Part shown: piece after piece, positions 1-22,055 of the stretch | Numbering within the stretch: position 1 is the first letter of the stretch | Layout of the letters: every line of letters begins with the position of its first letter | Source: a virus | Lineage: Duplodnaviria > Heunggongvirae > Uroviricota > Caudoviricetes | IMG/VR virus record: IMGVR_UViG_2545824644_000014 | Length of the DNA stretch: 22,055 bases | Reading direction: 5' to 3' (one strand) | The notes under the pieces: model-generated | Told to the model about the DNA's origin: nothing | Database searches by the model: none | Seen by the model: only the letters and a program-made list of their open reading frames with translations | Position numbers and translations under genes: made by a program

Positions 1-1002
1 TTACCCTCTATTGTCAAAAGGGTTCAATTCAACAGCAGCCTCTAAATGACCTGGAGCAAAATGCGCATAACGCATAGTCATTTTTATATCGCTATGCCCC
101 AGTATTTTTTGCAACACAAGAATATTTCCGCCCCGCATCATAAAATGACTGGCAAACGTGTGACGTAGCACATGAGTTAATTGCCCATCAGGAAGCTCGA
201 TCTTCGCTCTCTTAATTGCAGCGTCAAAAGCCTCATAACATGGTGAAAATAGCGCTCCTCGTTTTTTGGGAAGCATAGCCTGCAATTGAGGTGAAATCGG
301 TACAGTGCGGTTCTTCTTTCCTTTAGTTTTAACAAATGTGATTCGACCGGGCAGTACTTGAGATTGCTTTAATCCTTCTGCTTCACTCCACCGAGCACCA
401 GTCGCAAGCCCAATACGGACAACAACCCCCAAATCTTTATTCCGTGACTCATCACACGCAATCAGAAGGCGTTCAATCTCATCTACATACAGAAACGCCA
501 GTTCCTTTTCATCCTCACGAAACTTGCGAATACCAGTCAGGGGGTTTTCACCAGACCACTCCCCAAGGCGCTTCAGTTCGGCAAAAACAGCATGTAGATA
601 TGACTGCTCGCGATTAACGGTTGCTTCACTAAGTTTTTTCTTCCCCTTGGGATTCCATTCTCCTGATAGCCTTCTTTCCCGATAAGTGGCAAACATATTT
701 TTGTCAAACTGAGAAGCAAATGGATCTCCCAGCCTGGAACAAATCGCCTCAAGTTTGACTTTGCGCTCTGCACCAGAGGACAAGGTTTTACCGTACATCT
801 CAAACCAACGAGCAATCAACTCAGAAAGACGAGGACCAGAACCATCTTGAAACTCGTCTCCAACTCTACTATTCATTAAACGGCGCTCATAAGAGAGCGC
901 CTCACTTTTTGTCGCAAACTGTTTACGAATGCGTTTTCCCGATGCCCCGTAGGGATAACATTCGCAAAGCCATTTACCTGATGGAATCTTACGAACCGAC
1001 AT
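1..1002 (-). CDS. int: Phage tyrosine integrase (site-specific recombinase), complete 333 aa
   Basis: Full ORF with stop at the window start. C-terminal catalytic region HVLRHTFASHFMMRGGNILVLQKILGHSDIKMTMRYAHF carries the R..H-x-x-R..Y signature of tyrosine recombinases. Terminal position next to the repressor matches P2/186 prophage layout. Confidence 0.9.
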   Translation of the reverse strand: MSVRKIPSGKWLCECYPYGASGKRIRKQFATKSEALSYERRLMNSRVGDEFQDGSGPRLSELIARWFEMYGKTLSSGAERKVKLEAICSRLGDPFASQFDKNMFATYRERRLSGEWNPKGKKKLSEATVNREQSYLHAVFAELKRLGEWSGENPLTGIRKFREDEKELAFLYVDEIERLLIACDESRNKDLGVVVRIGLATGARWSEAEGLKQSQVLPGRITFVKTKGKKNRTVPISPQLQAMLPKKRGALFSPCYEAFDAAIKRAKIELPDGQLTHVLRHTFASHFMMRGGNILVLQKILGHSDIKMTMRYAHFAPGHLEAAVELNPFDNRG

Positions 1003-1007
1003 TTTAG

Positions 1008-1355
1008 TTACTTATCACATAAATCAAATGCAGCCTTAGTGACATCTCCCAGACTCTTTTTTAACCCTGGGGCGGCATCATTATCTAGCCAAAATGGATT
1101 ATTGTTATCTAACGGTAACGCACCAAATGTTTTACCTTTTATTCGAGCCAAACCTGTAAGTGCATATAACTTATTATCGTCAAAATTCATCACATAAGGA
1201 TTACCATCAAGACACTGTAATTGAACCTCATCAGTATTAAATGGCCATACCCCATTGAAACTCTCACGTTCAATAGTTTTAAAAGGCATTGCGACGGCGG
1301 AAAAAGAAAACATAGATAAAAAAGTAACTAATAGTTGAACCTTTTTTACTTTCAT
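1008..1355 (-). CDS. Small secreted protein of unknown function (115 aa, N-terminal signal peptide); lysogeny-side cargo
   Basis: N-terminus MKVKKVQLLVTFLSMFSFSAVA has the basic n-region, hydrophobic core and AxA-like site of a Sec signal peptide. Visibly AT-rich compared with neighbouring phage genes. Same strand as repressor and int. Confidence 0.6.
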   Translation of the reverse strand: MKVKKVQLLVTFLSMFSFSAVAMPFKTIERESFNGVWPFNTDEVQLQCLDGNPYVMNFDDNKLYALTGLARIKGKTFGALPLDNNNPFWLDNDAAPGLKKSLGDVTKAAFDLCDK

Positions 1356-1384
1356 ATCATTACCTCAATTTAGCTCAAGTAAGA

Positions 1385-2035
1385 TTACAAATTAAAAAAC
1401 GCCCTAGAAATGACACCGCCAACCAAAACCCCTACGCAGATAAAGAATATTATTTCTTTTGGATAAAGTCGGATTAATTCTGAAGCACGAAGTCGGACTT
1501 CTGGTAAGGTCGAACTCTCTGTGTGGCTTGATGCCGATTGTTGCTCTAACCACGACAATGCAGACTGTAACTGAGAACGAGTAAGATCGTTTAAACGTCC
1601 TGTACCGAAATTAATATGGCAATACCGCAGAAGTTTTTGTCGAAGTCCACAGTCTTCACTGTTACGTAGTAATAAACTTACAAGAGCCTTACAGGCATCA
1701 TGATCTTTACATCGCTCAAGCATTGCATGCAGAAAACTCTCCGCTGTTTTATATTGATTTACTGTCATATCATCAATACCAGCTACACCAATCTCCGCAT
1801 GTACTTTTTGCCAAATAATAAACGCTTCAGTATTGCTAGCTTCTGCAATAGCAGCAACCAAGCTATTTAGCTCCTTACGCTGAGCCTTAAGCAAAGGGCG
1901 ATCGTCATCATCATTATTCGAAGGGATTGCGATATTGACAGTATGAGAACCATCATATCGCTCTATCTGAATATTCTTTTCGTGAAAATCACGCCCAGCA
2001 ACGCGATTGTTTGAACCGTTTGAGTTGACGGCCAT
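1385..2035 (-). CDS. Hypothetical protein, 216 aa, with a C-terminal transmembrane anchor; lysogeny-side cargo
   Basis: C-terminus IIFFICVGVLVGGVISRAFFNL is a hydrophobic helix. N-terminal motif NNRVAGRDFHE resembles the C-terminal tail of the upstream repressor. AT-rich. Lies between repressor and int on the same strand. Confidence 0.6.
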   Translation of the reverse strand: MAVNSNGSNNRVAGRDFHEKNIQIERYDGSHTVNIAIPSNNDDDDRPLLKAQRKELNSLVAAIAEASNTEAFIIWQKVHAEIGVAGIDDMTVNQYKTAESFLHAMLERCKDHDACKALVSLLLRNSEDCGLRQKLLRYCHINFGTGRLNDLTRSQLQSALSWLEQQSASSHTESSTLPEVRLRASELIRLYPKEIIFFICVGVLVGGVISRAFFNL

Positions 2036-2050
2036 GTCACCTCCCTACTA

Positions 2051-2455
2051 TCACCTACCCTTAGTTTCGTTATAGTCACGACCAGCGATACGGTTATTAC
2101 CACCAGAAATATTTAACTCACGTCCTGATGGCTGAGTTTCCTTTTCACTGATCGCACCTTTTAAAGCCCCAATCACCGCGTTTTTCACATCTAACGAAGC
2201 TGCTCGAAAGCGAGTAATCAACTCCTGCTCATCATCGTTATAAGTTTCAGGTGAGTGAATCCCCAACACAACATACTGAACATCAAGGCCAAAACGAGAC
2301 AGCGCTGCCAAATACGCAGCATCAGGAAAGCTATCTCCTTTCTCATATCTAAGCTGAGTTAGCTTTTTGACTCCACCAATGTCGCTCATGGCAACTTGAC
2401 TAAGTCCCAATCTTTCCCTTTCCTCACGCAACCGCTGACCAATATCATTTTTCAT
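2051..2455 (-). CDS. XRE-family helix-turn-helix immunity repressor (P2 C-like) with a C-terminal extension, 134 aa
   Basis: N-terminal QRLREERERLGLSQVAMSDIGGVKKLTQLRYEKG is a typical XRE/Cro-C1 HTH. Divergent from the Cox-like gene, in the position of the P2 C repressor. Confidence 0.75.
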   Translation of the reverse strand: MKNDIGQRLREERERLGLSQVAMSDIGGVKKLTQLRYEKGDSFPDAAYLAALSRFGLDVQYVVLGIHSPETYNDDEQELITRFRAASLDVKNAVIGALKGAISEKETQPSGRELNISGGNNRIAGRDYNETKGR

Positions 2456-2530
2456 ACAAAAACCTTGACAGGTATCTTTTTTGATACCAAAATGATTTCA
2501 CGAGCTATTAGATGATCACAATATACCACT
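2456..2530. promoter_or_regulatory. Lysogeny/lysis switch region with a consensus -35 hexamer and an overlapping operator-like palindrome
   Basis: TTGACA at 2465-2470 on the + strand, immediately followed by palindrome GGTATC-TTTTTT-GATACC at 2471-2488. Sits between divergently oriented repressor and early genes. Confidence 0.4.
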
Positions 2531-2737
2531 ATGAAACAAGTTCTTCACGATACCAGATCACGCATTCCGCGTAACACCGCCACAGGTCCAAGACTGGCAC
2601 TTCGGCTGTCCCTCGAGGAGCGAGCCGTCATTGATGAAATGGCAGCTAAAGAACAACGCTCATCCTCTAACATGGCGCGCATGATCTTCCTTCGCGGCCT
2701 AGAGCTAACCCAGAAAGAACAAAACAAATCTTCCTGA
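2531..2737 (+). CDS. Small basic regulatory protein, 68 aa, possibly ribbon-helix-helix
   Basis: First rightward ORF after the switch. Segment RLSLEERAVIDEMAAKEQRSSSNMARMIF resembles an Arc/CopG-like beta-strand plus helix. Function not established. Confidence 0.45.
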   Translation: MKQVLHDTRSRIPRNTATGPRLALRLSLEERAVIDEMAAKEQRSSSNMARMIFLRGLELTQKEQNKSS

Positions 2738-2753
2738 TCAGGAGGCTAGTGGG

Positions 2754-2957
2754 ATGTCAGGTATAACCATCAATATCAATGTGAATGCCCCCTATGTATC
2801 CCTGCAGAAATATGCAGAGATAACAGGTATCCCTCTTAATACGTGCAAAAAGATGTTGGCTGACGGTCGAATTATTATCCGCCCCAAACGCGCCAAAATG
2901 GAAAAGCCTGAAGTAAACCTTGTGGCGATGTTAAAAGACGCTTTGGCTAACAGCTAA
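2754..2957 (+). CDS. Cox/Apl-like excisionase and switch regulator, 67 aa
   Basis: PYVSLQKYAEITGIPLNTCKKMLADGRIIIRP parallels the HTH segment of P2 Cox as recalled from memory. RBS GGAGG upstream. Position matches cox. Confidence 0.55.
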   Translation: MSGITININVNAPYVSLQKYAEITGIPLNTCKKMLADGRIIIRPKRAKMEKPEVNLVAMLKDALANS

Positions 2958-2978
2958 AACAATGAACAGAGCACCATC

Positions 2979-3329
2979 ATGAAAAAAAACGCTAATAATC
3001 CATACTCCAAATTTCGTAATGGCGTAGAACGCCATGTACACCACGTTGCTACCAGTGCATCACGTAGTAACAGTCGCTATAACCTGAACGAGACGCACGC
3101 AACACCGGATGGCCACGCTGTAAAACAAATCGGCGAGCATGCCTGGCTGATTGAGAAAGCTGGAATCGTGGTCCACAAATGCCCACGCAATCCGTTTACC
3201 GGAAACCGCATTTTTGCATTGAACTGCGGCGACAATCACTTCGGGCAGGATTTCACATTATACGAAGCACTTCGCACGGTTGATCGTCTGCTTCGCGGGC
3301 AAAGTTTTATTAAACAGGCTGATTTATAA
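2979..3329 (+). CDS. Hypothetical early protein, 116 aa
   Basis: ORF in the early operon, preceded by an RBS-like sequence. Contains His/Cys residues (HKCPRNP...NCGDNH) that could bind metal. Confidence 0.5.
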   Translation: MKKNANNPYSKFRNGVERHVHHVATSASRSNSRYNLNETHATPDGHAVKQIGEHAWLIEKAGIVVHKCPRNPFTGNRIFALNCGDNHFGQDFTLYEALRTVDRLLRGQSFIKQADL

Positions 3330-3349
3330 CAGGTGCTTTATGACCAAAG

Positions 3350-3618
3350 AGCATGCACAAGGTGTATTTATCCGTTTTATTGATTTTCGCGGTGAACTGT
3401 TATTACGCGCATCAGCCATTGACGGAGTTGTTCCATCCGAAAAAAACGCAGCTACTTACGTTTATCTGAACGGTACGCGCCTGACTGTGGAGCTTCCGTA
3501 CCAGACCGTACGAGAAATCATTAGCGAAGCTGAAAAGGCACGTCAGGTTAATGGAGATGAACCCTATATCGAAATTATTTGTATAGATTCAGAAGCTGAA
3601 ATTCAGAAAGCAGATTAA
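3350..3618 (+). CDS. Hypothetical early protein, about 89 aa
   Basis: Start chosen at the first ATG after the upstream stop; the track start at 3280 would overlap the previous gene. Confidence 0.45.
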
Positions 3619-3629
3619 AGGGCGTTGCG

Positions 3630-3872
3630 ATGGGCAAAGAATATAAAACTCTCATTAACAAAGCACTTGAACGATTTTATTTTCGCTTAAGTGCATCAGG
3701 CGCTCATGCTGAACATGCAGCCCGTGACTCATTGACCAGGGCAATCCGGAGTTTGTATGACGTTGCTTTTTACGCTGATGATCTGGATGCACTTAACGAA
3801 CTTTCCGAGCTGATCTGTGCCGCAGAATGCGGGGAACACATTGAACCGTATAAGCTGGGGAATATCGCATGA
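3630..3872 (+). CDS. Hypothetical early protein, 80 aa
   Basis: Compact ORF in the early operon with an RBS-like GGGCG...ATG context. Confidence 0.45.
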   Translation: MGKEYKTLINKALERFYFRLSASGAHAEHAARDSLTRAIRSLYDVAFYADDLDALNELSELICAAECGEHIEPYKLGNIA

Positions 3873-3962
3873 GTATATTTATCTCATGGCTTGTTCTGAT
3901 TATTTCGGTGGCCTGCGCCATTGGGATTATGCGAATTATTCATTCAGTAAAAAAGATTTAAC
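3870..3962 (+). CDS. Possible small hydrophobic membrane peptide, 30 aa (MSIFISWLVLIISVACAIGIMRIIHSVKKI)
   Basis: ATGA overlap with the previous stop, as in translational coupling. A single hydrophobic helix followed by a basic tail. Too short for the ORF track. Confidence 0.3.
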
Positions 3963-4074
3963 GCTTTTTCACTGACAAATAACAGCTTAAACAAAACACC
4001 AGATTAAACCCGAAAACCTGAAAACTATCCGCATTCGCGGAGGTATTCGCACACGTAAATAACGGAGATATAAA

Positions 4075-4491
4075 ATGAACGCAAAAGAAAAAAACATTAT
4101 CAATACATTAAAAATAGTGTCAGCAGAGCAAGGCAAGCTGTCCAGGGTAGCCCAGAAAGATAATCAACATATGGCAGCGCTTTACGCACTGACCATCGCA
4201 ATAGCCACCTCTGAAGCAGCCAAAGTTATTGAGGAACAGAGCAAAGAAATCGACACTCTTAAAACACAGTCAACAGTTGCAGCCATGAATCCGTCCAGCA
4301 TTGGACGCTGCATTTATATTCTTGGTTCAGCAATGATGCTGCAATACACCATTATTGCCGAACTGCACGGCAAATACCTGATAACGCCTTACCACACAAA
4401 AGAGTCTGAGCTTCTGACAAATCTCCGCCTGATAGAACGCTCTCAAGCTGTATTCATTGATGACGCGCAACGTGCCGTATTTAACGCATAG
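4075..4491 (+). CDS. Hypothetical early protein, 138 aa
   Basis: ORF with a strong RBS (GGAGAT) 7 nt upstream of the ATG. Confidence 0.5.
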   Translation: MNAKEKNIINTLKIVSAEQGKLSRVAQKDNQHMAALYALTIAIATSEAAKVIEEQSKEIDTLKTQSTVAAMNPSSIGRCIYILGSAMMLQYTIIAELHGKYLITPYHTKESELLTNLRLIERSQAVFIDDAQRAVFNA

Positions 4492-4514
4492 GGTTACTGG
4501 ACAAAGGGGGCGCA

Positions 4515-4718
4515 ATGGCAATTAAGCATTTTTCCGTCGTTCGCTTTACCTCCAGAGGGCGCGAATACGAGGTCGACGAACGCCTGATTACCACTATCGA
4601 CAAACATCGTTCGGAAAAGGATGCACACCACATCTACCTCACTGACGGCACTTATTTCTGCGCCACCAACGTGGCGCGGGTGAATCTTATCCGACAAGTA
4701 CAGGAGCCACGCAGATGA
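4515..4718 (+). CDS. Hypothetical early protein, 67 aa
   Basis: RBS AAGGGGG upstream. The stop overlaps the next start. Confidence 0.4.
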   Translation: MAIKHFSVVRFTSRGREYEVDERLITTIDKHRSEKDAHHIYLTDGTYFCATNVARVNLIRQVQEPRR

Positions 4719-4981
4719 CCATTCTGGACTACATCGCTACTCATCCGGGGTGTAGCGGCGGAGAGATCGCCGCAGCACTGAATACTCCAACCACAGCCAT
4801 TAATGCTGAGTTACGCCAACTTTGGCGCGGCGGCTTAGTCATCAGAACAAACCGCAGCACAGGTGGTCGCGCTCGCAAAACTGGAGGCCAGGCTTCTTAC
4901 CACATAAACCCGATGCCGTTCGGGTGTAGCAATCCACTTACTCACATGTTTAACCAGCTACTGAAGGAAGCCAGAACATGA
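4715..4981 (+). CDS. Small putative winged-helix DNA-binding protein, 88 aa
   Basis: ATGA overlap with the upstream gene. ILDYIATHPGCSGGEIAAALNTPTTAINAELRQLWRGGLV looks like a winged-helix recognition segment. Confidence 0.45.
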   Translation: MTILDYIATHPGCSGGEIAAALNTPTTAINAELRQLWRGGLVIRTNRSTGGRARKTGGQASYHINPMPFGCSNPLTHMFNQLLKEART

Positions 4982-5277
4982 GCACCATCAACCACCAGAA
5001 GCTACGCGAACTGGCATTTGCCCTGCAACGAATGGCAACGCCTCAAAAATTACTGGCATTTCGCGCAATGCTCTCGCCGTCTGCTGTGCTGGCACTGCTG
5101 GATCAGCTGGAGCACGCCAGAACCACGGCTCCTGCCATTCGCCTCACGCTCCATCATGAAATCGCTGATTTCTGCGCAACGCTGGGGGCACCTGGCGAAC
5201 CGGAAACGCCGGAAGCAATGCAGCAAGAGCTGCTGCAACGCATCGATAACGTTTTTGATTTTTTTCTGAACCAGTAA
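4978..5277 (+). CDS. Hypothetical early protein, 99 aa
   Basis: ATGA overlap with the upstream gene, consistent with translational coupling. Confidence 0.45.
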   Translation: MSTINHQKLRELAFALQRMATPQKLLAFRAMLSPSAVLALLDQLEHARTTAPAIRLTLHHEIADFCATLGAPGEPETPEAMQQELLQRIDNVFDFFLNQ

Positions 5278-5399
5278 GAAACCAGAACATGCACACACAA
5301 AAAAACCGCTTGCCATGCCTCAATCGGTCAGGTTACATTTCCGCTGCACCTCATAAAACGGGTGCCGGGATTCTCAACCCGATACAGAGCAAAGCGCAT

Positions 5400-5420
5400 A
5401 ACCGCGCAAGCGGTTTTTTT
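5400..5420 (+). terminator. Intrinsic terminator inside the early region
   Basis: Hairpin AACCGC-GCAA-GCGGTT with a GNRA-type loop, followed directly by a run of seven T. Confidence 0.45.
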
Positions 5421-5599
5421 GTGCGTACTGTATTGCCACGTCTTTTTCGCGTCAGAATTATGGCGGGGCGTACGGGGCCGACTTCGGTCGGGCCGGATTC
5501 TTTGCTCTCCGGTGTTGAGAACCCTGTACGTCTCGCCACCCCGAGATTCTCAACTCTGGATGGTGAGTTATTTCTATCACCGAGCAAAGAGGCCACACC

Positions 5600-5830
5600 A
5601 TGGCAGACCGCAAACAGCACCGCGCTATCGCGGAGCGTCGTCACATCCAGACTGAAATCAACCACAGACTTTCCCGCGCATCACGCGTCGCGCAAATCAT
5701 GCACATCAATATGCTGCATGAGCGCAGCCACGCACTATCAAACATTTATTCCGCCTCTGTTTTCAGCTATCTGGCGGATGATCTGCACGAGCTTCAACAG
5801 CTCATCCAGCAGCAAAACAAACTCCATTAA
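5600..5830 (+). CDS. Hypothetical protein, 76 aa
   Basis: RBS AAGAGG 7 nt upstream of the ATG. Lies between the repeat-containing region and the replication genes. Confidence 0.45.
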   Translation: MADRKQHRAIAERRHIQTEINHRLSRASRVAQIMHINMLHERSHALSNIYSASVFSYLADDLHELQQLIQQQNKLH

Positions 5831-5902
5831 TTCCTGTTCCGGGCCTTTCCTGCACCTTGCGGCGGGAGGCCTTCGCACATCTGTAACAAGAGGATTGCCG
5901 CA

Positions 5903-6268
5903 ATGATTCTCGCCAACGACTTTCTTGAATACCTGCTCAACACAGAACGTGATCTTGCCGCTCGCGTGCGTGATCGTTATGACATGTACCTGAAATCCCT
6001 GCCTGTACCGCAGCTCGCTGACGGAAAGATTGTTATTGATGGTCGCTACATGATTGACAGCCACGAGGGAAATTACAGGCTTTACCGCATTGAAGGTGGC
6101 ACCCCGTCCGTTATTGGCATTTACCAGCGCCCATCCTCTGCAATCGTCGATGTGATTGCCGACAGCATCCGCATCACACATCGCCATGCCGACACAGAAG
6201 ACACCGTGCTGGAAATTCAGCGGCTGGCTACAGTCTGCCGCGACACCCTGAATGGCATGACGAAGTAA
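5903..6268 (+). CDS. Hypothetical protein, 121 aa, immediately upstream of replication gene A
   Basis: ORF ending 7 nt before the A start, in the position of the small pre-A ORFs of P2. Confidence 0.5.
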   Translation: MILANDFLEYLLNTERDLAARVRDRYDMYLKSLPVPQLADGKIVIDGRYMIDSHEGNYRLYRIEGGTPSVIGIYQRPSSAIVDVIADSIRITHRHADTEDTVLEIQRLATVCRDTLNGMTK

Positions 6269-6274
6269 ATCACT

Positions 6275-9097
6275 ATGACGGCAGAGTACATCAGGGACTG
6301 GCAACAACCGCGCCACGCAGTGGGGCGTGAAGGAACGGGGATCCCCGCTCCTGAATCCGCGCTTTCCTCCTGGCTGGATGCCTACCGGGTAGAGAACGAG
6401 CGCCGCCAGGAAATGGCTGATGCGGCGTTCTCCGCCACGCCGCTGGGCAACCTGATTAATAAAAGCCTGGACGCACAGGAAAAACAGGACAAAACCATCA
6501 CACTGGCAGGAGACGCCAGAAAACAGGCACGCGGCGCGGTGGATGAAGCCATGGCCTCGCTGCGCCTGCTGCCGTCCTATCTGCGCGATCCGCTTATTCG
6601 CCACCTCTCCTTCCTGCGCAAAAAACAGGAAGCCGATCGCCGGAAAGGCAAAAAGAGCTGGCAGGCGGAACGCTATGCACACGGAACCCTGCGCAAAATA
6701 TTCGAACGTCTGGATAGCACTGACGGACGCTGGCTGACACCGGGTTATCGCTCCCTTGCCGGACGCGAACACCTGGACGATTTGCTTTACCTGCCGCAGC
6801 TCAACAAACACCAGATACAGACGCTGGCCACCATGACGGCGGCGATGTTCAGCAGCACCTTCGAAAAACTCTGCGATGGCTTTGGCGCGACCGATGGCGA
6901 GCTGACCATGGATGTAACCCTGAAGGCGTATCAGATGCTGGCCCGCATGGCGTTACACCTGCACGCCATGCCTCCACATTATGACGCACTGACAACAGAC
7001 AAAGACCGGAGGAACGAACCGGACACGGAGCTGCTGCCGGGCGCAATCCTTCGCCTGACCTGTGCGGAATGGTGGAAACGCAAACTGTGGCTGTTACGTT
7101 GCGAGTGGAGAGAAGAACAACTCCGCGCCGCCTGTCTGGTTTCCAGAAAAACATCACCCTATCTGAGCCAGGACGCGTTAAGCGAGTTTCGCGCACAGCG
7201 CGAGAAAACACGCGATTTCCTGAAAAGTTTCATGCTGGAAAATGAAGACGGGTTCACGATTGATCTCGAGACAGTGTATTACGCGGGAGTAAGTAACCCG
7301 GTTCACCGTAAGGCAGAAATGATGGCCACCATGAAGGGACTGGAACTTCTGGCCGAAGCCCGTGGCGACAAAGCGGTGTTTCTGACTGTCACCTGCCCGT
7401 CAAAATACCACGCCACAACGGAGAACGGTCATCCGAATCCCAAATGGAACGGGGCCACAATGCGCGACTCCAGCGATTACCTGGTTAACACGTTTTTTGC
7501 GGCGGTCCGCAAAAAACTGAACCGCGACGGCCTGCGCTGGTATGGCATCCGCACGGTGGAGCCTCATCATGACGGCACCGTGCACTGGCATATGATGGTC
7601 TTTGCACATCCGGAAGAAATCGACACCATTGTGTCCCATACCCGCGATATTGCCATTCAGGAAGACCGCCACGAGCTGGGCGATGACATAACTCCGCGTT
7701 TTAAGGCGGAGTACGTCGACGGCTCAAAAGGCACGCCAACCAGCTACATCGCCACCTACATCGGAAAGAACCTGGACAGCCGCGCCGTGGATGGCATCGA
7801 CCCGAAAACGGGCAAGCCACGCGTGGACCACGAAACCGGAAAATCAATGGCCGAGAGCGTGGAGCGCGCCATCGGCTGGGCGCGCCTTCACCGGGTCCGT
7901 CAGTTCCAGTTCTTTGGCATCCCCTCCCGTCAGGTATGGCGTGAACTGCGCCGCCTTGCCAGCCAGATGGCACGCAATCCGGAAGGCCCGCAACGGCTGA
8001 AAGATGATGCAATGGATGCGGTACTCGCTGCCGCCGATGCCGGGTGTTTTGCCACCTACATTAAAAAACAGGGTGGCGTGCTTGTTCCACGCAAGGACTA
8101 CCTGATTCGCACCGCCTACGACCTCGCAGATGAGCTGAACGATTACGGCGAACAGAGCGTACAGATTTACGGGATCTGGTCACCACTCATCGGGGAATCC
8201 TCCCGTGTGTGCACGCATCCGGATAACTGGAAGCTGGTAAGACGTAAACCGGAAGCGGAAGACAGCGCCCGCGAAAATGGTTTTGACCTTCAGGGCGGCC
8301 CTGCCGCCCCTTGGACTCGTGGCAATAACTGTCCCCGTGTACAGGAAACGGACAACAACGGGACAGAACAGCCGGAAGAACGGCCAGCACCGTGGCCGCA
8401 GCTCCCTGACGGCGTTGAAGTGAACGAATGGATGCGCTCACTGAAACGGCACGAACGCCGGGCGCTGATGCGTTCGCTTCGTGACAAACAGGCAAAAAAC
8501 AGCAGTGATGAAATGCAGAGCTGGACACAGAGCCGCAAACAGCAGCGGCCTTTGCCTGATAACCACGAATTACTCGCTAAAGAATGGCGGGAGTCTGCTG
8601 AATCTCTCGGCCTGCATATCGGTGAACAACAGATGCAGTACCTGTTACGGGGCGGCAGTCTGTACGTTGACGGCAGCATCATTGCACCGCAGGGATTTGA
8701 AATTGTACGCAAACCGGATACCCGCCCGGACAGCCGAATCACGCAGCTCTGGCAGCGCCTGAGCCGTAATCATGGCGTAAGCAGCACAGAGATCCGCCAT
8801 AACCCGGTCGCCAGCTATCTGGAACAACTGGGGGCATCAGACCCCGAAGCCGCCGCACGTCTGGCATCCACACTTCAGCAGGACCAGAACACCATGAAAA
8901 CACCCGTTACCGTGCTTTCTGACATGCTGCGCGCCATCCGCGACGCAGAGCACGCACAGAGAATCAGTGAAACCACTGAACGCGCCCACCGCAAAGCAGA
9001 CCTGCTGCGGGGTAGCCTGACCAGTGGAAACAAAAAACAGACAGAAACGGGACTCACGAATCCCGTAAATGAGCAAAAAACGCTCAGCGATATATGA
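6275..9097 (+). CDS. A: Phage replication initiation endonuclease (P2 gpA-like rolling-circle Rep), 940 aa
   Basis: HUH-type metal motif VHWHMMVF (codons near 7566-7589). Paired catalytic tyrosines in SYIATYIGK (TAC codons at 7745-7747 and 7757-7759), as in the Y-x3-Y motif of phiX174/P2 A-type initiators. Position is between early genes and the variable locus. Confidence 0.9.
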   Translation: MTAEYIRDWQQPRHAVGREGTGIPAPESALSSWLDAYRVENERRQEMADAAFSATPLGNLINKSLDAQEKQDKTITLAGDARKQARGAVDEAMASLRLLPSYLRDPLIRHLSFLRKKQEADRRKGKKSWQAERYAHGTLRKIFERLDSTDGRWLTPGYRSLAGREHLDDLLYLPQLNKHQIQTLATMTAAMFSSTFEKLCDGFGATDGELTMDVTLKAYQMLARMALHLHAMPPHYDALTTDKDRRNEPDTELLPGAILRLTCAEWWKRKLWLLRCEWREEQLRAACLVSRKTSPYLSQDALSEFRAQREKTRDFLKSFMLENEDGFTIDLETVYYAGVSNPVHRKAEMMATMKGLELLAEARGDKAVFLTVTCPSKYHATTENGHPNPKWNGATMRDSSDYLVNTFFAAVRKKLNRDGLRWYGIRTVEPHHDGTVHWHMMVFAHPEEIDTIVSHTRDIAIQEDRHELGDDITPRFKAEYVDGSKGTPTSYIATYIGKNLDSRAVDGIDPKTGKPRVDHETGKSMAESVERAIGWARLHRVRQFQFFGIPSRQVWRELRRLASQMARNPEGPQRLKDDAMDAVLAAADAGCFATYIKKQGGVLVPRKDYLIRTAYDLADELNDYGEQSVQIYGIWSPLIGESSRVCTHPDNWKLVRRKPEAEDSARENGFDLQGGPAAPWTRGNNCPRVQETDNNGTEQPEERPAPWPQLPDGVEVNEWMRSLKRHERRALMRSLRDKQAKNSSDEMQSWTQSRKQQRPLPDNHELLAKEWRESAESLGLHIGEQQMQYLLRGGSLYVDGSIIAPQGFEIVRKPDTRPDSRITQLWQRLSRNHGVSSTEIRHNPVASYLEQLGASDPEAAARLASTLQQDQNTMKTPVTVLSDMLRAIRDAEHAQRISETTERAHRKADLLRGSLTSGNKKQTETGLTNPVNEQKTLSDI

Positions 9098-9142
9098 AGC
9101 GCGCACAAAACAGGCAAAAACGGGATTTCAGAATCCCGTAAA
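9034..9142. repeat. Two roughly 36-bp direct repeats, each with a palindrome ACGGGA..TCCCGT; candidate parC-like centromere/operator
   Basis: Repeat 1 at 9034-9069 (palindrome 9047-9066) and repeat 2 at 9107-9142 (arms ACGGGATT/AATCCCGT at 9120-9139). Repeat 1 lies inside the 3' end of A, repeat 2 just upstream of the parM-like gene. Confidence 0.4.
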
Positions 9143-9173
9143 CGATTAATTAATCAACATAAGGAAAAGCGAC

Positions 9174-10133
9174 ATGAAAATTTGTATCGACGACGGCTCC
9201 ACCAACATCAAGCTGGCATGGACTGAGAACGGCGAACGCCGCAACGCCATCAGCCCGAACAGCTTCAAGTCTGAATGGTCTGCGCCGTTCGGTGGCACGC
9301 AGCCCGCGAACTACATGCTTGATGGCGTGCGCTATGGTTTTGATCCGGTCAGCGATCGCTTTGTCCAGACGACCGACACGCAATACCAGTACAGCGATGT
9401 GAATGTCATTGCCATTCATCACGCGCTGGTCAAATCAGGCATCACGCCACAGGAGGTGGATGTGGTTGTCACCCTGCCACTGAGCGAGTATTTCGACACA
9501 AACGCACAGCCGGACATGGCCAACATCAACCGCAAAAAAGCGAACGTTATGCGCCCGGTGGAGTACCAGAACGGCGAAGCATTCACTATCCGTAACGTGC
9601 GGGTTATGCCTGAATCCATTCCGGCTGGCTTTAAGGCACTGGCTGACATGAGTCCTTTTGAATCCCTGCTGATTGTGGATTTGGGCGGAACCACGCTGGA
9701 TGTGGCAAAGGTTCAGGGGCAACTGGCAGGTATCAGCCAGGTGTTTTGCGATCCACACGTAGGCGTTTCTCTGATGGCCGATGCCGTACTGTCGGTGATG
9801 GCCACTAACGGTATGCGCACCAGTCACCACATCGCCAATACCATTATCGAACATCGCCATGATGAAGCCTGGCTGCGCCAGCACATCCACAATGACGCGC
9901 ATTACGCCAGCCTGATGGCGGTTATTCGTGAAAAGGAAGAAACACTGAAACAACGCGTGATCCGCGCGCTGGCGGTTTTTTCGGGTTACGGGCGGGTGAT
10001 GGTTGTCGGTGGAGGGGCGGAGATTGTGGCACCCGCTATCCGCGAAGCCTGCGGAGTTAATGCGACTTTCATCGCGGACGGGGTGCCACAGTTTGCTCTG
10101 GTTAATGGGCTGTACGCAATGGACAAGGAGTAA
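9174..10133 (+). CDS. parM: Actin-like ATPase of the ParM/StbA family (type II partition NTPase homologue), 319 aa
   Basis: N-terminus MKICIDDGSTNIKLAW closely matches R1 ParM as recalled (MLVFIDDGSTNIKLQW). Other recalled blocks also align: YSDVNV..HHAL, MPESIPAG, DLGGTTLD, GVSL, VGGGAE, LVNG. Confidence 0.85.
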   Translation: MKICIDDGSTNIKLAWTENGERRNAISPNSFKSEWSAPFGGTQPANYMLDGVRYGFDPVSDRFVQTTDTQYQYSDVNVIAIHHALVKSGITPQEVDVVVTLPLSEYFDTNAQPDMANINRKKANVMRPVEYQNGEAFTIRNVRVMPESIPAGFKALADMSPFESLLIVDLGGTTLDVAKVQGQLAGISQVFCDPHVGVSLMADAVLSVMATNGMRTSHHIANTIIEHRHDEAWLRQHIHNDAHYASLMAVIREKEETLKQRVIRALAVFSGYGRVMVVGGGAEIVAPAIREACGVNATFIADGVPQFALVNGLYAMDKE

Positions 10134-10137
10134 ACCA

Positions 10138-10446
10138 ATGACGACACCAACCAGACGGATAAGTTTCTATCTGAAGCCCGCCGCCGTCAAGAACGAAGGC
10201 GAAGCATGCGCCTGGCTGGACAGCCTTACACCAGAAGCCCGCAAAAGCGGCCAACGCGTGGCTTTTCTGGCCGGGCTGGCACTTCTGAAAATGAATCCGG
10301 CAGAGGCTTACCGACTGGCTGCATGGGCTGACGATGAGTTGGCCGTGGTACAAAACAGAGTAGAACAGAACGCGCCACAACCAGTACCAACCACACAGAT
10401 AACCAGCCAGATGGCCGGGAATATCCGGGCGTTATTTCCCGAATAA
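10138..10446 (+). CDS. parR: ParR/StbB-like centromere-binding adaptor, 103 aa
   Basis: Starts 4 nt after the parM stop with RBS AGGAG. N-terminal RRISFYLKP...AFLAGLALL and the C-terminal IRALFPE parallel R1 ParR as recalled (RTIAFKLNP...LTAGLAL...LRSLFPKE). Confidence 0.65.
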   Translation: MTTPTRRISFYLKPAAVKNEGEACAWLDSLTPEARKSGQRVAFLAGLALLKMNPAEAYRLAAWADDELAVVQNRVEQNAPQPVPTTQITSQMAGNIRALFPE

Positions 10447-10448
10447 CA

Positions 10449-10480
10449 CAACATCAGGGCGCATCCGCCCTGATGACTTT
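10449..10480 (+). terminator. Hairpin after parR; weak terminator or operator
   Basis: ATCAGGGCG-CATC-CGCCCTGAT, a 9-bp perfect stem directly after the parR stop. The following T-tract is weak. Confidence 0.3.
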
Positions 10481-10544
10481 AATCCGGGAACATAAACAAG
10501 GGGGACACAATGCAACACATTGACAGAGAAAAAGGAAAAAAAGC

Positions 10545-10952
10545 ATGAACAGAAAACAGAAACAAGAGTTGAAATACTTCTTACGTAAAGAAATTGCCAG
10601 GCTTGAAGATGCAGAGTCACAATCATCAGAAATTCCGTTCGGAATGGATATCAACGACGCCCGTATGCTTCAGGCATACCGTATAGCTCAGGCTGCACTA
10701 CAGACAAAACCGTTAAATAACATACATGAAAAGTATGATTATTTTACGGATACCGCTTGCTTGCTGACATCTGAAGAACAAAAGATAGCCCAACTTTTAG
10801 GCGACGCATGGAACCTGTATTTAACATTGCCAGTTGAGCATCCAATGGGTAGAGATGAATTTTGCCGGGCAATTCATCATTGCCAAAATATGGTGTTGGC
10901 ACGCCCGGCCATCAGGGCGTTGGCCAGGAAGGGGCAAGGCTATAAAAGATAA
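10545..10952 (+). CDS. Orphan hypothetical protein, 135 aa, in the variable locus
   Basis: Own RBS (AAAGGA), AT-rich 5' half, and its own intrinsic terminator. No family recognised. Confidence 0.55.
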   Translation: MNRKQKQELKYFLRKEIARLEDAESQSSEIPFGMDINDARMLQAYRIAQAALQTKPLNNIHEKYDYFTDTACLLTSEEQKIAQLLGDAWNLYLTLPVEHPMGRDEFCRAIHHCQNMVLARPAIRALARKGQGYKR

Positions 10953-10955
10953 GTA

Positions 10956-10983
10956 AAACGCCCTCCTCCAGGGCGTTTATTTC
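10956..10983 (+). terminator. Rho-independent terminator
   Basis: AAACGCCCT-CCTCC-AGGGCGTTT, a 9-bp stem, followed by ATTTC. Confidence 0.6.
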
Positions 10984-10985
10984 AA

Positions 10986-11012
10986 TGCACAATAGTGCAC
11001 AAATTTGCACAA
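10986..11012. repeat. Three direct TGCACAA repeats at 10-bp spacing, followed by a T-tract
   Basis: TGCACAA at 10986-10992, 10996-11002 and 11006-11012. The helical spacing suggests a protein-binding array. Confidence 0.4.
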
Positions 11013-11436
11013 TTTTTTTGAACGACTTTTTGCCCTTCCGGCCCGCGTGGCGGCTGGATCCGTCAGGGAACCGTGCGTGCACAAAAAAACGCGCTTTTTC
11101 TGCGCACAGGTGACGGGGGAACAGCCCGCGTTTCAGGGGGTAAATAGCATCCCCTGAACGATGTCGCAGCGACACAACAGAATGGCTGTATTTCTCACGC
11201 TGAGCGTGAAAAAGACGTGAGGGCTTTTGATTTGATGGGGTGGCAGATAAGGCCGTCAAAATCGCACTGAGGCGGCGAGAACATGCAGTCAGCGCGATGG
11301 GATTGCGTAAGAGCCTGACCGTCGATGATGGCAATAAGCTGGAAGGCGTCGTGAAATTATCTGATTGATACAGGAGCTGGAGAGTCGGGGCATAAATTTT
11401 TTATGCCCCGGCGAAGCAGCAGACAAGCGAAGCGCG

Positions 11437-12483
11437 TCAGGATGTGGGCTGGGTGTCTAACAGTGCGTAAGGGTTAAAGCGGATCACCTCTTCGCCAAGC
11501 CAGTCATTGATGTGCTTCATGGCCTCCATGACGGGCATCAGCTCGTTAATTGCGTAAACCCGCGCGGCCTTCTCCACATCACCAAACGCACTTTTTTCGC
11601 CCGGCATCGCCCCCATCAGTTGCGGCGGAACGCGGTGCGCAGCCAGCACATCATCACGGGATGCCGCCTTAACATTCATGAACTCATCTTTTGCGGTGAT
11701 CTGCTGGAACGGCAAAATTTGCACCCCCTCTTTGCCCCCGTTGGGCGCATGAATGAGCACGTTTTTAAACGCACCACCACCACGTGCCCCCTGTAGCGTT
11801 TCTTTCAGGGAGTCCATGCTTTCGCGGTTTACCTGCGCTGCACCGATGTAGATGATGCACCCGGCGTGGGATCCGTTGTCGTAGTACAGTTTTCTGAACA
11901 TGTCCGCCGAATGAGAAAGGCTGGCCGAGAGTAATGCGCCAAGATATTCCGGCATGCCGTAGATTTCCTGGTTAATATCCGGATTCATCAGGTGGCACAC
12001 TTTGCCAGGGCGAAACTGGAACGCGTCCTTGCCATCCTGCACATACCACCATGATTCAAGATCGCTTCCGCGTCGCATGTATTTCGCCAGGGCGTGCCGT
12101 AATTTAAGCGGTTCGCCGAGCATATTGCTTCGAAGCTCAAGGAATGCGTTACCGAACACAAACCAGTCCAGCGCCAGCGCCGAGAAATCCTGCCGGGAAA
12201 GCAGCGGGTGCGGGATGTAGCAACCGAGTAATACATTGCGCTTAAAGTAAAGCGCAGACTGATGCCAGGACGTTTGCCGGGCAGCTCTTGCCAGGCCGTA
12301 CCAGTCCACCGGGGTTTCATACCACCGCCCGTTATCAGCACAGTACATATTATCCAGCAGGTCATGCCCGGTCAGGCGATAAGGCCCATCAAATGTGAAT
12401 GCACTGAGCGACGATTCTTTCCTCAGCGCATCAGCGAGATCAATGCGTGAACTCATGCGCACTTTTTTATTTTTTCTGCTCAT
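11437..12483 (-). CDS. Q: Portal protein (P2 gpQ-like), 348 aa
   Basis: Size, orientation and position right after the non-coding cos-containing region, with its start overlapping the stop of the terminase ATPase gene. Confidence 0.85.
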   Translation of the reverse strand: MSRKNKKVRMSSRIDLADALRKESSLSAFTFDGPYRLTGHDLLDNMYCADNGRWYETPVDWYGLARAARQTSWHQSALYFKRNVLLGCYIPHPLLSRQDFSALALDWFVFGNAFLELRSNMLGEPLKLRHALAKYMRRGSDLESWWYVQDGKDAFQFRPGKVCHLMNPDINQEIYGMPEYLGALLSASLSHSADMFRKLYYDNGSHAGCIIYIGAAQVNRESMDSLKETLQGARGGGAFKNVLIHAPNGGKEGVQILPFQQITAKDEFMNVKAASRDDVLAAHRVPPQLMGAMPGEKSAFGDVEKAARVYAINELMPVMEAMKHINDWLGEEVIRFNPYALLDTQPTS

Positions 12484-14234
12484 CAGAACTCCATAACCGT
12501 GAAACGCTCGTTTTCTCCTTCGCCGCCAATCGGTTCGTTAATGACAGCAAGCATGGTTGCCCACGCAAGGTCGCCGTGGCTGATCCCCCTCGCGCGGTCC
12601 GTTTCGTAAGTGATAAAGCCGCCCGGTGTTTTCACCTTACGCACGGCGTTAAAGGCTGCGACCAGCTCGCGTTCGGCGCGATCGTATTCCCACCGCCCGG
12701 CGCGCATTATTTGCAGCATTTTCAGTACCAGCGACCGTTTTGATGACAGCGTGAAGGTGTACGGAATAGCTGCAGGGAAAAACCGTTTCACTATCTGATA
12801 AACAGCCTCCCCGTTCCCGCCCGTCACATCAATGCCGATGTGTTCCACGTTGTAGCGACACGTGAACTCTTCAATGACTCTGGCCTGTTCTTCAAACTCC
12901 AGCCCCTGAACGCGTCGCGTCTCCACCGTTCGAAAACGGCCACCAGGAACAGCCGGAGGAACCACCACGGACACAGCGCCGCTGTCGCCGTTGCCACTGC
13001 TGCCGTTTGCGTCATACCCAATCCATACCGGACGATTCCCCATCGGGCGGGGAGCAAAAGGTTTCCAGTCTTTCCAGTCGTCGTATCCGTCAACACCACA
13101 GCCAATCAGGATATTCAGGTTAAATGCCGATTCCCCTTCGCGGACAAACTCACACATATAGAGATTGAGGAACTCGTCTTCGGTGTTTTCATCACGAATT
13201 TCATCAATATCGGTGTGTTTCCAGCCGTGATTAACCACATCTTCCAGCGTGACAATTTGCCGCCACGTCCGGTCAGGGCAGATAAGCCCGTTATGCAGCG
13301 TTTTCCAGTCCACAGAAAAACGCTGGCGTTTATGCGTGGCCTTTTTCTCGTTCCAGCGGTCGCCGTTCCAGTAGGCGTATGCCTCGTGCGTTTCGGTGGA
13401 TGGCGTGGAGAAGTAGGTGCGCCGCAGTCCGCTGAGGGTTGCCATAGCGCCAGCCACCTTGCGCAGTTCAGCAAAGCGACTGACCCAGAAGAATTCATCA
13501 AAATAAAAATTGCCCGTATAGGACTGTGCCGACGCAGCAGAAGTGCCGAGAAAATGCAGCTCTGCGCCGTTGGAGAGGATGATTTTATCGCCCCCTTTCA
13601 GCTCCACATCAACTTCAGCCGCGGCCTTCTGAATAATGCTTTTAAACTGGAACGCCTGACGACGCGACGCAGACAAAAAAATCTGGTTACGCTGGTAAGG
13701 TTGCGCCACATCGTCACGCAGCGCCATCAGCAGAGCTTCCTGTGCAAAATACCAGGTCGCCCCAATCTGTCGGGATTTCAGGATCATCCTGTTACGTATC
13801 CCGGCTTCCCTGCAAAGGGTCAGGGAGTCAAACCAGCCCCGCTGATGCCACTCCAGCCTGCTGATGATTTTTTCCCGCAGTGCGGCAATCTGTTCCGGCG
13901 TGAAATGATTTTTGAGTTTTTTCGCCCGGCCTTTCTTTCCTGCGGCCATCACATCCGGCTGGCCATCATGCAGCTTTTTAAGCTGCCGGGTCAGCAGGTC
14001 TATTTCCTTAAAGTCACCGCCTGTTTTATTCTGTTTTTCAGTAAGCTGGATGAGGCGCGCATCGATGGACTGCGTGACACGCTGCACAGGTGGCGTTTCA
14101 TCCCACTGGTCGCGTTTTTTCCACGCATAAATCGTGTTCGGGTTTATTCCCATCAGACGTGATATTTCTGCGGGCGGATAACCCTGCCAGTAAAGTTGCC
14201 GCGCACGCTGGCGCACAAAAGCGTCCTGAATCAT
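12483..14234 (-). CDS. P: Terminase large (ATPase) subunit, P2 gpP-like, 583 aa
   Basis: Large ORF with an N-terminal HTH-like segment (YPPAEISRLMGINPNTIYAWKKR), as in P2-type terminase ATPases. Paired with Q and divergent from the O-N-M-L operon. Confidence 0.85.
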   Translation of the reverse strand: MIQDAFVRQRARQLYWQGYPPAEISRLMGINPNTIYAWKKRDQWDETPPVQRVTQSIDARLIQLTEKQNKTGGDFKEIDLLTRQLKKLHDGQPDVMAAGKKGRAKKLKNHFTPEQIAALREKIISRLEWHQRGWFDSLTLCREAGIRNRMILKSRQIGATWYFAQEALLMALRDDVAQPYQRNQIFLSASRRQAFQFKSIIQKAAAEVDVELKGGDKIILSNGAELHFLGTSAASAQSYTGNFYFDEFFWVSRFAELRKVAGAMATLSGLRRTYFSTPSTETHEAYAYWNGDRWNEKKATHKRQRFSVDWKTLHNGLICPDRTWRQIVTLEDVVNHGWKHTDIDEIRDENTEDEFLNLYMCEFVREGESAFNLNILIGCGVDGYDDWKDWKPFAPRPMGNRPVWIGYDANGSSGNGDSGAVSVVVPPAVPGGRFRTVETRRVQGLEFEEQARVIEEFTCRYNVEHIGIDVTGGNGEAVYQIVKRFFPAAIPYTFTLSSKRSLVLKMLQIMRAGRWEYDRAERELVAAFNAVRKVKTPGGFITYETDRARGISHGDLAWATMLAVINEPIGGEGENERFTVMEF

Positions 14235-14388
14235 TGCTCCCCCTGAGTAATTACAGGAAGATTACCCGCGCGCGAAACTGTTCTCCTTAACCCCCTGTTC
14301 TGGCCGTTTTCTTACAACTAAAGCCCTTTGTATCAGCCTGTTACGCTTTGCCATCATGACTGAAGAACCAGTCAGAGGGGCAAAAACT

Positions 14389-15225
14389 ATGGCTAATGAA
14401 AAAAAGACATCCCGCAAAAAGTTTCGCGTGGCTGTCTCCGGATCAACTGTTGATGGCCGTGAAATCAGTCCGGTGCATCTGCGTGAAGCCGCCGAGAACT
14501 TCAACCCGGATGTTTACGCTGCCCGCGTGAACGTTGAGCACTATCTCTCGCCATGCCCGTCAAGCGAATTTTCCGCAATGGGCGATGTCACCGCACTGAG
14601 TACGGAAGACATTACGGAAGGTCCGCTGGCCGGACGTACTGCGCTGTATGCAGAAATCGAACCGACCGAGCGCATGAAGCAGCTTGTCGCGGACGGCAAG
14701 AAAATCTATTCCAGTATCGAACTGCACCCGCAGTTCTCCGTTAACGGGCGCGCCTATCTGGTCGGGCTGGCGATGACCGACACCCCGGCAAGCCTGGGCA
14801 CTGAGCGCCTGAAATTCACGGCACAGCAACGTCAGGCGGTGATGACGTTCAACAGTGTCCAGGGTGAAGCGCCGCTTATCTCCGAAGCCATCGAGTCTGA
14901 AATCATCGAAATGGCAGAACAACGCCAGGAAGAAGGCACCCAGTGGTTTAACCGCGTAATGGGGATTATTAGCCGTGGCCGCAAAGCGGATGACGCCAGT
15001 TTTTCCCGTATTCAGGAAGCGGTGGAGGGCGTCGCAACGTCACAGGCCGACATTATCGACCGTTTTAATGTGCTGGAAACCCGCCATCAGCAGGACCGCC
15101 AGAAAATCACGTCACTGACCACAGAGCTGGCAGCACTGAAGGAAAAACTGCGCACGCAGGACGGCGATCCGCAGAACCGGTTCACCGCAACGGGCGCAGC
15201 CTCCGACCAGCTGGCTGACTTCTGA
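14389..15225 (+). CDS. O: Capsid scaffolding protein (P2 gpO-like)
   Basis: Start taken at the ATG at 14389, preceded by RBS AGAGGGG; the track start at 14356 is in frame but lacks an RBS. Coiled-coil-like C-terminus. Lies immediately upstream of the major capsid gene. Confidence 0.8.
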   Translation: MANEKKTSRKKFRVAVSGSTVDGREISPVHLREAAENFNPDVYAARVNVEHYLSPCPSSEFSAMGDVTALSTEDITEGPLAGRTALYAEIEPTERMKQLVADGKKIYSSIELHPQFSVNGRAYLVGLAMTDTPASLGTERLKFTAQQRQAVMTFNSVQGEAPLISEAIESEIIEMAEQRQEEGTQWFNRVMGIISRGRKADDASFSRIQEAVEGVATSQADIIDRFNVLETRHQQDRQKITSLTTELAALKEKLRTQDGDPQNRFTATGAASDQLADF

Positions 15226-15248
15226 TAAGACAAAGGAGCAAATTTTTT

Positions 15249-16301
15249 ATGAATCTGGTGATGTCAGATATTACCCGCAACAAGCTGGGTTGCTATATGG
15301 CGCAACAGGCGTCGCTTAACAATATCCCGGTTTCCGCACTGGTATCGCGATTTACCGTGGAACCCTCGGTACAGCAGCGTTTTGAAAACGCCTCAAAGGA
15401 AAGCACCGAATTTACAAAAAGAATTAACGTGATCGGCGTGACCGACCAGAAAGGCGAAAAAATCCTCCTGGATACCACCGGGCCGATTGCGCGCACGAAT
15501 ACCAGTTATGACGGCACAAAACGCCGTAACCCGAATAACGTGGTTGATCTGAAAAACCGCAAATACCAGTGCGAACAGGTGAACTACGACACGTTTATTT
15601 CATATCCGCAGCTTGATGCCTGGGCGGCACACCCTGATTTTCAGTCCCGCATCAGCGCACAGATTGCCCGACAGGTGGCACTTGACCGCATCATGATCGG
15701 TTTCAACGGCACGTCTCACGCGGATGAGTCCAACTTCAGCACCAACAAGCTGCTTCAGGACGTTAACGTGGGGTGGCTGGAGCACATCAGAACCGACGCC
15801 AGCGAACGCGTTATGAATGACGTGACGCTGACCTCCCGTAACATGGACAACACCGTGGCGCACGCGGGTAAGTATGCGAACGCTGATGCACTGGTACAGG
15901 ACGCGCGCTCATCCCTGCTGGATGAATGGCACAAGGAAGCTGACGACCTCGTGGTGATTATGGGGCGCAACCTGTTTAACTCGCTGCGTCTGCCCGTGCT
16001 GAACAGCATCAGCGGCCAGAATCCGAATGCGGAATTACTCGCCGGGCAGCTCATTCTGTCATCGCGCACCATTGGCGGGCTGGGCGTGTTCCTTGCGCCG
16101 TTCTTCCCGGATTCAACGATGCTGATCACCTCGTTCAACAACCTGTCGATTTACTGGCAGAAAGGTTCAATGCGTCGCCTGATGAAAGACGAGCCGGAAT
16201 ACAACCGCATCGCCACCTACCAGTCCATCAATGACGCTTATGTCGTTGAAGACTATGGCAAGTGCGCGATGGTCACTGGCCTGAAGTTCGCCGACAGCTA
16301 A
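15249..16301 (+). CDS. N: Major capsid protein (P2 gpN-like), 350 aa
   Basis: Strong RBS AAGGAG. Size and position between scaffold and small terminase. Confidence 0.85.
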   Translation: MNLVMSDITRNKLGCYMAQQASLNNIPVSALVSRFTVEPSVQQRFENASKESTEFTKRINVIGVTDQKGEKILLDTTGPIARTNTSYDGTKRRNPNNVVDLKNRKYQCEQVNYDTFISYPQLDAWAAHPDFQSRISAQIARQVALDRIMIGFNGTSHADESNFSTNKLLQDVNVGWLEHIRTDASERVMNDVTLTSRNMDNTVAHAGKYANADALVQDARSSLLDEWHKEADDLVVIMGRNLFNSLRLPVLNSISGQNPNAELLAGQLILSSRTIGGLGVFLAPFFPDSTMLITSFNNLSIYWQKGSMRRLMKDEPEYNRIATYQSINDAYVVEDYGKCAMVTGLKFADS

Positions 16302-16311
16302 TCAACTCACG

Positions 16312-16330
16312 GCGGGCATCATGCCCGCCT
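16312..16330 (+). terminator. Hairpin after the capsid gene; likely a partial terminator or attenuator
   Basis: GGCGGGC-ATCAT-GCCCGCC, a 7-bp GC stem directly after the N stop, with no strong T-tract. Confidence 0.3.
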
Positions 16331-16346
16331 GTAACGGAGAGAAAAA

Positions 16347-17147
16347 ATGATTACTCCTGCACAACAACACTGGCAGAACGTGATGGCACAGCGCGCAGGC
16401 CGGGCGAATGAAGGCGTGGACCACGCCGCGCGTACCGCGCATGAAGAGGTGCTGTATCGTCTGCGTCTGGCACAGGCCCGGCTTAAGGGCGTACAGGCCA
16501 GAAGCGCGAAAGCCGCCATCAAAAAAGAGTTGTTGCCGGATTTTTCCGGCTGGATTGAGGGAACGCTGGAGGCTGACGGCGGGCAGCAGGATGAAGTGAT
16601 TGCCACGCTGATGGTGTGGGCGATTGACTGCGGCGATCTTCCGCTTGCGTTGCGTATTGGTGCGTATGTGGTCCGTCATAACCTCATTATGCCGGATAAC
16701 TTTGGCCGTACTGCTGCCACGGTACTGACCGAAGAAATCTGCAACCCGGTACTGACGCAGGCCGGGACGGATGCTGACGCGGATTTGTCCGCCTTTATCG
16801 AACCACTGGACACCCTCCGGGAGATTGTCACAGACCAGGACATGCCGGACGAAGTGCGCGCCAAATTATGCAAGGCGTGCGCCTTTGCCCGTCGTGGTCT
16901 GACCGATGCAGACAACATGGCCTTATCACTGAAGCTGCTGCGCGAAGCGATGCACCTGAACCCGAACGCAGGTGTGAAACGCGAGATTGCAACCCTTTCC
17001 CGCGCCCTGAAAAAAGCCGATTCCGCAGCCGCACCAGAAGACGCCAGCACACCGCAGGCGCAGGACGAAAGCAGCAAAAGTAAAAAGACAACGCGGAAGC
17101 CTGCAACACGAAAAACCACCGCGACGCAGAAGGCGAAGCGCGGTTAA
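16347..17147 (+). CDS. M: Terminase small (endonuclease) subunit, P2 gpM-like, 266 aa
   Basis: Position after N and a basic, low-complexity C-terminal tail (KKTTRKPATRKTTATQKAKRG). Synteny with P2 O-N-M-L. Confidence 0.8.
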   Translation: MITPAQQHWQNVMAQRAGRANEGVDHAARTAHEEVLYRLRLAQARLKGVQARSAKAAIKKELLPDFSGWIEGTLEADGGQQDEVIATLMVWAIDCGDLPLALRIGAYVVRHNLIMPDNFGRTAATVLTEEICNPVLTQAGTDADADLSAFIEPLDTLREIVTDQDMPDEVRAKLCKACAFARRGLTDADNMALSLKLLREAMHLNPNAGVKREIATLSRALKKADSAAAPEDASTPQAQDESSKSKKTTRKPATRKTTATQKAKRG

Positions 17148-17248
17148 CGACTGACCCCGTCAGCGGGCGGCGTGCGCAGTGTTCCGGTTTGACTCCGTGA
17201 CCGTTTACACCGCGCACCCACCGCCCGATTTTTTCAGGAGTGAACCCC

Positions 17249-17743
17249 ATGAGTATGGTTGCCAGAACCAACCCCGGCCCCGCAGAGGACGACATCACCG
17301 ATACCGATGATGGTGATACCCGTATTTCAGCGGGTGCATTCTGGCCGGATATTGTGCTGCGTGAGCTGCGTCTGGCGGTACGACTGCCGGGCCGTGTGAC
17401 CACCTCCCGCCTGCTGCATACCGCCACCGGGGCCGTGGCACACGTTACCCGCGAGCTGGAAGCGTGGCAGCAGGAACAGCAGGCGGCTGGCCATCAGACG
17501 CTGGCCGATGTTCCGGCACCCGTAATTAACGGAGAAAGCGTCAATCTCTGGCGCTGGCGCAATGCGGTTTACACCGCCACACGCGCCCTGATTCTGGAGC
17601 GTTACCGCGATGCGGACACAACTGACAAGGGCGACCGCCGGGCGGACGCACTGGATATACAGACATCGGATTTGTGGCGCGATGTGAGCTGGGCCATCTC
17701 TGACATTCTGTGCCGCCCGCGAATCTTTGCGGAGTTGTGCTGA
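17249..17743 (+). CDS. L: Head completion/stabilisation protein (P2 gpL-like)
   Basis: ATG at 17249 lies 8 nt after RBS CAGGAG. Synteny. Stop TGA overlaps the X start (TGATG). Confidence 0.75.
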   Translation: MSMVARTNPGPAEDDITDTDDGDTRISAGAFWPDIVLRELRLAVRLPGRVTTSRLLHTATGAVAHVTRELEAWQQEQQAAGHQTLADVPAPVINGESVNLWRWRNAVYTATRALILERYRDADTTDKGDRRADALDIQTSDLWRDVSWAISDILCRPRIFAELC

Positions 17744-17943
17744 TGAAAGTGAAGGCACTGGAAGGCGACACCGTGGATTCGCTCTGTTTCCGGTACTACG
17801 GCACGACGCAGGGCGTCACCGAAAAGGTGCTGGATGCCAACCCCGGACTCTGTCAGCAGGTATTTCTGGACGCCGGGCAGGAAGTGGAGATGCCGGAGCC
17901 GGAGAAGAAGAAACGAGAAATGATTCAGTTGTGGGGGGAGTAG
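17743..17943 (+). CDS. X: Tail protein X (small LysM-like protein), 66 aa
   Basis: MKVKALEGDTVDSLCFRYYGTTQGVTEKVLDANPGL fits the LysM-like fold of P2 gpX. Position is between L and the lysis genes. Confidence 0.75.
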   Translation: MKVKALEGDTVDSLCFRYYGTTQGVTEKVLDANPGLCQQVFLDAGQEVEMPEPEKKKREMIQLWGE

Positions 17944-17945
17944 CA

Positions 17946-18269
17946 GTGAGCACCATTCAAACAGGGATCACAGAGCAGGTTATTGCGTGGCTCTTTGACC
18001 ACCTGCCAACGGTGTATGCAGTAGGCGCGGCGGTCAGCATTTCCGCGCTGATGAGTCTTTATGACGGACGAACACTGGTTCAGACCGTAACGGGATCGCT
18101 GGCGTGCGGCGTTCTTGCCATGGCCGTGGCCGGGTCGTTGCGCTTCTTCGGGTTTCCTGAAGATGCCGTGACGTTTATCGGCGCATCAATCGGTTTTATG
18201 GGTGCAGAGAAAGCACGCGACAAGGTTATTGCGGCCTTTAATCGCAGGGTGAAGGAGAAGGACGAATGA
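17946..18269 (+). CDS. Holin, about 107 aa, GTG start
   Basis: GTG lies 5 nt after GGGGGAG. Two to three hydrophobic helices (VIAWLFDHLPTVYAVGAAVSISALMSL; SLACGVLAMAVAGSLRFFGF; VTFIGASIGFMGA) and a charged C-terminus. Directly upstream of the endolysin, with a 4-nt overlap. Confidence 0.65.
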   Translation: MSTIQTGITEQVIAWLFDHLPTVYAVGAAVSISALMSLYDGRTLVQTVTGSLACGVLAMAVAGSLRFFGFPEDAVTFIGASIGFMGAEKARDKVIAAFNRRVKEKDE

Positions 18270-18658
18270 GCAACACATTTAAATTCAGCAGCCGGAGCGA
18301 AAAGAATTTGCAGGGCGTAAATCCTGATCTGGTGAAAGTGACCCGACGGGCACTGGAAATTTCGGAAGTGGATTTTGGTATCACCGAAGGGTTGCGCAGC
18401 CGTTACCGCCAGAAGCAACTTGTGGCCACAGGTAAGAGCCAGACCATGAACAGCCGCCACCTTACGGGGCATGCCGTGGATGTTGTGGCTTATGTCGGCA
18501 GCCAGGTGTCATGGGAATGGCCGCTGTACGAAAAAATCGCAGCAGCATTCAGACAGGCCAGCCGGGAGCTGAATATTCCGGTGGAATGGGGCGGCGACTG
18601 GAAGACCCTGAAAGACGGACCGCATTTTCAGTTGCCACACGGAGCCTATCCGGCATGA
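18266..18658 (+). CDS. Endolysin, M15-family zinc peptidase (T5-type L-alanyl-D-glutamate endopeptidase), 130 aa
   Basis: N-terminus MSNTFKFSSRSEKNLQGVNPDLVKVTRRALE parallels the T5 endolysin as recalled. Putative Zn ligands sit in SRHLTGHAVD and DGPHFQL. Confidence 0.8.
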   Translation: MSNTFKFSSRSEKNLQGVNPDLVKVTRRALEISEVDFGITEGLRSRYRQKQLVATGKSQTMNSRHLTGHAVDVVAYVGSQVSWEWPLYEKIAAAFRQASRELNIPVEWGGDWKTLKDGPHFQLPHGAYPA

Positions 18659-19062
18659 AGCGCTGGCCCACGCTTGGCGTCGCTTTCCTTCTGATTGCCG
18701 CATGGGGAACATCCATGCGTCTGTCGTGGTCGCTGGGCAGGGAGAACGCCAGAAACGAAGCGCAGGCCAGCGCCCTGAAAAGTACCGTCGACACCCTGAA
18801 TATCATCAGCGCCGGGGTACAGGATATGCAGCAGGTGCTGGCGCAACTCCGCGTGGAAAATCAGCAACGCAATCAGGACGGAGAGGTCAGACGTGAACAG
18901 CTACGCAACGATATTGCAAAAGATGAATGCGCCCACGCTTTGCCTGACGCTCGTTTTACTGACAGGTTGCGCAGGCACGCAGAACGCGCCACGGCCAGCG
19001 CCGTCAGTCCGGCTTATACCGCAGACGCTGACCATTCCGGTAACGCCGCCCCCCTTCCCTGA
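18655..19062 (+). CDS. Rz-like inner-membrane spanin (LysB-like)
   Basis: ATGA overlap with the endolysin stop. N-terminal TM segment (WPTLGVAFLLIAAWGTS), then a coiled-coil-like periplasmic domain. Confidence 0.7.
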   Translation: MKRWPTLGVAFLLIAAWGTSMRLSWSLGRENARNEAQASALKSTVDTLNIISAGVQDMQQVLAQLRVENQQRNQDGEVRREQLRNDIAKDECAHALPDARFTDRLRRHAERATASAVSPAYTADADHSGNAAPLP

Positions 19063-19213
19063 CCCTCCCACATGGGGAAATCTCGGTATATGGGGCGACC
19101 GCCTTCTGGATGCACTGGAAACCTGTAACGCGGATAAACGGGCCATTGAATTACTGGAACAGCGCAAGCTGCAACGACTGAACAACGAGGACAACAACCA
19201 TGCTGAAAACTGA
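18923..19213 (+). CDS. Rz1-like outer-membrane lipoprotein spanin (LysC-like), out of frame with the Rz 3' end
   Basis: Lipobox L-L-T-G-C after a short signal sequence (MNAPTLCLTLVLLTGC). Proline-rich mature part. Overlaps the 3' end of the Rz-like gene and runs beyond it; an upstream in-frame ATG at 18893 is an alternative start. Confidence 0.6.
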   Translation: MNAPTLCLTLVLLTGCAGTQNAPRPAPSVRLIPQTLTIPVTPPPFPDPPTWGNLGIWGDRLLDALETCNADKRAIELLEQRKLQRLNNEDNNHAEN

Positions 19214-19667
19214 TTCCCTGCGTGAAGCCATGACCCGTTCATGCCGATGGTGTCAGGCCAACCCGGAAAAATTCACCATTTTCGTGGAGAGCGGCAACAT
19301 TGAAACGACCGGAGAAACGCCCTCGTTTGTTTACCGCTATCAGATGGTGATGTTTGTCATGGATTACGCCGGGGAGCTGGACGACCTCACGCTGCCGCTA
19401 CTGGCGTGGTTATCCGAAAATCAGCCGCAATTGTTGCTCAATCCGGAGCGTAATCAGGACATCAAATTCTCCGCCGTTATCAATGACGATGACAGCGCCG
19501 ATCTCCTGTTTACGCTCCCCCTGCGGGAACGCGTTCGCATCACGCGCAGCAGTCAGGGGACACCGCAGGCAGAACACCTGCCGGAGCCAAAACCCCGTCT
19601 GCCATCTTCCGAAGGCGACTGGTCGCATGTATTCCAGGATGTGACGTGGGGTGAAAGCGATGGATAA
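19200..19667 (+). CDS. R: Tail completion protein (P2 gpR-like), 155 aa
   Basis: Synteny (lysis, then R, S, V, W, J) and size. Confidence 0.75.
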   Translation: MLKTDSLREAMTRSCRWCQANPEKFTIFVESGNIETTGETPSFVYRYQMVMFVMDYAGELDDLTLPLLAWLSENQPQLLLNPERNQDIKFSAVINDDDSADLLFTLPLRERVRITRSSQGTPQAEHLPEPKPRLPSSEGDWSHVFQDVTWGESDG

Positions 19668-20295
19668 GGCATTCACCCGCGTGGATGAAACCTTTGAGGC
19701 TATCCGCGACAGCCTGAATCAGCAGGCCATCAATAACATCGCCAGAAAGCTGGCACAGGATTTACGTCGCGCCCAGCAGGCACGTATCCGGTCACAGAAA
19801 GCGCCGGACGGGACCGCATGGACACCACGCAGACGCCGCGTAACCCGGATACAGGAGCGCATTCGCTTTATCTGGAATAACGAAGCACGCACGCTGAAAA
19901 ACTGGCATCACGACACGGGGAAATACGGGCGAACCATCACCGGGTGGGATGAGGATAAAAACAGCATCCGCACGTTTTACCGGGATGACATCGACCGCTT
20001 TCTGGAAATACGCACCCGGCGCATCAACCAGGACAGCACAAAGCGCGTCCCCATGTTCGTAAAACTGCGCACCGCCCGCTACCTGAAAGCCCGTGCAGAT
20101 GCTTCCGGTGTGACGGTGGGTTACAGCGGCGTGGCCGCACGTATTGCACGCGTTCATCAGTTCGGTGAGCGCGATCAGGTTGCGCCGGGCATTTTCACCG
20201 ATTACCCGGTACGTGAGCTGTTGGGCATCAGTCAGGCAGATGAACGCCTGATTTATAACACGGTGCTGGGCCGGATTGCGGAGGCTGTACGGTGA
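19651..20295 (+). CDS. S: Tail completion / virion morphogenesis protein (P2 gpS-like), 214 aa
   Basis: Synteny. Overlaps the R 3' end and its stop overlaps the V start. Confidence 0.75.
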   Translation: MKAMDKAFTRVDETFEAIRDSLNQQAINNIARKLAQDLRRAQQARIRSQKAPDGTAWTPRRRRVTRIQERIRFIWNNEARTLKNWHHDTGKYGRTITGWDEDKNSIRTFYRDDIDRFLEIRTRRINQDSTKRVPMFVKLRTARYLKARADASGVTVGYSGVAARIARVHQFGERDQVAPGIFTDYPVRELLGISQADERLIYNTVLGRIAEAVR

Positions 20296-20873
20296 GCGCA
20301 GAACTCATGCGACTGCTGAGCAATATCATCCGCACCGGGATCATCTCTGAAGTTGATGAGAAGTCCTGGCGCGTGCGCGTTCGCAGCGGCGAACTGGAAA
20401 CAGGCTGGTTGCGCTGGAACACCACGCGCGCGGGAGCCTTCAATGTGTGGCTGCCGCCATCACCAGGCGAACAGGTGGTAATTGCCTGCATTGGCGGCAA
20501 CCCGGAAACCGCCATGATAATTGGCAGCCTGTGGAGTGATGCCAGTCCGGCCCCCGGCAAAAGCCTGAAAGAAATCGTGATCAGCGCGCCGGATGGCGCG
20601 GTGTTCCGCTACGACGCGGACGCAGGCGCACTGAGCGCCAGCGGCATGAAAACGGCCACTTTACAGGCATCCGTCAGCGTGACACTGGACACGCCCGTCG
20701 TGGAATGCACAGACCTTCTGAGAACGGCGACGCTTGACGTCACAAAAGGGGGAAAGATGAGCGGCAATATCACGCACAGCGGCGGCAATTTCACCTCAAA
20801 CGGCATTACCGTGCATACGCATAAACACGGTGGCGTGAAAGGTGGCAGCGATTCGACAGGAGGCCCGCAGTGA
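20292..20873 (+). CDS. V: Baseplate assembly/spike protein (P2 gpV-like), 193 aa
   Basis: Synteny and size. Glycine-rich C-terminus (HTHKHGGVKGGSDSTGG), typical of spike tips. Confidence 0.8.
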   Translation: MSAELMRLLSNIIRTGIISEVDEKSWRVRVRSGELETGWLRWNTTRAGAFNVWLPPSPGEQVVIACIGGNPETAMIIGSLWSDASPAPGKSLKEIVISAPDGAVFRYDADAGALSASGMKTATLQASVSVTLDTPVVECTDLLRTATLDVTKGGKMSGNITHSGGNFTSNGITVHTHKHGGVKGGSDSTGGPQ

Positions 20874-21220
20874 CAACCCGCTACACAGGAATGAACCCGG
20901 ACGGAACGGGAAACCTGAACGATATGGAGCACCTGAAACAGTCAGTCAGGGACATCCTGACCACCCCGCTGGCAAGCCGGGTTATGCGACGGGAATATGG
21001 CAGCCTTGTGCCTGATTTGATTGACGAACCCATGAATAACACCACGCGTCTGCAATGCATGAGTGCTGCCGTGATTGCACTGACACGATGGGAACCCCGC
21101 ATTGCCCTGGACGCCATCGACGTTGTCTGGAAAGCGGGAGGCCGCGCCGGGGTGACGCTGTCGGGCACTGTCATGCAGACCATGCAGAATGTTGAATTAA
21201 CCATCACGCTGAGGGAGTAA
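20870..21220 (+). CDS. W: Baseplate protein W (gp25/GPW family), 116 aa
   Basis: Size, synteny and the overlapping start after V. Confidence 0.8.
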   Translation: MTTRYTGMNPDGTGNLNDMEHLKQSVRDILTTPLASRVMRREYGSLVPDLIDEPMNNTTRLQCMSAAVIALTRWEPRIALDAIDVVWKAGGRAGVTLSGTVMQTMQNVELTITLRE

Positions 21221-21223
21221 ATC

Positions 21224-22055
<832 letters not shown>

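What the first reader, a model, noticed from the sequence alone, without database searches (positions are those of the whole stretch)
1008..2035. Two AT-rich cargo genes (membrane-anchored 216-aa protein plus secreted 115-aa protein) wedged between the repressor and int
In P2-type phages the C repressor and int are normally adjacent and co-transcribed in the lysogen. Here two extra genes sit between them on the same strand, so they would be expressed in the lysogenic state. One has a C-terminal transmembrane anchor and the other a Sec signal peptide; both are visibly AT-richer than the phage backbone. That is the usual signature of superinfection-exclusion, abortive-infection or lysogenic-conversion cargo (compare lambda rexAB next to cI). 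Neither protein matches a family I recognise, so this is the best candidate in the window for an undescribed envelope-acting immunity or defence pair.
Basis: partly seen in the sequence, partly recalled or inferred. Interest (0 to 1): 0.72.

Follow-up and report, generated by a model that had tools for sequence, protein, structure and literature searches.

The report
Repressor-linked membrane protein plus swappable cargo
The two genes between the repressor and the integrase of this P2-like E. coli prophage are not a pair: one is a swappable periplasmic cargo gene, and the other is a membrane-anchored protein that always accompanies this type of repressor and carries a copy of the repressor's tail peptide, which points to an undescribed way of controlling a prophage repressor.

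Summary
Both ORFs are real, on the minus strand, at the stated coordinates. The window is an Sp13-type P2-like (Xuanwuvirus) prophage of E. coli.

The 115-aa protein (1008-1355) is a secreted YebY/DUF2511 protein. It occupies a variable slot next to int. In related prophages that slot holds at least five other genes or is empty.

The 216-aa protein (1385-2035) is not free cargo. It has one Flk_N unit and a C-terminal tail anchor. In every locus examined it directly follows an XRE repressor that ends in a conserved, predicted-disordered tail. This holds in P2-like prophages of about a dozen enterobacterial genera and in Mu-like prophages of Pectobacterium, Gilliamella and Pseudomonas.

The repressor's last ~17 residues (NISGGNNRIAGRDYNE) recur at the N-terminus of the membrane protein (VNSNGSNNRVAGRDFHE). 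The two peptides change together between lineages. A related repressor without the tail has no such neighbour.

Best reading: a two-gene immunity module in which the membrane protein acts on the repressor through the shared peptide. The mechanism is inferred, not shown. Gene pairs that share terminal motifs in this way are the signature of amyloid signalling.

The parts
1..1002 (-). P2-type tyrosine integrase (333 aa), the last gene of the lysogenic block
   Evidence: Pfam Int_N 5e-32 and Phage_integrase 2.5e-22. phrog_1 at 2e-76. Annotated as ECs_2617 in Sakai prophage Sp13.
1008..1355 (-). Secreted YebY/DUF2511-family protein (115 aa). It is the occupant of the variable cargo slot next to int.
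   Evidence: Pfam DUF2511 28.4 bits against a cut-off of 21. phrog_2950 at 9e-40. PDB 7n0j YebY at E 0.003 over residues 34-113. Trp37, Cys48 and Cys113 sit at the same positions as in E. coli YebY, where Cys48-Cys113 form a disulfide (PMC8689200). GC 0.351. Only 18 homologue clusters were found, and every context examined is repressor - Flk_N - YebY-like - int.
1290..1355 (-). Sec signal peptide of the 115-aa protein (residues 1-22, MKVKKVQLLVTFLSMFSFSAVA)
   Evidence: Read directly from the sequence: a basic n-region, a hydrophobic core and an A-V-A cleavage motif. E. coli YebY is periplasmic (PMC8689200).
1385..2035 (-). Tail-anchored Flk_N protein (216 aa), the fixed partner gene of the repressor
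   Evidence: phrog_5825 at 4e-103. Homologues carry Pfam PF27202 Flk_N. NCBIfam Flk at 8.6e-16, below that model's cut-off. BLASTP matches both repeats of canonical Flk at E 1e-8 and 5e-8. It directly follows the tail-bearing repressor in every locus examined.
1976..2032 (-). N-terminal peptide of the 216-aa protein (residues 2-20, AVNSNGSNNRVAGRDFHEK), which copies the repressor tail
   Evidence: Local alignment to the repressor tail scores 62, against 18.8 +/- 4.2 for shuffled peptides. phrog_5825 positions 2-20 hit repressor residues 113-131. pLDDT is about 40 in the AF2 model. Column identity is 0.79, compared with 0.83 for the folded domain.
1520..1900 (-). Cytoplasmic helical Flk_N domain (residues 46-172), built from two three-helix units
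1394..1462 (-). C-terminal transmembrane tail anchor (residues 192-214)
   Evidence: The highest Kyte-Doolittle 19-residue window scores 2.36 at residues 195-213. AF2 predicts a helix at 192-214. Homologues end within 0-6 residues of this hydrophobic stretch.
2036..2050 (-). Spacer between the repressor and the 216-aa gene: two further in-frame stops (TAG TAG) and then the Shine-Dalgarno sequence GGAGGT
   Evidence: Read from the sequence. The two ORFs are in the same frame here but are separated by TGA TAG TAG. In other loci the frames differ, so translational read-through is not the explanation.
2051..2455 (-). XRE-family prophage repressor (134 aa) with a conserved C-terminal tail
   Evidence: HTH_31, HTH_19 and HTH_3 hits. 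NCBIfam RstR/DicA-type. Annotated 'phage repressor protein' ECs_2620. AF2 model: HTH 1-64, helices 74-105, disordered 106-134.
2063..2113 (-). Repressor C-terminal tail peptide (residues 115-131, NISGGNNRIAGRDYNET)
   Evidence: Column identity is 0.79 across 19 enterobacterial homologues, against 0.19 for the linker just before it. pLDDT is 40-48. The tail is present in most of the 120 listed repressor homologues, in lineage-specific variants.

Best explanation
The interval holds two unrelated things.

(1) 1008-1355 is a swappable lysogenic-conversion or exclusion cargo gene. It encodes a periplasmic, disulfide-stabilised YebY-family protein. It sits in a variable slot between the immunity module and int.

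(2) 1385-2035 is the second gene of a conserved two-gene immunity module. The repressor (2051-2455) ends in a disordered tail peptide. The downstream protein is anchored in the inner membrane by its C-terminus, faces the cytoplasm with one Flk_N helical domain, and starts with a near-copy of that tail peptide.

I infer that the membrane protein acts on the repressor through this shared peptide. Either the two peptides pair with each other, or they compete for one partner. That partner could be the Flk_N domain itself, a protease, or an antirepressor. Either way, the amount of active repressor would be set at the membrane. That in turn would set the stability of lysogeny, the induction threshold or immunity.

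What is shown: the gene linkage, the peptide match, its co-variation between lineages, and its conservation. What is inferred: physical contact between the proteins and the direction of the effect.
For: Linkage:
- Every tail-bearing repressor examined is followed within about 0-30 nt by an Flk_N tail-anchored gene.
- This holds in the window, Klebsiella, a second E. coli type, Rosenbergiella, Mixta, Izhakiella, Enterobacter, Erwinia, Symbiopectobacterium, Serratia, Citrobacter, Salmonella and Yersinia.
- It also holds in Mu-like prophages of Pectobacterium, Gilliamella and P. aeruginosa and in two metagenomic lineages.

Negative controls:
- A homologous repressor without the tail, in the same P2-like backbone, has no Flk_N gene.
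- P88, which has a P2 C-type repressor, has none either.

Peptide match:
- Cognate tail versus N-terminus scores are 33-62, against 18.8 +/- 4.2 for shuffled peptides.
- Across six lineages, only one of the other 719 pairings scores as high as the cognate one.
- The two copies in the window differ at synonymous sites, so the match is kept at the protein level and not by gene conversion.

Conservation and structure:
- Both peptides are predicted disordered yet are as conserved as the folded domains, while the adjacent linkers are not.
- The repressor HTH region differs between loci while the tail and the partner gene are kept.
- The Flk_N units resemble the Red-beta C-terminal domain, a known peptide- and protein-binding three-helix bundle.

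Cargo slot:
- At least six alternative states of the slot were seen.
Against: - No direct evidence of interaction exists. AlphaFold did not dock the N-terminal peptide on the helical domain (pLDDT about 40), and no complex could be modelled.
- Co-variation among the Mu-like lineages is imperfect. The L033 N-terminus scores well against several tails.
- The lineages sampled are few and related.
- Homology to Flk leaves a flagellar role open.
- Within E. coli carrying this exact repressor, the YebY-like gene is almost always present too (505 genomes versus 515). Slot variability is therefore seen between lineages, not within this one.
- Sp13's mitomycin C inducibility already has a more conventional candidate, an epsilon-like derepression gene (PMC2669165).
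Confidence: 0.55

Rival explanations
1. The two proteins work together, or each alone, as an envelope-acting superinfection-exclusion or abortive-infection function expressed from the prophage. The membrane protein would block DNA entry at the inner membrane and the periplasmic protein would act in the periplasm.
For: - Both genes lie in the lysogenic operon and both products are in the envelope.
- The YebY-like gene is AT-rich and sits in a slot that turns over.
- The int-to-primase region is a minor defence hotspot in P2-like phages (PMC13586616).
- In the P2-like Vibrio phage K139, a periplasmic protein, Glo, is treated as an immunity or exclusion factor (PMC4870250). That glo lies near int and the repressor is from my memory of Nesper et al. 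1999.
Against: - The two genes are not inherited together across lineages. The 216-aa gene follows the repressor, not the cargo.
- There are no PADLOC hits.
- An exclusion role does not explain why the membrane protein copies the repressor's tail, or why the two peptides co-vary.
Confidence: 0.2
2. The 216-aa protein mimics Flk. Like Flk, it would bind the flagellar type III export gate (FlhA or FlhB cytoplasmic domains) and change the timing of flagellar secretion. Lysogens would then have altered motility, flagellin display or sensitivity to flagellotropic phages.
For: - It is homologous to both Flk repeats and to the NCBIfam Flk model.
- It has the same cytoplasmic, tail-anchored topology.
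- Flk holds the export apparatus in early-secretion mode and may contact FlhA-C (PMC13344023).
Against: - The score of 58 bits is far below the Flk equivalog cut-off of 353.
- It has one Flk_N unit, not two.
- The gene is very common in Klebsiella pneumoniae and Raoultella prophages. I recall these genera as generally non-flagellate; this was not checked here.
- This view does not explain the repressor linkage or the shared peptide.
Confidence: 0.1
3. The peptide resemblance is a historical leftover with no present function. It could come from a duplication at a module boundary or from an old split of a fused gene. The 216-aa protein would then act independently of the repressor.
For: In the window the two ORFs are in the same frame and only 15 nt apart. 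Some homologues carry N-terminal extensions that look like part of a repressor (P0162, P0165, P0184, P0197).
Against: - Both peptides are as conserved as the folded domains, while their linkers drift.
- The copies differ at synonymous sites.
- They co-vary across deep lineages.
- No HTH-Flk_N fusion appears among the 134 representative clusters.
- The reading frames differ in other loci.
Confidence: 0.07

Closest known systems
[quoted passage not shown]
   Same: It shares the Flk_N helical domain, with BLASTP E about 1e-8 to each Flk repeat. It has the same cytoplasmic orientation with a single C-terminal membrane anchor.
   Different: - It has one Flk_N unit (216 aa), whereas Flk has two (about 330 aa).
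- It carries an N-terminal copy of the repressor tail that Flk lacks.
- It is prophage-encoded in the immunity operon and present in hosts I recall as non-flagellate.
- It scores far below the Flk equivalog cut-off.
[quoted passage not shown]
   Same: The 115-aa protein passes the Pfam gathering score. It has a signal peptide, and it has Trp37, Cys48 and Cys113 at the same positions.
   Different: - Sequence identity to YebY is low (E 0.003).
- There are no copC or copD neighbours.
- It lies between a prophage immunity module and int. The YebY authors noted this context in passing (PMC8689200) but did not study it.
Amyloid signalling gene pairs: fungal HET-S/NWD2, bacterial BASS motifs, and the E. 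coli Bab/Agp (BASS11) abortive-infection system
   Same: - The genes are adjacent.
- A short motif of about 17-25 residues lies at the C-terminus of the upstream small protein and at the N-terminus of the downstream protein.
- The motif is rich in G, N and Q with alternating hydrophobic residues.
- Motifs tend to be more alike within a pair than between pairs.
   Different: - The partner domains are a DNA-binding repressor and a tail-anchored Flk_N protein, not a pore-forming Bell/HeLo domain and an NLR or TPR sensor.
- Amyloid formation is untested.
- The sequence could not be compared with BASS11, because that sequence is not in the text held.
Antirepressors and repressor-tail control: P4 epsilon with P2 C, 186 Tum, VP882 Qtip, and the Mu repressor C-terminal ClpXP determinant (all recalled from established literature)
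   Same: In each case a second phage protein, or a terminal peptide of the repressor, sets repressor activity without LexA-like self-cleavage. The Sp13 repressor also lacks a peptidase domain, yet the prophage is mitomycin C-inducible (PMC2669165).
   Different: - Here the partner is co-transcribed with the repressor in the lysogen.
- The partner is membrane-anchored.
- The partner shares a peptide with its presumed target.
- None of the listed systems has these three features together.
Lysogen-expressed exclusion genes next to repressors: lambda rexAB, P22 sieA, K139 glo
   Same: They sit in the lysogenic transcription unit and their products act in the envelope.
   Different: There is no sequence relationship, and those systems share no peptide with their repressor.

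Membership tests
Pfam PF27202 Flk_N / Flk | Sequence match to the Flk_N domain | tested here: met
   Homologues from 98% down to 60% identity carry the precomputed PF27202 label. The NCBIfam Flk model matches at 8.6e-16 over residues 37-166. BLASTP matches both Flk repeats. PF27202 is not in the local Pfam copy, so no direct score is available.
Pfam PF27202 Flk_N / Flk | Full-length equivalence to Flk: two Flk_N units, about 330 aa, above the NCBIfam equivalog cut-off | tested here: not met
   It scores 58 bits against a cut-off of 353. It has a single unit and 216 aa.
Pfam PF27202 Flk_N / Flk | C-terminal tail anchor with a cytoplasmic N-terminal domain | tested here: met
   The only hydrophobic helix is at residues 192-214 of 216. 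There is no signal peptide.
Pfam PF27202 Flk_N / Flk | Control of the flagellar secretion-specificity switch | not testable with these tools
   This needs FlgM secretion or class 3 reporter assays. The gene's abundance in Klebsiella prophages argues against it.
DUF2511 / YebY (PF10709) | Pfam gathering score reached | tested here: met
   28.4 bits against a cut-off of 21, covering profile positions 2-87 of 87.
DUF2511 / YebY (PF10709) | Extracytoplasmic location and two conserved disulfide-forming cysteines | tested here: met
   The signal peptide is read from the sequence. Cys48 and Cys113 align with the YebY cysteines (PMC8689200).
DUF2511 / YebY (PF10709) | AZY-type context (copC/copD neighbours) and modulation of copper import | tested here: not met
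   The neighbours are the Flk_N gene and int in all contexts examined. The copper phenotype is not testable here.
Amyloid signalling motif pair (BASS/FASS type) | Adjacent genes sharing a short motif, C-terminal in one product and N-terminal in the other | tested here: met
   This holds in all 13 pairs tabulated.
Amyloid signalling motif pair (BASS/FASS type) | Motifs more similar within a pair than between pairs | tested here: inconclusive
   The cognate pairing ranks second of 720 permutations over six lineages. However, one N-terminus (L033) scores high against several tails.
Amyloid signalling motif pair (BASS/FASS type) | Partner domains are a cell-death effector (Bell/HeLo) and an NLR-type or other sensor | tested here: not met
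   The partners are an XRE HTH repressor and an Flk_N tail-anchored protein.
Amyloid signalling motif pair (BASS/FASS type) | The motif forms cross-beta fibrils and templates its partner | not testable with these tools
   This needs peptide fibrillation (ThT, Congo red, EM) and foci assays. Monomer AF2 gives low confidence for both peptides.
Known anti-phage defence systems (PADLOC-DB v2) | Match to any defence-protein model | tested here: not met
   Neither cargo protein has a hit at E <= 1.

The most novel reading that the evidence does not exclude
The matching peptides form a templating or beta-augmentation pair, like the motifs of amyloid signalling systems. The tail-anchored Flk_N protein would be a membrane-sited sensor. 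When it clusters, its N-terminal peptides would adopt a beta structure that captures the repressor's C-terminal tail. That would pull the repressor off the DNA and switch the prophage on. This would be a self-propagating, LexA-independent induction switch shared by P2-like and Mu-like prophages. A buffering version is also possible, in which capture holds a reserve of repressor at the membrane.
Probability: 0.17. Interest if true: 0.9.

Novelty: new variant of a known kind. Interest (0 to 1): 0.66.

Why it matters
- This prophage type is in about one in ten complete E. coli genomes: 519-525 of 5,426, including O157:H7 Sakai Sp13. The same module occurs in Klebsiella, Salmonella, Yersinia, Pectobacterium, Gilliamella and Pseudomonas prophages.
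- Sp13 is induced by mitomycin C although its repressor has no self-cleavage domain. That finding was called remarkable and left unexplained (PMC2669165).
- A membrane-anchored partner that shares a peptide with the repressor would be a new way to couple lysogeny to the state of the cell envelope.
- It would also extend the 'shared terminal motif' signalling logic from cell-death systems to transcriptional switches.
- It gives the poorly understood Flk_N domain a second, experimentally tractable context.
- The slot next to int is a small, well-delimited place to look for new lysogenic-conversion or exclusion genes.

Tried and rejected
- Translational read-through or a split gene. The repressor and the 216-aa ORF share a frame in the window, but three stops separate them and the frames differ in other loci. 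Rejected.
- Recent gene conversion between the two peptide-coding segments. The copies differ at synonymous sites. Rejected.
- Modelling the repressor and membrane protein together.
- Foldseek against afdb50. The library was unavailable.
- BFVD search. No match reached E <= 0.001.
- PADLOC. No hits for either protein. Among the alternative slot cargo genes it gave only weak BRCT/WYL and coiled-coil hits.
- Sequence search of solved structures with the 216-aa protein. Only chance transmembrane matches were found.
- The Pfam hits zf-P11 and ELYS for the 216-aa protein are below their cut-offs and were dismissed.
- Phage-record search. Only one of 50,697 records (phage 520873, a prophage-derived record with frameshifts) carries the gene, so no studied phage helps.
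- Literature searches for ECs2618-2620, tail-anchored prophage proteins, and Flk in prophages found no functional study.
- The BASS11 sequence could not be obtained for comparison.

Full report
**Observation**

The minus strand of the window carries four genes in this order of transcription:
- an XRE-type repressor (2051-2455, 134 aa)
- a 216-aa ORF (1385-2035)
- a 115-aa ORF (1008-1355)
- a P2-type integrase (1-1002)

The gaps between them are 15, 29 and 5 nt. The first gap contains TGA TAG TAG followed by GGAGGT. No terminator-like site lies on that strand.

Both disputed ORFs are real genes. They match phrog_5825 at 4e-103 and phrog_2950 at 9e-40.

GC content is 0.351 for the 115-aa gene and 0.410 for the 216-aa gene. 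It is 0.442 for the repressor, 0.451 for int and 0.529 for the whole window. Only the small gene stands out from its neighbours.

**Source of the window**

The window is a Xuanwuvirus (P88-like, Peduoviridae) prophage inserted next to yecA in E. coli. It matches prophage Sp13 of O157:H7 Sakai, where the genes are ECs_2617 to ECs_2620.

Among 5,426 complete E. coli genomes, the repressor is in 519, the 216-aa gene in 525 and the 115-aa gene in 507.

**The 115-aa protein**

- It passes the Pfam gathering score for DUF2511/YebY (28.4 bits against 21).
- It aligns with the solved E. coli YebY structure 7n0j.
- It keeps Trp37, Cys48 and Cys113. In YebY the two cysteines form the stabilising disulfide of a periplasmic protein (PMC8689200).
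- It has a Sec-type signal peptide.
- The YebY authors had already noted homologues 'between XerD and a CI repressor' in Enterobacteriaceae.
- What the prophage copy does is unknown.
- Only 18 homologue clusters were found. Every context I looked at is repressor, Flk_N gene, YebY-like gene, int.

**The 216-aa protein**

- Its homologues carry Pfam PF27202 (Flk_N).
- It matches the NCBIfam Flk model at 8.6e-16, far below the equivalog cut-off.
- It aligns with both repeats of canonical Flk at 23-24% identity.
- An AlphaFold model (mean pLDDT 73) shows four regions:
  - a low-confidence N-terminus (residues 1-45)
  - a confident helical domain (46-172)
  - a variable linker
  - a C-terminal transmembrane helix (192-214)
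- It is therefore a tail-anchored protein facing the cytoplasm, like Flk, but with one Flk_N unit instead of two.
- A profile search of 1.84 billion representative proteins found only 134 clusters. They are short tail-anchored forms, canonical Flk, and one Rha-like fusion.

**Context decides the interpretation**

In all related loci the Flk_N gene directly follows a repressor of this family, while the gene between it and int changes. That slot holds:
- a YebY-like gene in the window, Rosenbergiella, Klebsiella and Citrobacter
- DUF8087 in other E. coli, Izhakiella and Symbiopectobacterium
- a 288-aa BRCT protein in Klebsiella and Enterobacter soli
- a 244-aa membrane protein in Mixta
- a 234-aa unknown protein in Salmonella
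- nothing in Serratia microhaemolytica and Yersinia

The same repressor-Flk_N pair also occurs in Mu-like transposable prophages. There it sits beside transposase, MuB-like and Ner-like genes, with no int. This was seen in Pectobacterium, Gilliamella, P. aeruginosa and two metagenomic lineages.

Two controls point the same way. A homologous repressor that lacks the tail, in the same P2-like backbone, has other genes downstream and no Flk_N gene. P88, with a P2 C-type repressor, has int next to C.

The two genes of the finding are therefore not a pair. The large one belongs with the repressor.

**The shared peptide**

The repressor ends in ...LNISGGNNRIAGRDYNETKGR. The membrane protein begins MAVNSNGSNNRVAGRDFHEKN. 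The same match appears in every locus, and the sequence changes in step between lineages:

| Lineage | Repressor tail | Membrane-protein N-terminus |
|---|---|---|
| Pectobacterium | QIFNGDISGQFAGNQIIN | QEFNGTAQGQFSSRDIIN |
| P. aeruginosa | QQFNGPVGTVTSGDVVN | QQFHDRVHQVAAGDIKN |
| Metagenomic lineage (L033) | QTFHGSVGQSVAGSITN | QDFHGEVGQAAGGDINN |
| Metagenomic lineage (L035) | FHGDVGQVVNADT | FDGPVGQAIQADS |

- Cognate local-alignment scores are 33-62, against 18.8 +/- 4.2 for shuffled peptides.
- Over six lineages, only one of the other 719 pairings scores as high as the cognate one.
- The two coding copies in the window differ at synonymous positions. Selection therefore acts on the peptides, not on DNA homology.
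- Both peptides lie in regions predicted to be disordered.
- They are nevertheless as conserved (0.79-0.81) as the folded domains (0.77-0.83).
- The adjacent linkers are not conserved (0.19-0.37).
- The HTH region differs between loci while the tail and the partner gene are retained.

**Mechanism**

What is shown is a conserved two-gene module with matched terminal peptides. I infer that the membrane protein acts on the repressor through this peptide.

Two forms are possible. The peptides may pair directly. Alternatively, both may bind one partner, which could be the Flk_N domain, a protease or an antirepressor. In that case the membrane protein would compete with or present the repressor.

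I give functional coupling about 0.55.

The genomic signature is an adjacent pair with a C-terminal motif upstream and an N-terminal motif downstream, matching within the pair. This is the one used to define amyloid signalling pairs. It has experimental support in E. coli for Bab/Agp. The partner domains here are different, and fibril formation is untested. I give that specific reading about 0.17.

Sp13 is mitomycin C-inducible even though its repressor has no peptidase domain (PMC2669165). This module could be relevant to that, but an epsilon-like gene is the more conventional candidate.

**Rivals**

- An exclusion or defence role for either protein remains possible (about 0.2). It has no support from PADLOC and does not explain the peptide.
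- A flagellar, Flk-like role (about 0.1) fits the homology. It does not fit the gene's abundance in Klebsiella prophages or the repressor linkage.
- A functionless historical repeat (about 0.07) is contradicted by the conservation and co-variation.

**Novelty**

- I found no paper on this module.
- Only one of 50,697 phage records contains the gene.
- The protein families themselves are known (YebY, Flk_N).
- The int-to-primase region is a known minor hotspot in P2-like phages.
- What appears new is the repressor-linked, tail-anchored partner with a matching peptide, shared by P2-like and Mu-like prophages.

Noticed in passing
window 9174-10446 (+): The GpA-GpQ hotspot of this integrated P2-like prophage carries a plasmid-type actin partition pair. 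ParM/StbA (319 aa) matches at E 1.8e-82 and 6e-69. A Plasmid_stab_B protein matches at 1.4e-23. Neither has a PADLOC hit.
   Followed up: partly
window 2531-2737 (+) versus 2545-2682 (-): An Arc-like ORF of 68 aa (phrog_3431, 1e-28) lies on the plus strand between the repressor and the cox-like gene. RefSeq instead annotates a 45-aa ORF on the opposite strand at the same place.
   Followed up: no
L033 3321-3710: In a Mu-like metagenomic locus, a third protein (129 aa, with a hydrophobic stretch that looks membrane-spanning and no Flk_N match) starts with the same peptide as the local repressor tail and Flk_N protein (MRMEFNGNVGQVAGGDIYNYG). The peptide can therefore sit on more than one membrane protein of the operon.
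   Followed up: no
L031 3357-4132: [quoted passage not shown] This is a different tail-anchored protein in the equivalent position.
   Followed up: partly
L004 6647-7513; L015 5647-6513; L011 6668-6790: An alternative slot cargo is a 288-aa protein with an N-terminal BRCT domain (Pfam 5e-5) and a weak WYL-like middle part. A 40-aa remnant of it survives in an E. coli locus that now carries DUF8087. This is evidence of turnover in the slot.
   Followed up: partly
whole window / Sakai Sp13: Published data show Sp13 is excised and amplified about 30-fold by mitomycin C although its repressor lacks a peptidase motif. The authors called this remarkable and left it unexplained (PMC2669165).
   Followed up: partly
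proteins P0162, P0165, P0184, P0197, P0236: Some distant Flk_N tail-anchored proteins have an extra N-terminal part of about 55 residues, consisting of a helix plus the G/N-rich motif. One protein joins a Rha-like antirepressor N-terminus to a single Flk_N unit without a membrane anchor.
   Followed up: no
phage-record collection: The module is in about 10% of complete E. coli genomes but in only one of 50,697 deposited phage records. That record, phage 520873, is a prophage-derived record with frameshifts.
   Followed up: no

What the first reader, a model, noticed from the sequence alone, without database searches (positions are those of the whole stretch)
1981..2110. Repressor C-terminal tail and the N-terminus of the downstream membrane protein share the motif NNR[IV]AGRD[YF]
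The last residues of the 134-aa HTH repressor (…GGNNRIAGRDYNETKGR) and the first residues of the 216-aa protein (MAVNSNGSNNRVAGRDFHEKN…) carry the same motif. The underlying DNA is also similar: TCACGACCAGCGATACGGTTATT at about 2078-2100 against TCACGCCCAGCAACGCGATTGTT at about 1991-2013 match at 17 of 23 positions. This suggests a local duplication or module shuffle linking the repressor to the cargo. The motif could be a shared interaction, cleavage or degron element that couples repressor fate to the membrane protein. The repressor is also longer than the P2 C protein I recall (about 99 aa).
Basis: seen in the sequence. Interest (0 to 1): 0.5.

Follow-up and report, generated by a model that had tools for sequence, protein, structure and literature searches.

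The report
Repressor tail matches membrane partner's start
In this P2-like E. coli prophage, and in a wide family of temperate phages, the floppy end of the repressor carries the same roughly 19-residue strand-forming motif as the start of the membrane protein encoded next to it; the two copies change together between phages, which suggests an undescribed physical link between the lysogeny switch and the cell membrane.

Summary
The repressor tail (aa 114-130) and the N-terminus of the 216-aa protein (aa 3-19) match 10/17 (BLASTP E 2e-5).

It is not a local curiosity. Both copies are conserved in their families. Across 165 related loci, the tail and the start of the next gene co-vary: 24 tail classes and 14 unrelated partner families (cognate versus permuted pairs, z = 11.7).

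Named phages show the same match: B3, Ps59, BcepMu, KS10, KS5 and phiE202. Nearly all partners inspected have predicted membrane-spanning segments. The partner in this window has a helical Flk_N domain and a C-terminal anchor.

AlphaFold2 predicts both motif segments as disordered. The motif is rich in G, N, Q and V and poor in L and P. Synonymous codons differ between the copies, so selection acts on the protein, not through gene conversion.

Best reading: a matched like-with-like β-pairing adaptor that docks the repressor onto its co-transcribed membrane partner. The gene-pair signature is the one used to find amyloid signalling motifs. Binding, the direction of control and amyloid formation are all untested.

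I found no prior description.

The parts
2051..2455 (-). XRE-type HTH repressor gene, 134 aa
   Evidence: ORF. PHROG 8 'transcriptional regulator' E 2.5e-14. Weak Pfam HTH_31/HTH_3 hits below cut-off. Divergent from the Arc-like and Cox-like early genes. Homologues are annotated as repressor in KS10, KS5, Ps59 and Mana.
2264..2443 (-). Helix-turn-helix DNA-binding domain, aa 5-64
   Evidence: AF2 helices 5-16, 20-27, 31-39, 46-53 and 59-64, pLDDT about 90. Invariant RL.EERER...Q...YE...P columns.
2147..2236 (-). Two conserved helices, aa 74-103 (DE.EL...FR.A...VK.A); this region marks the phage-type family members
   Evidence: AF2 helices 74-85 and 88-103. Alignments A1 and A3. Presence of this helix goes with having a matched partner.
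2066..2116 (-). Repressor tail motif LNISGGNNRIAGRDYNE (aa 114-130), inside the predicted-disordered tail (aa 104-134) and followed by the basic end TKGR
   Evidence: BLASTP. pLDDT about 50 or below across aa 101-134, with segments 105-111 and 117-126 below 50. Tail conserved as SG.GNR[VI]AGRD[YF][NH]E.KK in about 50 of the listed homologues.
2036..2053 (-). Junction: TGA TAG TAG (three in-frame stops), then GGAGG Shine-Dalgarno sequence, then ATG; no terminator-like site found
   Evidence: Sequence. No terminator-like site between 900 and 2800.
1385..2035 (-). Partner gene: 216-aa tail-anchored Flk_N-domain membrane protein
   Evidence: ORF. phrog_5825 E 4e-103. Homologues carry precomputed PF27202, named Flk_N. 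NCBIfam Flk hit at E 8.6e-16 but far below the cut-off.
1979..2029 (-). Partner N-terminal motif VNSNGSNNRVAGRDFHE (aa 3-19), in a predicted-disordered N-terminal extension (aa 1-45)
   Evidence: BLASTP. pLDDT below about 50 for aa 1-40. G7, N10, R11, D16 and E19 invariant and N4, S5, G14, R15 nearly invariant in 40 homologues. N-termini of 120 homologues.
1520..1897 (-). Helical Flk_N domain, aa 47-172, cytoplasmic
   Evidence: AF2 helices 50-67, 71-82, 92-125, 129-143 and 153-172, pLDDT 85-94. NCBIfam Flk aa 37-166.
1397..1453 (-). C-terminal transmembrane anchor, aa 195-213 (IIFFICVGVLVGGVISRAF)
   Evidence: Kyte-Doolittle 19-residue maximum of 2.36. AF2 helix 192-215.
1978..2011 (.). DNA direct repeat, copy 1 (under the partner motif)
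   Evidence: the repeat finder family D1: 34 nt, 74% identity, spacing 87 nt.
2065..2098 (.). DNA direct repeat, copy 2 (under the repressor tail motif)
   Evidence: the repeat finder family D1.

Best explanation
The repressor's disordered C-terminal tail and the disordered N-terminus of the co-transcribed membrane protein carry the same 17-30-residue strand-prone motif, rich in G, N, Q and V. I propose that like pairs with like through in-register β-type pairing. A share of the repressor would then be docked, via the partner, on the cytoplasmic face of the inner membrane, with the K/R-rich end of the tail lying next to the lipid surface. This couples free repressor concentration, and hence the lysogeny switch of a phage whose repressor has no RecA-cleavable domain, to the state or abundance of the membrane partner. 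The coupling could equally run the other way. Different motif classes would keep heteroimmune phages in one host from cross-talking. The tail probably also mediates repressor self-association, which the partner mimics. Shown here: the motif, its conservation, its co-variation, its modular transfer between partner families, the predicted disorder, the membrane anchor and the tight gene linkage. Inferred, not shown: binding, the geometry of pairing, the direction of control and the physiological outcome.
For: 1. Both copies are conserved. All 120 listed Flk_N homologues (60% identity or more) start M.VNS.G..NR.[AS]GRDF.E. About 50 of the listed repressor homologues end SG.GNR[VI]AGRD[YF].E.KK.
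2. Co-variation. Distant loci carry different but matching pairs. Examples: Pectobacterium FNGDISGQFAGNQIINN | FNGTAQGQFSSRDIINI; Jeongeupia TVDYGNAQIGQASAGDIVN | TVSFGGAQIDQAAAGDINN; a Rhodocyclaceae MAG QQINGPISGGVAGRDF | QEINGDVEGGIAGRDI. For 35 non-redundant pairs the cognate score sum is 1268 against 738 +/- 45 for permuted pairs, z = 11.7, and 13 of 35 cognates rank first.
3. Position. In 60 of 109 distinct tails, the best six-frame match in about 5.3 kb lies within -40 to +200 nt of the repressor stop on the same strand. Of 71 phage-type family members, 55 exceed the 95th percentile of control regions.
4. Modularity. There are 24 tail classes and 14 unrelated partner families. The NR.AGRD class pairs with 4 families, and the largest partner cluster (the Flk_N proteins and relatives linked to them by BLAST) pairs with 14 tail classes. 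The match is kept each time.
5. Protein-level selection. Only 45% of identical residues use the same codon. Gene spacing and relative frame are not conserved (26/26/13).
6. Both motif segments are low-confidence (predicted disordered) termini attached to confident folds.
7. 23 of the 27 partners inspected score a transmembrane segment on a hydropathy scan; three of the other four end in a visibly hydrophobic tail below the scan threshold.
8. Chromosomal Flk lacks the motif, while most phage-type Flk_N representatives have a variant of it.
9. Several motif classes occur within one host: both P. colocasium and P. aeruginosa have two, and Gilliamella has three.
10. Precedent for a maintenance-operon product that binds the repressor: lambda RexA binds CI (10.1101/2021.04.19.439022), and 434 Hex modulates its repressor (PMC3564112).
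Against: No binding data exist, and no multimer model could be run. Within the single NR.AGRD class, fine-scale co-variation is weak (z = 1.55, p = 0.077). The co-variation signal is therefore between classes and could partly reflect co-inheritance of whole two-gene modules. A few repressors have a motif-type tail but no matching partner (L021, L164, L165, L033, L059; RSA1 has an IS element in the partner's place). The tail must therefore have a role of its own. No fused HTH-Flk_N protein was found among 92 family representatives, so there is no Rosetta-stone support for a complex. The direction of control is unknown.
Confidence: 0.45

Rival explanations
1. Amyloid-like (prion-like) signalling. 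The two motifs are a templating pair, as in HET-S/NWD2, Bell/NLR BASS pairs or E. coli Bab/Agp. Oligomerisation of one protein nucleates a cross-β assembly that captures the other. Either the membrane partner seeds irreversible aggregation of the repressor, giving RecA-independent induction, or repressor tails released from DNA seed the small membrane proteins into pores, giving abortive infection or lysis timing.
For: The genomic signature is identical: the C-terminus of the upstream product matches the N-terminus of the adjacent product, and the motif is grafted onto diverse domains. This is the same genomic context described for fungal amyloid signalling motifs and used to define BASS (10.1101/2020.01.06.895854). 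Composition fits what that paper reports for BASS (enriched in Q, N, G, V, I; depleted in K, P, L): here G x3.2, N x2.75, V x1.8, Q x1.75, L x0.12, P x0.43, K x0.69, with a mean matched length of 19 aa and up to about 30. Similarity that is sustained in register is what parallel in-register stacking requires. A prophage-borne amyloid pair works in E. coli (10.1101/2024.11.07.622273). Many partners are very small 1-2-TM proteins, like membrane-targeting effectors.
Against: Neither protein belongs to the domain families of known systems (no NLR, TPR, Bell or HeLo domain). The core in the window is only 17 aa and holds a conserved R-D pair. AF2 monomers show no β structure. Constitutive co-expression of both halves in a lysogen would need a safeguard against spontaneous seeding. 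Fibril formation is untested.
Confidence: 0.2
2. Toxin-antitoxin-like cap. The partner's N-terminal motif drives its own oligomerisation into a harmful or exclusion-active membrane assembly. The repressor tail, a mimic of that motif, caps it. Loss or titration of repressor frees the effector.
For: An XRE-HTH gene followed by a tightly linked small gene is the usual antitoxin-toxin layout. Gene gaps range from -4 to +33 nt. Partners are small membrane proteins. One locus has two motif-bearing membrane genes in series. In Mu-like phages the pair sits just upstream of holin and endolysin genes.
Against: The partner has no hit to any toxin or defence family in PADLOC or Pfam. The upstream protein is the phage's main repressor candidate, not a dedicated antitoxin. 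Toxicity is untested. This reading shares the physical link with the best explanation and differs only in direction.
Confidence: 0.15
3. Third-party recognition. Both motifs are bound by one host or phage factor, such as a protease adaptor, a chaperone or a membrane-targeting factor. The two proteins then share a fate without touching each other.
For: Terminal, disordered, short linear motifs are typical degrons or chaperone sites. The family-wide core (G-x-[VI]-[AS]-G-x-D-[IFY]-x-N) is loosely shared by many classes, so non-cognate pairs also score above background.
Against: Two or three clearly different classes coexist in the same host species or genus, yet each pair stays internally matched. 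A single host receptor would hold the motif constant within a host rather than matched within a phage.
Confidence: 0.1
4. Evolutionary residue without present function. The match is left over from gene fission or duplication at the junction, or is maintained by gene conversion, or is a chance match of low-complexity sequence.
For: The two copies are direct repeats 87 nt apart. The sequence is G/N-rich. The same-codon fraction (45%) may be slightly above the rough expectation from codon usage.
Against: BLASTP E 2e-5 for the window pair. Cognate versus permuted pairs give z = 11.7. The match persists across Gamma- and Betaproteobacterial phages even though the motif sequences have diverged beyond recognition between classes and the partner families have been swapped. 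Codons are largely different. The motif residues are among the invariant columns of both families.
Confidence: 0.05

Closest known systems
Amyloid signalling motif gene pairs (fungal HET-S/NWD2; bacterial BASS in Bell/NLR pairs; E. coli Bab/Agp BASS11)
   Same: A short motif is shared by the C-terminus of one protein and the N-terminus of the protein encoded by the adjacent gene. The segment is about 20-25 aa, rich in G, N, Q, V and I and poor in K, P and L. It is grafted onto diverse domains. The Bab/Agp example is prophage-borne in E. coli.
   Different: Here the upstream protein is a DNA-binding phage repressor, not a pore-forming Bell or HeLo effector. The downstream protein is a small membrane protein, not an NLR or TPR sensor. 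The family is confined to phage immunity modules. Amyloid formation is untested. No comparison with BASS1-11 profiles was possible.
Maintenance-operon modulators of phage repressors: lambda cI-rexA-rexB and 434 cI-hex
   Same: Genes transcribed with the repressor in the lysogen encode proteins that bind or modulate that repressor (RexA binds CI; Hex blocks RecA-stimulated cleavage), and a membrane protein (RexB) takes part (10.1101/2021.04.19.439022; PMC3564112).
   Different: No sequence relationship to Rex or Hex, and no shared terminal motif has been reported for those systems. Here the link is a matched motif that is portable between partner families.
Flk (Fluke/RflH) of Salmonella and E. 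coli
   Same: A helical Flk_N domain in the cytoplasm is held at the inner membrane by a C-terminal anchor. [quoted passage not shown]
   Different: The phage protein is 216 aa against 333 aa. It scores 58 bits against the equivalog cut-off of 353. Chromosomal Flk proteins start MQP(L/V)SGPG... and lack the motif. Nothing links the phage protein to flagella.
Control of transcription factors by sequestration or aggregation (Mlc-PtsG at the membrane; CTXphi RstC-RstR; VP882 Qtip-cI). These examples come from my own knowledge and were not checked here.
   Same: A regulator is inactivated by being pulled away from DNA, to the membrane or into assemblies, without proteolytic cleavage.
   Different: Those partners do not share a sequence motif with the regulator, and none is a conserved downstream gene of the repressor operon.
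Type II toxin-antitoxin pairs with XRE-HTH antitoxins (HigA, MqsA, HipB)
   Same: A small HTH protein is followed by a tightly linked gene, and the disordered C-terminal region is the likely contact.
   Different: All TA family hits are far below their cut-offs. The partner matches no toxin family. The HTH protein occupies the repressor slot of the phage.

Membership tests
Amyloid signalling motif pair (BASS/FASS type) | The same short motif at the C-terminus of one product and the N-terminus of the adjacent gene's product | tested here: met
   Window pair E 2e-5. 55 of 71 phage-type loci matched above the control level. Cognate versus permuted z = 11.7.
Amyloid signalling motif pair (BASS/FASS type) | Length of about 20-25 aa; enriched in G, N, Q, V, I; depleted in K, P, L | tested here: met
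   Mean matched length 19 aa, up to about 30. G x3.2, N x2.75, V x1.8, Q x1.75, I x1.1, L x0.12, P x0.43, K x0.69. Criteria taken.
Amyloid signalling motif pair (BASS/FASS type) | One partner is an NLR/STAND or comparable sensor; the other is a Bell/HeLo-type or other cell-death effector | tested here: not met
   The upstream protein is an XRE HTH. Partners are Flk_N proteins or small TM proteins with no Pfam or PADLOC effector or NLR hit.
Amyloid signalling motif pair (BASS/FASS type) | The motif forms amyloid fibrils, behaves as a prion and cross-seeds its partner | not testable with these tools
   Needs peptides, ThT staining, EM and GFP-foci assays. AF2 monomers show only low-confidence coil.
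Amyloid signalling motif pair (BASS/FASS type) | Match to a published BASS1-11 profile | not tested
   The profiles and sequences are not in the text I could read.
Flk_N domain family (Pfam PF27202) | Significant match to the Flk_N profile | tested here: met
   PF27202 is precomputed for 119 of the 120 listed homologues, including P0001 (98% identical), and is named Flk_N. The local Pfam copy lacks this model.
Flk (flagella biosynthesis regulator) equivalog NF007987 | Score above the curated cut-off of 353 bits; length of about 330 aa with two repeats | tested here: not met
   58.1 bits over aa 37-166 only. True Flk representatives have two matched stretches and a different N-terminus.
P2 C-type immunity repressor | Sequence similarity to P2 C | tested here: not met
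   tblastn against 50,697 phage records at E <= 1e-5 found only Escherichia phage 520873 and Burkholderia, Ralstonia and Pseudomonas phages. The fold is XRE HTH.
XRE-family phage repressor | HTH_3/HTH_31 domain; divergent placement against the early lytic operon, next to int | tested here: inconclusive
   Pfam hits at 19-23 bits fall below the gathering scores of 23-30 bits, but PHROG 8 gives E 2.5e-14 and AF2 gives a five-helix HTH. The placement criterion is met. Repressor activity itself has not been assayed.
Type II toxin-antitoxin system | The downstream product belongs to a known toxin family; the antitoxin scores above its cut-off | tested here: not met
   MqsA, HipB and Y4mF hits are far below their cut-offs. 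No PADLOC or Pfam toxin hit for the partner.

The most novel reading that the evidence does not exclude
A prion-like switch governs lysogeny. The membrane partner, or the repressor itself, nucleates a self-propagating cross-β assembly through the matched motif. That assembly irreversibly removes the repressor from DNA, or arms the membrane effector. This would give RecA-independent, all-or-none prophage induction or abortive infection in P2-like and Mu-like phages, with motif classes acting as private immunity-specific 'addresses'.
Probability: 0.2. Interest if true: 0.9.

Novelty: new variant of a known kind. Interest (0 to 1): 0.75.

Why it matters
P2-like and many Mu-like prophages are not induced through RecA cleavage of their repressor, and how their switches sense the cell is poorly understood.

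A conserved, co-varying, portable motif ties the repressor to a membrane protein made from the same transcript. This gives a concrete, testable handle: delete or swap about 17 residues and watch immunity, induction, repressor localisation and partner toxicity.

The module is common. It occurs in about 520 of 5,426 complete E. coli genomes, including O157:H7 strains. It is also present in long-studied phages such as B3, BcepMu, KS5, KS10 and phiE202, so experimental systems already exist.

If the pairing proves amyloid-like, it would extend amyloid signalling from cell-death effectors to a transcription factor that controls a viral life-cycle decision. If it is a simple β-zipper, it is still a new kind of modular adaptor whose orthogonal classes could serve as synthetic tethering tags.

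Tried and rejected
1. Read-through or frameshift fusion of the two ORFs. In the window they share a frame, but three consecutive stops separate them. Across loci the spacing runs from -38 to +84 nt, and all three relative frames occur. Rejected.
2. Gene conversion or recent duplication. The codon comparison rejects it.
3. A third motif-bearing protein, such as an antirepressor, elsewhere in the 22-kb window. None found.
4. Known defence or toxin families. PADLOC, Pfam and NCBIfam gave nothing for the partner or for 10 other partner proteins.
5. Structural relatives of the partner. Foldseek against the PDB gave no match at E <= 0.001.
6. An AF2 model of the two proteins as one chain. No multimer tool is available.
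7. Fused HTH-Flk_N 'all-in-one' proteins. None among 92 representatives or among the longer repressor homologues, which are tandem HTH proteins or frameshift products.
8. Fine-scale co-variation inside the NR.AGRD class. Weak and not significant.
9. Literature. Searches for the motif string, for Flk plus prophage, for repressor plus amyloid and for BcepMu found no description of this pairing.
Full report
**What is in the window.** The window is the left part of a P2-like prophage of the family Peduoviridae. It is 97.8% identical to Escherichia phage 520873 (genus Xuanwuvirus). The repressor-partner region (1385-2455) is present in about 520 of 5,426 complete E. coli genomes, including O157:H7 strains. 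On the minus strand lie four genes:
- the integrase (1-1002);
- a DUF2511 protein that starts with a hydrophobic, signal-peptide-like N-terminus (1008-1355);
- a 216-aa ORF (1385-2035);
- a 134-aa HTH protein (2051-2455).

Divergent from these are an Arc-like gene and a Cox-like gene.

The HTH protein sits in the repressor slot. It hits PHROG 8 at E 2.5e-14. Its homologues are annotated as repressors in KS10, KS5, Ps59 and Mana. It is not detectably related to P2 C.

The two genes are 15 nt apart: TGA TAG TAG GGAGG TGAC ATG. No terminator-like site was found in the scanned region. They are therefore very probably co-transcribed.

**The observation.** BLASTP of the two proteins gives a single significant alignment: repressor aa 114-130 (LNISGGNNRIAGRDYNE) against partner aa 3-19 (VNSNGSNNRVAGRDFHE). 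It has 10/17 identities, 15/17 positives and E 2e-5. The underlying DNA is a 34-nt direct repeat at 74% identity, spaced 87 nt. There is no third copy in the window.

**Conservation.**
- All 120 listed homologues of the 216-aa protein come from Enterobacterales and are at least 60% identical. All begin M.VNS.G..NR.[AS]GRDF.E.
- In a 40-sequence alignment, G7, N10, R11, D16 and E19 are invariant.
- About 50 of the listed repressor homologues end SG.GNR[VI]AGRD[YF][NH]E.KK.
- More distant repressors keep the HTH domain and two following helices but end in different tails that are G/N/Q-rich and then basic.

**Co-variation, the key result.** I fetched 160 loci with a repressor profile, 80 from species-representative genomes and 80 from IMG/VR. 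I added loci from named phages. Where the tail differs, the N-terminus of the next gene differs in the same way. Examples, written as tail | partner start:
- Pectobacterium Mu-like prophage: FNGDISGQFAGNQIINN | FNGTAQGQFSSRDIINI
- Gilliamella: GEGQIAGGNIY | TAEQIAGRDIY
- A Rhodocyclaceae MAG: QQINGPISGGVAGRDF | QEINGDVEGGIAGRDI
- Jeongeupia: TVDYGNAQIGQASAGDIVN | TVSFGGAQIDQAAAGDINN
- Phage B3 ORF18/ORF20: ISVTGDGNRTAGRDFHE | IEVTGSNNIVAGRDFIE
- Phage KS10 gp13/gp12: MVASGSGITQVG | MSASGFGIIQVAG
- Phages KS5 and phiE202: a match of about 28 residues

The statistics are as follows.
- For 35 non-redundant pairs, the summed cognate score is 1268 against 738 +/- 45 for permuted pairs (z = 11.7). 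The cognate ranks first in 13 of 35 cases.
- In an unbiased six-frame scan of each locus (about 5.3 kb), the best match to the tail lies just downstream on the same strand in 60 of 109 distinct tails.
- Among family members that keep the conserved helix, 55 of 71 exceed the 95th percentile of control regions, and most of the rest fall just below it.
- The family members without such a tail are mostly chromosomal Pseudomonas paralogues that sit next to a response-regulator gene. They have no partner.

**Modularity.** The 76 distinct pairs fall into 24 tail classes and 14 partner families that are unrelated outside the motif. The NR.AGRD class is attached to four different families:
- Flk_N proteins;
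- the two-TM protein B3 ORF20;
- a 140-aa TM protein;
- a 118-aa zinc-ribbon TM protein.

The largest partner cluster (Flk_N proteins and relatives linked to them by BLAST) is attached to 14 tail classes. The match to the cognate repressor tail is retained every time.

A simple hydropathy scan finds one or two predicted TM helices in 23 of the 27 partners inspected, and three of the other four end in a hydrophobic tail just below the scan's threshold. One Cellvibrio locus has two successive membrane genes that both start with the motif. Chromosomal Flk proteins lack the motif, whereas most phage-type Flk_N representatives carry a variant.

**Protein level, not DNA level.** Among 630 identical residues in aligned motif pairs, only 45% use the same codon. 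Gene spacing and relative frame vary. This excludes read-through fusion and recent gene conversion. It means the similarity is maintained by selection on the two peptides.

Within the single NR.AGRD class the fine-scale co-variation is weak (p = 0.077). The signal therefore lies between classes. Some of it could be co-inheritance of whole modules. That cannot explain why the match survives partner-family swaps.

**Structure.**
- AF2 on the repressor (51-sequence alignment) gives a confident HTH (aa 5-64), two helices (aa 74-103) and a low-confidence tail (aa 104-134).
- AF2 on the partner (40-sequence alignment) gives a low-confidence N-terminus (aa 1-45), a confident helical Flk_N domain (aa 50-172) and a C-terminal TM helix. 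The hydropathy maximum is at aa 195-213.
- Both motifs are thus short elements in flexible termini.
- The motif is enriched in G (x3.2), N (x2.75), V (x1.8) and Q (x1.75). It is depleted in L (x0.12) and P (x0.43). In the repressor it is followed by a K/R-rich end.

**Interpretation.**
- The two sequences stay similar in register rather than complementary.
- The only elements common to all pairs are the repressor and the two motifs.
- Several classes coexist in one host: both Pectobacterium colocasium and P. aeruginosa have two, and Gilliamella has three.

Taken together, these points favour a direct like-with-like association of the two motifs. They argue against recognition by a partner-domain pocket or by a single host factor.

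The most economical mechanism is a β-type pairing that docks the repressor onto its membrane partner. This couples the switch to the membrane, or gates the membrane protein by the repressor. The basic end of the tail is well placed to lie on the lipid surface. A few repressors have the tail but no matching partner. That suggests the tail first serves repressor self-association and that partners mimic it. All of this is inference. Binding, geometry and direction of control are untested.

**Comparison with what is known.** The genomic signature is the one used to discover amyloid signalling motifs: HET-S/NWD2, the BASS motifs in Bell/NLR pairs, and the prophage-borne Bab/Agp pair of E. coli. The composition matches what those papers report. 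The domain partners do not match, because there is no NLR and no Bell or HeLo domain, and fibril formation is untested. I therefore file this as 'works possibly like', not as a member.

Lambda RexA (binds CI) and 434 Hex show that genes co-transcribed with a repressor can modulate it. [quoted passage not shown] The phage protein fails the Flk equivalog cut-off.

I found no paper describing this repressor-partner motif.

**Verdict.** The 'shared interaction element' reading is supported indirectly. 'Recent duplication' is not supported. This is a new variant of the matched-terminal-motif principle, in an unexpected place: a phage repressor and its membrane neighbour. Clear experiments are available in existing model phages.

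Noticed in passing
window 9174-10446 (+): A plasmid-type partition cassette sits between the replication gene (6275-9097) and the portal and terminase genes of this integrated P2-like prophage. It consists of a ParM/StbA actin-like ATPase (StbA_N E 1.8e-82; ParM C-terminal domain E 6.3e-69) and a Plasmid_stab_B (StbB-like) protein (E 1.4e-23). It has no PADLOC hit.
   Followed up: partly
window 2033-2053 (-): The repressor and partner ORFs are in the same frame. They are separated by three consecutive stop codons (TGA TAG TAG), then GGAGG TGAC ATG. Frame and spacing are not conserved in other loci.
   Followed up: yes
L055 2495-4128 (Cellvibrio MAG): Two successive downstream membrane-protein genes (144 aa and 255 aa) both begin with a version of the repressor tail motif. 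This gives one repressor and two motif-bearing partners.
   Followed up: partly
L170 1173-2319; L171 1607-2758: In one Flk_N subgroup from Mu-like contexts (a Mor gene is nearby), the repressor has no G-rich tail. Instead it has a C-terminal helical domain containing ERL(A/T)RIV(D/E)LLEA. The Flk_N partner starts with (D)ERLAKLA(E/G)(M/L)L. This may be a helical counterpart of the shared strand motif. It was not tested statistically.
   Followed up: partly
L166 (B3), L168 (KS10), L002, L004: In Mu-like phages the repressor-partner pair lies a few genes upstream of the holin and endolysin genes, in the same orientation.
   Followed up: no
L172 1453-3261 (Ralstonia phage RSA1); L021, L164, L165: There are exceptions. 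RSA1 ORF35 has a motif-type tail but is followed by an IS transposase. Loci such as L021 (Janthinobacterium) and the related viral contigs L164 and L165 have the tail but a 100-aa hydrophobic downstream ORF without the motif.
   Followed up: partly
L001 1039-3100 (phage 520873, NC_049344): In the deposited genome of the closest phage, the integrase is split into two CDS and the Flk_N gene is broken and unannotated. Only a 115-aa C-terminal ORF remains. This probably reflects frameshift errors or decay in that record.
   Followed up: partly
window 1008-1355 (-): A DUF2511 protein (E 2.3e-06, phrog_2950) that starts with a hydrophobic, signal-peptide-like N-terminus lies between the Flk_N gene and int, in the same orientation. 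It lacks the motif, and its relation to the pair is unknown.
   Followed up: no

Follow-up and report, generated by a model that had tools for sequence, protein, structure and literature searches.

Organization of the locus

The window (the whole stretch of DNA analysed here, 22,055 nucleotides) includes the early operon of a P2-like (P88/Xuanwuvirus-type) E. coli prophage, in which approximately 320 bp upstream of a 76-aa gene had been left without a coding assignment. In a preliminary description made from the sequence alone, this interval was reported to hold an intrinsic terminator, an upstream segment complementary to it, a UUCG hairpin and an octamer repeated three times. Each of these sequence features is present, either exactly at the coordinates given or displaced by a few bases. 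Both RNA genes and a second repeat triplet, GAGCAAAG, had been missed, and no RNA is entered in the RefSeq annotation of the interval. The features of the region are as follows (coordinates in the window).

2051–2455, − strand: HTH repressor-like gene, repressor candidate adjoining the early operon (function from annotation)
5289–5906, + strand: conserved ORF of 205 codons ("eta/Ash-like") crossing the whole RNA module
5293–5313, + strand: upstream arm (ACACACAAAAAAACCGCTTGC), complementary to the terminator 3' arm, the U-tract and the next bases (5406–5426)
5310–5339, + strand: sigma-70 promoter-like site, TTGCCA-18 nt-TACATT, predicted start at about 5346
5346–5420, + strand: IsrK-like RNA (Rfam RF01394), equivalent of P4 seqA and of the P1 a1b1 element
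5346–5365, + strand: hairpin 1 of the IsrK-like RNA
5366–5381, + strand: hairpin 2 of the IsrK-like RNA, with a1 in its loop
5371–5378, + strand: site a1 (TTCTCAAC), in the loop of hairpin 2
5386–5394, + strand: site b1 (AGAGCAAAG), in the IsrK-like RNA
5400–5420, + strand: intrinsic terminator of the IsrK-like RNA
5456–5543, + strand: C4-type antisense RNA (Rfam RF01695), predicted mature form about 5462–5540
5461–5477/5522–5538, + strand: closing stem of the C4 RNA
5478–5491, + strand: C4 hairpin 1, UUCG loop
5492–5513, + strand: C4 hairpin 2, carrying b'
5500–5508, + strand: site b' (CTTTGCTCT), 3' end of the hairpin-2 loop into the first base of the stem 3' strand
5514–5521, + strand: site a' (GTTGAGAA), in the C4 junction
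5547–5554, + strand: target a2 (TTCTCAAC)
5558–5567, + strand: conserved GGATGGTGAG, almost identical to the 5' strand of the closing stem of C4
5582–5590 (feature entry 5582–5592), + strand: target b2 (GAGCAAAGA)
5600–5830, + strand: 76-aa epsilon-like "derepression" (anti-repressor) gene, presumed target (Pfam PF25738)
5903–6268, + strand: 121-aa gene of the same operon
6275–9097, + strand: replication endonuclease gpA

Two small-RNA genes in the unassigned interval

Membership of two RNA families was established by Rfam searches, which returned isrK at 5346–5420 (RF01394, 63.1 bits; gathering score 50) and, over the full length of the model, C4 at 5456–5543 (RF01695, 78.5 bits against 45). 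The predicted fold of the first agrees with its family in having two hairpins and an intrinsic terminator, and the minimum free energy fold of the second is the family consensus (−47.6 kcal/mol, z = −4.9). The model c4-a1b1 (RF03163) was rejected as an identity for the first RNA since it scores 15.9 bits where the gathering score is 46.7, and it is the isrK model, which overlaps it, that fits the sequence.

The terminator named in the preliminary description was recovered by a terminator scan (stem 5400–5405/5410–5415, loop GCAA, T7 at 5414–5420) and is the 3' hairpin of the isrK match. Its GNRA loop is not kept in relatives, most of which have GCCA. A small RNA ending at this terminator had also been suggested, and the IsrK-like RNA at 5346–5420 would be that transcript. 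Specifically, a promoter scan detected the sigma-70 promoter-like site at 5310–5339, which matches 9 of 12 consensus positions and has both hexamers invariant among 43 unique relatives. Its −10 hexamer ends 7 nt 5' of the start of the isrK model, the same distance as for the annotated P1c4 (P51b) promoter of P1, and we infer that this site drives the IsrK-like/C4 transcript. A second promoter-like site at 5433–5461 (TTGCCA-17-AATTAT) was discarded as a C4 promoter: its −35 hexamer reads TCGCCA in about half of the relatives, the predicted start would land within the C4 closing stem, and the site arises only through the extra spacer of about 11 nt found in P88-like modules.

The UUCG hairpin, placed earlier at 5476–5494, is present as CCGAC-UUCG-GUCGG at 5478–5491, but the outer bases belong to neighbouring C4 helices and the structure is hairpin 1 of the C4 RNA, not a separate element. 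Nor is it part of a tRNA, since a tRNA/tmRNA scan gave no hit. Covariation within the C4 scaffold amounts to two compensatory pairs in the closing stem (100% paired), two in hairpin 1 and one in hairpin 2, and the C4 region matches N15 DNA at 76% identity. RNAs of this type are processed by RNase P in P1 and P4. Aligning the sequence with the c4 RNA annotated in P1 gave the putative mature ends, and two processing hints are common to both: a G at the 5' end following AAUUAU, and GCCACC at the 3' end.

Hypervariable pairing sites that remain complementary

The octamer TTCTCAAC occurs exactly three times, at 5371 (+), 5547 (+) and 5514 (−), all in 184 nt, as had been described; approximately 0.55 copies would be expected by chance in the whole 22 kb, and three copies were reached in 2 of 100 shuffles. 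These copies are the a1, a2 and a' pairing sites of a C4-type antisense RNA. The second triplet, GAGCAAAG, has its copies at 5387 (+), 5582 (+) and 5500 (−) and corresponds to b1, b2 and b'.

Covariation was assessed among 37 P88-like sequences from related prophages, over which the RNA scaffold is nearly invariant and the six pairing sites are hypervariable but mutually complementary. Between the IsrK-like RNA and C4, compensatory changes affect 4 of 7 pairs for a1:a' and 5 of 8 for b1:b', both 100% paired. Between C4 and its targets they affect 4 of 8 pairs for a':a2 and 5 of 9 for b':b2, with 92–97.5% paired as opposed to 39–47% in slid controls, and both a2 and b2 complement their C4 partners in every specificity type. 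In total 16 site combinations were observed, made up of at least five a-types and at least nine b-types that reassort; another natural a/b type, for example, reads TTTCGCAG/CTACACAAG. Predicted duplex energies range from −7 to −12 kcal/mol for cognate pairs and are mostly weaker than −5 for non-cognate ones. The three-way complementarity of the sites also holds in distant modules.

A further conserved segment, GGATGGTGAG at 5558–5567, can pair with the 3' strand of C4 (5532–5541). Here 89% of cells were paired, compared with 31–42% in slid controls, and four compensatory pairs were found across the P1 and Stx-phage modules. This pairing can, by prediction, place a2 in the loop of a hairpin before the transcript is processed.

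The presumed target and the operon downstream

The second target site, b2, overlaps the Shine-Dalgarno sequence AAGAGG (5587–5592) of the 76-aa gene. This gene encodes a homologue of P4 epsilon, as indicated by the Pfam match to PF25738 (33.8 bits, cut-off 27) and by BLASTP (34% identity over 50 aa, E = 4e-10), and some records label it "derepression protein". It starts at the ATG at 5600, has a stop in its own frame upstream at 5564, and is read in a different frame from ORF 5289–5906. A search of genome contigs with the 76-aa protein recovered two loci only. Downstream in the same operon, the 121-aa protein is unlike P4 orf151 and orf106 and has no Pfam or NCBIfam family, and gpA is identified by Phage_GPA (438 bits), in agreement with RefSeq. 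By P4 precedent, both genes could be subject to polarity or termination control.

The features listed in the preliminary description are thus all parts of one known system. Very probably the previously unassigned interval, with its two small-RNA genes, supplies the RNA component of an antisense immunity module of the P4/P1 "IsrK-C4" type. The module most likely keeps the prophage anti-repressor gene off by means of an IsrK-like decoy RNA, a C4-like antisense RNA and matching targets. The earlier suggestion of a control region ahead of the replication genes holds as regards a control point, but the octamers are RNA-RNA pairing sites and are unlikely to be protein-binding elements. Because the phage also has a protein repressor candidate, unlike P4, the module probably provides secondary (anti-repressor) rather than primary immunity.

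Proposed mechanism and alternative explanations

In the mechanism that we propose, the internal promoter-like site at 5310–5339 would start a transcript at about 5346. Most transcripts would end at 5400–5420 and yield an IsrK-like RNA of about 75 nt with the decoy sites a1 and b1, and read-through transcripts would be processed to a C4-like RNA of about 79 nt. The exposed loop of C4 hairpin 2 (b') and the junction (a') would then pair with b2 (5582–5590) and a2 (5547–5554), and since b2 overlaps the Shine-Dalgarno sequence, this pairing would block translation of the epsilon-like anti-repressor. Polarity would probably also limit transcription into the 121-aa gene and replication gene A. The sites a1 and b1, in cis or on the short RNA, would compete for the C4 loops and tune the switch; an effect of either sign is allowed, because the authors of the Gifsy-1 study read the short IsrK as an activator that works on the long transcript. 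RNAs that begin at the early promoter further upstream would probably escape this control. They carry the start of ORF 5289–5906 and would therefore be translatable through the module, as with P4 eta, so that the ORF may let early-operon transcripts bypass the switch; they would also bring a 21-nt arm able to sequester the 3' half of the terminator.

Alternatively, the C4-like RNA could act chiefly as in P4, pairing with its flanking sites and causing premature Rho-dependent termination ahead of gene A. The outcome would then be replication immunity, with repression of epsilon translation merely the means. P4 is the closest RNA match available (60.8 bits for isrK and 74.9 bits for C4 on P4), both phages have an epsilon homologue and a replication gene downstream, an eta-like ORF traverses the module in the same frame, and the P4 mechanism as summarised in the literature is of this kind (PMC10111431). 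On the other hand, a Rho-dependent site is not identifiable by sequence, gpA is unrelated to P4 alpha, and the primary immunity that the module provides in P4 contrasts with its mid-operon position here, in a phage that has a repressor of its own. We regard this alternative as possible, if somewhat doubtful.

A second alternative follows the preliminary description, in which an upstream segment (5299–5313) was proposed as an anti-terminator. The complement is real and longer than stated: 5293–5313 and 5406–5426 form an inverted repeat of 21 nt that is complementary at 20 positions (95%). The anti-terminating function itself is only plausible. If 5293–5313 paired with the terminator 3' arm and U-tract in a regulated manner, the element would be a cis-acting attenuator; as a variant, the 21-bp duplex would be an RNase III processing site. 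The long helix replaces the terminator hairpin and dominates the minimum free energy fold of 5285–5428 (−54.4 kcal/mol, z = −6.5). Only early-promoter transcripts contain the upstream arm, because it lies 5' of the internal start, and its core, A7/A5-CCGCTTGC, is kept behind at least eight different, unrelated upstream genes. Nevertheless, the arm competes for the 3' arm of the terminator and not for the 5' arm, so the local 6-bp hairpin should form first. No covariation was found for the complement: both arms are invariant, which leaves covariation nothing to work on, except for a single variable base, 5408, which is A here and C in most relatives and is uncompensated in the upstream arm. The complement is confined to P88-like phages and absent from the modules of P1, P4, the Stx phages and the Yersinia phage. 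Among 106 unique viral loci with a C4 RNA, long complements were found with P88-like terminators only, and the 9-nt complement in a subset of ST64B/1720a-type modules may be due to chance. In addition, an UP-element-like contribution to the promoter would be another explanation for the A-tract at about −47 to −41, and the arm doubles as codons 2–9 of the conserved ORF. Taken as the explanation of the locus, a regulated attenuator is therefore unlikely; it is compatible with the C4 system, and both could operate together.

It is also conceivable that the interval is simply protein-coding, that ORF 5289–5906 encodes a "transcriptional regulator" or a member of the "Ash family", and that the RNA matches are incidental. 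The preliminary description recognized no acceptable ORF here. This agrees with the weak ribosome binding site of the ATG-initiated ORF 5289–5906, but its start codon, open frame and ATGA overlap are conserved in relatives. Specifically, the frame is open in 29 of 32 unique relatives and broken in the other 3, most of the different upstream contexts retain an in-frame ATG, and the overlap, in which the ATGA stop falls on the start codon of the 121-aa gene, is found in nearly all. Relative to the C4 start, the frame is that of P4 eta/kil and of the long ORFs of ST64B, 1720a-02 and Stx2_131990. The ORF is annotated as a transcriptional regulator in RefSeq NC_049391, and the equivalent stretch of PV468777 as "similar to ash family protein". 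A weak match to PF10554 (Phage_ASH) points the same way, although its 18.6 bits lie under the cut-off of 26. Against a purely coding interval stand this low score, no third-position bias in this frame, and the complete overlap with a bona fide epsilon homologue in another frame; openness over the epsilon overlap is not significant alone (p about 0.06–0.29). The compensatory RNA covariation, the three-way complementarity of the sites and Rfam scores far over the gathering thresholds likewise make this explanation highly improbable. A conserved coding gene across the interval had been named as evidence against a regulatory RNA region. Formally, ORF 5289–5906 is a conserved reading frame of this kind, but it coexists with the RNA genes, as P4 eta does, and does not replace them.

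Finally, the occurrence of TTCTCAAC and GAGCAAAG in three copies each, in both orientations and near replication genes, might suggest operators or iterons bound by a regulatory protein, a use also proposed for the octamers in the preliminary description, but this is very hard to reconcile with inverted copies that coincide precisely with the unpaired loop and junction in an RNA scaffold that shows covariation, with non-complementary positions inside the pairing helices that are mostly G.U on the + strand transcript, with one copy overlapping a Shine-Dalgarno sequence, and with homologous sites that are established RNA targets in P1 and P4.

Distribution and significance

The locus was found in 1296 of 5426 complete E. 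coli genomes, and its copies in E. coli number roughly 1500 in all. It thus represents an annotation gap in about a quarter of them, being unannotated in RefSeq chromosomes or called a protein ("transcriptional regulator", "ash family"). A literature search returned no prior description of the module in P88/Xuanwuvirus phages. This class of mechanism has been known since the 1990s, and the module does not overturn current understanding. Its interest lies in a P2-like, helper-type phage sharing an RNA immunity and epsilon anti-repressor cassette with the satellite P4, which bears on the origin of the P4 left operon and on helper-satellite cross-talk. Moreover, the hypervariable, always self-complementary sites are ready-made and apparently orthogonal antisense/target pairs for tests of RNA-based heteroimmunity.

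As a tentative and rather improbable extension, the six sites of P88-like prophages may serve as an RNA "immunity barcode" of combinatorial type that evolves under diversifying selection, with helper/satellite use and a dedicated bypass device in addition. In the latter, which would be new in detail, the eta-like ORF would be translated and the 21-nt anti-terminator arm would act alongside. Free reassortment of the types (at least five for a and at least nine for b) and weak predicted cross-pairing were observed for these sites. P4-like satellites share this RNA system and have an epsilon anti-repressor of the same family, and if this extension were true, co-resident helper-type phages and P4-like satellites could avoid or exploit each other's anti-repressor control.

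Comparison with known systems

The tandem of isrK followed by C4 is also found in P4, Stx phages, ST64B, 1720a-02, one Yersinia phage and one Citrobacter phage. The P4 locus (seqA - CI RNA - seqC, nested eta/kil, epsilon ... alpha) has the same two Rfam families in the same order and is colinear with the module described here. In both, a and b sites flank the RNA on both sides, b2 lies on the Shine-Dalgarno sequence of the first downstream gene (kil in P4), an ORF of the same frame crosses the module from a start upstream of the internal promoter (a promoter-like site here), and an epsilon homologue and a replication gene follow. The pairing of 5558–5567 with C4 has its P4 counterpart in GCTATCGCC/GGCGATAGC. 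The two differ in that the module described here belongs to a complete P2-like phage with a repressor candidate, whereas P4 is a satellite for which the RNA is the only immunity factor. Here epsilon itself is the first gene after b2 and out of the eta-like frame, whereas kil of P4 lies inside eta and shares its frame. In place of alpha there is gpA as replication gene, a longer spacer separates the two RNAs, and the 21-nt upstream complement of the terminator is a feature of the present module. The roles of CI/seqA and of eta translation in P4 have been summarised elsewhere (PMC10111431), as has the P4 mechanism (PMC3632133).

The immI region of P1/P7 (c4 - icd - ant) is colinear in the order promoter (a promoter-like site in the window), a1, b1, terminator-like hairpin, c4, a2, b2/Shine-Dalgarno, small ORF, and the annotated a1, b1, c4, a2, b2 and icd features of P1 match the sites in the window in order, with b2 on the Shine-Dalgarno sequence of icd. 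P1 scores 68.8 bits with C4 and 51 bits with c4-a1b1, and 35.1 bits with the isrK model, under its gathering score of 50. In P1, and probably here as well, an anti-repressor pathway is under RNA control, and the RNA gives secondary immunity alongside a protein repressor (a candidate one here). Specificity would reside in a' and b' in both cases, which reportedly underlies the heteroimmunity of P1 and P7 (Citron and Schuster 1990). Unlike P1, where Icd/Ant is the target and the module is a separate operon under the C1 repressor, the target here is a P4-epsilon-type protein of 76 aa and the module lies within the early lytic operon; the frame of the eta-like ORF that spans the module here is closed in P1.

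In Salmonella Gifsy-1, the arrangement isrK - orf45/STnc1160 - anrP (Hershko-Shalev 2016, PMC4825925) is similar in outline: it includes an IsrK RNA with its own promoter (a candidate one in the module described here) and leaky terminator, followed by a complementary processed RNA and then an anti-repressor gene, and a short RNA that competes for pairing within a long transcript. Gifsy-1, by contrast, is a lambdoid prophage in which the anti-repressor AnrP acts via translational coupling with orf45 and the output is the AntQ antiterminator, and its authors describe activation by IsrK and not repression by a C4-like RNA (PMC4825925). The anti-immunity locus of the phage-plasmid N15 (CA RNA, antA), which has been cited as a relative (Barquist 2013), has other target genes and another genome context; as proposed for the module described here, a small processed C4-like RNA controls an anti-repressor.

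Two RNA genes in the early operon of a P2-like prophage

The window is a P2-like prophage of the P88/Xuanwuvirus type. Its integrase and repressor-like genes face a plus-strand early operon of several small genes and then gpA, after which come the late genes:

1-1002, minus strand: integrase
2051-2455, minus strand: HTH repressor-like gene
6275-9097, plus strand: replication endonuclease gpA (Pfam Phage_GPA, 438 bits)

Among isolated phages, the nearest are P88-like ones (92% identity) and Shae_phiSM, a Citrobacter phage (85%). A 701-base stretch around the module was identical (100%) to E. coli strain TUM9812 and was present in 1296 of the 5426 complete E. coli genomes; between the 99-aa and 76-aa genes, RefSeq carries no annotation. 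Just 3' of gpA, this integrated prophage holds an intact ParM-type plasmid segregation gene (9174-10133, plus strand; Pfam StbA_N 275 bits, ParM C-terminal domain 231 bits); in TUM9812 the same gene is called a pseudogene and is followed by a "plasmid partitioning/stability" gene.

An Rfam scan of the window returned two matches over the curated thresholds, isrK and C4. The terminator (stem 5400-5405/5410-5415, GCAA loop, T7) and the UUCG hairpin (5478-5491) of the preliminary description were both present; the former is the 3' hairpin of an IsrK-like RNA and the latter is hairpin 1 of C4, whose fold minimum free energy prediction reproduced (-47.6 kcal/mol, z = -4.9). The repeated octamer TTCTCAAC likewise proved to have exactly three copies in the window, all inside 184 nt (0.55 expected per 22 kb), the inverted one being the single-stranded C4 junction. 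A second triplet, GAGCAAAG, had been overlooked: its direct copies are at 5387 and 5582, and the inverted one, at 5500, sits in the hairpin-2 loop of C4, at the loop's 3' end. A fourth copy of GAGCAAAG within the 138-aa gene (4239-4246, plus strand) may be due to chance (0.84 expected per window). Under P1 nomenclature, the RNAs and pairing sites are:

5346-5420: isrK (RF01394), 63.1 bits
5371-5378: a1, TTCTCAAC
5386-5394: b1, AGAGCAAAG
5456-5543: C4 antisense RNA (RF01695), 78.5 bits
5500-5508: b', CTTTGCTCT
5514-5521: a', GTTGAGAA
5547-5554: a2, TTCTCAAC
5582-5590: b2, GAGCAAAGA, running into the Shine-Dalgarno sequence AAGAGG (5587-5592) ahead of the ATG at 5600

A putative promoter, TTGCCA-18 nt-TACATT (5310-5339), was invariant among relatives. 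The -10 hexamer stops 7 nt short of where the isrK model begins, exactly the distance seen at the annotated P1c4 (P51b) promoter in P1, and consensus-like promoters occupy the equivalent place in other modules. P88-like modules have 35 nt between the IsrK terminator and C4 (5421-5455 in the window), versus 24-25 nt in those of Stx phages, ST64B, the Yersinia phage and P1; the extra U-rich block (CTTTTTCGC...) yields a probably non-functional arrangement with promoter-like spacing, TTGCCA-17-AATTAT.

Pairing sites covary and define specificity types

The preliminary description had called for covariation analysis across related prophages, and compensatory change was found in all four site pairings. 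We collected 82 related loci and aligned their 43 unique interval versions, in which the scaffold was almost invariant and nearly all variation was confined to the six sites. These made up 16 combinations drawn from at least five a-types and at least nine b-types, which reassort, and in every combination the three a-sites were mutually complementary, as were the three b-sites. Pairs were counted on an alignment of 37 P88-like sequences.

Table. Covariation of site pairings in the alignment of 37 sequences
a1:a', both-side change in 4 of 7 pairs, 100% of cells paired
b1:b', both-side change in 5 of 8 pairs, 100% of cells paired
a':a2, both-side change in 4 of 8 pairs, 92% of cells paired
b':b2, both-side change in 5 of 9 pairs, 97.5% of cells paired

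Controls in which the 3' partner was slid by 1-3 columns were 39-47% paired. The repeats had also been proposed as protein-binding sites, but the non-Watson-Crick cells inside helices were mostly G.U on the plus-strand RNA, which favors RNA pairing. The three-way match also held in distant modules, whose site sequences are entirely different. Since predicted duplexes are mostly weaker than -5 kcal/mol between non-cognate sites, compared with -7 to -12 kcal/mol per cognate site, the types look largely orthogonal. Pairing is also possible between a further conserved element, GGATGGTGAG (5558-5567), and the closing stem of C4 (3' strand), and would place a2 in a loop; 89% of cells were paired, compared with 31-42% when the partners were slid, and four pairs were compensatory across the P1 and Stx-phage modules.

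Two IMG/VR genomes (2526164634 and 2537561977) each carried two P88-like modules of differing a/b types (L074/L082 and L019/L081), and a third (L053/L054) had two copies of one type, one with a broken ORF, although this sample of co-resident copies is small. In Yersinia phage vB_YpM_39 (~1410-1425), b2 overlaps the downstream start codon (ATCACCATGAC) instead of the Shine-Dalgarno sequence. In several of the distant modules (L084-L088), b1:b' has one or two G.U pairs and b2 has full, or at least fuller, Watson-Crick complementarity, which would leave the true operator stronger than the upstream decoy; b1 and b2 of the window both match b' perfectly.

A translatable frame across the module

No ORF in this interval had been accepted in the preliminary description. 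Frame, openness, and conservation of start and stop nevertheless support one of 205 codons (5289-5906). It was open in 29 of 32 unique relatives; an in-frame ATG just past the stop codon of the preceding gene was retained in most upstream contexts, and in nearly all of them its end overlaps the start codon of the following gene as ATGA. Openness over the epsilon overlap was not significant by itself, and substitutions in this frame showed no third-position bias. Thus, what selection seems to preserve is translatability, not a protein product.

Relative to C4, the frame is that of P4 eta/kil and of the long ORFs of ST64B, 1720a-02, and one Stx phage. In P4, eta translation from an upstream promoter prevents immunity-specific termination, as summarized in PMC10111431 and as Forti et al. 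reportedly found in 1999. By analogy, transcripts from the early promoter may be translated through the module, escaping both terminator and C4.

The Pfam family Phage_ASH (PF10554) matched exactly the RNA region in P4 (8168-8812, 82 bits), in ST64B (847-2004, 43 bits) and, below cut-off, in the window's ORF, over 5334-5612. This family appears to be largely a one-frame translation of the IsrK/C4 module, an overlap that leads to protein labels over RNA genes; the ORF is why some records carry "transcriptional regulator" or "similar to ash family protein".

An upstream complement specific to the lineage

The proposed anti-terminating complement was longer than claimed, with 20 of 21 nt complementary between 5293-5313 and 5406-5426. 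This helix is thermodynamically dominant in predicted folds of a transcript containing both arms (-54.4 kcal/mol, z = -6.5), and only transcripts from the upstream early promoter would carry the upstream arm. At least eight different upstream genes precede the conserved core of this arm (A7 or A5, then CCGCTTGC), which therefore belongs to the module. As both arms are invariant in relatives, covariation is uninformative here; the sole variable base, 5408, had no compensation. None of the P1, P4, Stx-phage, and Yersinia-phage modules had the complement, nor did most of the 106 unique viral-contig C4 loci. Anti-termination may be a reasonable, though unproven, extra layer; alternatively, the arm may serve as a site for RNase III or belong to an UP-like promoter element.

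The presumed target gene and comparison with known systems

P4 epsilon is an anti-repressor deployed by P4 against the P2 repressor. The 76-aa product matched the Pfam "Derepression protein" family (33.8 bits, cut-off 27) and P4 epsilon (34% identity over 50 residues, E = 4e-10). The module would directly gate an anti-repressor gene of this type. Between this gene and the 121-aa gene, a block holding a GGCC...GGCC inverted repeat (5836-5885, TTCCGGGCCTTTCCTGCACCTTGCGGCGGGAGGCCTTCGCACATC) was nearly invariant although the flanks of relatives vary.

The best-annotated relative is P1, whose record marks a1, b1, c4 RNA, a2, b2, and icd. The window and P1 share the order promoter, hairpin with a1 in its loop, b1, terminator-like hairpin, C4 (b' in a loop, a' in the junction), a2, and b2, which overlaps a small gene's Shine-Dalgarno sequence. 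In P4, isrK and C4 again lie in tandem, as seqA (60.8 bits) and CI RNA (74.9 bits), with b2 on the Shine-Dalgarno sequence of kil; the epsilon gene of P4 lies further down the CI RNA-controlled operon, whereas in the window it is the first gene after b2. The tandem is common to Stx phages, ST64B, 1720a-02, a Yersinia phage, and a Citrobacter phage, and the Gifsy-1 isrK-STnc1160-anrP locus is a further instance (PMC4825925). In membership tests, the window fell outside c4-a1b1 and Phage_ASH and within both RNA families (isrK, C4) and the epsilon family. By analogy with these systems, processing, repression, polarity, and bypass would also operate here. The finding is real, non-random, and accounted for by a known class of system: the locus adds a new member to the IsrK/C4 (seqA/CI) family of antisense immunity systems, located mid-operon in a P2-like phage, to which this lineage has added the 21-nt arm, a longer inter-RNA spacer, and an out-of-frame target nested in an eta-like ORF.

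Follow-up and report, generated by a model that had tools for sequence, protein, structure and literature searches.

Actin-type partition loci on plasmids and integrating elements

Among the known systems closest to the locus considered here are those of plasmids R1/NR1 (parA locus; StbA/StbB), IncF and IncL/M, in which a centromere is followed by parM and parR on a theta-replicating low-copy plasmid. The ParM and ParR proteins of R1 also stimulate the TraI relaxase (PMC4949242). Type II loci had been assigned, in an earlier note on this DNA, to plasmids and phage-plasmids; two examples show that this is too narrow. The SXT/R391 ICEs carry a working type II locus, srpMRC, shown to stabilise the ICE as well as a test plasmid (Carraro et al. 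2015, PMC4489591). Its effect on ICE stability is modest, about 2- to 4-fold, and in one background an srpM deletion leaves about 4-fold fewer copies of the excised ICE (PMC4489591). Because the effect on stability is modest, the selective benefit of the locus considered here may differ from simple stabilisation. In the integrated prophage CGP3 of Corynebacterium glutamicum, the AlpAC/alpS system is induced early, and the circular phage DNA depends on it to replicate efficiently (Donovan et al. 2015, PMC4446434). Among P2-like phages, about a quarter have been reported to possess a putative partition system between gpA and gpQ (Rousset et al. 2022, PMC9122126).

The window, that is, the whole stretch of about 22 kb that was analysed, is an Escherichia phage P88-like (Xuanwuvirus) prophage. 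It contains both an integrase and gpA, in agreement with its earlier description as an integrating P2-like element with rolling-circle replication, and parMR (9174-10446) lies between gene A and the portal gene, where it had been placed (Table 1). Judged from the sequence, the cassette is a complete ParM/ParR/centromere cassette of the actin type. All components are there and intact: ParM with its catalytic motifs, a StbB-family ParR with its C-terminal tail, and paired palindromes upstream.

The cassette is real and under selection, and it is an annotated, previously noticed feature rather than a discovery. Both genes are named in RefSeq ('plasmid segregation protein ParM' and 'plasmid partitioning/stability family protein') and fall into PHROG families 691 and 2515. 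The searchable literature holds annotations and a one-sentence remark in PMC9122126, and no experimental study of the cassette. What is new here is its linkage to one gpA lineage, the start of the variable hotspot after the parR stop, the relatives at the same position in other P2-like prophages, the dN/dS values and the conservation of the boxes across genera.

Table 1. Features of the P88-like prophage around the parMRC cassette (positions in the window)
Feature	Position	Strand	Remarks
Integrase	1-1002	-	
Gene A (gpA), rolling-circle replication endonuclease, 940 aa	6275-9097	+	Pfam Phage_GPA, E 2e-131
Repeat unit 1, putative parC centromere/operator	9031-9072		Core palindrome ACGGGACTCACGAATCCCGT at 9047-9066, inside the gpA coding sequence
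Repeat unit 2, putative parC	9104-9145		Core palindrome ACGGGATTTCAGAATCCCGT at 9120-9139, a perfect 8+4+8 one
Conserved motif ATTAATCAA	9149-9157	+	Follows box 2 and precedes the parM ribosome-binding site; conserved across three genera
parM ribosome-binding site AAGGA	9161-9165		
parM, actin-like filament-forming ATPase, 319 aa	9174-10133	+	Pfam, PHROG, structure alignment
parR (StbB family), putative centromere-binding adaptor, 102 aa	10138-10446	+	Pfam Plasmid_stab_B
Two G+C-rich hairpins, parR end	10415-10428 and 10452-10475		Terminator-like matches
Variable (tin/old-equivalent) stretch and cos-proximal non-coding region	10447-11436		Outside the partition module
Low-GC cargo ORF, 135 aa	10545-10952	+	Inside the variable stretch
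Portal gene (gpQ)	11437-12483	-	
Large terminase	12483-14234	-	

A minus-strand ORF at 10912-11334 was treated as spurious, having no family matches and a low-complexity translation. A search for the P2 cos sequence found no match at three or fewer mismatches, and cos was not located.

Comparison with the described systems

Over its full length, ParM shares 46-52% identity with the ParMs of R1/NR1, IncF and IncL/M, and all nucleotide-binding motifs are present. The ParRs of these plasmids belong to the same Pfam family and share the N-terminal strand-helix region and the same kind of C-terminal tail, and the gene order is also common to both. However, the P88-like cassette resides in an integrating phage, beside a rolling-circle initiator, and shows no clear promoter of its own, unlike the R1-type systems. 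Its putative centromere consists of two 20-bp palindromes 73 bp apart, in contrast to the ten 11-bp iterons of R1 parC, and its ParR has a shorter linker than the plasmid proteins, which measure 116-147 aa.

The srpMRC locus, too, is an actin-type one on a normally chromosomal element, which replicates with a rolling-circle HUH enzyme once excised, and its centromere is also small (four direct and inverted repeats). SrpM, however, is distant from R1 ParM, SrpR has no homology to known ParRs, the operon includes int and is activated by SetCD, and the element is an ICE, not a phage. AlpAC likewise combines, in an integrated prophage, an actin-like protein with a DNA-binding adaptor acting on repeats upstream of its own operon, but it belongs to another actin-like family, places the adaptor gene first and has an actinobacterial host.

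The only other ParM of the family in the phage collection is the StbA-type protein of the P1-like phage-plasmid D6 (47.8% identity). D6 is a 91-kb plasmid prophage with ordinary plasmid partition, unlike the integrating P88-like phage. The cassettes of P88, Citrobacter phage phiSM and other Xuanwuvirus members are the same entity as the one described here: their DNA is 94-98% identical with identical organisation, the ParM proteins of all intact records share 98% identity or more, and differences are confined to the cargo downstream of parR and to a few linker residues of ParR.

ParM and ParR

The earlier identification of the 319-aa protein as a ParM/StbA homologue is borne out by Pfam matches to StbA_N (E 1.8e-82) and to the ParM C-terminal domain (E 6.3e-69), and by end-to-end alignment with R1 ParM structures (1mwk and others; E 8e-93, ~50% identity). 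The phosphate-1 (DDGSTNIK), catalytic (MPESIPAG), phosphate-2 (DLGGTTLD) and adenosine (GGGAE) motifs are intact. Among nine phage copies of parM, dN/dS is ~0.06, and for codons 1-66 of parR in nine phages it is ~0.055. Purifying selection on parMR is thus strong, although nearly all copies are integrated.

Profile searches, which the earlier note had proposed, gave significant matches for ParR as well: Pfam Plasmid_stab_B (E 5.9e-24; 84 bits, the cutoff being 25) and the 'partition protein' family PHROG 2515 (E 4.5e-55). StbB-family identity therefore stands, but one detail given with it does not: the gene does not overlap parM, whose stop codon (10131-10133) is separated from the parR ATG (10138) by a 4-nt gap. 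The protein has 102 residues here and 103 in the six other relatives with the standard allele. The parR ribosome-binding site, AAGGAG, sits within the end of parM.

Residues 1-66 of the protein form a putative N-terminal DNA-binding region. A linker (67-90) follows, which varies in the alignment of relatives, and then a C-terminal tail, MAGNIRALFPE, which is conserved there. The C-terminal residues of R1-like, IncF and IncL/M ParRs line up with the tail pattern N-x-x-x-L-F-P; N95 and L99 are invariant, and F-P is present in seven of eight sequences, the R1-like L010 ending in KLIN. The assignment to the ParR family is by Pfam profile only. No solved structure matched ParR by sequence, and its single-sequence AlphaFold2 model is of low confidence (mean pLDDT 61.7) and lacks the strand of the ribbon-helix-helix fold expected at the N-terminus, indeed any strand.

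The putative centromere and expression signals

The palindromic direct repeats noticed earlier upstream of parM proved to be two 42-nt units, 81% identical and 73 nt apart, each containing a 20-bp palindrome of the form ACGGGAyT-N4-AATCCCGT. The palindrome occurs nowhere else in the window (four strand-matches at two sites against 0.32 expected by chance), nor elsewhere in the whole 35.8-kb P88 genome. The core of box 2 lies 35 nt upstream of the parM ATG, and box 1 is overlapped by the last ~20 codons of gpA.

Two boxes with a spacing of 72-73 bp are kept in the Escherichia, Plesiomonas and Hafnia phages, with an invariant GGGA...CCC core. The ParRs of this set share the N-terminal strand TRR[IV]SFYL. 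The Serratia and Enterobacter phages have the strand NRKISFYL and a different inverted repeat, so that the boxes co-vary with the ParR strand. In phage Chuche, where gpA ends early, the DNA of box 1 is nevertheless kept; the box is thus preserved as DNA even when the overlapping reading frame is broken. At the level of sequence, these repeated putative ParR sites upstream of parM have the make-up of a cis-acting centromere. Short R1-like iterons (AAAACRG) were also considered and dropped, because the excess of this motif (24 matches, with 7.5 expected) extends over the whole window and does not single out the parC region.

A scan of 8800-9174 for consensus sigma-70 promoters found none, including at the ATTAATCAA motif, and no plus-strand terminator occurs between A and parM. 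Together these results are consistent with co-expression with replication, and parMR are probably expressed by read-through from A. The ATTAATCAA motif may be the weak -10 element of an autoregulated promoter, and a weak ParR-controlled promoter may lie between the boxes or overlap them. A promoter picked by hand (aTGAgc...TATATg, or ATTAAT at 9149-9154) matches too poorly to be claimed. The two hairpins at 10415-10475 probably mark the end of an A-parM-parR transcription unit and its border with the variable region.

Relatives, distribution and linkage to gpA

The nearest relatives of ParM are found in Hafnia, Plesiomonas, Serratia and Enterobacter (62, 62, 58 and 54% identity, respectively), all in P2-like prophages with the same order of gpA, parM, parR, cargo and portal. 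The nearest plasmid ParM is about 52% identical, and relatives at 53% or less reside on plasmids or ICE-like elements. In a neighbour-joining tree the phage ParMs form one clade with moderate support (56 of 100 bootstraps). These comparisons point to vertical inheritance of parMR within phages and do not fit the earlier proposal of a captured plasmid cassette, if capture is taken to be recent, since every relative closer than the plasmid proteins (54-62%) belongs to a P2-like prophage.

The cassette occurs in about a quarter of complete E. coli genomes (about 1300 of 5426), and 1441 of the 1443 parM copies in this set are chromosomal. Carriers include O157:H7, O104:H4, O26:H11 and UTI89. A Shigella boydii 'plasmid' match is a degraded linear fragment and is uninformative.

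The cassette follows one gpA lineage. Each of the 14 phage records with a P88-type gpA carries it, against none of the 368 others; in E. coli, full-length parM occurs in about 1279 genomes, as compared with 1321 with a P88-type gpA. The C-terminus of this gpA is ~140 aa longer than that of most, other gpA proteins aligning only to residues ~796-802. The GC content of the parMR cassette equals that of the backbone (about 0.55). It is only past the parR stop that the low-GC stretch (0.41-0.47) begins; its genes differ from relative to relative, and homology with several relatives ends at about 10447-10472. Only 88 E. coli genomes have the adjoining cargo ORF in complete form.

The cassette is not a swappable cargo and is best read as an inherited part of the early replication module in one P2-like sub-lineage. 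Its description as cargo of the tin/old hotspot holds for position, between gpA and the portal gene, but not for the rest: presence does not vary among close relatives, composition is that of the backbone, variability starts past the parR stop, and there is no similarity to defence families. Indeed, PADLOC gave no match for ParM or ParR at E <= 0.1, and none for the cargo in 10447-11436.

Proposed role and alternative explanations

We favour, with modest confidence, a working ParMRC segregation machine that acts on the transient circular form of the phage. ParR dimers would bind both GGGA-N-TCCC palindromes, straddling the end of gene A; the spacing of 73 bp corresponds to about seven helical turns, so the boxes would face the same side of the DNA. 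ATP-ParM filaments would be captured by the conserved ParR tail, and their growth between two ParR-bound circles would push these apart. The substrate would be the extrachromosomal circle present after infection or excision, while gpA drives the rolling-circle production of monomer circles. Copies would thereby be spread through the cell and into both daughters, which would allow a dividing cell to keep the phage before integration or after abortive excision, as srpMRC does for its ICE. Replication might also become more efficient, as with AlpAC of CGP3.

A transient, actively partitioned episomal phase, or a boost to rolling-circle replication, would make integrating prophages and phage-plasmids less distinct, much as happened for ICEs with srpMRC, and the modelling of prophage stability and induction in pathogenic E. 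coli would be affected.

More tentatively, the module, inherited with gpA across several Enterobacterales phage genera, could be mechanistically coupled to rolling-circle replication, ParR and ParM at the end of gene A organising or stimulating gpA-dependent replication while also giving these very common E. coli prophages a brief, heritable phase as plasmid-like carriers, ahead of integration or following excision. If that is true, the life cycle of an integrating tailed E. coli phage would include an actin-driven step, which is not known to have been described. A narrower version, in which ParR and ParM only help replication, stimulating or localising gpA (the HUH nickase) and organising replication or packaging sites, seems unlikely by itself. 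It agrees with the strict adjacency of cassette and gpA in all phage lineages seen, with the position of box 1 within the 3' end of gpA, with the precedents of TraI stimulation (PMC4949242) and AlpAC (PMC4446434), and with the about 4-fold drop in excised ICE copy number caused by srpM deletion in one background. The length of the gpA C-terminus varies, however, among ParMR-bearing phages (785-940 aa). As it overlaps the favoured explanation, help to replication may be a component of segregation of the transient circle rather than an alternative to it.

That P88-like phages persist as low-copy circles, as facultative or stable plasmid prophages with classical plasmid partition, was proposed by Rousset et al. 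(2022, PMC9122126). The cassette is a full plasmid-type partition system, a hok/gef-type toxin is annotated near attP in P88, and one intact 34,461-bp circular P88-like genome has been deposited as an E. coli plasmid (NZ_CP148288.1). Yet this is the single intact P88-like circle in PLSDB, and spontaneous induction can yield a circular contig. Several other phage-sized PLSDB records carry unrelated P2-family capsids; ParMR-positive phages are thus not enriched among episomes. The integrase is retained, and with 1441 of 1443 parM copies chromosomal the prophage behaves neither as an autonomous low-copy replicon nor as one whose normal lysogenic state is extrachromosomal. In P2, moreover, gpA replication is a function of the lytic cycle, which also counts against permanent circles. 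Such a lifestyle is slightly less probable still than a role confined to replication. Of the episomal phase suggested earlier, a transient state is possible, but the chromosomal location of the copies argues against anything more lasting.

A stable plasmid lifestyle and a defence role are both poorly supported. The latter, raised in the earlier note as exclusion or incompatibility directed by the actin-like system at incoming plasmids or phages, draws on the gpA-gpQ position being a documented defence hotspot (PMC9122126). No PADLOC defence model matched, the cassette is invariable and fixed with its gpA lineage, and its GC content matches the phage backbone; the boxes do not resemble R1 iterons and ParM shares only ~52% identity with its nearest plasmid relative, which makes centromere-based incompatibility with known plasmids unlikely. 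We consider this role highly improbable. Equally hard to credit is a decaying relic, or a host 'fitness factor' acting on the chromosome without a role for the phage. The phiSM annotation lists it under 'fitness' genes (PMC6456863), and residence is almost always chromosomal, but decay is hard to reconcile with dN/dS values of ~0.06, intact motifs and a conserved cis element, and conservation in phages that can be induced and form plaques (P88, phiSM) suggests that it serves the phage.

The partition genes and their setting

The landmark genes of the window are those of a P2-like prophage, in which the immunity region is followed by an early operon with gene A (the P2-type rolling-circle replication endonuclease) as its last gene. 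The parM and parR genes are placed between A and the portal gene, the position claimed in the earlier note. The first of them, proposed there to encode a ParM/StbA homologue, matches both ParM profiles of Pfam, and its product aligns over its full length with the solved structures of R1 ParM (E 8e-93, ~50% identity), none of the four nucleotide-binding and catalytic motifs being disrupted. The likeness of the second ORF to ParR is borne out by its Pfam and PHROG matches. The two genes, described as overlapping, are in fact separated by 4 nt, the parR ribosome-binding site lying inside the 3' end of parM. The palindromic direct repeats reported upstream of parM are present as two copies of a 42-nt unit. 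Owing to the gene matches and these paired palindromes, the initial observation stands with small corrections.

Features of the prophage
Feature	Position	Strand	Remarks
Tyrosine integrase	1-1002	-	
DUF2511 protein	1008-1355	-	
216-aa protein	1385-2035	-	no Pfam match
HTH protein, 134 aa	2051-2455	-	
Gene A	6275-9097	+	Pfam Phage_GPA, E 2e-131
Box 1, 20-bp palindrome	9047-9066		
Box 2, 20-bp palindrome	9120-9139		
parM, 319 aa	9174-10133	+	Pfam StbA_N, E 1.8e-82; ParM C-terminal domain, E 6.3e-69
parR, 102 aa	10138-10446	+	Pfam Plasmid_stab_B, E 5.9e-24; PHROG 2515 'partition protein'
Cargo ORF, 135 aa	10545-10952	+	low-GC (~0.42) stretch directly 3' of parR
Portal gene	11437-12483	-	strand opposite to early operon
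Large terminase gene	12483-14234	-	strand opposite to early operon

The immunity side (1008-2455, minus strand) is mosaic relative to phage P88: P88 and pZ1323PEC0009-2 hold a short C-type repressor where the window has the DUF2511, 216-aa and HTH proteins.

A putative centromere and its adaptor

The copies of the 42-nt unit are 73 nt apart and each includes one palindrome, ACGGGAyT-N4-AATCCCGT, of which no further copy occurs in the rest of the window or elsewhere in the complete P88 genome. Box 1 falls within the final codons of gene A. In phage Chuche (L006 ~2500-2600; window 9030-9097) the last ~25 gpA codons are frameshifted, with an early stop, while the overlapping palindrome is intact; judging from this sequence, it seems that the DNA element is conserved and not the gpA peptide. 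The GGGA...CCC cores, their 72-73 bp spacing and a ATTAATCAA motif ahead of the ribosome-binding site are common to Escherichia, Plesiomonas and Hafnia phages, which also share the ParR N-terminal strand TRR[IV]SFYL. In Serratia and Enterobacter phages the strand reads NRKISFYL and the inverted repeat is different and larger. Boxes conserved as DNA together with a co-varying ParR strand fit a putative ParR-bound centromere/operator.

ParR has the three-part layout expected of such an adaptor: residues 1-66 form a conserved N-terminus and 67-90 a variable linker, followed by a conserved tail, MAGNIRALFPE. The C-terminal region of R1 ParR is the ParM-binding peptide (PDB 4A62). The tail motif lines up with the very C-terminal ends of R1-like, IncF and IncL/M ParR; N95 and L99 are invariant and F-P is found in seven of the eight aligned sequences, the exception being an R1-like ParR (L010) that ends in KLIN. 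Among nine P88-like copies, dN/dS is ~0.06 for parM (mean dS 0.072, dN 0.0044) and ~0.055 for ParR codons 1-66. A second ParR allele, known from phage 569R5, retains codons 1-17 as well as the ...NIxxLFPE tail and is otherwise replaced (56% identity overall); the region corresponds to window ~10192-10446 and to 3639-3953 of comparison record L009. ParM and both palindromes are ~99% identical in phages with either allele. A recombination breakpoint appears to lie directly after the putative DNA-reading strand of ParR.

Replication module or hotspot cargo

It had been proposed that the cassette occupies the tin/old spot, the gpA-gpQ hotspot where P2-like phages vary (gpQ is the portal protein), a locus surveyed by Rousset et al. 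2022 (PMC9122126), who remarked on a putative partition system there in about a quarter of P2-like phages. Its distribution argues otherwise, since ParM is tied to one type of gpA: a P88-type gpA (86% identity or more) occurs in 14 phage records, and the same 14 have this ParM, whereas none of the 368 other gpA-bearing records (gpA ~42% identical) has one at E <= 1e-10. In E. coli, full-length P88-type gpA is found in 1321 genomes and full-length parM in 1279. The order A - parM - parR is constant in nine related phages, while the genes from the parR stop to the portal differ in each. Homology with several relatives stops at ~10447-10472, and GC content falls from ~0.55 in parMR, a value typical of the phage backbone, to 0.41-0.47 at 10450-10900. 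On these grounds parMR is not hotspot cargo, and the variable spot begins after parR; the two genes are part of the replication module that is conserved in the P88-type lineage. The real variable cargo of this prophage is the ORF downstream of parR, complete in just 88 of 5426 E. coli genomes; its sole match is PHROG 13916/660, with none in Pfam or NCBIfam and none meaningful in PADLOC.

The P88-type gpA itself runs on at its C-terminus for ~140 residues more than most gpA proteins, whose alignments with it end at residues ~796-802. P88-like phages show high conservation of this extension (residues ~800-940), which no family match explains specifically. Among other ParMR-bearing phages gpA length is 785-940 aa.

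Spread and origin

The DNA at 9000-10500 shares 94-98% identity with Escherichia phage P88, Citrobacter phage phiSM and other Xuanwuvirus (Peduoviridae), and recurs in 1304 of the 5426 complete E. coli genomes, among them O157:H7, O26:H11, O55:H7, O104:H4 and UTI89. RefSeq names the products 'plasmid segregation protein ParM' and 'plasmid partitioning/stability family protein', and the phiSM paper enters the cassette as a 'fitness' gene (PMC6456863). Both genes are therefore already annotated and the cassette has been remarked on in print; no experimental study of it emerged from a literature search.

The nearest plasmid ParM proteins (IncF, IncL/M) are ~52% identical and the R1-like ones 46.5%; among 72,556 plasmid records no ParM falls between 99% and 52%. 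In a large protein database the next relatives come from Hafnia (62%), Plesiomonas (62%), Serratia (58%) and Enterobacter (54%). All four are in P2-like prophages at the same place, in the order gpA, 0-2 small genes, parM, Plasmid_stab_B gene, cargo, portal gene. Relatives with 53% identity or less occur on plasmids that carry Rep3/ParA, on a chromosomally integrated plasmid, or in a TraG/TraU-containing ICE-like region. When 107 full-length ParMs were placed in a neighbour-joining tree, those from phages formed a single clade of 16 tips, with no checked plasmid-borne protein inside (bootstrap 56/100, moderate). Given these prophage-borne relatives and the tree, the link to P2-like phages is old and mostly vertical, and the suggested capture of a plasmid cassette, if meant as a recent event, finds no support.

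ParM/ParR pairs ~50% identical to the present one occur on Dickeya (L021 6001-7373) and Mangrovibacter (L020 6001-7361) chromosomes, one in an ICE-like region with TraG/TraU and integrase, the other within an integrated plasmid that also encodes Rep3 and ParAB. Both add to the type II partition genes found on integrated elements.

Possible function

By sequence the cassette falls within the R1-type ParMRC family, with all of that family's sequence-level components but without residence on a plasmid. The premise that type II systems are confined to plasmids and phage-plasmids is outdated, as integrated elements with srpMRC and AlpAC are known, and it is these that are the nearest analogues of the cassette by biology. 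srpMRC stabilises excised, rolling-circle-replicating SXT/R391 ICEs as well as a test plasmid (PMC4489591), the excised CGP3 prophage needs AlpAC to replicate efficiently (PMC4446434), and the HUH relaxase TraI is stimulated by R1 ParM and ParR (PMC4949242). By analogy, these cases indicate what an actin-type module can do on a free circle. The A-parM interval has no plus-strand terminator and no consensus promoter, and terminator-like hairpins lie 3' of parR; the simplest reading is that parMR would be co-transcribed with A, in which case the Par proteins would be made while the phage is a free circle.

On balance we favour, by a little over even chances, a working ParMRC machine that would separate and distribute extrachromosomal phage circles in the interval from infection or excision until the phage integrates or is packaged. 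This explanation plausibly includes a coupling to gpA replication; as a separate rival to it, such coupling is unlikely. A stable plasmid state is slightly less probable again. One intact circular P88-like genome is indeed entered in PLSDB as a 34,461-bp plasmid (integrase present), but in complete E. coli genomes 1441 of 1443 parM places are chromosomal, and a stable plasmid lifestyle is accordingly not the norm. The remaining plasmid matches are prophages within very large records, or fragments, and most E. coli 'plasmids' of phage size that encode a P2-family capsid are not related to P88. A role in exclusion or defence, also raised in the earlier note, is counted as not supported and very improbable, and we give equally little credence to a relic or a host factor.

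Outside the window, a toxin gene of the hok/gef type (MokW-like) is annotated close to attP in P88 (L024 34928-35068), so that one phage has homologues of the two classic stability loci of R1, parMRC and hok/sok.

Follow-up and report, generated by a model that had tools for sequence, protein, structure and literature searches.

The stretch of DNA analyzed here, which comprises 22,055 nucleotides and is referred to as the window, is a P88-like (P2-family) prophage with the gene order gene A, parM, parR. As two palindromic repeats precede parM, the first of them still inside gene A, the question arises of which function these repeats have and to which of the neighboring genes they belong. The initial annotation had proposed an analog of parC, that is, a centromere and operator for the ParR-like protein. 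We assign a probability of about 75% to the reading that the repeats are the parC-like centromere of a type II ParMRC cassette, as judged from sequence comparisons. They would thus provide a concrete cis site for a cassette that public annotation lists just as 'ParM' and 'partition protein'.

The repeat pair at the end of gene A

A repeat search detected one family of direct repeats upstream of parM, consisting of two 42-nt copies (repeat 1, 9031-9072; repeat 2, 9104-9145) that are 81% identical and have a start-to-start spacing of 73. In their 36-nt cores (9034-9069 and 9107-9142), 30 of the 36 positions match, and both copies contain the palindrome ACGGGAyT-N4-AATCCCGT. The respective 20-nt near-palindromes are ACGGGACTCACGAATCCCGT at 9047-9066 (palindrome 1), which has a GGG-N10-CCC core, and ACGGGATTTCAGAATCCCGT at 9120-9139 (palindrome 2), which has 8-bp arms and a 4-nt centre; both are putative ParR sites. 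The similarity of the two copies exceeds chance: throughout the 22-kb window, they are the sole pair with at least 26 of 36 matches at offsets 36-150, with best values of 21-26 in 100 first-order Markov shuffles, and the degenerate palindrome pattern with up to three mismatches occurs at only two sites, one in each repeat, compared to 0.23 expected. The two repeats of about 36 bp at a distance of 73 bp, each with an inverted repeat, that had been noticed in the initial annotation were thereby confirmed.

Repeat 1 is located within the terminal codons of gene A (KKQTETGLTNPVNE). The stop codon of gene A is at 9095-9097 and thus past repeat 1, in agreement with the earlier remark that the first repeat lies in the coding end of A; the coding sequence therefore covers repeat 1 and part of the spacer. 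Block AAAAAACAGACAGAAACGGGA of repeat 1 did not change at all in a 12-sequence alignment and showed only rare one-base changes among 60 distinct upstream sequences. The spacer between the repeats (9073-9103), which carries the last A codons and the stop, is fixed in length and variable in sequence, and repeat 2 belongs to the A-parM intergenic region. An AT-rich palindrome that had been placed at about 9145-9154 was found exactly there (ATTAATTAAT). Its core ATTAAT was unchanged in five lineages, and some loci have the symmetric variant GTTAATTAAC of the palindrome, which might serve as a -10-like element or as an AU-rich enhancer of translation. Further downstream, the Shine-Dalgarno sequence AAGGA of parM (9161-9165, plus strand) is part of a CATAAGGA motif that is common to plasmid R1-type parM.

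Gene A itself (6275-9097, plus strand) encodes a P2-type replication endonuclease of 940 aa (Pfam Phage_GPA, E 2e-131), and its 3' end enters the parMR cassette. This gene A is shared by three E. coli prophages, being 95-97% identical as far as about 8981-8997, but these lack parMR and have different cargo, and the approximate left junction of the cassette is at 8990-9020, where the homology to these sisters stops or decays. The protein is longer than the 761-aa P2 gpA, as had been stated before with a length of about 760 aa for P2 gpA. The accompanying suggestion that the long, low-complexity C-terminus of A is an accretion at the junction had to be narrowed, as P2 gpA aligns up to residue 800 (30% identity over residues 77-800) and the A proteins of the parMR-less sisters already have 915-941 aa. 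The idea holds for roughly the last 27 A codons only (about 9014-9094), which are part of the cassette. The cargo junction of these phages falls inside the A reading frame, which matters for the annotation and engineering of these prophages.

Linkage of the repeats to parM and parR

Both genes downstream of the repeats are genuine members of the ParM and ParR families. ParM (9174-10133, plus strand, 319 aa), an actin-like segregation ATPase, matched the Pfam families StbA_N (E 1.8e-82) and ParM C-terminal domain (E 6.3e-69), as well as the R1 ParM structure 1MWK in the PDB over residues 2-316 (E 8.3e-93). The reading frame of parR (10138-10446, plus strand, 102 aa), which encodes the centromere-binding adaptor, starts 5 nt past the parM stop, and its product matched Pfam PF10784 (Plasmid_stab_B, E 1.4e-23) and PHROG 2515 'partition protein' (E 4.5e-55). 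In the ParR alignment, the N-terminal 65 residues and a C-terminal NIRALFPE tail are conserved and the linker is variable, which corresponds to the domain plan that PMC5016525 gives for ParR. As the tail N-I-(R/Q)-x-(L/F)-F-P is kept in divergent ParR alleles and in the homologs from Hafnia, Plesiomonas, Serratia, and IncL/M, its conservation points to it as the putative ParM-binding part. For the N-terminal region, a ribbon-helix-helix fold is predicted from family membership and from the conserved strand-like motif RRISFYLKP; a search of PDB sequences with ParR gave no real match, and an AF2 monomer model of low confidence (pLDDT 55) had a helix in place of the N-terminal strand.

The decisive contrast is that both repeats were absent from all three parMR-less E. 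coli prophages with the same gene A. The initial annotation had named the occurrence of the repeats in phages without a partition module as an observation that would speak against a partition site, and these sisters show the opposite. In 105 of 111 P88-like loci, the palindromes are at -125 and -52 relative to the parM ATG, and at loci where other ORFs separate A and parM, the repeats still adjoin parM. At locus L122, which has a different upstream ORF, hairpin 1 is read in another frame, and hairpin 1, the spacer, and repeat 2 are nevertheless all kept. When IMG/VR was scanned by the palindrome pattern alone, 80 loci were returned, 54 of which had a palindrome at a fixed distance from parM with one outlier (53 nt for palindrome 2, and about 126 nt where palindrome 1 alone matched); the others were 3 P88-like contig ends cut at the repeats and 23 unrelated single matches. 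A repeat pair without parM was not found among these 80 loci. This distribution shows that the repeats are inherited with parMR and not with gene A.

Substitutions in both palindromes cluster in the central 4-6 bases, as expected for a spacer between half-sites. There are also aspects that count against a centromere or a ParR site. Within the P88 clade, the repeat region is overall not more conserved than the neighboring coding DNA. The same repeats also accompany three ParR alleles whose overall identity is just 53-58%; this can be reconciled with a ParR site solely through the near-identity of their first 18 residues and the invariance of several positions further along the N-terminal domain.

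An earlier IMG/VR scan had returned only copies of 99-100% identity and a scan of genome contigs with ParM only three near-identical loci; more distant relatives were found via protein searches and contig look-ups. Hafnia L007 and Plesiomonas L010 are relatives with 62% ParM identity. In these two loci and in the Hafnia-type locus L159, the inner sequence and the overlapping ORFs or reading frames differ, but each has a pair of GGG-N10-CCC elements. The spacing within the pair is 73 bp in L159, 73 bp in L007, and 72 bp in L010, and the distance to parM is about that of the P88-like loci. The three ParRs have the N-terminal motif (T)RR(I/V)SFYL in common. The two-site architecture is conserved in distant relatives. 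With ParRs that start with NRKISFYL, which are encoded by Serratia and Enterobacter prophages, a 20-32-nt inverted repeat containing ATAGAAAAAT is found that resembles IncL/M iterons, which suggests that the repeat type co-varies with the ParR type.

Terminator, RNA, and replication functions as alternatives

As the palindromes can form hairpins, it was conceivable that they are two tandem intrinsic terminators of minus-strand transcripts that shield gene A and the early operon against antisense transcription originating in the cargo region. On the minus strand, both hairpins are indeed terminator-like, each having a stem of 8 bp, a loop of 4 nt, and a tail rich in T, and the folding energies of the RNA are -10.2 and -12.7 kcal/mol. 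However, the respective z-scores are weak (-2.2 and -1.9), no minus-strand gene ends at the repeats, parM and parR being on the plus strand, and other terminator-like hairpins already exist at 10452-10475 and 10956-10978. L156, which has minus-strand cargo right after the same gene A, does not have these hairpins. In Hafnia and Plesiomonas, the A-tracts are on the opposite hairpin side or the stem has only 3-4 bp, so that no terminator is left, and the GGG-N10-CCC pair with its 72-73 bp spacing outlasts this loss; likewise, the Serratia type retains AAAAACGGGAAC without a local hairpin. Termination was rejected because hairpin and T-tail coincide on the minus strand only and are not conserved in relatives, and we regard it as very unlikely. 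The hairpins could also act as RNA within an A-parM transcript, serving as stabilizers, processing sites, or elements of translational coupling instead of protein-binding DNA. They lie between two co-oriented genes without an intervening terminator, and on the plus strand they are stable and exceptional for their base composition, with energies of -9.0 and -10.7 kcal/mol and z-scores of -3.35 and -4.02, which was equaled in 0 of 200 shuffles. However, only one-sided changes and no compensatory double changes were found when stem pairs of in-register variants were tallied at 111 loci, where low divergence limits the power of this count, and an uncompensated C.A mismatch in stem 1 was present at 53 of the 111 loci. 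Only GGG and CCC are kept in Plesiomonas around a non-complementary 10-nt centre, which indicates that sequence and spacing are conserved and not pairing, and a permissive Rfam scan of 8000-11500 gave no match. An RNA function is therefore highly improbable in our view.

A role of the repeats in replication, be it as an origin-associated element, a site of the A protein, or a site of lagging-strand priming, or else as a target of another phage or host DNA-binding protein, would be in line with the position of repeat 1 in gene A, as the P2 origin is also within gene A (NC_001895 annotation). However, the homolog of the P2 nick site GCGCC/TCGGAGTCCTGTCAATAAC is at about 8296-8335 (plus strand) and thus outside the element, about 700 bp upstream of the repeats, in the most conserved stretch of gene A with the lowest nucleotide diversity of the gene (pi 0.006). 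It is this stretch that marks the origin, and a P2-type origin at the repeats was therefore rejected. As sister prophages with the same A but no parMR do not have the repeats, and as the repeats stay next to parM where other ORFs separate it from A, we consider this whole group of functions extremely unlikely.

At the level of sequence comparisons, the proposed parC analogy is supported, with the last codons of A as part of the cis site, and it is backed by the linkage to parMR and by the genuine ParM and ParR. Its operator part gained no such support: a consensus scan of 8800-9200 detected no sigma-70-like site, and hence none at or between the repeats, and the best candidate for an early promoter is located at 2465-2493, a long way upstream. 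As in type II systems, a repeated cis site directly upstream of parM is inherited with the cassette, ParM is an ATPase of the corresponding family, and ParR is encoded directly downstream of parM. Tandem 10-11-bp direct iterons of the R1 style are not present, and two 20-bp palindromes in 36-42-nt repeats are found instead; as known parC sites have a wide range of designs (PMC5016525), this is compatible with membership in the wider class.

The closest comparison is parMRC of R1/NR1 (stbAB), which has the same order of cis site, parM, and parR. The ParM described here shares 46.5% identity with the protein encoded at an R1-type plasmid parM locus, and the ParR of that type belongs to the same Pfam family. 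The parC sites of R1 and pSK41 are directly upstream of parM, and a parC may be split into two blocks (PMC5016525). R1 parC, which consists of 2 x 5 direct 11-bp iterons around a known promoter (PMC5016525), is likewise rich in A-tracts and split into two blocks, with the same ribosome-binding motif before parM, and the R1-type parC of locus L016 is an array of A-tract-plus-C iterons that ends in this motif. Unlike R1 parC, the prophage site lacks a recognizable promoter and is built from two 20-bp palindromes at a distance of 73 bp, the first of which still belongs to the coding part of the gene upstream, and its carrier is an integrating phage and not a plasmid. The element as such is most likely of an ordinary kind, and it is the host that is unusual.

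A possible partition function in an integrating phage

For the ParMRC reading, a mechanism can be proposed in which ParR dimers would bind the GGG-N10-CCC palindrome of each repeat via their N-terminal ribbon-helix-helix region. As the 73-bp spacing corresponds to about seven helical turns, both sites would be on one face of the DNA and could, with phased A-tracts between them, assemble a single ParR-DNA complex. In a post hoc test, the phasing of AAAC A-tracts at 10.4 bp gave R = 0.77, which was reached in 22 of 540 shuffles, a value that is only weakly significant and no more than suggestive. The conserved C-terminal ParR tails (NIRALFPE) may then capture ParM filaments, which would push circular copies of the phage genome apart. 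That ParR binds, how the complex is arranged, whether there is autoregulation, and what the phage gains are all inferred from the sequence.

Of 5426 complete E. coli genomes, 1304 contain the cassette, with O157:H7, ST131, and UTI89 lineages among them, and 1441 of the 1443 E. coli copies are chromosomal, which counts against the centromere reading. parMR comes last in the rightward block of early genes and follows gene A directly, without an intervening plus-strand terminator; given this position, the target of ParMRC is probably the episomal genome that exists after infection or excision, and not the integrated prophage. We propose only tentatively, and with some doubt, that an integrating P2-family phage uses ParMRC on its own circular genome in the episomal phase, expresses it with the early operon, and has a previously undescribed two-palindrome centromere; a literature search for a P2-like or P88 ParMRC system found nothing specific. 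Such a centromere would consist of GGG-N10-CCC twice at a distance of 72-73 bp, from Escherichia to Plesiomonas, and would be fused to the stop-codon region of whichever gene is upstream. If this is true, P88-like phages would be transiently partitioned 'phage-plasmids', and parMR-positive and parMR-negative sisters would differ in lysogenization efficiency or in the segregation of replicating genomes. Such sisters with the same replication gene, together with a natural variant in which one repeat is deleted, represent a ready-made genetic system that is suited to ask why an integrating phage retains a plasmid segregation machine. ParM, ParR, and a 135-aa cargo ORF gave no match to defense systems in PADLOC.

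A ParM-type cassette in a normally chromosomal element is known from srpMRC of the SXT/R391 ICEs (Carraro et al., 2015, PMC4489591), which is thought to work on the excised circular form (PMC4489591). The carrier of srpMRC is an ICE and not a phage, SrpR has no recognizable similarity to known ParR proteins whereas the ParR described here is a PF10784 member, and repeat sequence and spacing are unrelated. The AlpAC/alpS system of the Corynebacterium glutamicum prophage CGP3 comprises an actin-like protein, a DNA-binding adaptor, and specific DNA sites, and was proposed to move (PMC5539076) viral DNA and help its replication; it belongs to a distant actin-like family and to a different phage type and host phylum, whereas the ParM and ParR of the P88-like prophage are close to the enterobacterial plasmid type. 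StbA/StbB of the P1-like phage-plasmid D6 represent a phage-borne ParM (48% identity) and a StbB-type ParR with repeats upstream of the ParM gene. However, D6 is maintained as a plasmid, and its upstream region has no GGG-N10-CCC palindromes but, as read by eye, clustered CTCA-type repeats at intervals of about 11 bp.

Paired repeats at the junction of gene A and parM

The window is a P88-type prophage of the P2 family (Xuanwuvirus, Peduoviridae), and its region 8700-10600 is matched at 95-99% identity by 14 phage records, Escherichia phage P88 among them. On the plus strand, the replication endonuclease gene A (6275-9097, 940 aa; Pfam Phage_GPA, E 2e-131) is followed by parM (9174-10133; Pfam StbA_N, E 1.8e-82; ParM C-terminal domain, E 6.3e-69; R1 ParM structure 1MWK, E 8.3e-93), parR (10138-10446, 102 aa; Pfam PF10784, E 1.4e-23), and a 135-aa cargo ORF (10545-10952), beyond which the portal and terminase genes lie on the minus strand.

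A repeat search returned a single family of direct repeats, whose 42-nt copies at 9031-9072 and 9104-9145 have a spacing of 73 and an identity of 81%; over the 36-nt core described in the initial annotation, 30 of 36 positions agree. Within each copy is a 20-nt near-palindrome (9047-9066 and 9120-9139), a pattern found nowhere else in the window. The pair is unique within the 22 kb, and its 30 matches exceed the 26 or fewer reached in 100 shuffles. The last 21 codons of A, which stops at 9095-9097, are made up of repeat 1 and part of the spacer. The repeat search, the shuffles, and the ORF coordinates thus confirm the annotated pair of palindromic repeats 73 bp apart, with the first in the coding end of A, and the AT-rich palindrome said to follow them was found at 9145-9154 (ATTAATTAAT). 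At the same position in about eight related loci, variants of the latter occur: in some prophages it reads GTTAATTAAC, with both ends altered and the symmetry retained, and in a few loci the change is one-sided (GTTAATTAAT).

Linkage of the repeats to parMR

Of 5426 complete E. coli genomes, 1304 carry the 156-bp repeat region, which always stands between 'replication endonuclease' and 'ParM' in the records listed; 1441 of its 1443 E. coli copies are chromosomal and two are on plasmid records. Among 111 P88-like loci drawn from phage, genome, and IMG/VR collections, the palindromes are at -125 and -52 relative to the parM ATG in 105.

The repeats had initially been read as a parC-like centromere/operator for the ParR-like protein, a reading that their occurrence in phages without the partition module would have refuted. 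A query with the 3' end of A and the start of parM matched 1373 genomes, 1288 of them covering at least 80% of the query, and three partial matches (L154, L155, and L156) were retrieved. Their gene A is 95-97% identical to that of the window as far as about 8981-8997, and their cargo consists of Dam methylase and AAA ATPase, AAA ATPase and S8 peptidase, or three minus-strand hypothetical genes. All three lack parMR and both repeats, and the parC reading therefore passed this test. Scanning IMG/VR by the pattern CGGGATT-N4-AATCCCG alone returned 80 loci: in 54, the palindrome, one outlier apart, stands at a constant offset from parM (53 nt for palindrome 2, and about 126 nt in loci with a match to palindrome 1 alone), three are P88-like contig ends cut off at the repeats, and 23 are unrelated single matches, as chance would give. 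None of the 80 had the palindrome pair without parM. These comparisons indicate that the repeats belong with parMR rather than with gene A. In the IMG/VR locus L122, an extra 145-aa ORF between A and parM reads hairpin 1 in another frame, and hairpin 1, spacer, and repeat 2 are all retained; because hairpin 1 is kept despite the changed frame, protein coding cannot account for its conservation.

The A protein is indeed longer than P2 gpA (940 versus 761 aa), as the initial annotation had it, but the suggestion that its long C-terminal part is a junction accretion held only for the tail SLTSGNKKQTETGLTNPVNEQKTLSDI (about 9014-9094), which alone comes from the cassette. P2 gpA aligns to A as far as residue 800, the A proteins of the parMR-less sisters L154-L156 have 915-941 aa, and the motif ERAxRKAxLL is present in A of all sisters.

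Some individual loci are rearranged. An IMG/VR locus (L041) has cleanly lost 73 bp of the region upstream of parM and retains a single hybrid repeat, the left part of repeat 1 fused to the right part of repeat 2, presumably through recombination between the repeats. In a degraded prophage of E. coli EC7518 (L006, NZ_CP085183.1), the parM leader is fused, from just past repeat 2, to a DUF4761 early gene, so that gene A and both repeats are gone and parMR is retained. One circular 'plasmid' record from an E. coli strain (NZ_CP148288.1) consists entirely of a 34.5-kb P88-like genome, complete with integrase, cox, and parMR, and may be an excised or replicating form of the prophage. A ParM 98% identical to that of the window is encoded in an E. 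coli-type prophage region on a 226-kb contig of the Gram-positive 'Vagococcus sp. WN89Y' (NZ_JBQPOM010000071.1), which looks like contamination or a mislabelled assembly.

Origin, RNA structure, or protein-binding site

In P2, the annotated nick site falls within gene A (codon 619 of 761). Its sequence GCGCC/TCGGAGTCCTGTCAATAAC has a clear homologue at about 8296-8335 (window GCCGCCCCTTGGACTCGTGGCAATAACTG versus P2 GCCGCGCCTCGGAGTCCTGTCAATAACTG), where gene A varies least among 12 P88-like loci (pi 0.006). As this homologue is about 700 bp upstream of the repeats, we rejected them as a replication origin. Action of the hairpins through RNA or terminator structure would agree with their stability in plus-strand RNA (-9.0 and -10.7 kcal/mol, z about -3.4 and -4.0) and with the terminator-like form of both on the minus strand. 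However, the changes in every in-register variant among the 111 loci are one-sided, stem 1 has an uncompensated C.A mismatch in 53 of these loci, and the Plesiomonas copies keep GGG and CCC alone, with a centre that is non-complementary and no conservation of the T-tail. These results speak against a role of structure. Variation is concentrated in the central 4-6 bases of the palindromes, and it is sequence and spacing that are conserved, as a protein-binding site would show.

For a partition site, ParR dimers would bind both palindromes, which, being 73 bp or about seven helical turns apart, would lie on the same DNA face; the complex would capture ParM filaments, and these would push apart copies of the circular phage genome. 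Since no plus-strand terminator was found between A and parM, no promoter was detectable at the repeats, and the best early-promoter candidate (2465-2493) adjoins a divergent HTH gene, parMR is probably expressed with the early operon, the genome then being episomal. A terminator-like hairpin with a T-run (AACCGCGCAAGCGGTT TTTTTGTG) is located at 5400-5415 (+), within ORF 5289-5906 inside the plus-strand early gene block.

ParR types, relatives, and neighboring cargo

The P88 clade contains three or more ParR alleles that are 53-58% identical overall (loci including L001, L003, and L021-L025). Nucleotide diversity climbs to 0.2-0.5 from the parM-parR junction (about 10114) on, over the parR region 10114-10446, and parM and the repeats remain more than 95% identical. 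Common to the alleles are almost all of the first 18 residues (TPTRRISFYLKPA), the QRxAFLAGLAL helix, and the C-terminal NI(R/Q)xLFPE tail; they vary in the linker and helix region. This pattern agrees with the published design, in which an N-terminal RHH domain, putative in this ParR, binds DNA and a tail at the C-terminus binds ParM (PMC5016525).

In other genera, too, P2-like prophages have parM-parR in this place. In a Hafnia locus (L007, ParM 62% identical), a 167-aa ORF between A and parM spans both GGG...CCC elements (3373-3388 and 3446-3461, 73 bp apart); a Plesiomonas locus (L010, ParM 62%) has two 26-nt repeats GCGGGACAACA..ACCC 72 bp apart, and a second Hafnia-type contig (L159, ParR 75%) the perfect palindromes GGGATTCATGAATCCC and GGGATTTGAAAATCCC 73 bp apart. 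A five-lineage alignment showed GGGA, CCC, and ATTAAT to be invariant and the centres variable, and these three loci share the ParR N-terminus (T)RR(I/V)SFYL with the P88-type proteins. The two-element architecture thus appears to be old. In Serratia/Enterobacter-type prophages (L011, L012, L015, L124, L125, and L127), ParR starts with NRKISFYL and resembles IncL/M ParR, and a different putative centromere lies about 60-120 nt upstream of parM. It is an inverted repeat GGGAACGATATAGAAAAATGA of 20-32 nt around a centre of 2-28 nt, and the palindrome AAAGCGAC(N)TTTAAACGGCTTTTT comes after it. The inner part of GGGAACGATATAGAAAAATGA resembles the IncL/M upstream iterons TTTTTCTRTA. As the two ParR types go with different sites, the design of the cis site changes with ParR type.

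The nearest counterparts include R1 parMRC, AlpAC of prophage CGP3 (PMC5539076), and the StbAB module of phage-plasmid D6. The R1-type parC (L016), an A-tract-plus-C iteron array, terminates before parM in CATAAGGA, the same motif as here. Our literature search found no paper on this P2-family module or its site. A specialist would have anticipated a partition site. Modestly surprising are the design with two palindromes at a fixed spacing of 72-73 bp, the overlap with whichever ORF stands upstream, and how common the cassette is in integrated prophages.

The C-terminal half of the 135-aa cargo ORF matches PHROG 13916 (label 'DNA ligase'), and PADLOC gave no match for this ORF. The position behind parR, or behind gene A in prophages without parMR, is occupied by variable cargo (L011, L012, L014, L015, L006, and L154-L156), namely HicAB, KAP NTPase, DUF3800, HTH and PIN proteins, Dam methylase with AAA ATPase, or AAA ATPase with S8 peptidase, and resembles a P2-type cargo or defence hotspot.

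What the first reader, a model, noticed from the sequence alone, without database searches (positions are those of the whole stretch)
10986..11436. Phased TGCACAA repeats and hairpins in the non-coding region expected to contain cos
Three TGCACAA copies at exact 10-bp spacing (10986-11012) are followed by a T-tract. An A-tract/CGCG/T-tract element lies near 11085-11101. There is a hairpin TTCAGGGG…CCCCTGAA at about 11141-11169 and another, CGGGGCAT…ATGCCCCG, at about 11385-11409 just downstream of the portal gene. By synteny the cohesive-end site should lie here. Phased repeats are typical of binding arrays for terminase small subunit or host bending proteins, but this array also sits at the edge of the cargo island and could be a recombination or regulatory site for cargo exchange.
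Basis: partly seen in the sequence, partly recalled or inferred. Interest (0 to 1): 0.4.

Follow-up and report, generated by a model that had tools for sequence, protein, structure and literature searches.

The report
Packaging (cos) site of P2-like prophage
The phased TGCACAA repeats are the outer part of the DNA-packaging (cos) signal of a P88-type, P2-like prophage. It has the same four-box layout as the cos sites of phages P2, 186 and P4, so it is an ordinary feature, though this version of it appears not to have been described.

Summary
Chance does not explain the triple (0 of 300 simulated windows).

The window is a P88-like (Xuanwuvirus, Peduoviridae) prophage. The repeats belong to a ~160-bp module (10986-11145) that ends in a G-rich core, GGTGACGGGGGAACAGCCC (11109-11127). 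This core matches the 19-nt cohesive end of P2 at 12 of 19 positions.

- P2, 186, P4, PSP3 and Ralstonia phage RSA1 carry TGCAT boxes at about -120/-129, -111/-110, -101/-100 and -29 from their cos ends. Here the TGCAC boxes lie at -123/-113/-103/-31, or -121/-111/-101/-29 depending on where the nick is placed.
- In 108 distinct related sequences the three boxes are always present. The distance from the third box to the proximal box is 72 bp in 106 of them.
- Similarity to relatives begins exactly at the first box; everything to its left is variable cargo.
- A satellite element found in 53 E. coli genomes shares only 10986-11145 with this phage at high DNA identity.

Best reading: a cosB-like array of terminase recognition boxes. 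A dedicated cargo-recombination site is not needed to explain the data. The hairpins are incidental or terminator-like. No virion ends or protein binding were tested.

The parts
10956..10978 (+). GC-rich hairpin (AAACGCCCT/AGGGCGTTT) ending the cargo genes. It lies outside the conserved module and is the last piece of variable DNA.
   Evidence: -10 kcal/mol, z -6.8. It is absent from most relatives, whose left flanks differ.
10986..11012 (+). Distal array: three TGCACAA boxes (10986, 10996, 11006) at 10-bp phase. It forms the outer edge of the cos module.
   Evidence: The GCACAA positions are 93% identical pairwise among 25 divergent relatives, against 28% just to the left. The array is present in all 108 distinct core-containing sequences and in the satellite L010. 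P2, 186, P4, PSP3 and RSA1 carry TGCAT boxes at about the same distances from the nick.
11013..11031 (+). T7 and T5 tracts after the array. They are conserved in this lineage only and may cause an intrinsic bend.
   Evidence: T in 19-23 of 25 sequences at each position of the T7 tract. Absent from P2, 186 and P4.
11032..11066 (.). Spacer whose sequence varies but whose length is fixed.
   Evidence: Pairwise identity is 0.52, yet the distance from the third box to the proximal box is 72 bp in 106 of 108 sequences.
11078..11089 (+). Proximal box TGCACAAAAAAA. It corresponds to TGCATTAAAA, which opens the 55-bp P2/P4 cos core.
   Evidence: TGCAC is invariant in 25 of 25 relatives and the A-run is nearly so. 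In P2, 186, P4, PSP3 and RSA1 the TGCAT box lies at -29. The P4-P2 similarity starts exactly there.
11090..11106 (.). Short dyad CGCGC-N7-GCGCA between the proximal box and the nick.
   Evidence: Weak on its own here (-4.1 kcal/mol, z -0.6). The left arm varies among lineages and some lineages have almost no stem. P2 and P4 have CCGCCC...GGGCGG at the same place.
11109..11127 (+). Predicted cosN, the 19-nt 5' cohesive end GGTGACGGGGGAACAGCCC. The position is uncertain by about 2 nt and the ends have not been mapped.
   Evidence: It matches P2's GGCGAGGCGGGGAAAGCAC at 12 of 19 positions without gaps. Intermediate sequences L254, L266, L267 and L268 combine TGCACAA boxes with the core GGCGAGGCGGGGGAGCAAGC. 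Two phage records deposited under isolate names carry small deletions exactly here.
11128..11145 (+). Conserved right flank of the core (CGCGTTTCAGGGGGTAAA). The stretch shared with the satellite ends here.
   Evidence: satellite match 10986-11145.
11132..11158 (.). Hairpin TTCAGGGG/CCCCTGAA. The left arm belongs to the conserved flank. The right arm drifts, so the hairpin is probably incidental.
   Evidence: Common variants break one or two pairs without compensating changes, and the satellite lacks the right arm.
11252..11277 (.). Second conserved island (consensus CAGAATGGCGCTSAKGCG), found in phages but not in the satellite. Function unknown.
   Evidence: Pairwise identity is 0.62 against 0.37 around it. 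No consensus structure was found.
11386..11410 (-). Strong hairpin 27 bp beyond the portal stop codon. By position it corresponds to terminators tQ of P2 and tW of 186, but it has no T-run.
   Evidence: The terminator scan did not call it. P2 tQ and 186 tW are annotated.
11437..14234 (-). Portal gene Q (11437-12483) and large terminase gene P (12483-14234). gpP has an N-terminal helix-turn-helix at residues 6-63.
   Evidence: Pfam PF04860 for the portal; PF06056, PF03237 and PF17289 for gpP, plus HTH_23 at E 4e-7. gpP is 44% identical to P2 gpP.
16347..17147 (+). Small terminase gene M.
   Evidence: Pfam PF05944 at E 6e-37. It is 36% identical to P2 gpM.

Best explanation
The stretch 10986-11145 is the cos (cohesive-end packaging) module of a P88-type, P2-like prophage.

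**Parts**
- Three distal TGCACAA boxes, one helical turn apart.
- A spacer of fixed length.
- A fourth TGCACAA box fused to an A-run.
- A short dyad.
- The G-rich cleavage core.

**Proposed mechanism (inferred, not shown)**
- Phage terminase reads the four boxes.
- The 72-bp spacer is bent or looped so that the distal and proximal boxes are held together.
- This places the nuclease on the core, which is nicked about 19 nt apart to give GGTGACGGGGGAACAGCCC ends.
- The box sequence (TGCACAA here, TGCAT in P2/186/P4, TGCAG-type in phiCTX) would set which terminase packages which DNA. A satellite that carries the module can then be packaged by P88-type helpers.

**Why the array marks the cargo boundary**
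The array is the first base pair under selection next to the known cos-adjacent cargo hotspot.
For: **Context**
- The order replication gene A, cargo, non-coding DNA, then portal Q and terminase P on the opposite strand matches P2.
- The closest phage records are P88 and other Xuanwuvirus members.

**Same architecture as mapped cos sites**
- TGCA boxes lie at -123, -111, -101, -29 in P2; -124, -111, -101, -29 in 186 and P4; -120, -111, -101, -29 in PSP3; and -129, -110, -100, -29 in RSA1.
- In the window they lie at -121, -111, -101, -29 measured from 11107.

**The core is homologous**
- It matches the P2 cohesive end at 12 of 19 positions.
- Intermediate sequences combine TGCACAA boxes with a P2-like GGCGAGGCGGGGG core.

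**The array is linked to the core**
- A scan for the core alone returned 120 viral loci. All 108 distinct sequences have the three boxes.
- The spacing is 72 bp in 106 of 108, although the spacer itself is only 52% identical.
- Portal identity among these loci runs from 68 to 100% and gpA identity from 30 to 98%, so several genera are covered.
- Serratia and Symbiopectobacterium prophages have the module too.

**Satellite**
- An element with a toprim primase, an integrase, an Ogr/Delta protein and its own P2-family capsid gene shares only 10986-11145 with the window at high DNA identity (80% over 161 nt). Two weak matches in coding regions (69-70%) are the only others.
- 53 E. coli genomes carry it.
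- This mirrors P4 and P2, whose only shared DNA is cos (PMC9122126).

**P2-type elements behave the same way**
- Many E. coli matches to the 186 module run from -129/-124 to +26/+34.
- P4 and 186 align from -129 to +26.

**Candidate reader proteins vary with box type**
- The gpP recognition helix reads NT(I/V)Y(A/S)WKKRD in all TGCACAA-type phages.
- It reads PTVQSWKQRD or VTVHSWKRRD in TGCAT types, and KTLHSWKDRD in phiCTX.

**Hint at the ends**
- Two records with isolate names, Chuche and P88_4B11, lack 11118-11124 and 11125-11129 respectively. More than 100 other sequences are intact there.
Against: - No virion ends were mapped, and no deposited relative starts at the predicted site.
- Nothing shows which protein binds the boxes, or that any does. 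gpP, gpM and the boxes all change together along the phylogeny, so the match between helix and box could be shared ancestry alone.
- The published minimal P2/P4 cos is usually quoted as a 55-bp core (PMC5694545, PMC9594776). That core includes the proximal box but not the distal array. I could not read the original deletion study to see whether the distal boxes were needed.
- P2's own distal boxes are spaced 12 and 10 bp apart, not 10 and 10.
- The deletions in the two phage records could be real variants rather than assembly artefacts.
- This window has a private G-to-A change 3 nt before the predicted nick (1 of 108 sequences). This copy might therefore be impaired.
Confidence: 0.72

Rival explanations
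1. The boxes are bound by a host nucleoid or bending protein rather than by terminase. They would serve only to shape the DNA at cos.
For: The box positions and the 72-bp spacing are fixed, and T-tracts follow the array. This fits an architectural role. Lambda cos uses host IHF (own knowledge).
Against: Phages of the same host, E. coli, use different box sequences: TGCAT in P2, 186 and P4, TGCACAA here. That points to a phage-encoded reader. No IHF consensus lies between the boxes.
Confidence: 0.12
2. The array is a dedicated recombination site that drives exchange of the neighbouring cargo genes.
For: The cargo boundary falls exactly at the first box. There are 50 distinct left-flank types among 89 loci. 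How this hotspot recombines is an open question (PMC9122126, PMC13586616).
Against: In P4 the same array lies between psu and cos, whereas the variable cargo is on the other side of cos. In phiCTX and RSA1 the cargo also lies on the far side. No recombinase gene is linked to the array. A sharp boundary is expected at the edge of any selected element.
Confidence: 0.07
3. The array is a centromere (parC) or operator for the ParM/ParR-like cargo genes at 9174-10446.
For: ParM domains (PF06406, PF21523) and a Plasmid_stab_B protein are encoded just upstream. Such centromeres are arrays of short direct repeats (own knowledge).
Against: 40 of 89 related loci have the array but no ParM. The satellite has the array, and P2, 186 and P4 have the equivalent TGCAT boxes, without these genes. 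The array lies downstream of an unrelated ORF and a hairpin.
Confidence: 0.03
4. The repeats are a replication-origin iteron set or a promoter element.
For: Other phages carry unrelated 10-bp-phased GCACAA arrays that look like iterons. In P2 the boxes lie 44-70 bp upstream of the old transcript starts.
Against: The satellite has a different replication gene but the same array. Here the cargo is transcribed towards the array, not from it. No promoter-like site was found there.
Confidence: 0.04

Closest known systems
cos site of phages P2, 186 and satellite P4 (55-bp conserved core; Ziermann and Calendar 1990, as cited in PMC5694545 and PMC9594776)
   Same: - The same genomic position, downstream of the portal gene.
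- The same order of parts: TGCA box with A-run, dyad, then a G-rich 19-nt core.
- The same distances of the four TGCA boxes from the nick.
- It is shared with a satellite.
   Different: - The box is TGCACAA rather than TGCAT.
- The core matches P2's at only 12 of 19 positions.
- The terminase proteins are 36-44% identical to P2's.
- T-tracts follow the array.
- The core lies about 310 bp from the portal stop codon, against about 170 bp in P2.
- The ends have not been mapped.
cosB of phage lambda (repeated R boxes bound by the small terminase subunit, with an IHF site between them; own knowledge, partly PMC7617512)
   Same: Several copies of one short motif lie beside the nicking site: one close and the others about 100 bp away, separated by DNA that is probably bent.
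   Different: The proteins are unrelated. No IHF consensus is present. All boxes are direct repeats on one side of the nick. P2-family large terminase carries its own helix-turn-helix, so the reading subunit may differ.
Repeats R3-R6 and the IHF site annotated around cos of Pseudomonas phage phiCTX (record NC_003278)
   Same: It is a P2-like phage whose record already marks repeats flanking cos. Its boxes (GCAGAAA/TGCAG) lie near -27, -36, -82 and -126.
   Different: The box sequence and the spacing differ, and an IHF site is annotated about 300 bp away.

Membership tests
P2-family (Peduoviridae) cos site | Lies in non-coding DNA between the replication/cargo region and the 3' end of the portal gene, with gpP and gpM terminase genes nearby | tested here: met
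P2-family (Peduoviridae) cos site | G-rich core homologous to the 19-nt cohesive end GGCGAGGCGGGGAAAGCAC | tested here: met
   12 of 19 positions match without gaps at 11109-11127. Intermediates L254 and L266-L268 carry GGCGAGGCGGGGG next to TGCACAA boxes.
P2-family (Peduoviridae) cos site | TGCA box with A-run about 29 bp before the nick (start of the 55-bp core), and three further boxes at about -101, -111 and -121 | tested here: met
P2-family (Peduoviridae) cos site | 5'-protruding cohesive ends generated at this site in virions | not testable with these tools
   No related record starts at the site. The only indirect hint is the small deletions in two phage records with isolate names.
P2-family (Peduoviridae) cos site | It is the main stretch shared with satellites that use the phage's capsids | tested here: met
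   Satellite L010 matches the window at 10986-11145 (80%). Otherwise there are only two weak matches in coding regions (69-70%). 53 genomes carry the satellite.
lambda-type cosB | Several copies of one motif beside the nicking site | tested here: met
lambda-type cosB | IHF consensus between the boxes | tested here: not met
   No match to WATCAANNNNTTR (up to 1 mismatch) in 10986-11110
lambda-type cosB | Boxes bound by the small terminase subunit | not testable with these tools
   No solved structure of gpM or of the gpP N-terminus exists. Only the match between gpP helix and box type is available.
ParR centromere (parC) | Co-occurs with parM/parR | tested here: not met
   40 of 89 loci have the array without ParM, and the satellite lacks it.
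Intrinsic terminator (hairpin 11386-11410) | GC-rich stem followed by a T-run | tested here: not met
   The stem is strong, but there is no T-run on either strand and the scan did not call it.

The most novel reading that the evidence does not exclude
P2-like phages in general may use a four-box cos signal: three phased distal boxes and one proximal box held 72 bp apart. The box sequence (TGCAT, TGCACAA or TGCAG-type) would act as the address label that decides which helper packages which satellite. On this reading, the capsid-encoding satellite family seen here is a separate hijacker lineage tuned to P88-type helpers.
Probability: 0.45. Interest if true: 0.55.

Novelty: new member of a known kind. 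Interest (0 to 1): 0.38.

Why it matters
- **Annotation.** It places cos for a prophage type whose cos module is found in about a fifth of complete E. coli genomes (1135 of 5426, a count that includes satellite copies). No deposited record annotates or starts at that cos.
- **Engineering.** It defines a ~160-bp candidate packaging module for building cosmids or transducing particles for this phage type.
- **Cargo hotspot.** It explains why the cargo hotspot ends where it does.
- **Specificity.** It gives a testable rule for helper-satellite specificity, namely the box sequence.
- **Limits.** None of this overturns current understanding. It extends the P2/P4 picture to a sister lineage.

Tried and rejected
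- **Two candidate cos sites picked by eye.** These were 11271-11290 (GGCGGCGAGAACATGCAGT) and 11044-11063 (GCGTGGCGGCTGGATCCGT). I rejected both. The first lies in a phage-only island that the satellite lacks. The second lies in the poorly conserved spacer.
- **Start of record LR595891.** It corresponds to window 11031. It is not an end, because the array continues across it in relatives.
- **Species-genome scan.** The 15-base core pattern gave mostly chance hits in GC-rich genomes. Only L064 and L077, and possibly L073, were useful.
- **Array pattern alone.** It also finds unrelated 10-bp repeats in other phages, so it is not specific by itself.
- **No results.** No IHF site, no Rfam family and no promoter were found.
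- **Structures not conserved.** The dyad next to the nick and the 11132-11158 hairpin are not conserved as structures. The conserved island at 11252-11277 has no consensus fold.
- **No solved structures.** gpM and the gpP N-terminus have no solved relatives.
- **Literature.** The original P2/P4 cos deletion paper and a guessed PMC id for the P2 review were not available. A full-text search for the core sequence found nothing relevant.

Full report
**What is in the sequence.** TGCACAA occurs exactly at 10986, 10996 and 11006. The word itself is not enriched in the window (7 copies against 5.4 expected). The phased triple is another matter. It is the only complex 7-mer repeated three times at any period from 8 to 12 in the window, and none arose in 300 Markov simulations.

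The other features are also real:
- The A-tract/CGCG/T-tract lies at 11083-11099.
- The first hairpin lies at 11132-11139/11151-11158.
- The second hairpin lies at 11386-11396/11400-11410.
- A further hairpin at 10956-10978 closes the cargo genes.
- The interval has no convincing ORF and no Rfam family.

**Context.** The window is a P2-like prophage. Its genes run in this order: integrase, replication gene A (6275-9097), cargo (9174-10952), non-coding DNA, portal Q (11437-12483, minus strand), large terminase P (12483-14234, minus strand), scaffold, capsid and small terminase M (16347-17147). The closest phage records are P88 and other Xuanwuvirus members, at 92-96% identity over the interval. 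In P2 the cohesive ends lie between the cargo genes old/tin and the end of Q. This locus is a known cargo hotspot next to cos (PMC9122126).

**Locating cos.** The mapped cos regions of P2, 186 and P4 read TGCATTAAAAC, then a GC dyad, then the 19-nt end GGCG(A/T)GGCGGGGAAAGCA(C/T), then GCGCGC. The window has the same order of parts at 11078-11131: TGCACAAAAAAA, CGCGC-N7-GCGCA, CA, GGTGACGGGGGAACAGCCC, GCG. Without gaps, 11109-11127 matches the P2 end at 12 of 19 positions.

Intermediate sequences from viral contigs (L254, L266, L267, L268) join TGCACAA boxes to the core GCGCGCA-GGCGAGGCGGGGGAGCAAGC. Its first 12 nt are identical to P2's. This ties the two types together and places the predicted top-strand nick between 11108 and 11109, uncertain by about 2 nt.

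Two phage records deposited under isolate names, Chuche and P88_4B11, lack 11118-11124 and 11125-11129 respectively. More than 100 other sequences are intact there. That is what imprecise joining of cohesive ends during assembly would give, but it is only a hint. No deposited relative starts at the site.

**The array is part of the cos module.** Five lines of evidence support this.

1. *Same geometry in mapped phages.* TGCAT boxes lie at -123, -111, -101, -29 in P2; -124, -111, -101, -29 in 186 and P4; -120, -111, -101, -29 in PSP3; and -129, -110, -100, -29 in the Ralstonia phage RSA1. Measured from 11107, the window's TGCAC boxes lie at -121, -111, -101, -29. phiCTX has GCAGAAA/TGCAG boxes, and its record already annotates repeats around cos.
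2. *Linkage to the core.* A scan of viral contigs for the core alone gave 120 loci.
   - All 108 distinct sequences carry the three boxes.
   - The third box is 72 bp from the proximal box in 106 of them and 71 bp in the other two.
   - The spacer between them is only 52% identical among 25 divergent representatives.
   - These loci span portal identities of 68-100% and gpA identities of 30-98%.
   - Serratia and Symbiopectobacterium prophages also have the module.
3. *A sharp edge.* Mean pairwise identity is 0.28 just left of the first box and 0.93 in the boxes. Several phage records start to match the window at exactly 10986. Among 89 loci there are 50 different left-flank types.
4. *A satellite.*
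   - An E. coli element encodes a toprim primase, a tyrosine integrase, an Ogr/Delta zinc-finger protein and a P2-family capsid protein (36% identical to this phage's capsid).
   - No terminase or portal gene is annotated in the stretch examined.
   - At high DNA identity it shares only 10986-11145 with the window, 80% over 161 nt.
   - 53 complete E. coli genomes carry it. About 400 other records match it only over that module.
5. *P2-type elements behave alike.* Many E. coli matches to the 186 module begin at -129/-124 and end at +26/+34. P4 aligns with 186 from -129 to +26. P4 aligns with P2 only over the published 55 bp, -29 to +26, which begins exactly at the proximal box.

**How it probably works (inferred).** Four copies of one motif are involved: three of them one helical turn apart, and the fourth held 72 bp away across variable DNA. 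This pattern is what a sequence-specific protein that gathers distal and proximal sites would select for.

Two candidates exist.
- **gpP**, the large terminase. It has an N-terminal helix-turn-helix (PF06056; HTH_23 at E 4e-7). Its presumed recognition helix reads NT(I/V)Y(A/S)WKKRD in every TGCACAA-type phage. It reads PTVQSWKQRD or VTVHSWKRRD in TGCAT types, and KTLHSWKDRD in phiCTX.
- **gpM**, the small terminase (PF05944, 36% identical to P2 gpM).

Both proteins change along the same phylogeny, so I cannot separate them. Neither has a solved relative. No IHF consensus lies between the boxes. T-tracts after the array, conserved only in this lineage, may supply bending. The comparison with lambda cosB rests on my own knowledge of that system.

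**The hairpins.**
- The dyad next to the nick is weak here. Its left arm varies among lineages and some have almost no stem.
- In the 11132-11158 hairpin the left arm is constant and belongs to the conserved right flank of the core. The right arm drifts without compensation and is absent from the satellite, so the structure is probably incidental.
- The 11386-11410 hairpin is strong and sits where P2 tQ and 186 tW sit. It has no T-run and was not called as a terminator.

**Rivals.**
- *Host bending protein.* This is the most serious rival, but it does not explain lineage-specific boxes within one host.
- *Dedicated cargo-recombination site.* It is unnecessary. In P4, phiCTX and RSA1 the variable genes lie on the opposite side of cos from the array.
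- *ParR centromere.* 40 of 89 loci with the array lack ParM, and the satellite lacks it too.
- *Origin or promoter.* The satellite's different replication gene, the direction of the cargo genes and the promoter scan all argue against this.

**Comparison with what is known, and novelty.** This is a member of the P2-family cos sites. Every defining feature I could test is met; physical ends could not be tested. The P88-type core and box sequences are not annotated in any record I retrieved. A full-text search for the core found nothing relevant.

The accessible literature speaks of a 55-bp core (PMC5694545, PMC9594776). I could not read the original deletion study, so I cannot say whether the distal boxes were already recognised in P2. 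I therefore rate this as a new member of a known kind, of modest interest. The family-wide four-box geometry and the box-type specificity idea are the parts worth testing.

Noticed in passing
L010:1-9600 (E. coli mip270_05, NZ_CM132658.1 4414305-4423900): A satellite-like element next to hpt. It encodes an Icd-like protein, a toprim primase, an integrase, an Ogr/Delta protein, an unknown 236-aa protein and its own P2-family major capsid protein (36% identical to the helper's gpN). No terminase or portal gene is annotated in the stretch examined. It carries the P88-type cos module, and 53 of 5426 complete E. coli genomes hold it. A P4-style satellite with its own capsid gene is unusual.
   Followed up: partly
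window 9174-10446: ParM (PF06406, PF21523) and a Plasmid_stab_B (ParR-like) protein are encoded in an integrating P2-like prophage. ParM is present in 49 of 89 related loci, so it is semi-conserved rather than random cargo. I did not look for a centromere.
   Followed up: partly
window 11252-11277: A second conserved island lies about 145-170 bp right of the predicted nick (consensus CAGAATGGCGCTSAKGCG). It is present in divergent phages but not in the satellite. It has no consensus fold and no conserved reading frame. Its function is unknown.
   Followed up: partly
window 11106 and 11070: This prophage has two private substitutions at otherwise conserved positions. One is G to A, 3 nt before the predicted nick (1 of 108 sequences). 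The other is T to A, which destroys a GATC present 7 nt upstream of the proximal box in 100 of 108 sequences. No complete E. coli genome matches this 75-nt stretch exactly; the best match is 97.3%.
   Followed up: partly
L298 (phage Chuche) and L003 (P88_4B11), aligned to window 11118-11129: Two deposited phage genomes have 7-nt and 5-nt deletions inside the predicted cohesive end. These are probably assembly artefacts at cos and may need correcting in the records.
   Followed up: partly
L254, L266, L267, L268 (IMG/VR contigs); Klebsiella phage 3LV2017 about 10072-10235: A third cos type combines TGCACAA boxes with a P2-like core, GGCGAGGCGGGGGAGCAAGC. Klebsiella phages of the 3LV2017 group match this region at 78-79%. 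I did not read their box and core sequences.
   Followed up: partly
L004 3143-3286 and 3306-3434 (P88 record); L010 5816-6088; L298 81-347: Several records annotate short hypothetical proteins across the cos module. Given the conservation pattern, these are probably not genes.
   Followed up: no
L293 (HP1, last 220 nt) and L073 (Brevundimonas MAG): HP1 has three CACGGAAA boxes at -109, -45 and -15 from its right end. That is a different motif and spacing. A Brevundimonas contig has three TGCAC boxes directly before GCTCAGGTGACGGGGG. I did not check whether that contig is a P2-like cos.
   Followed up: no
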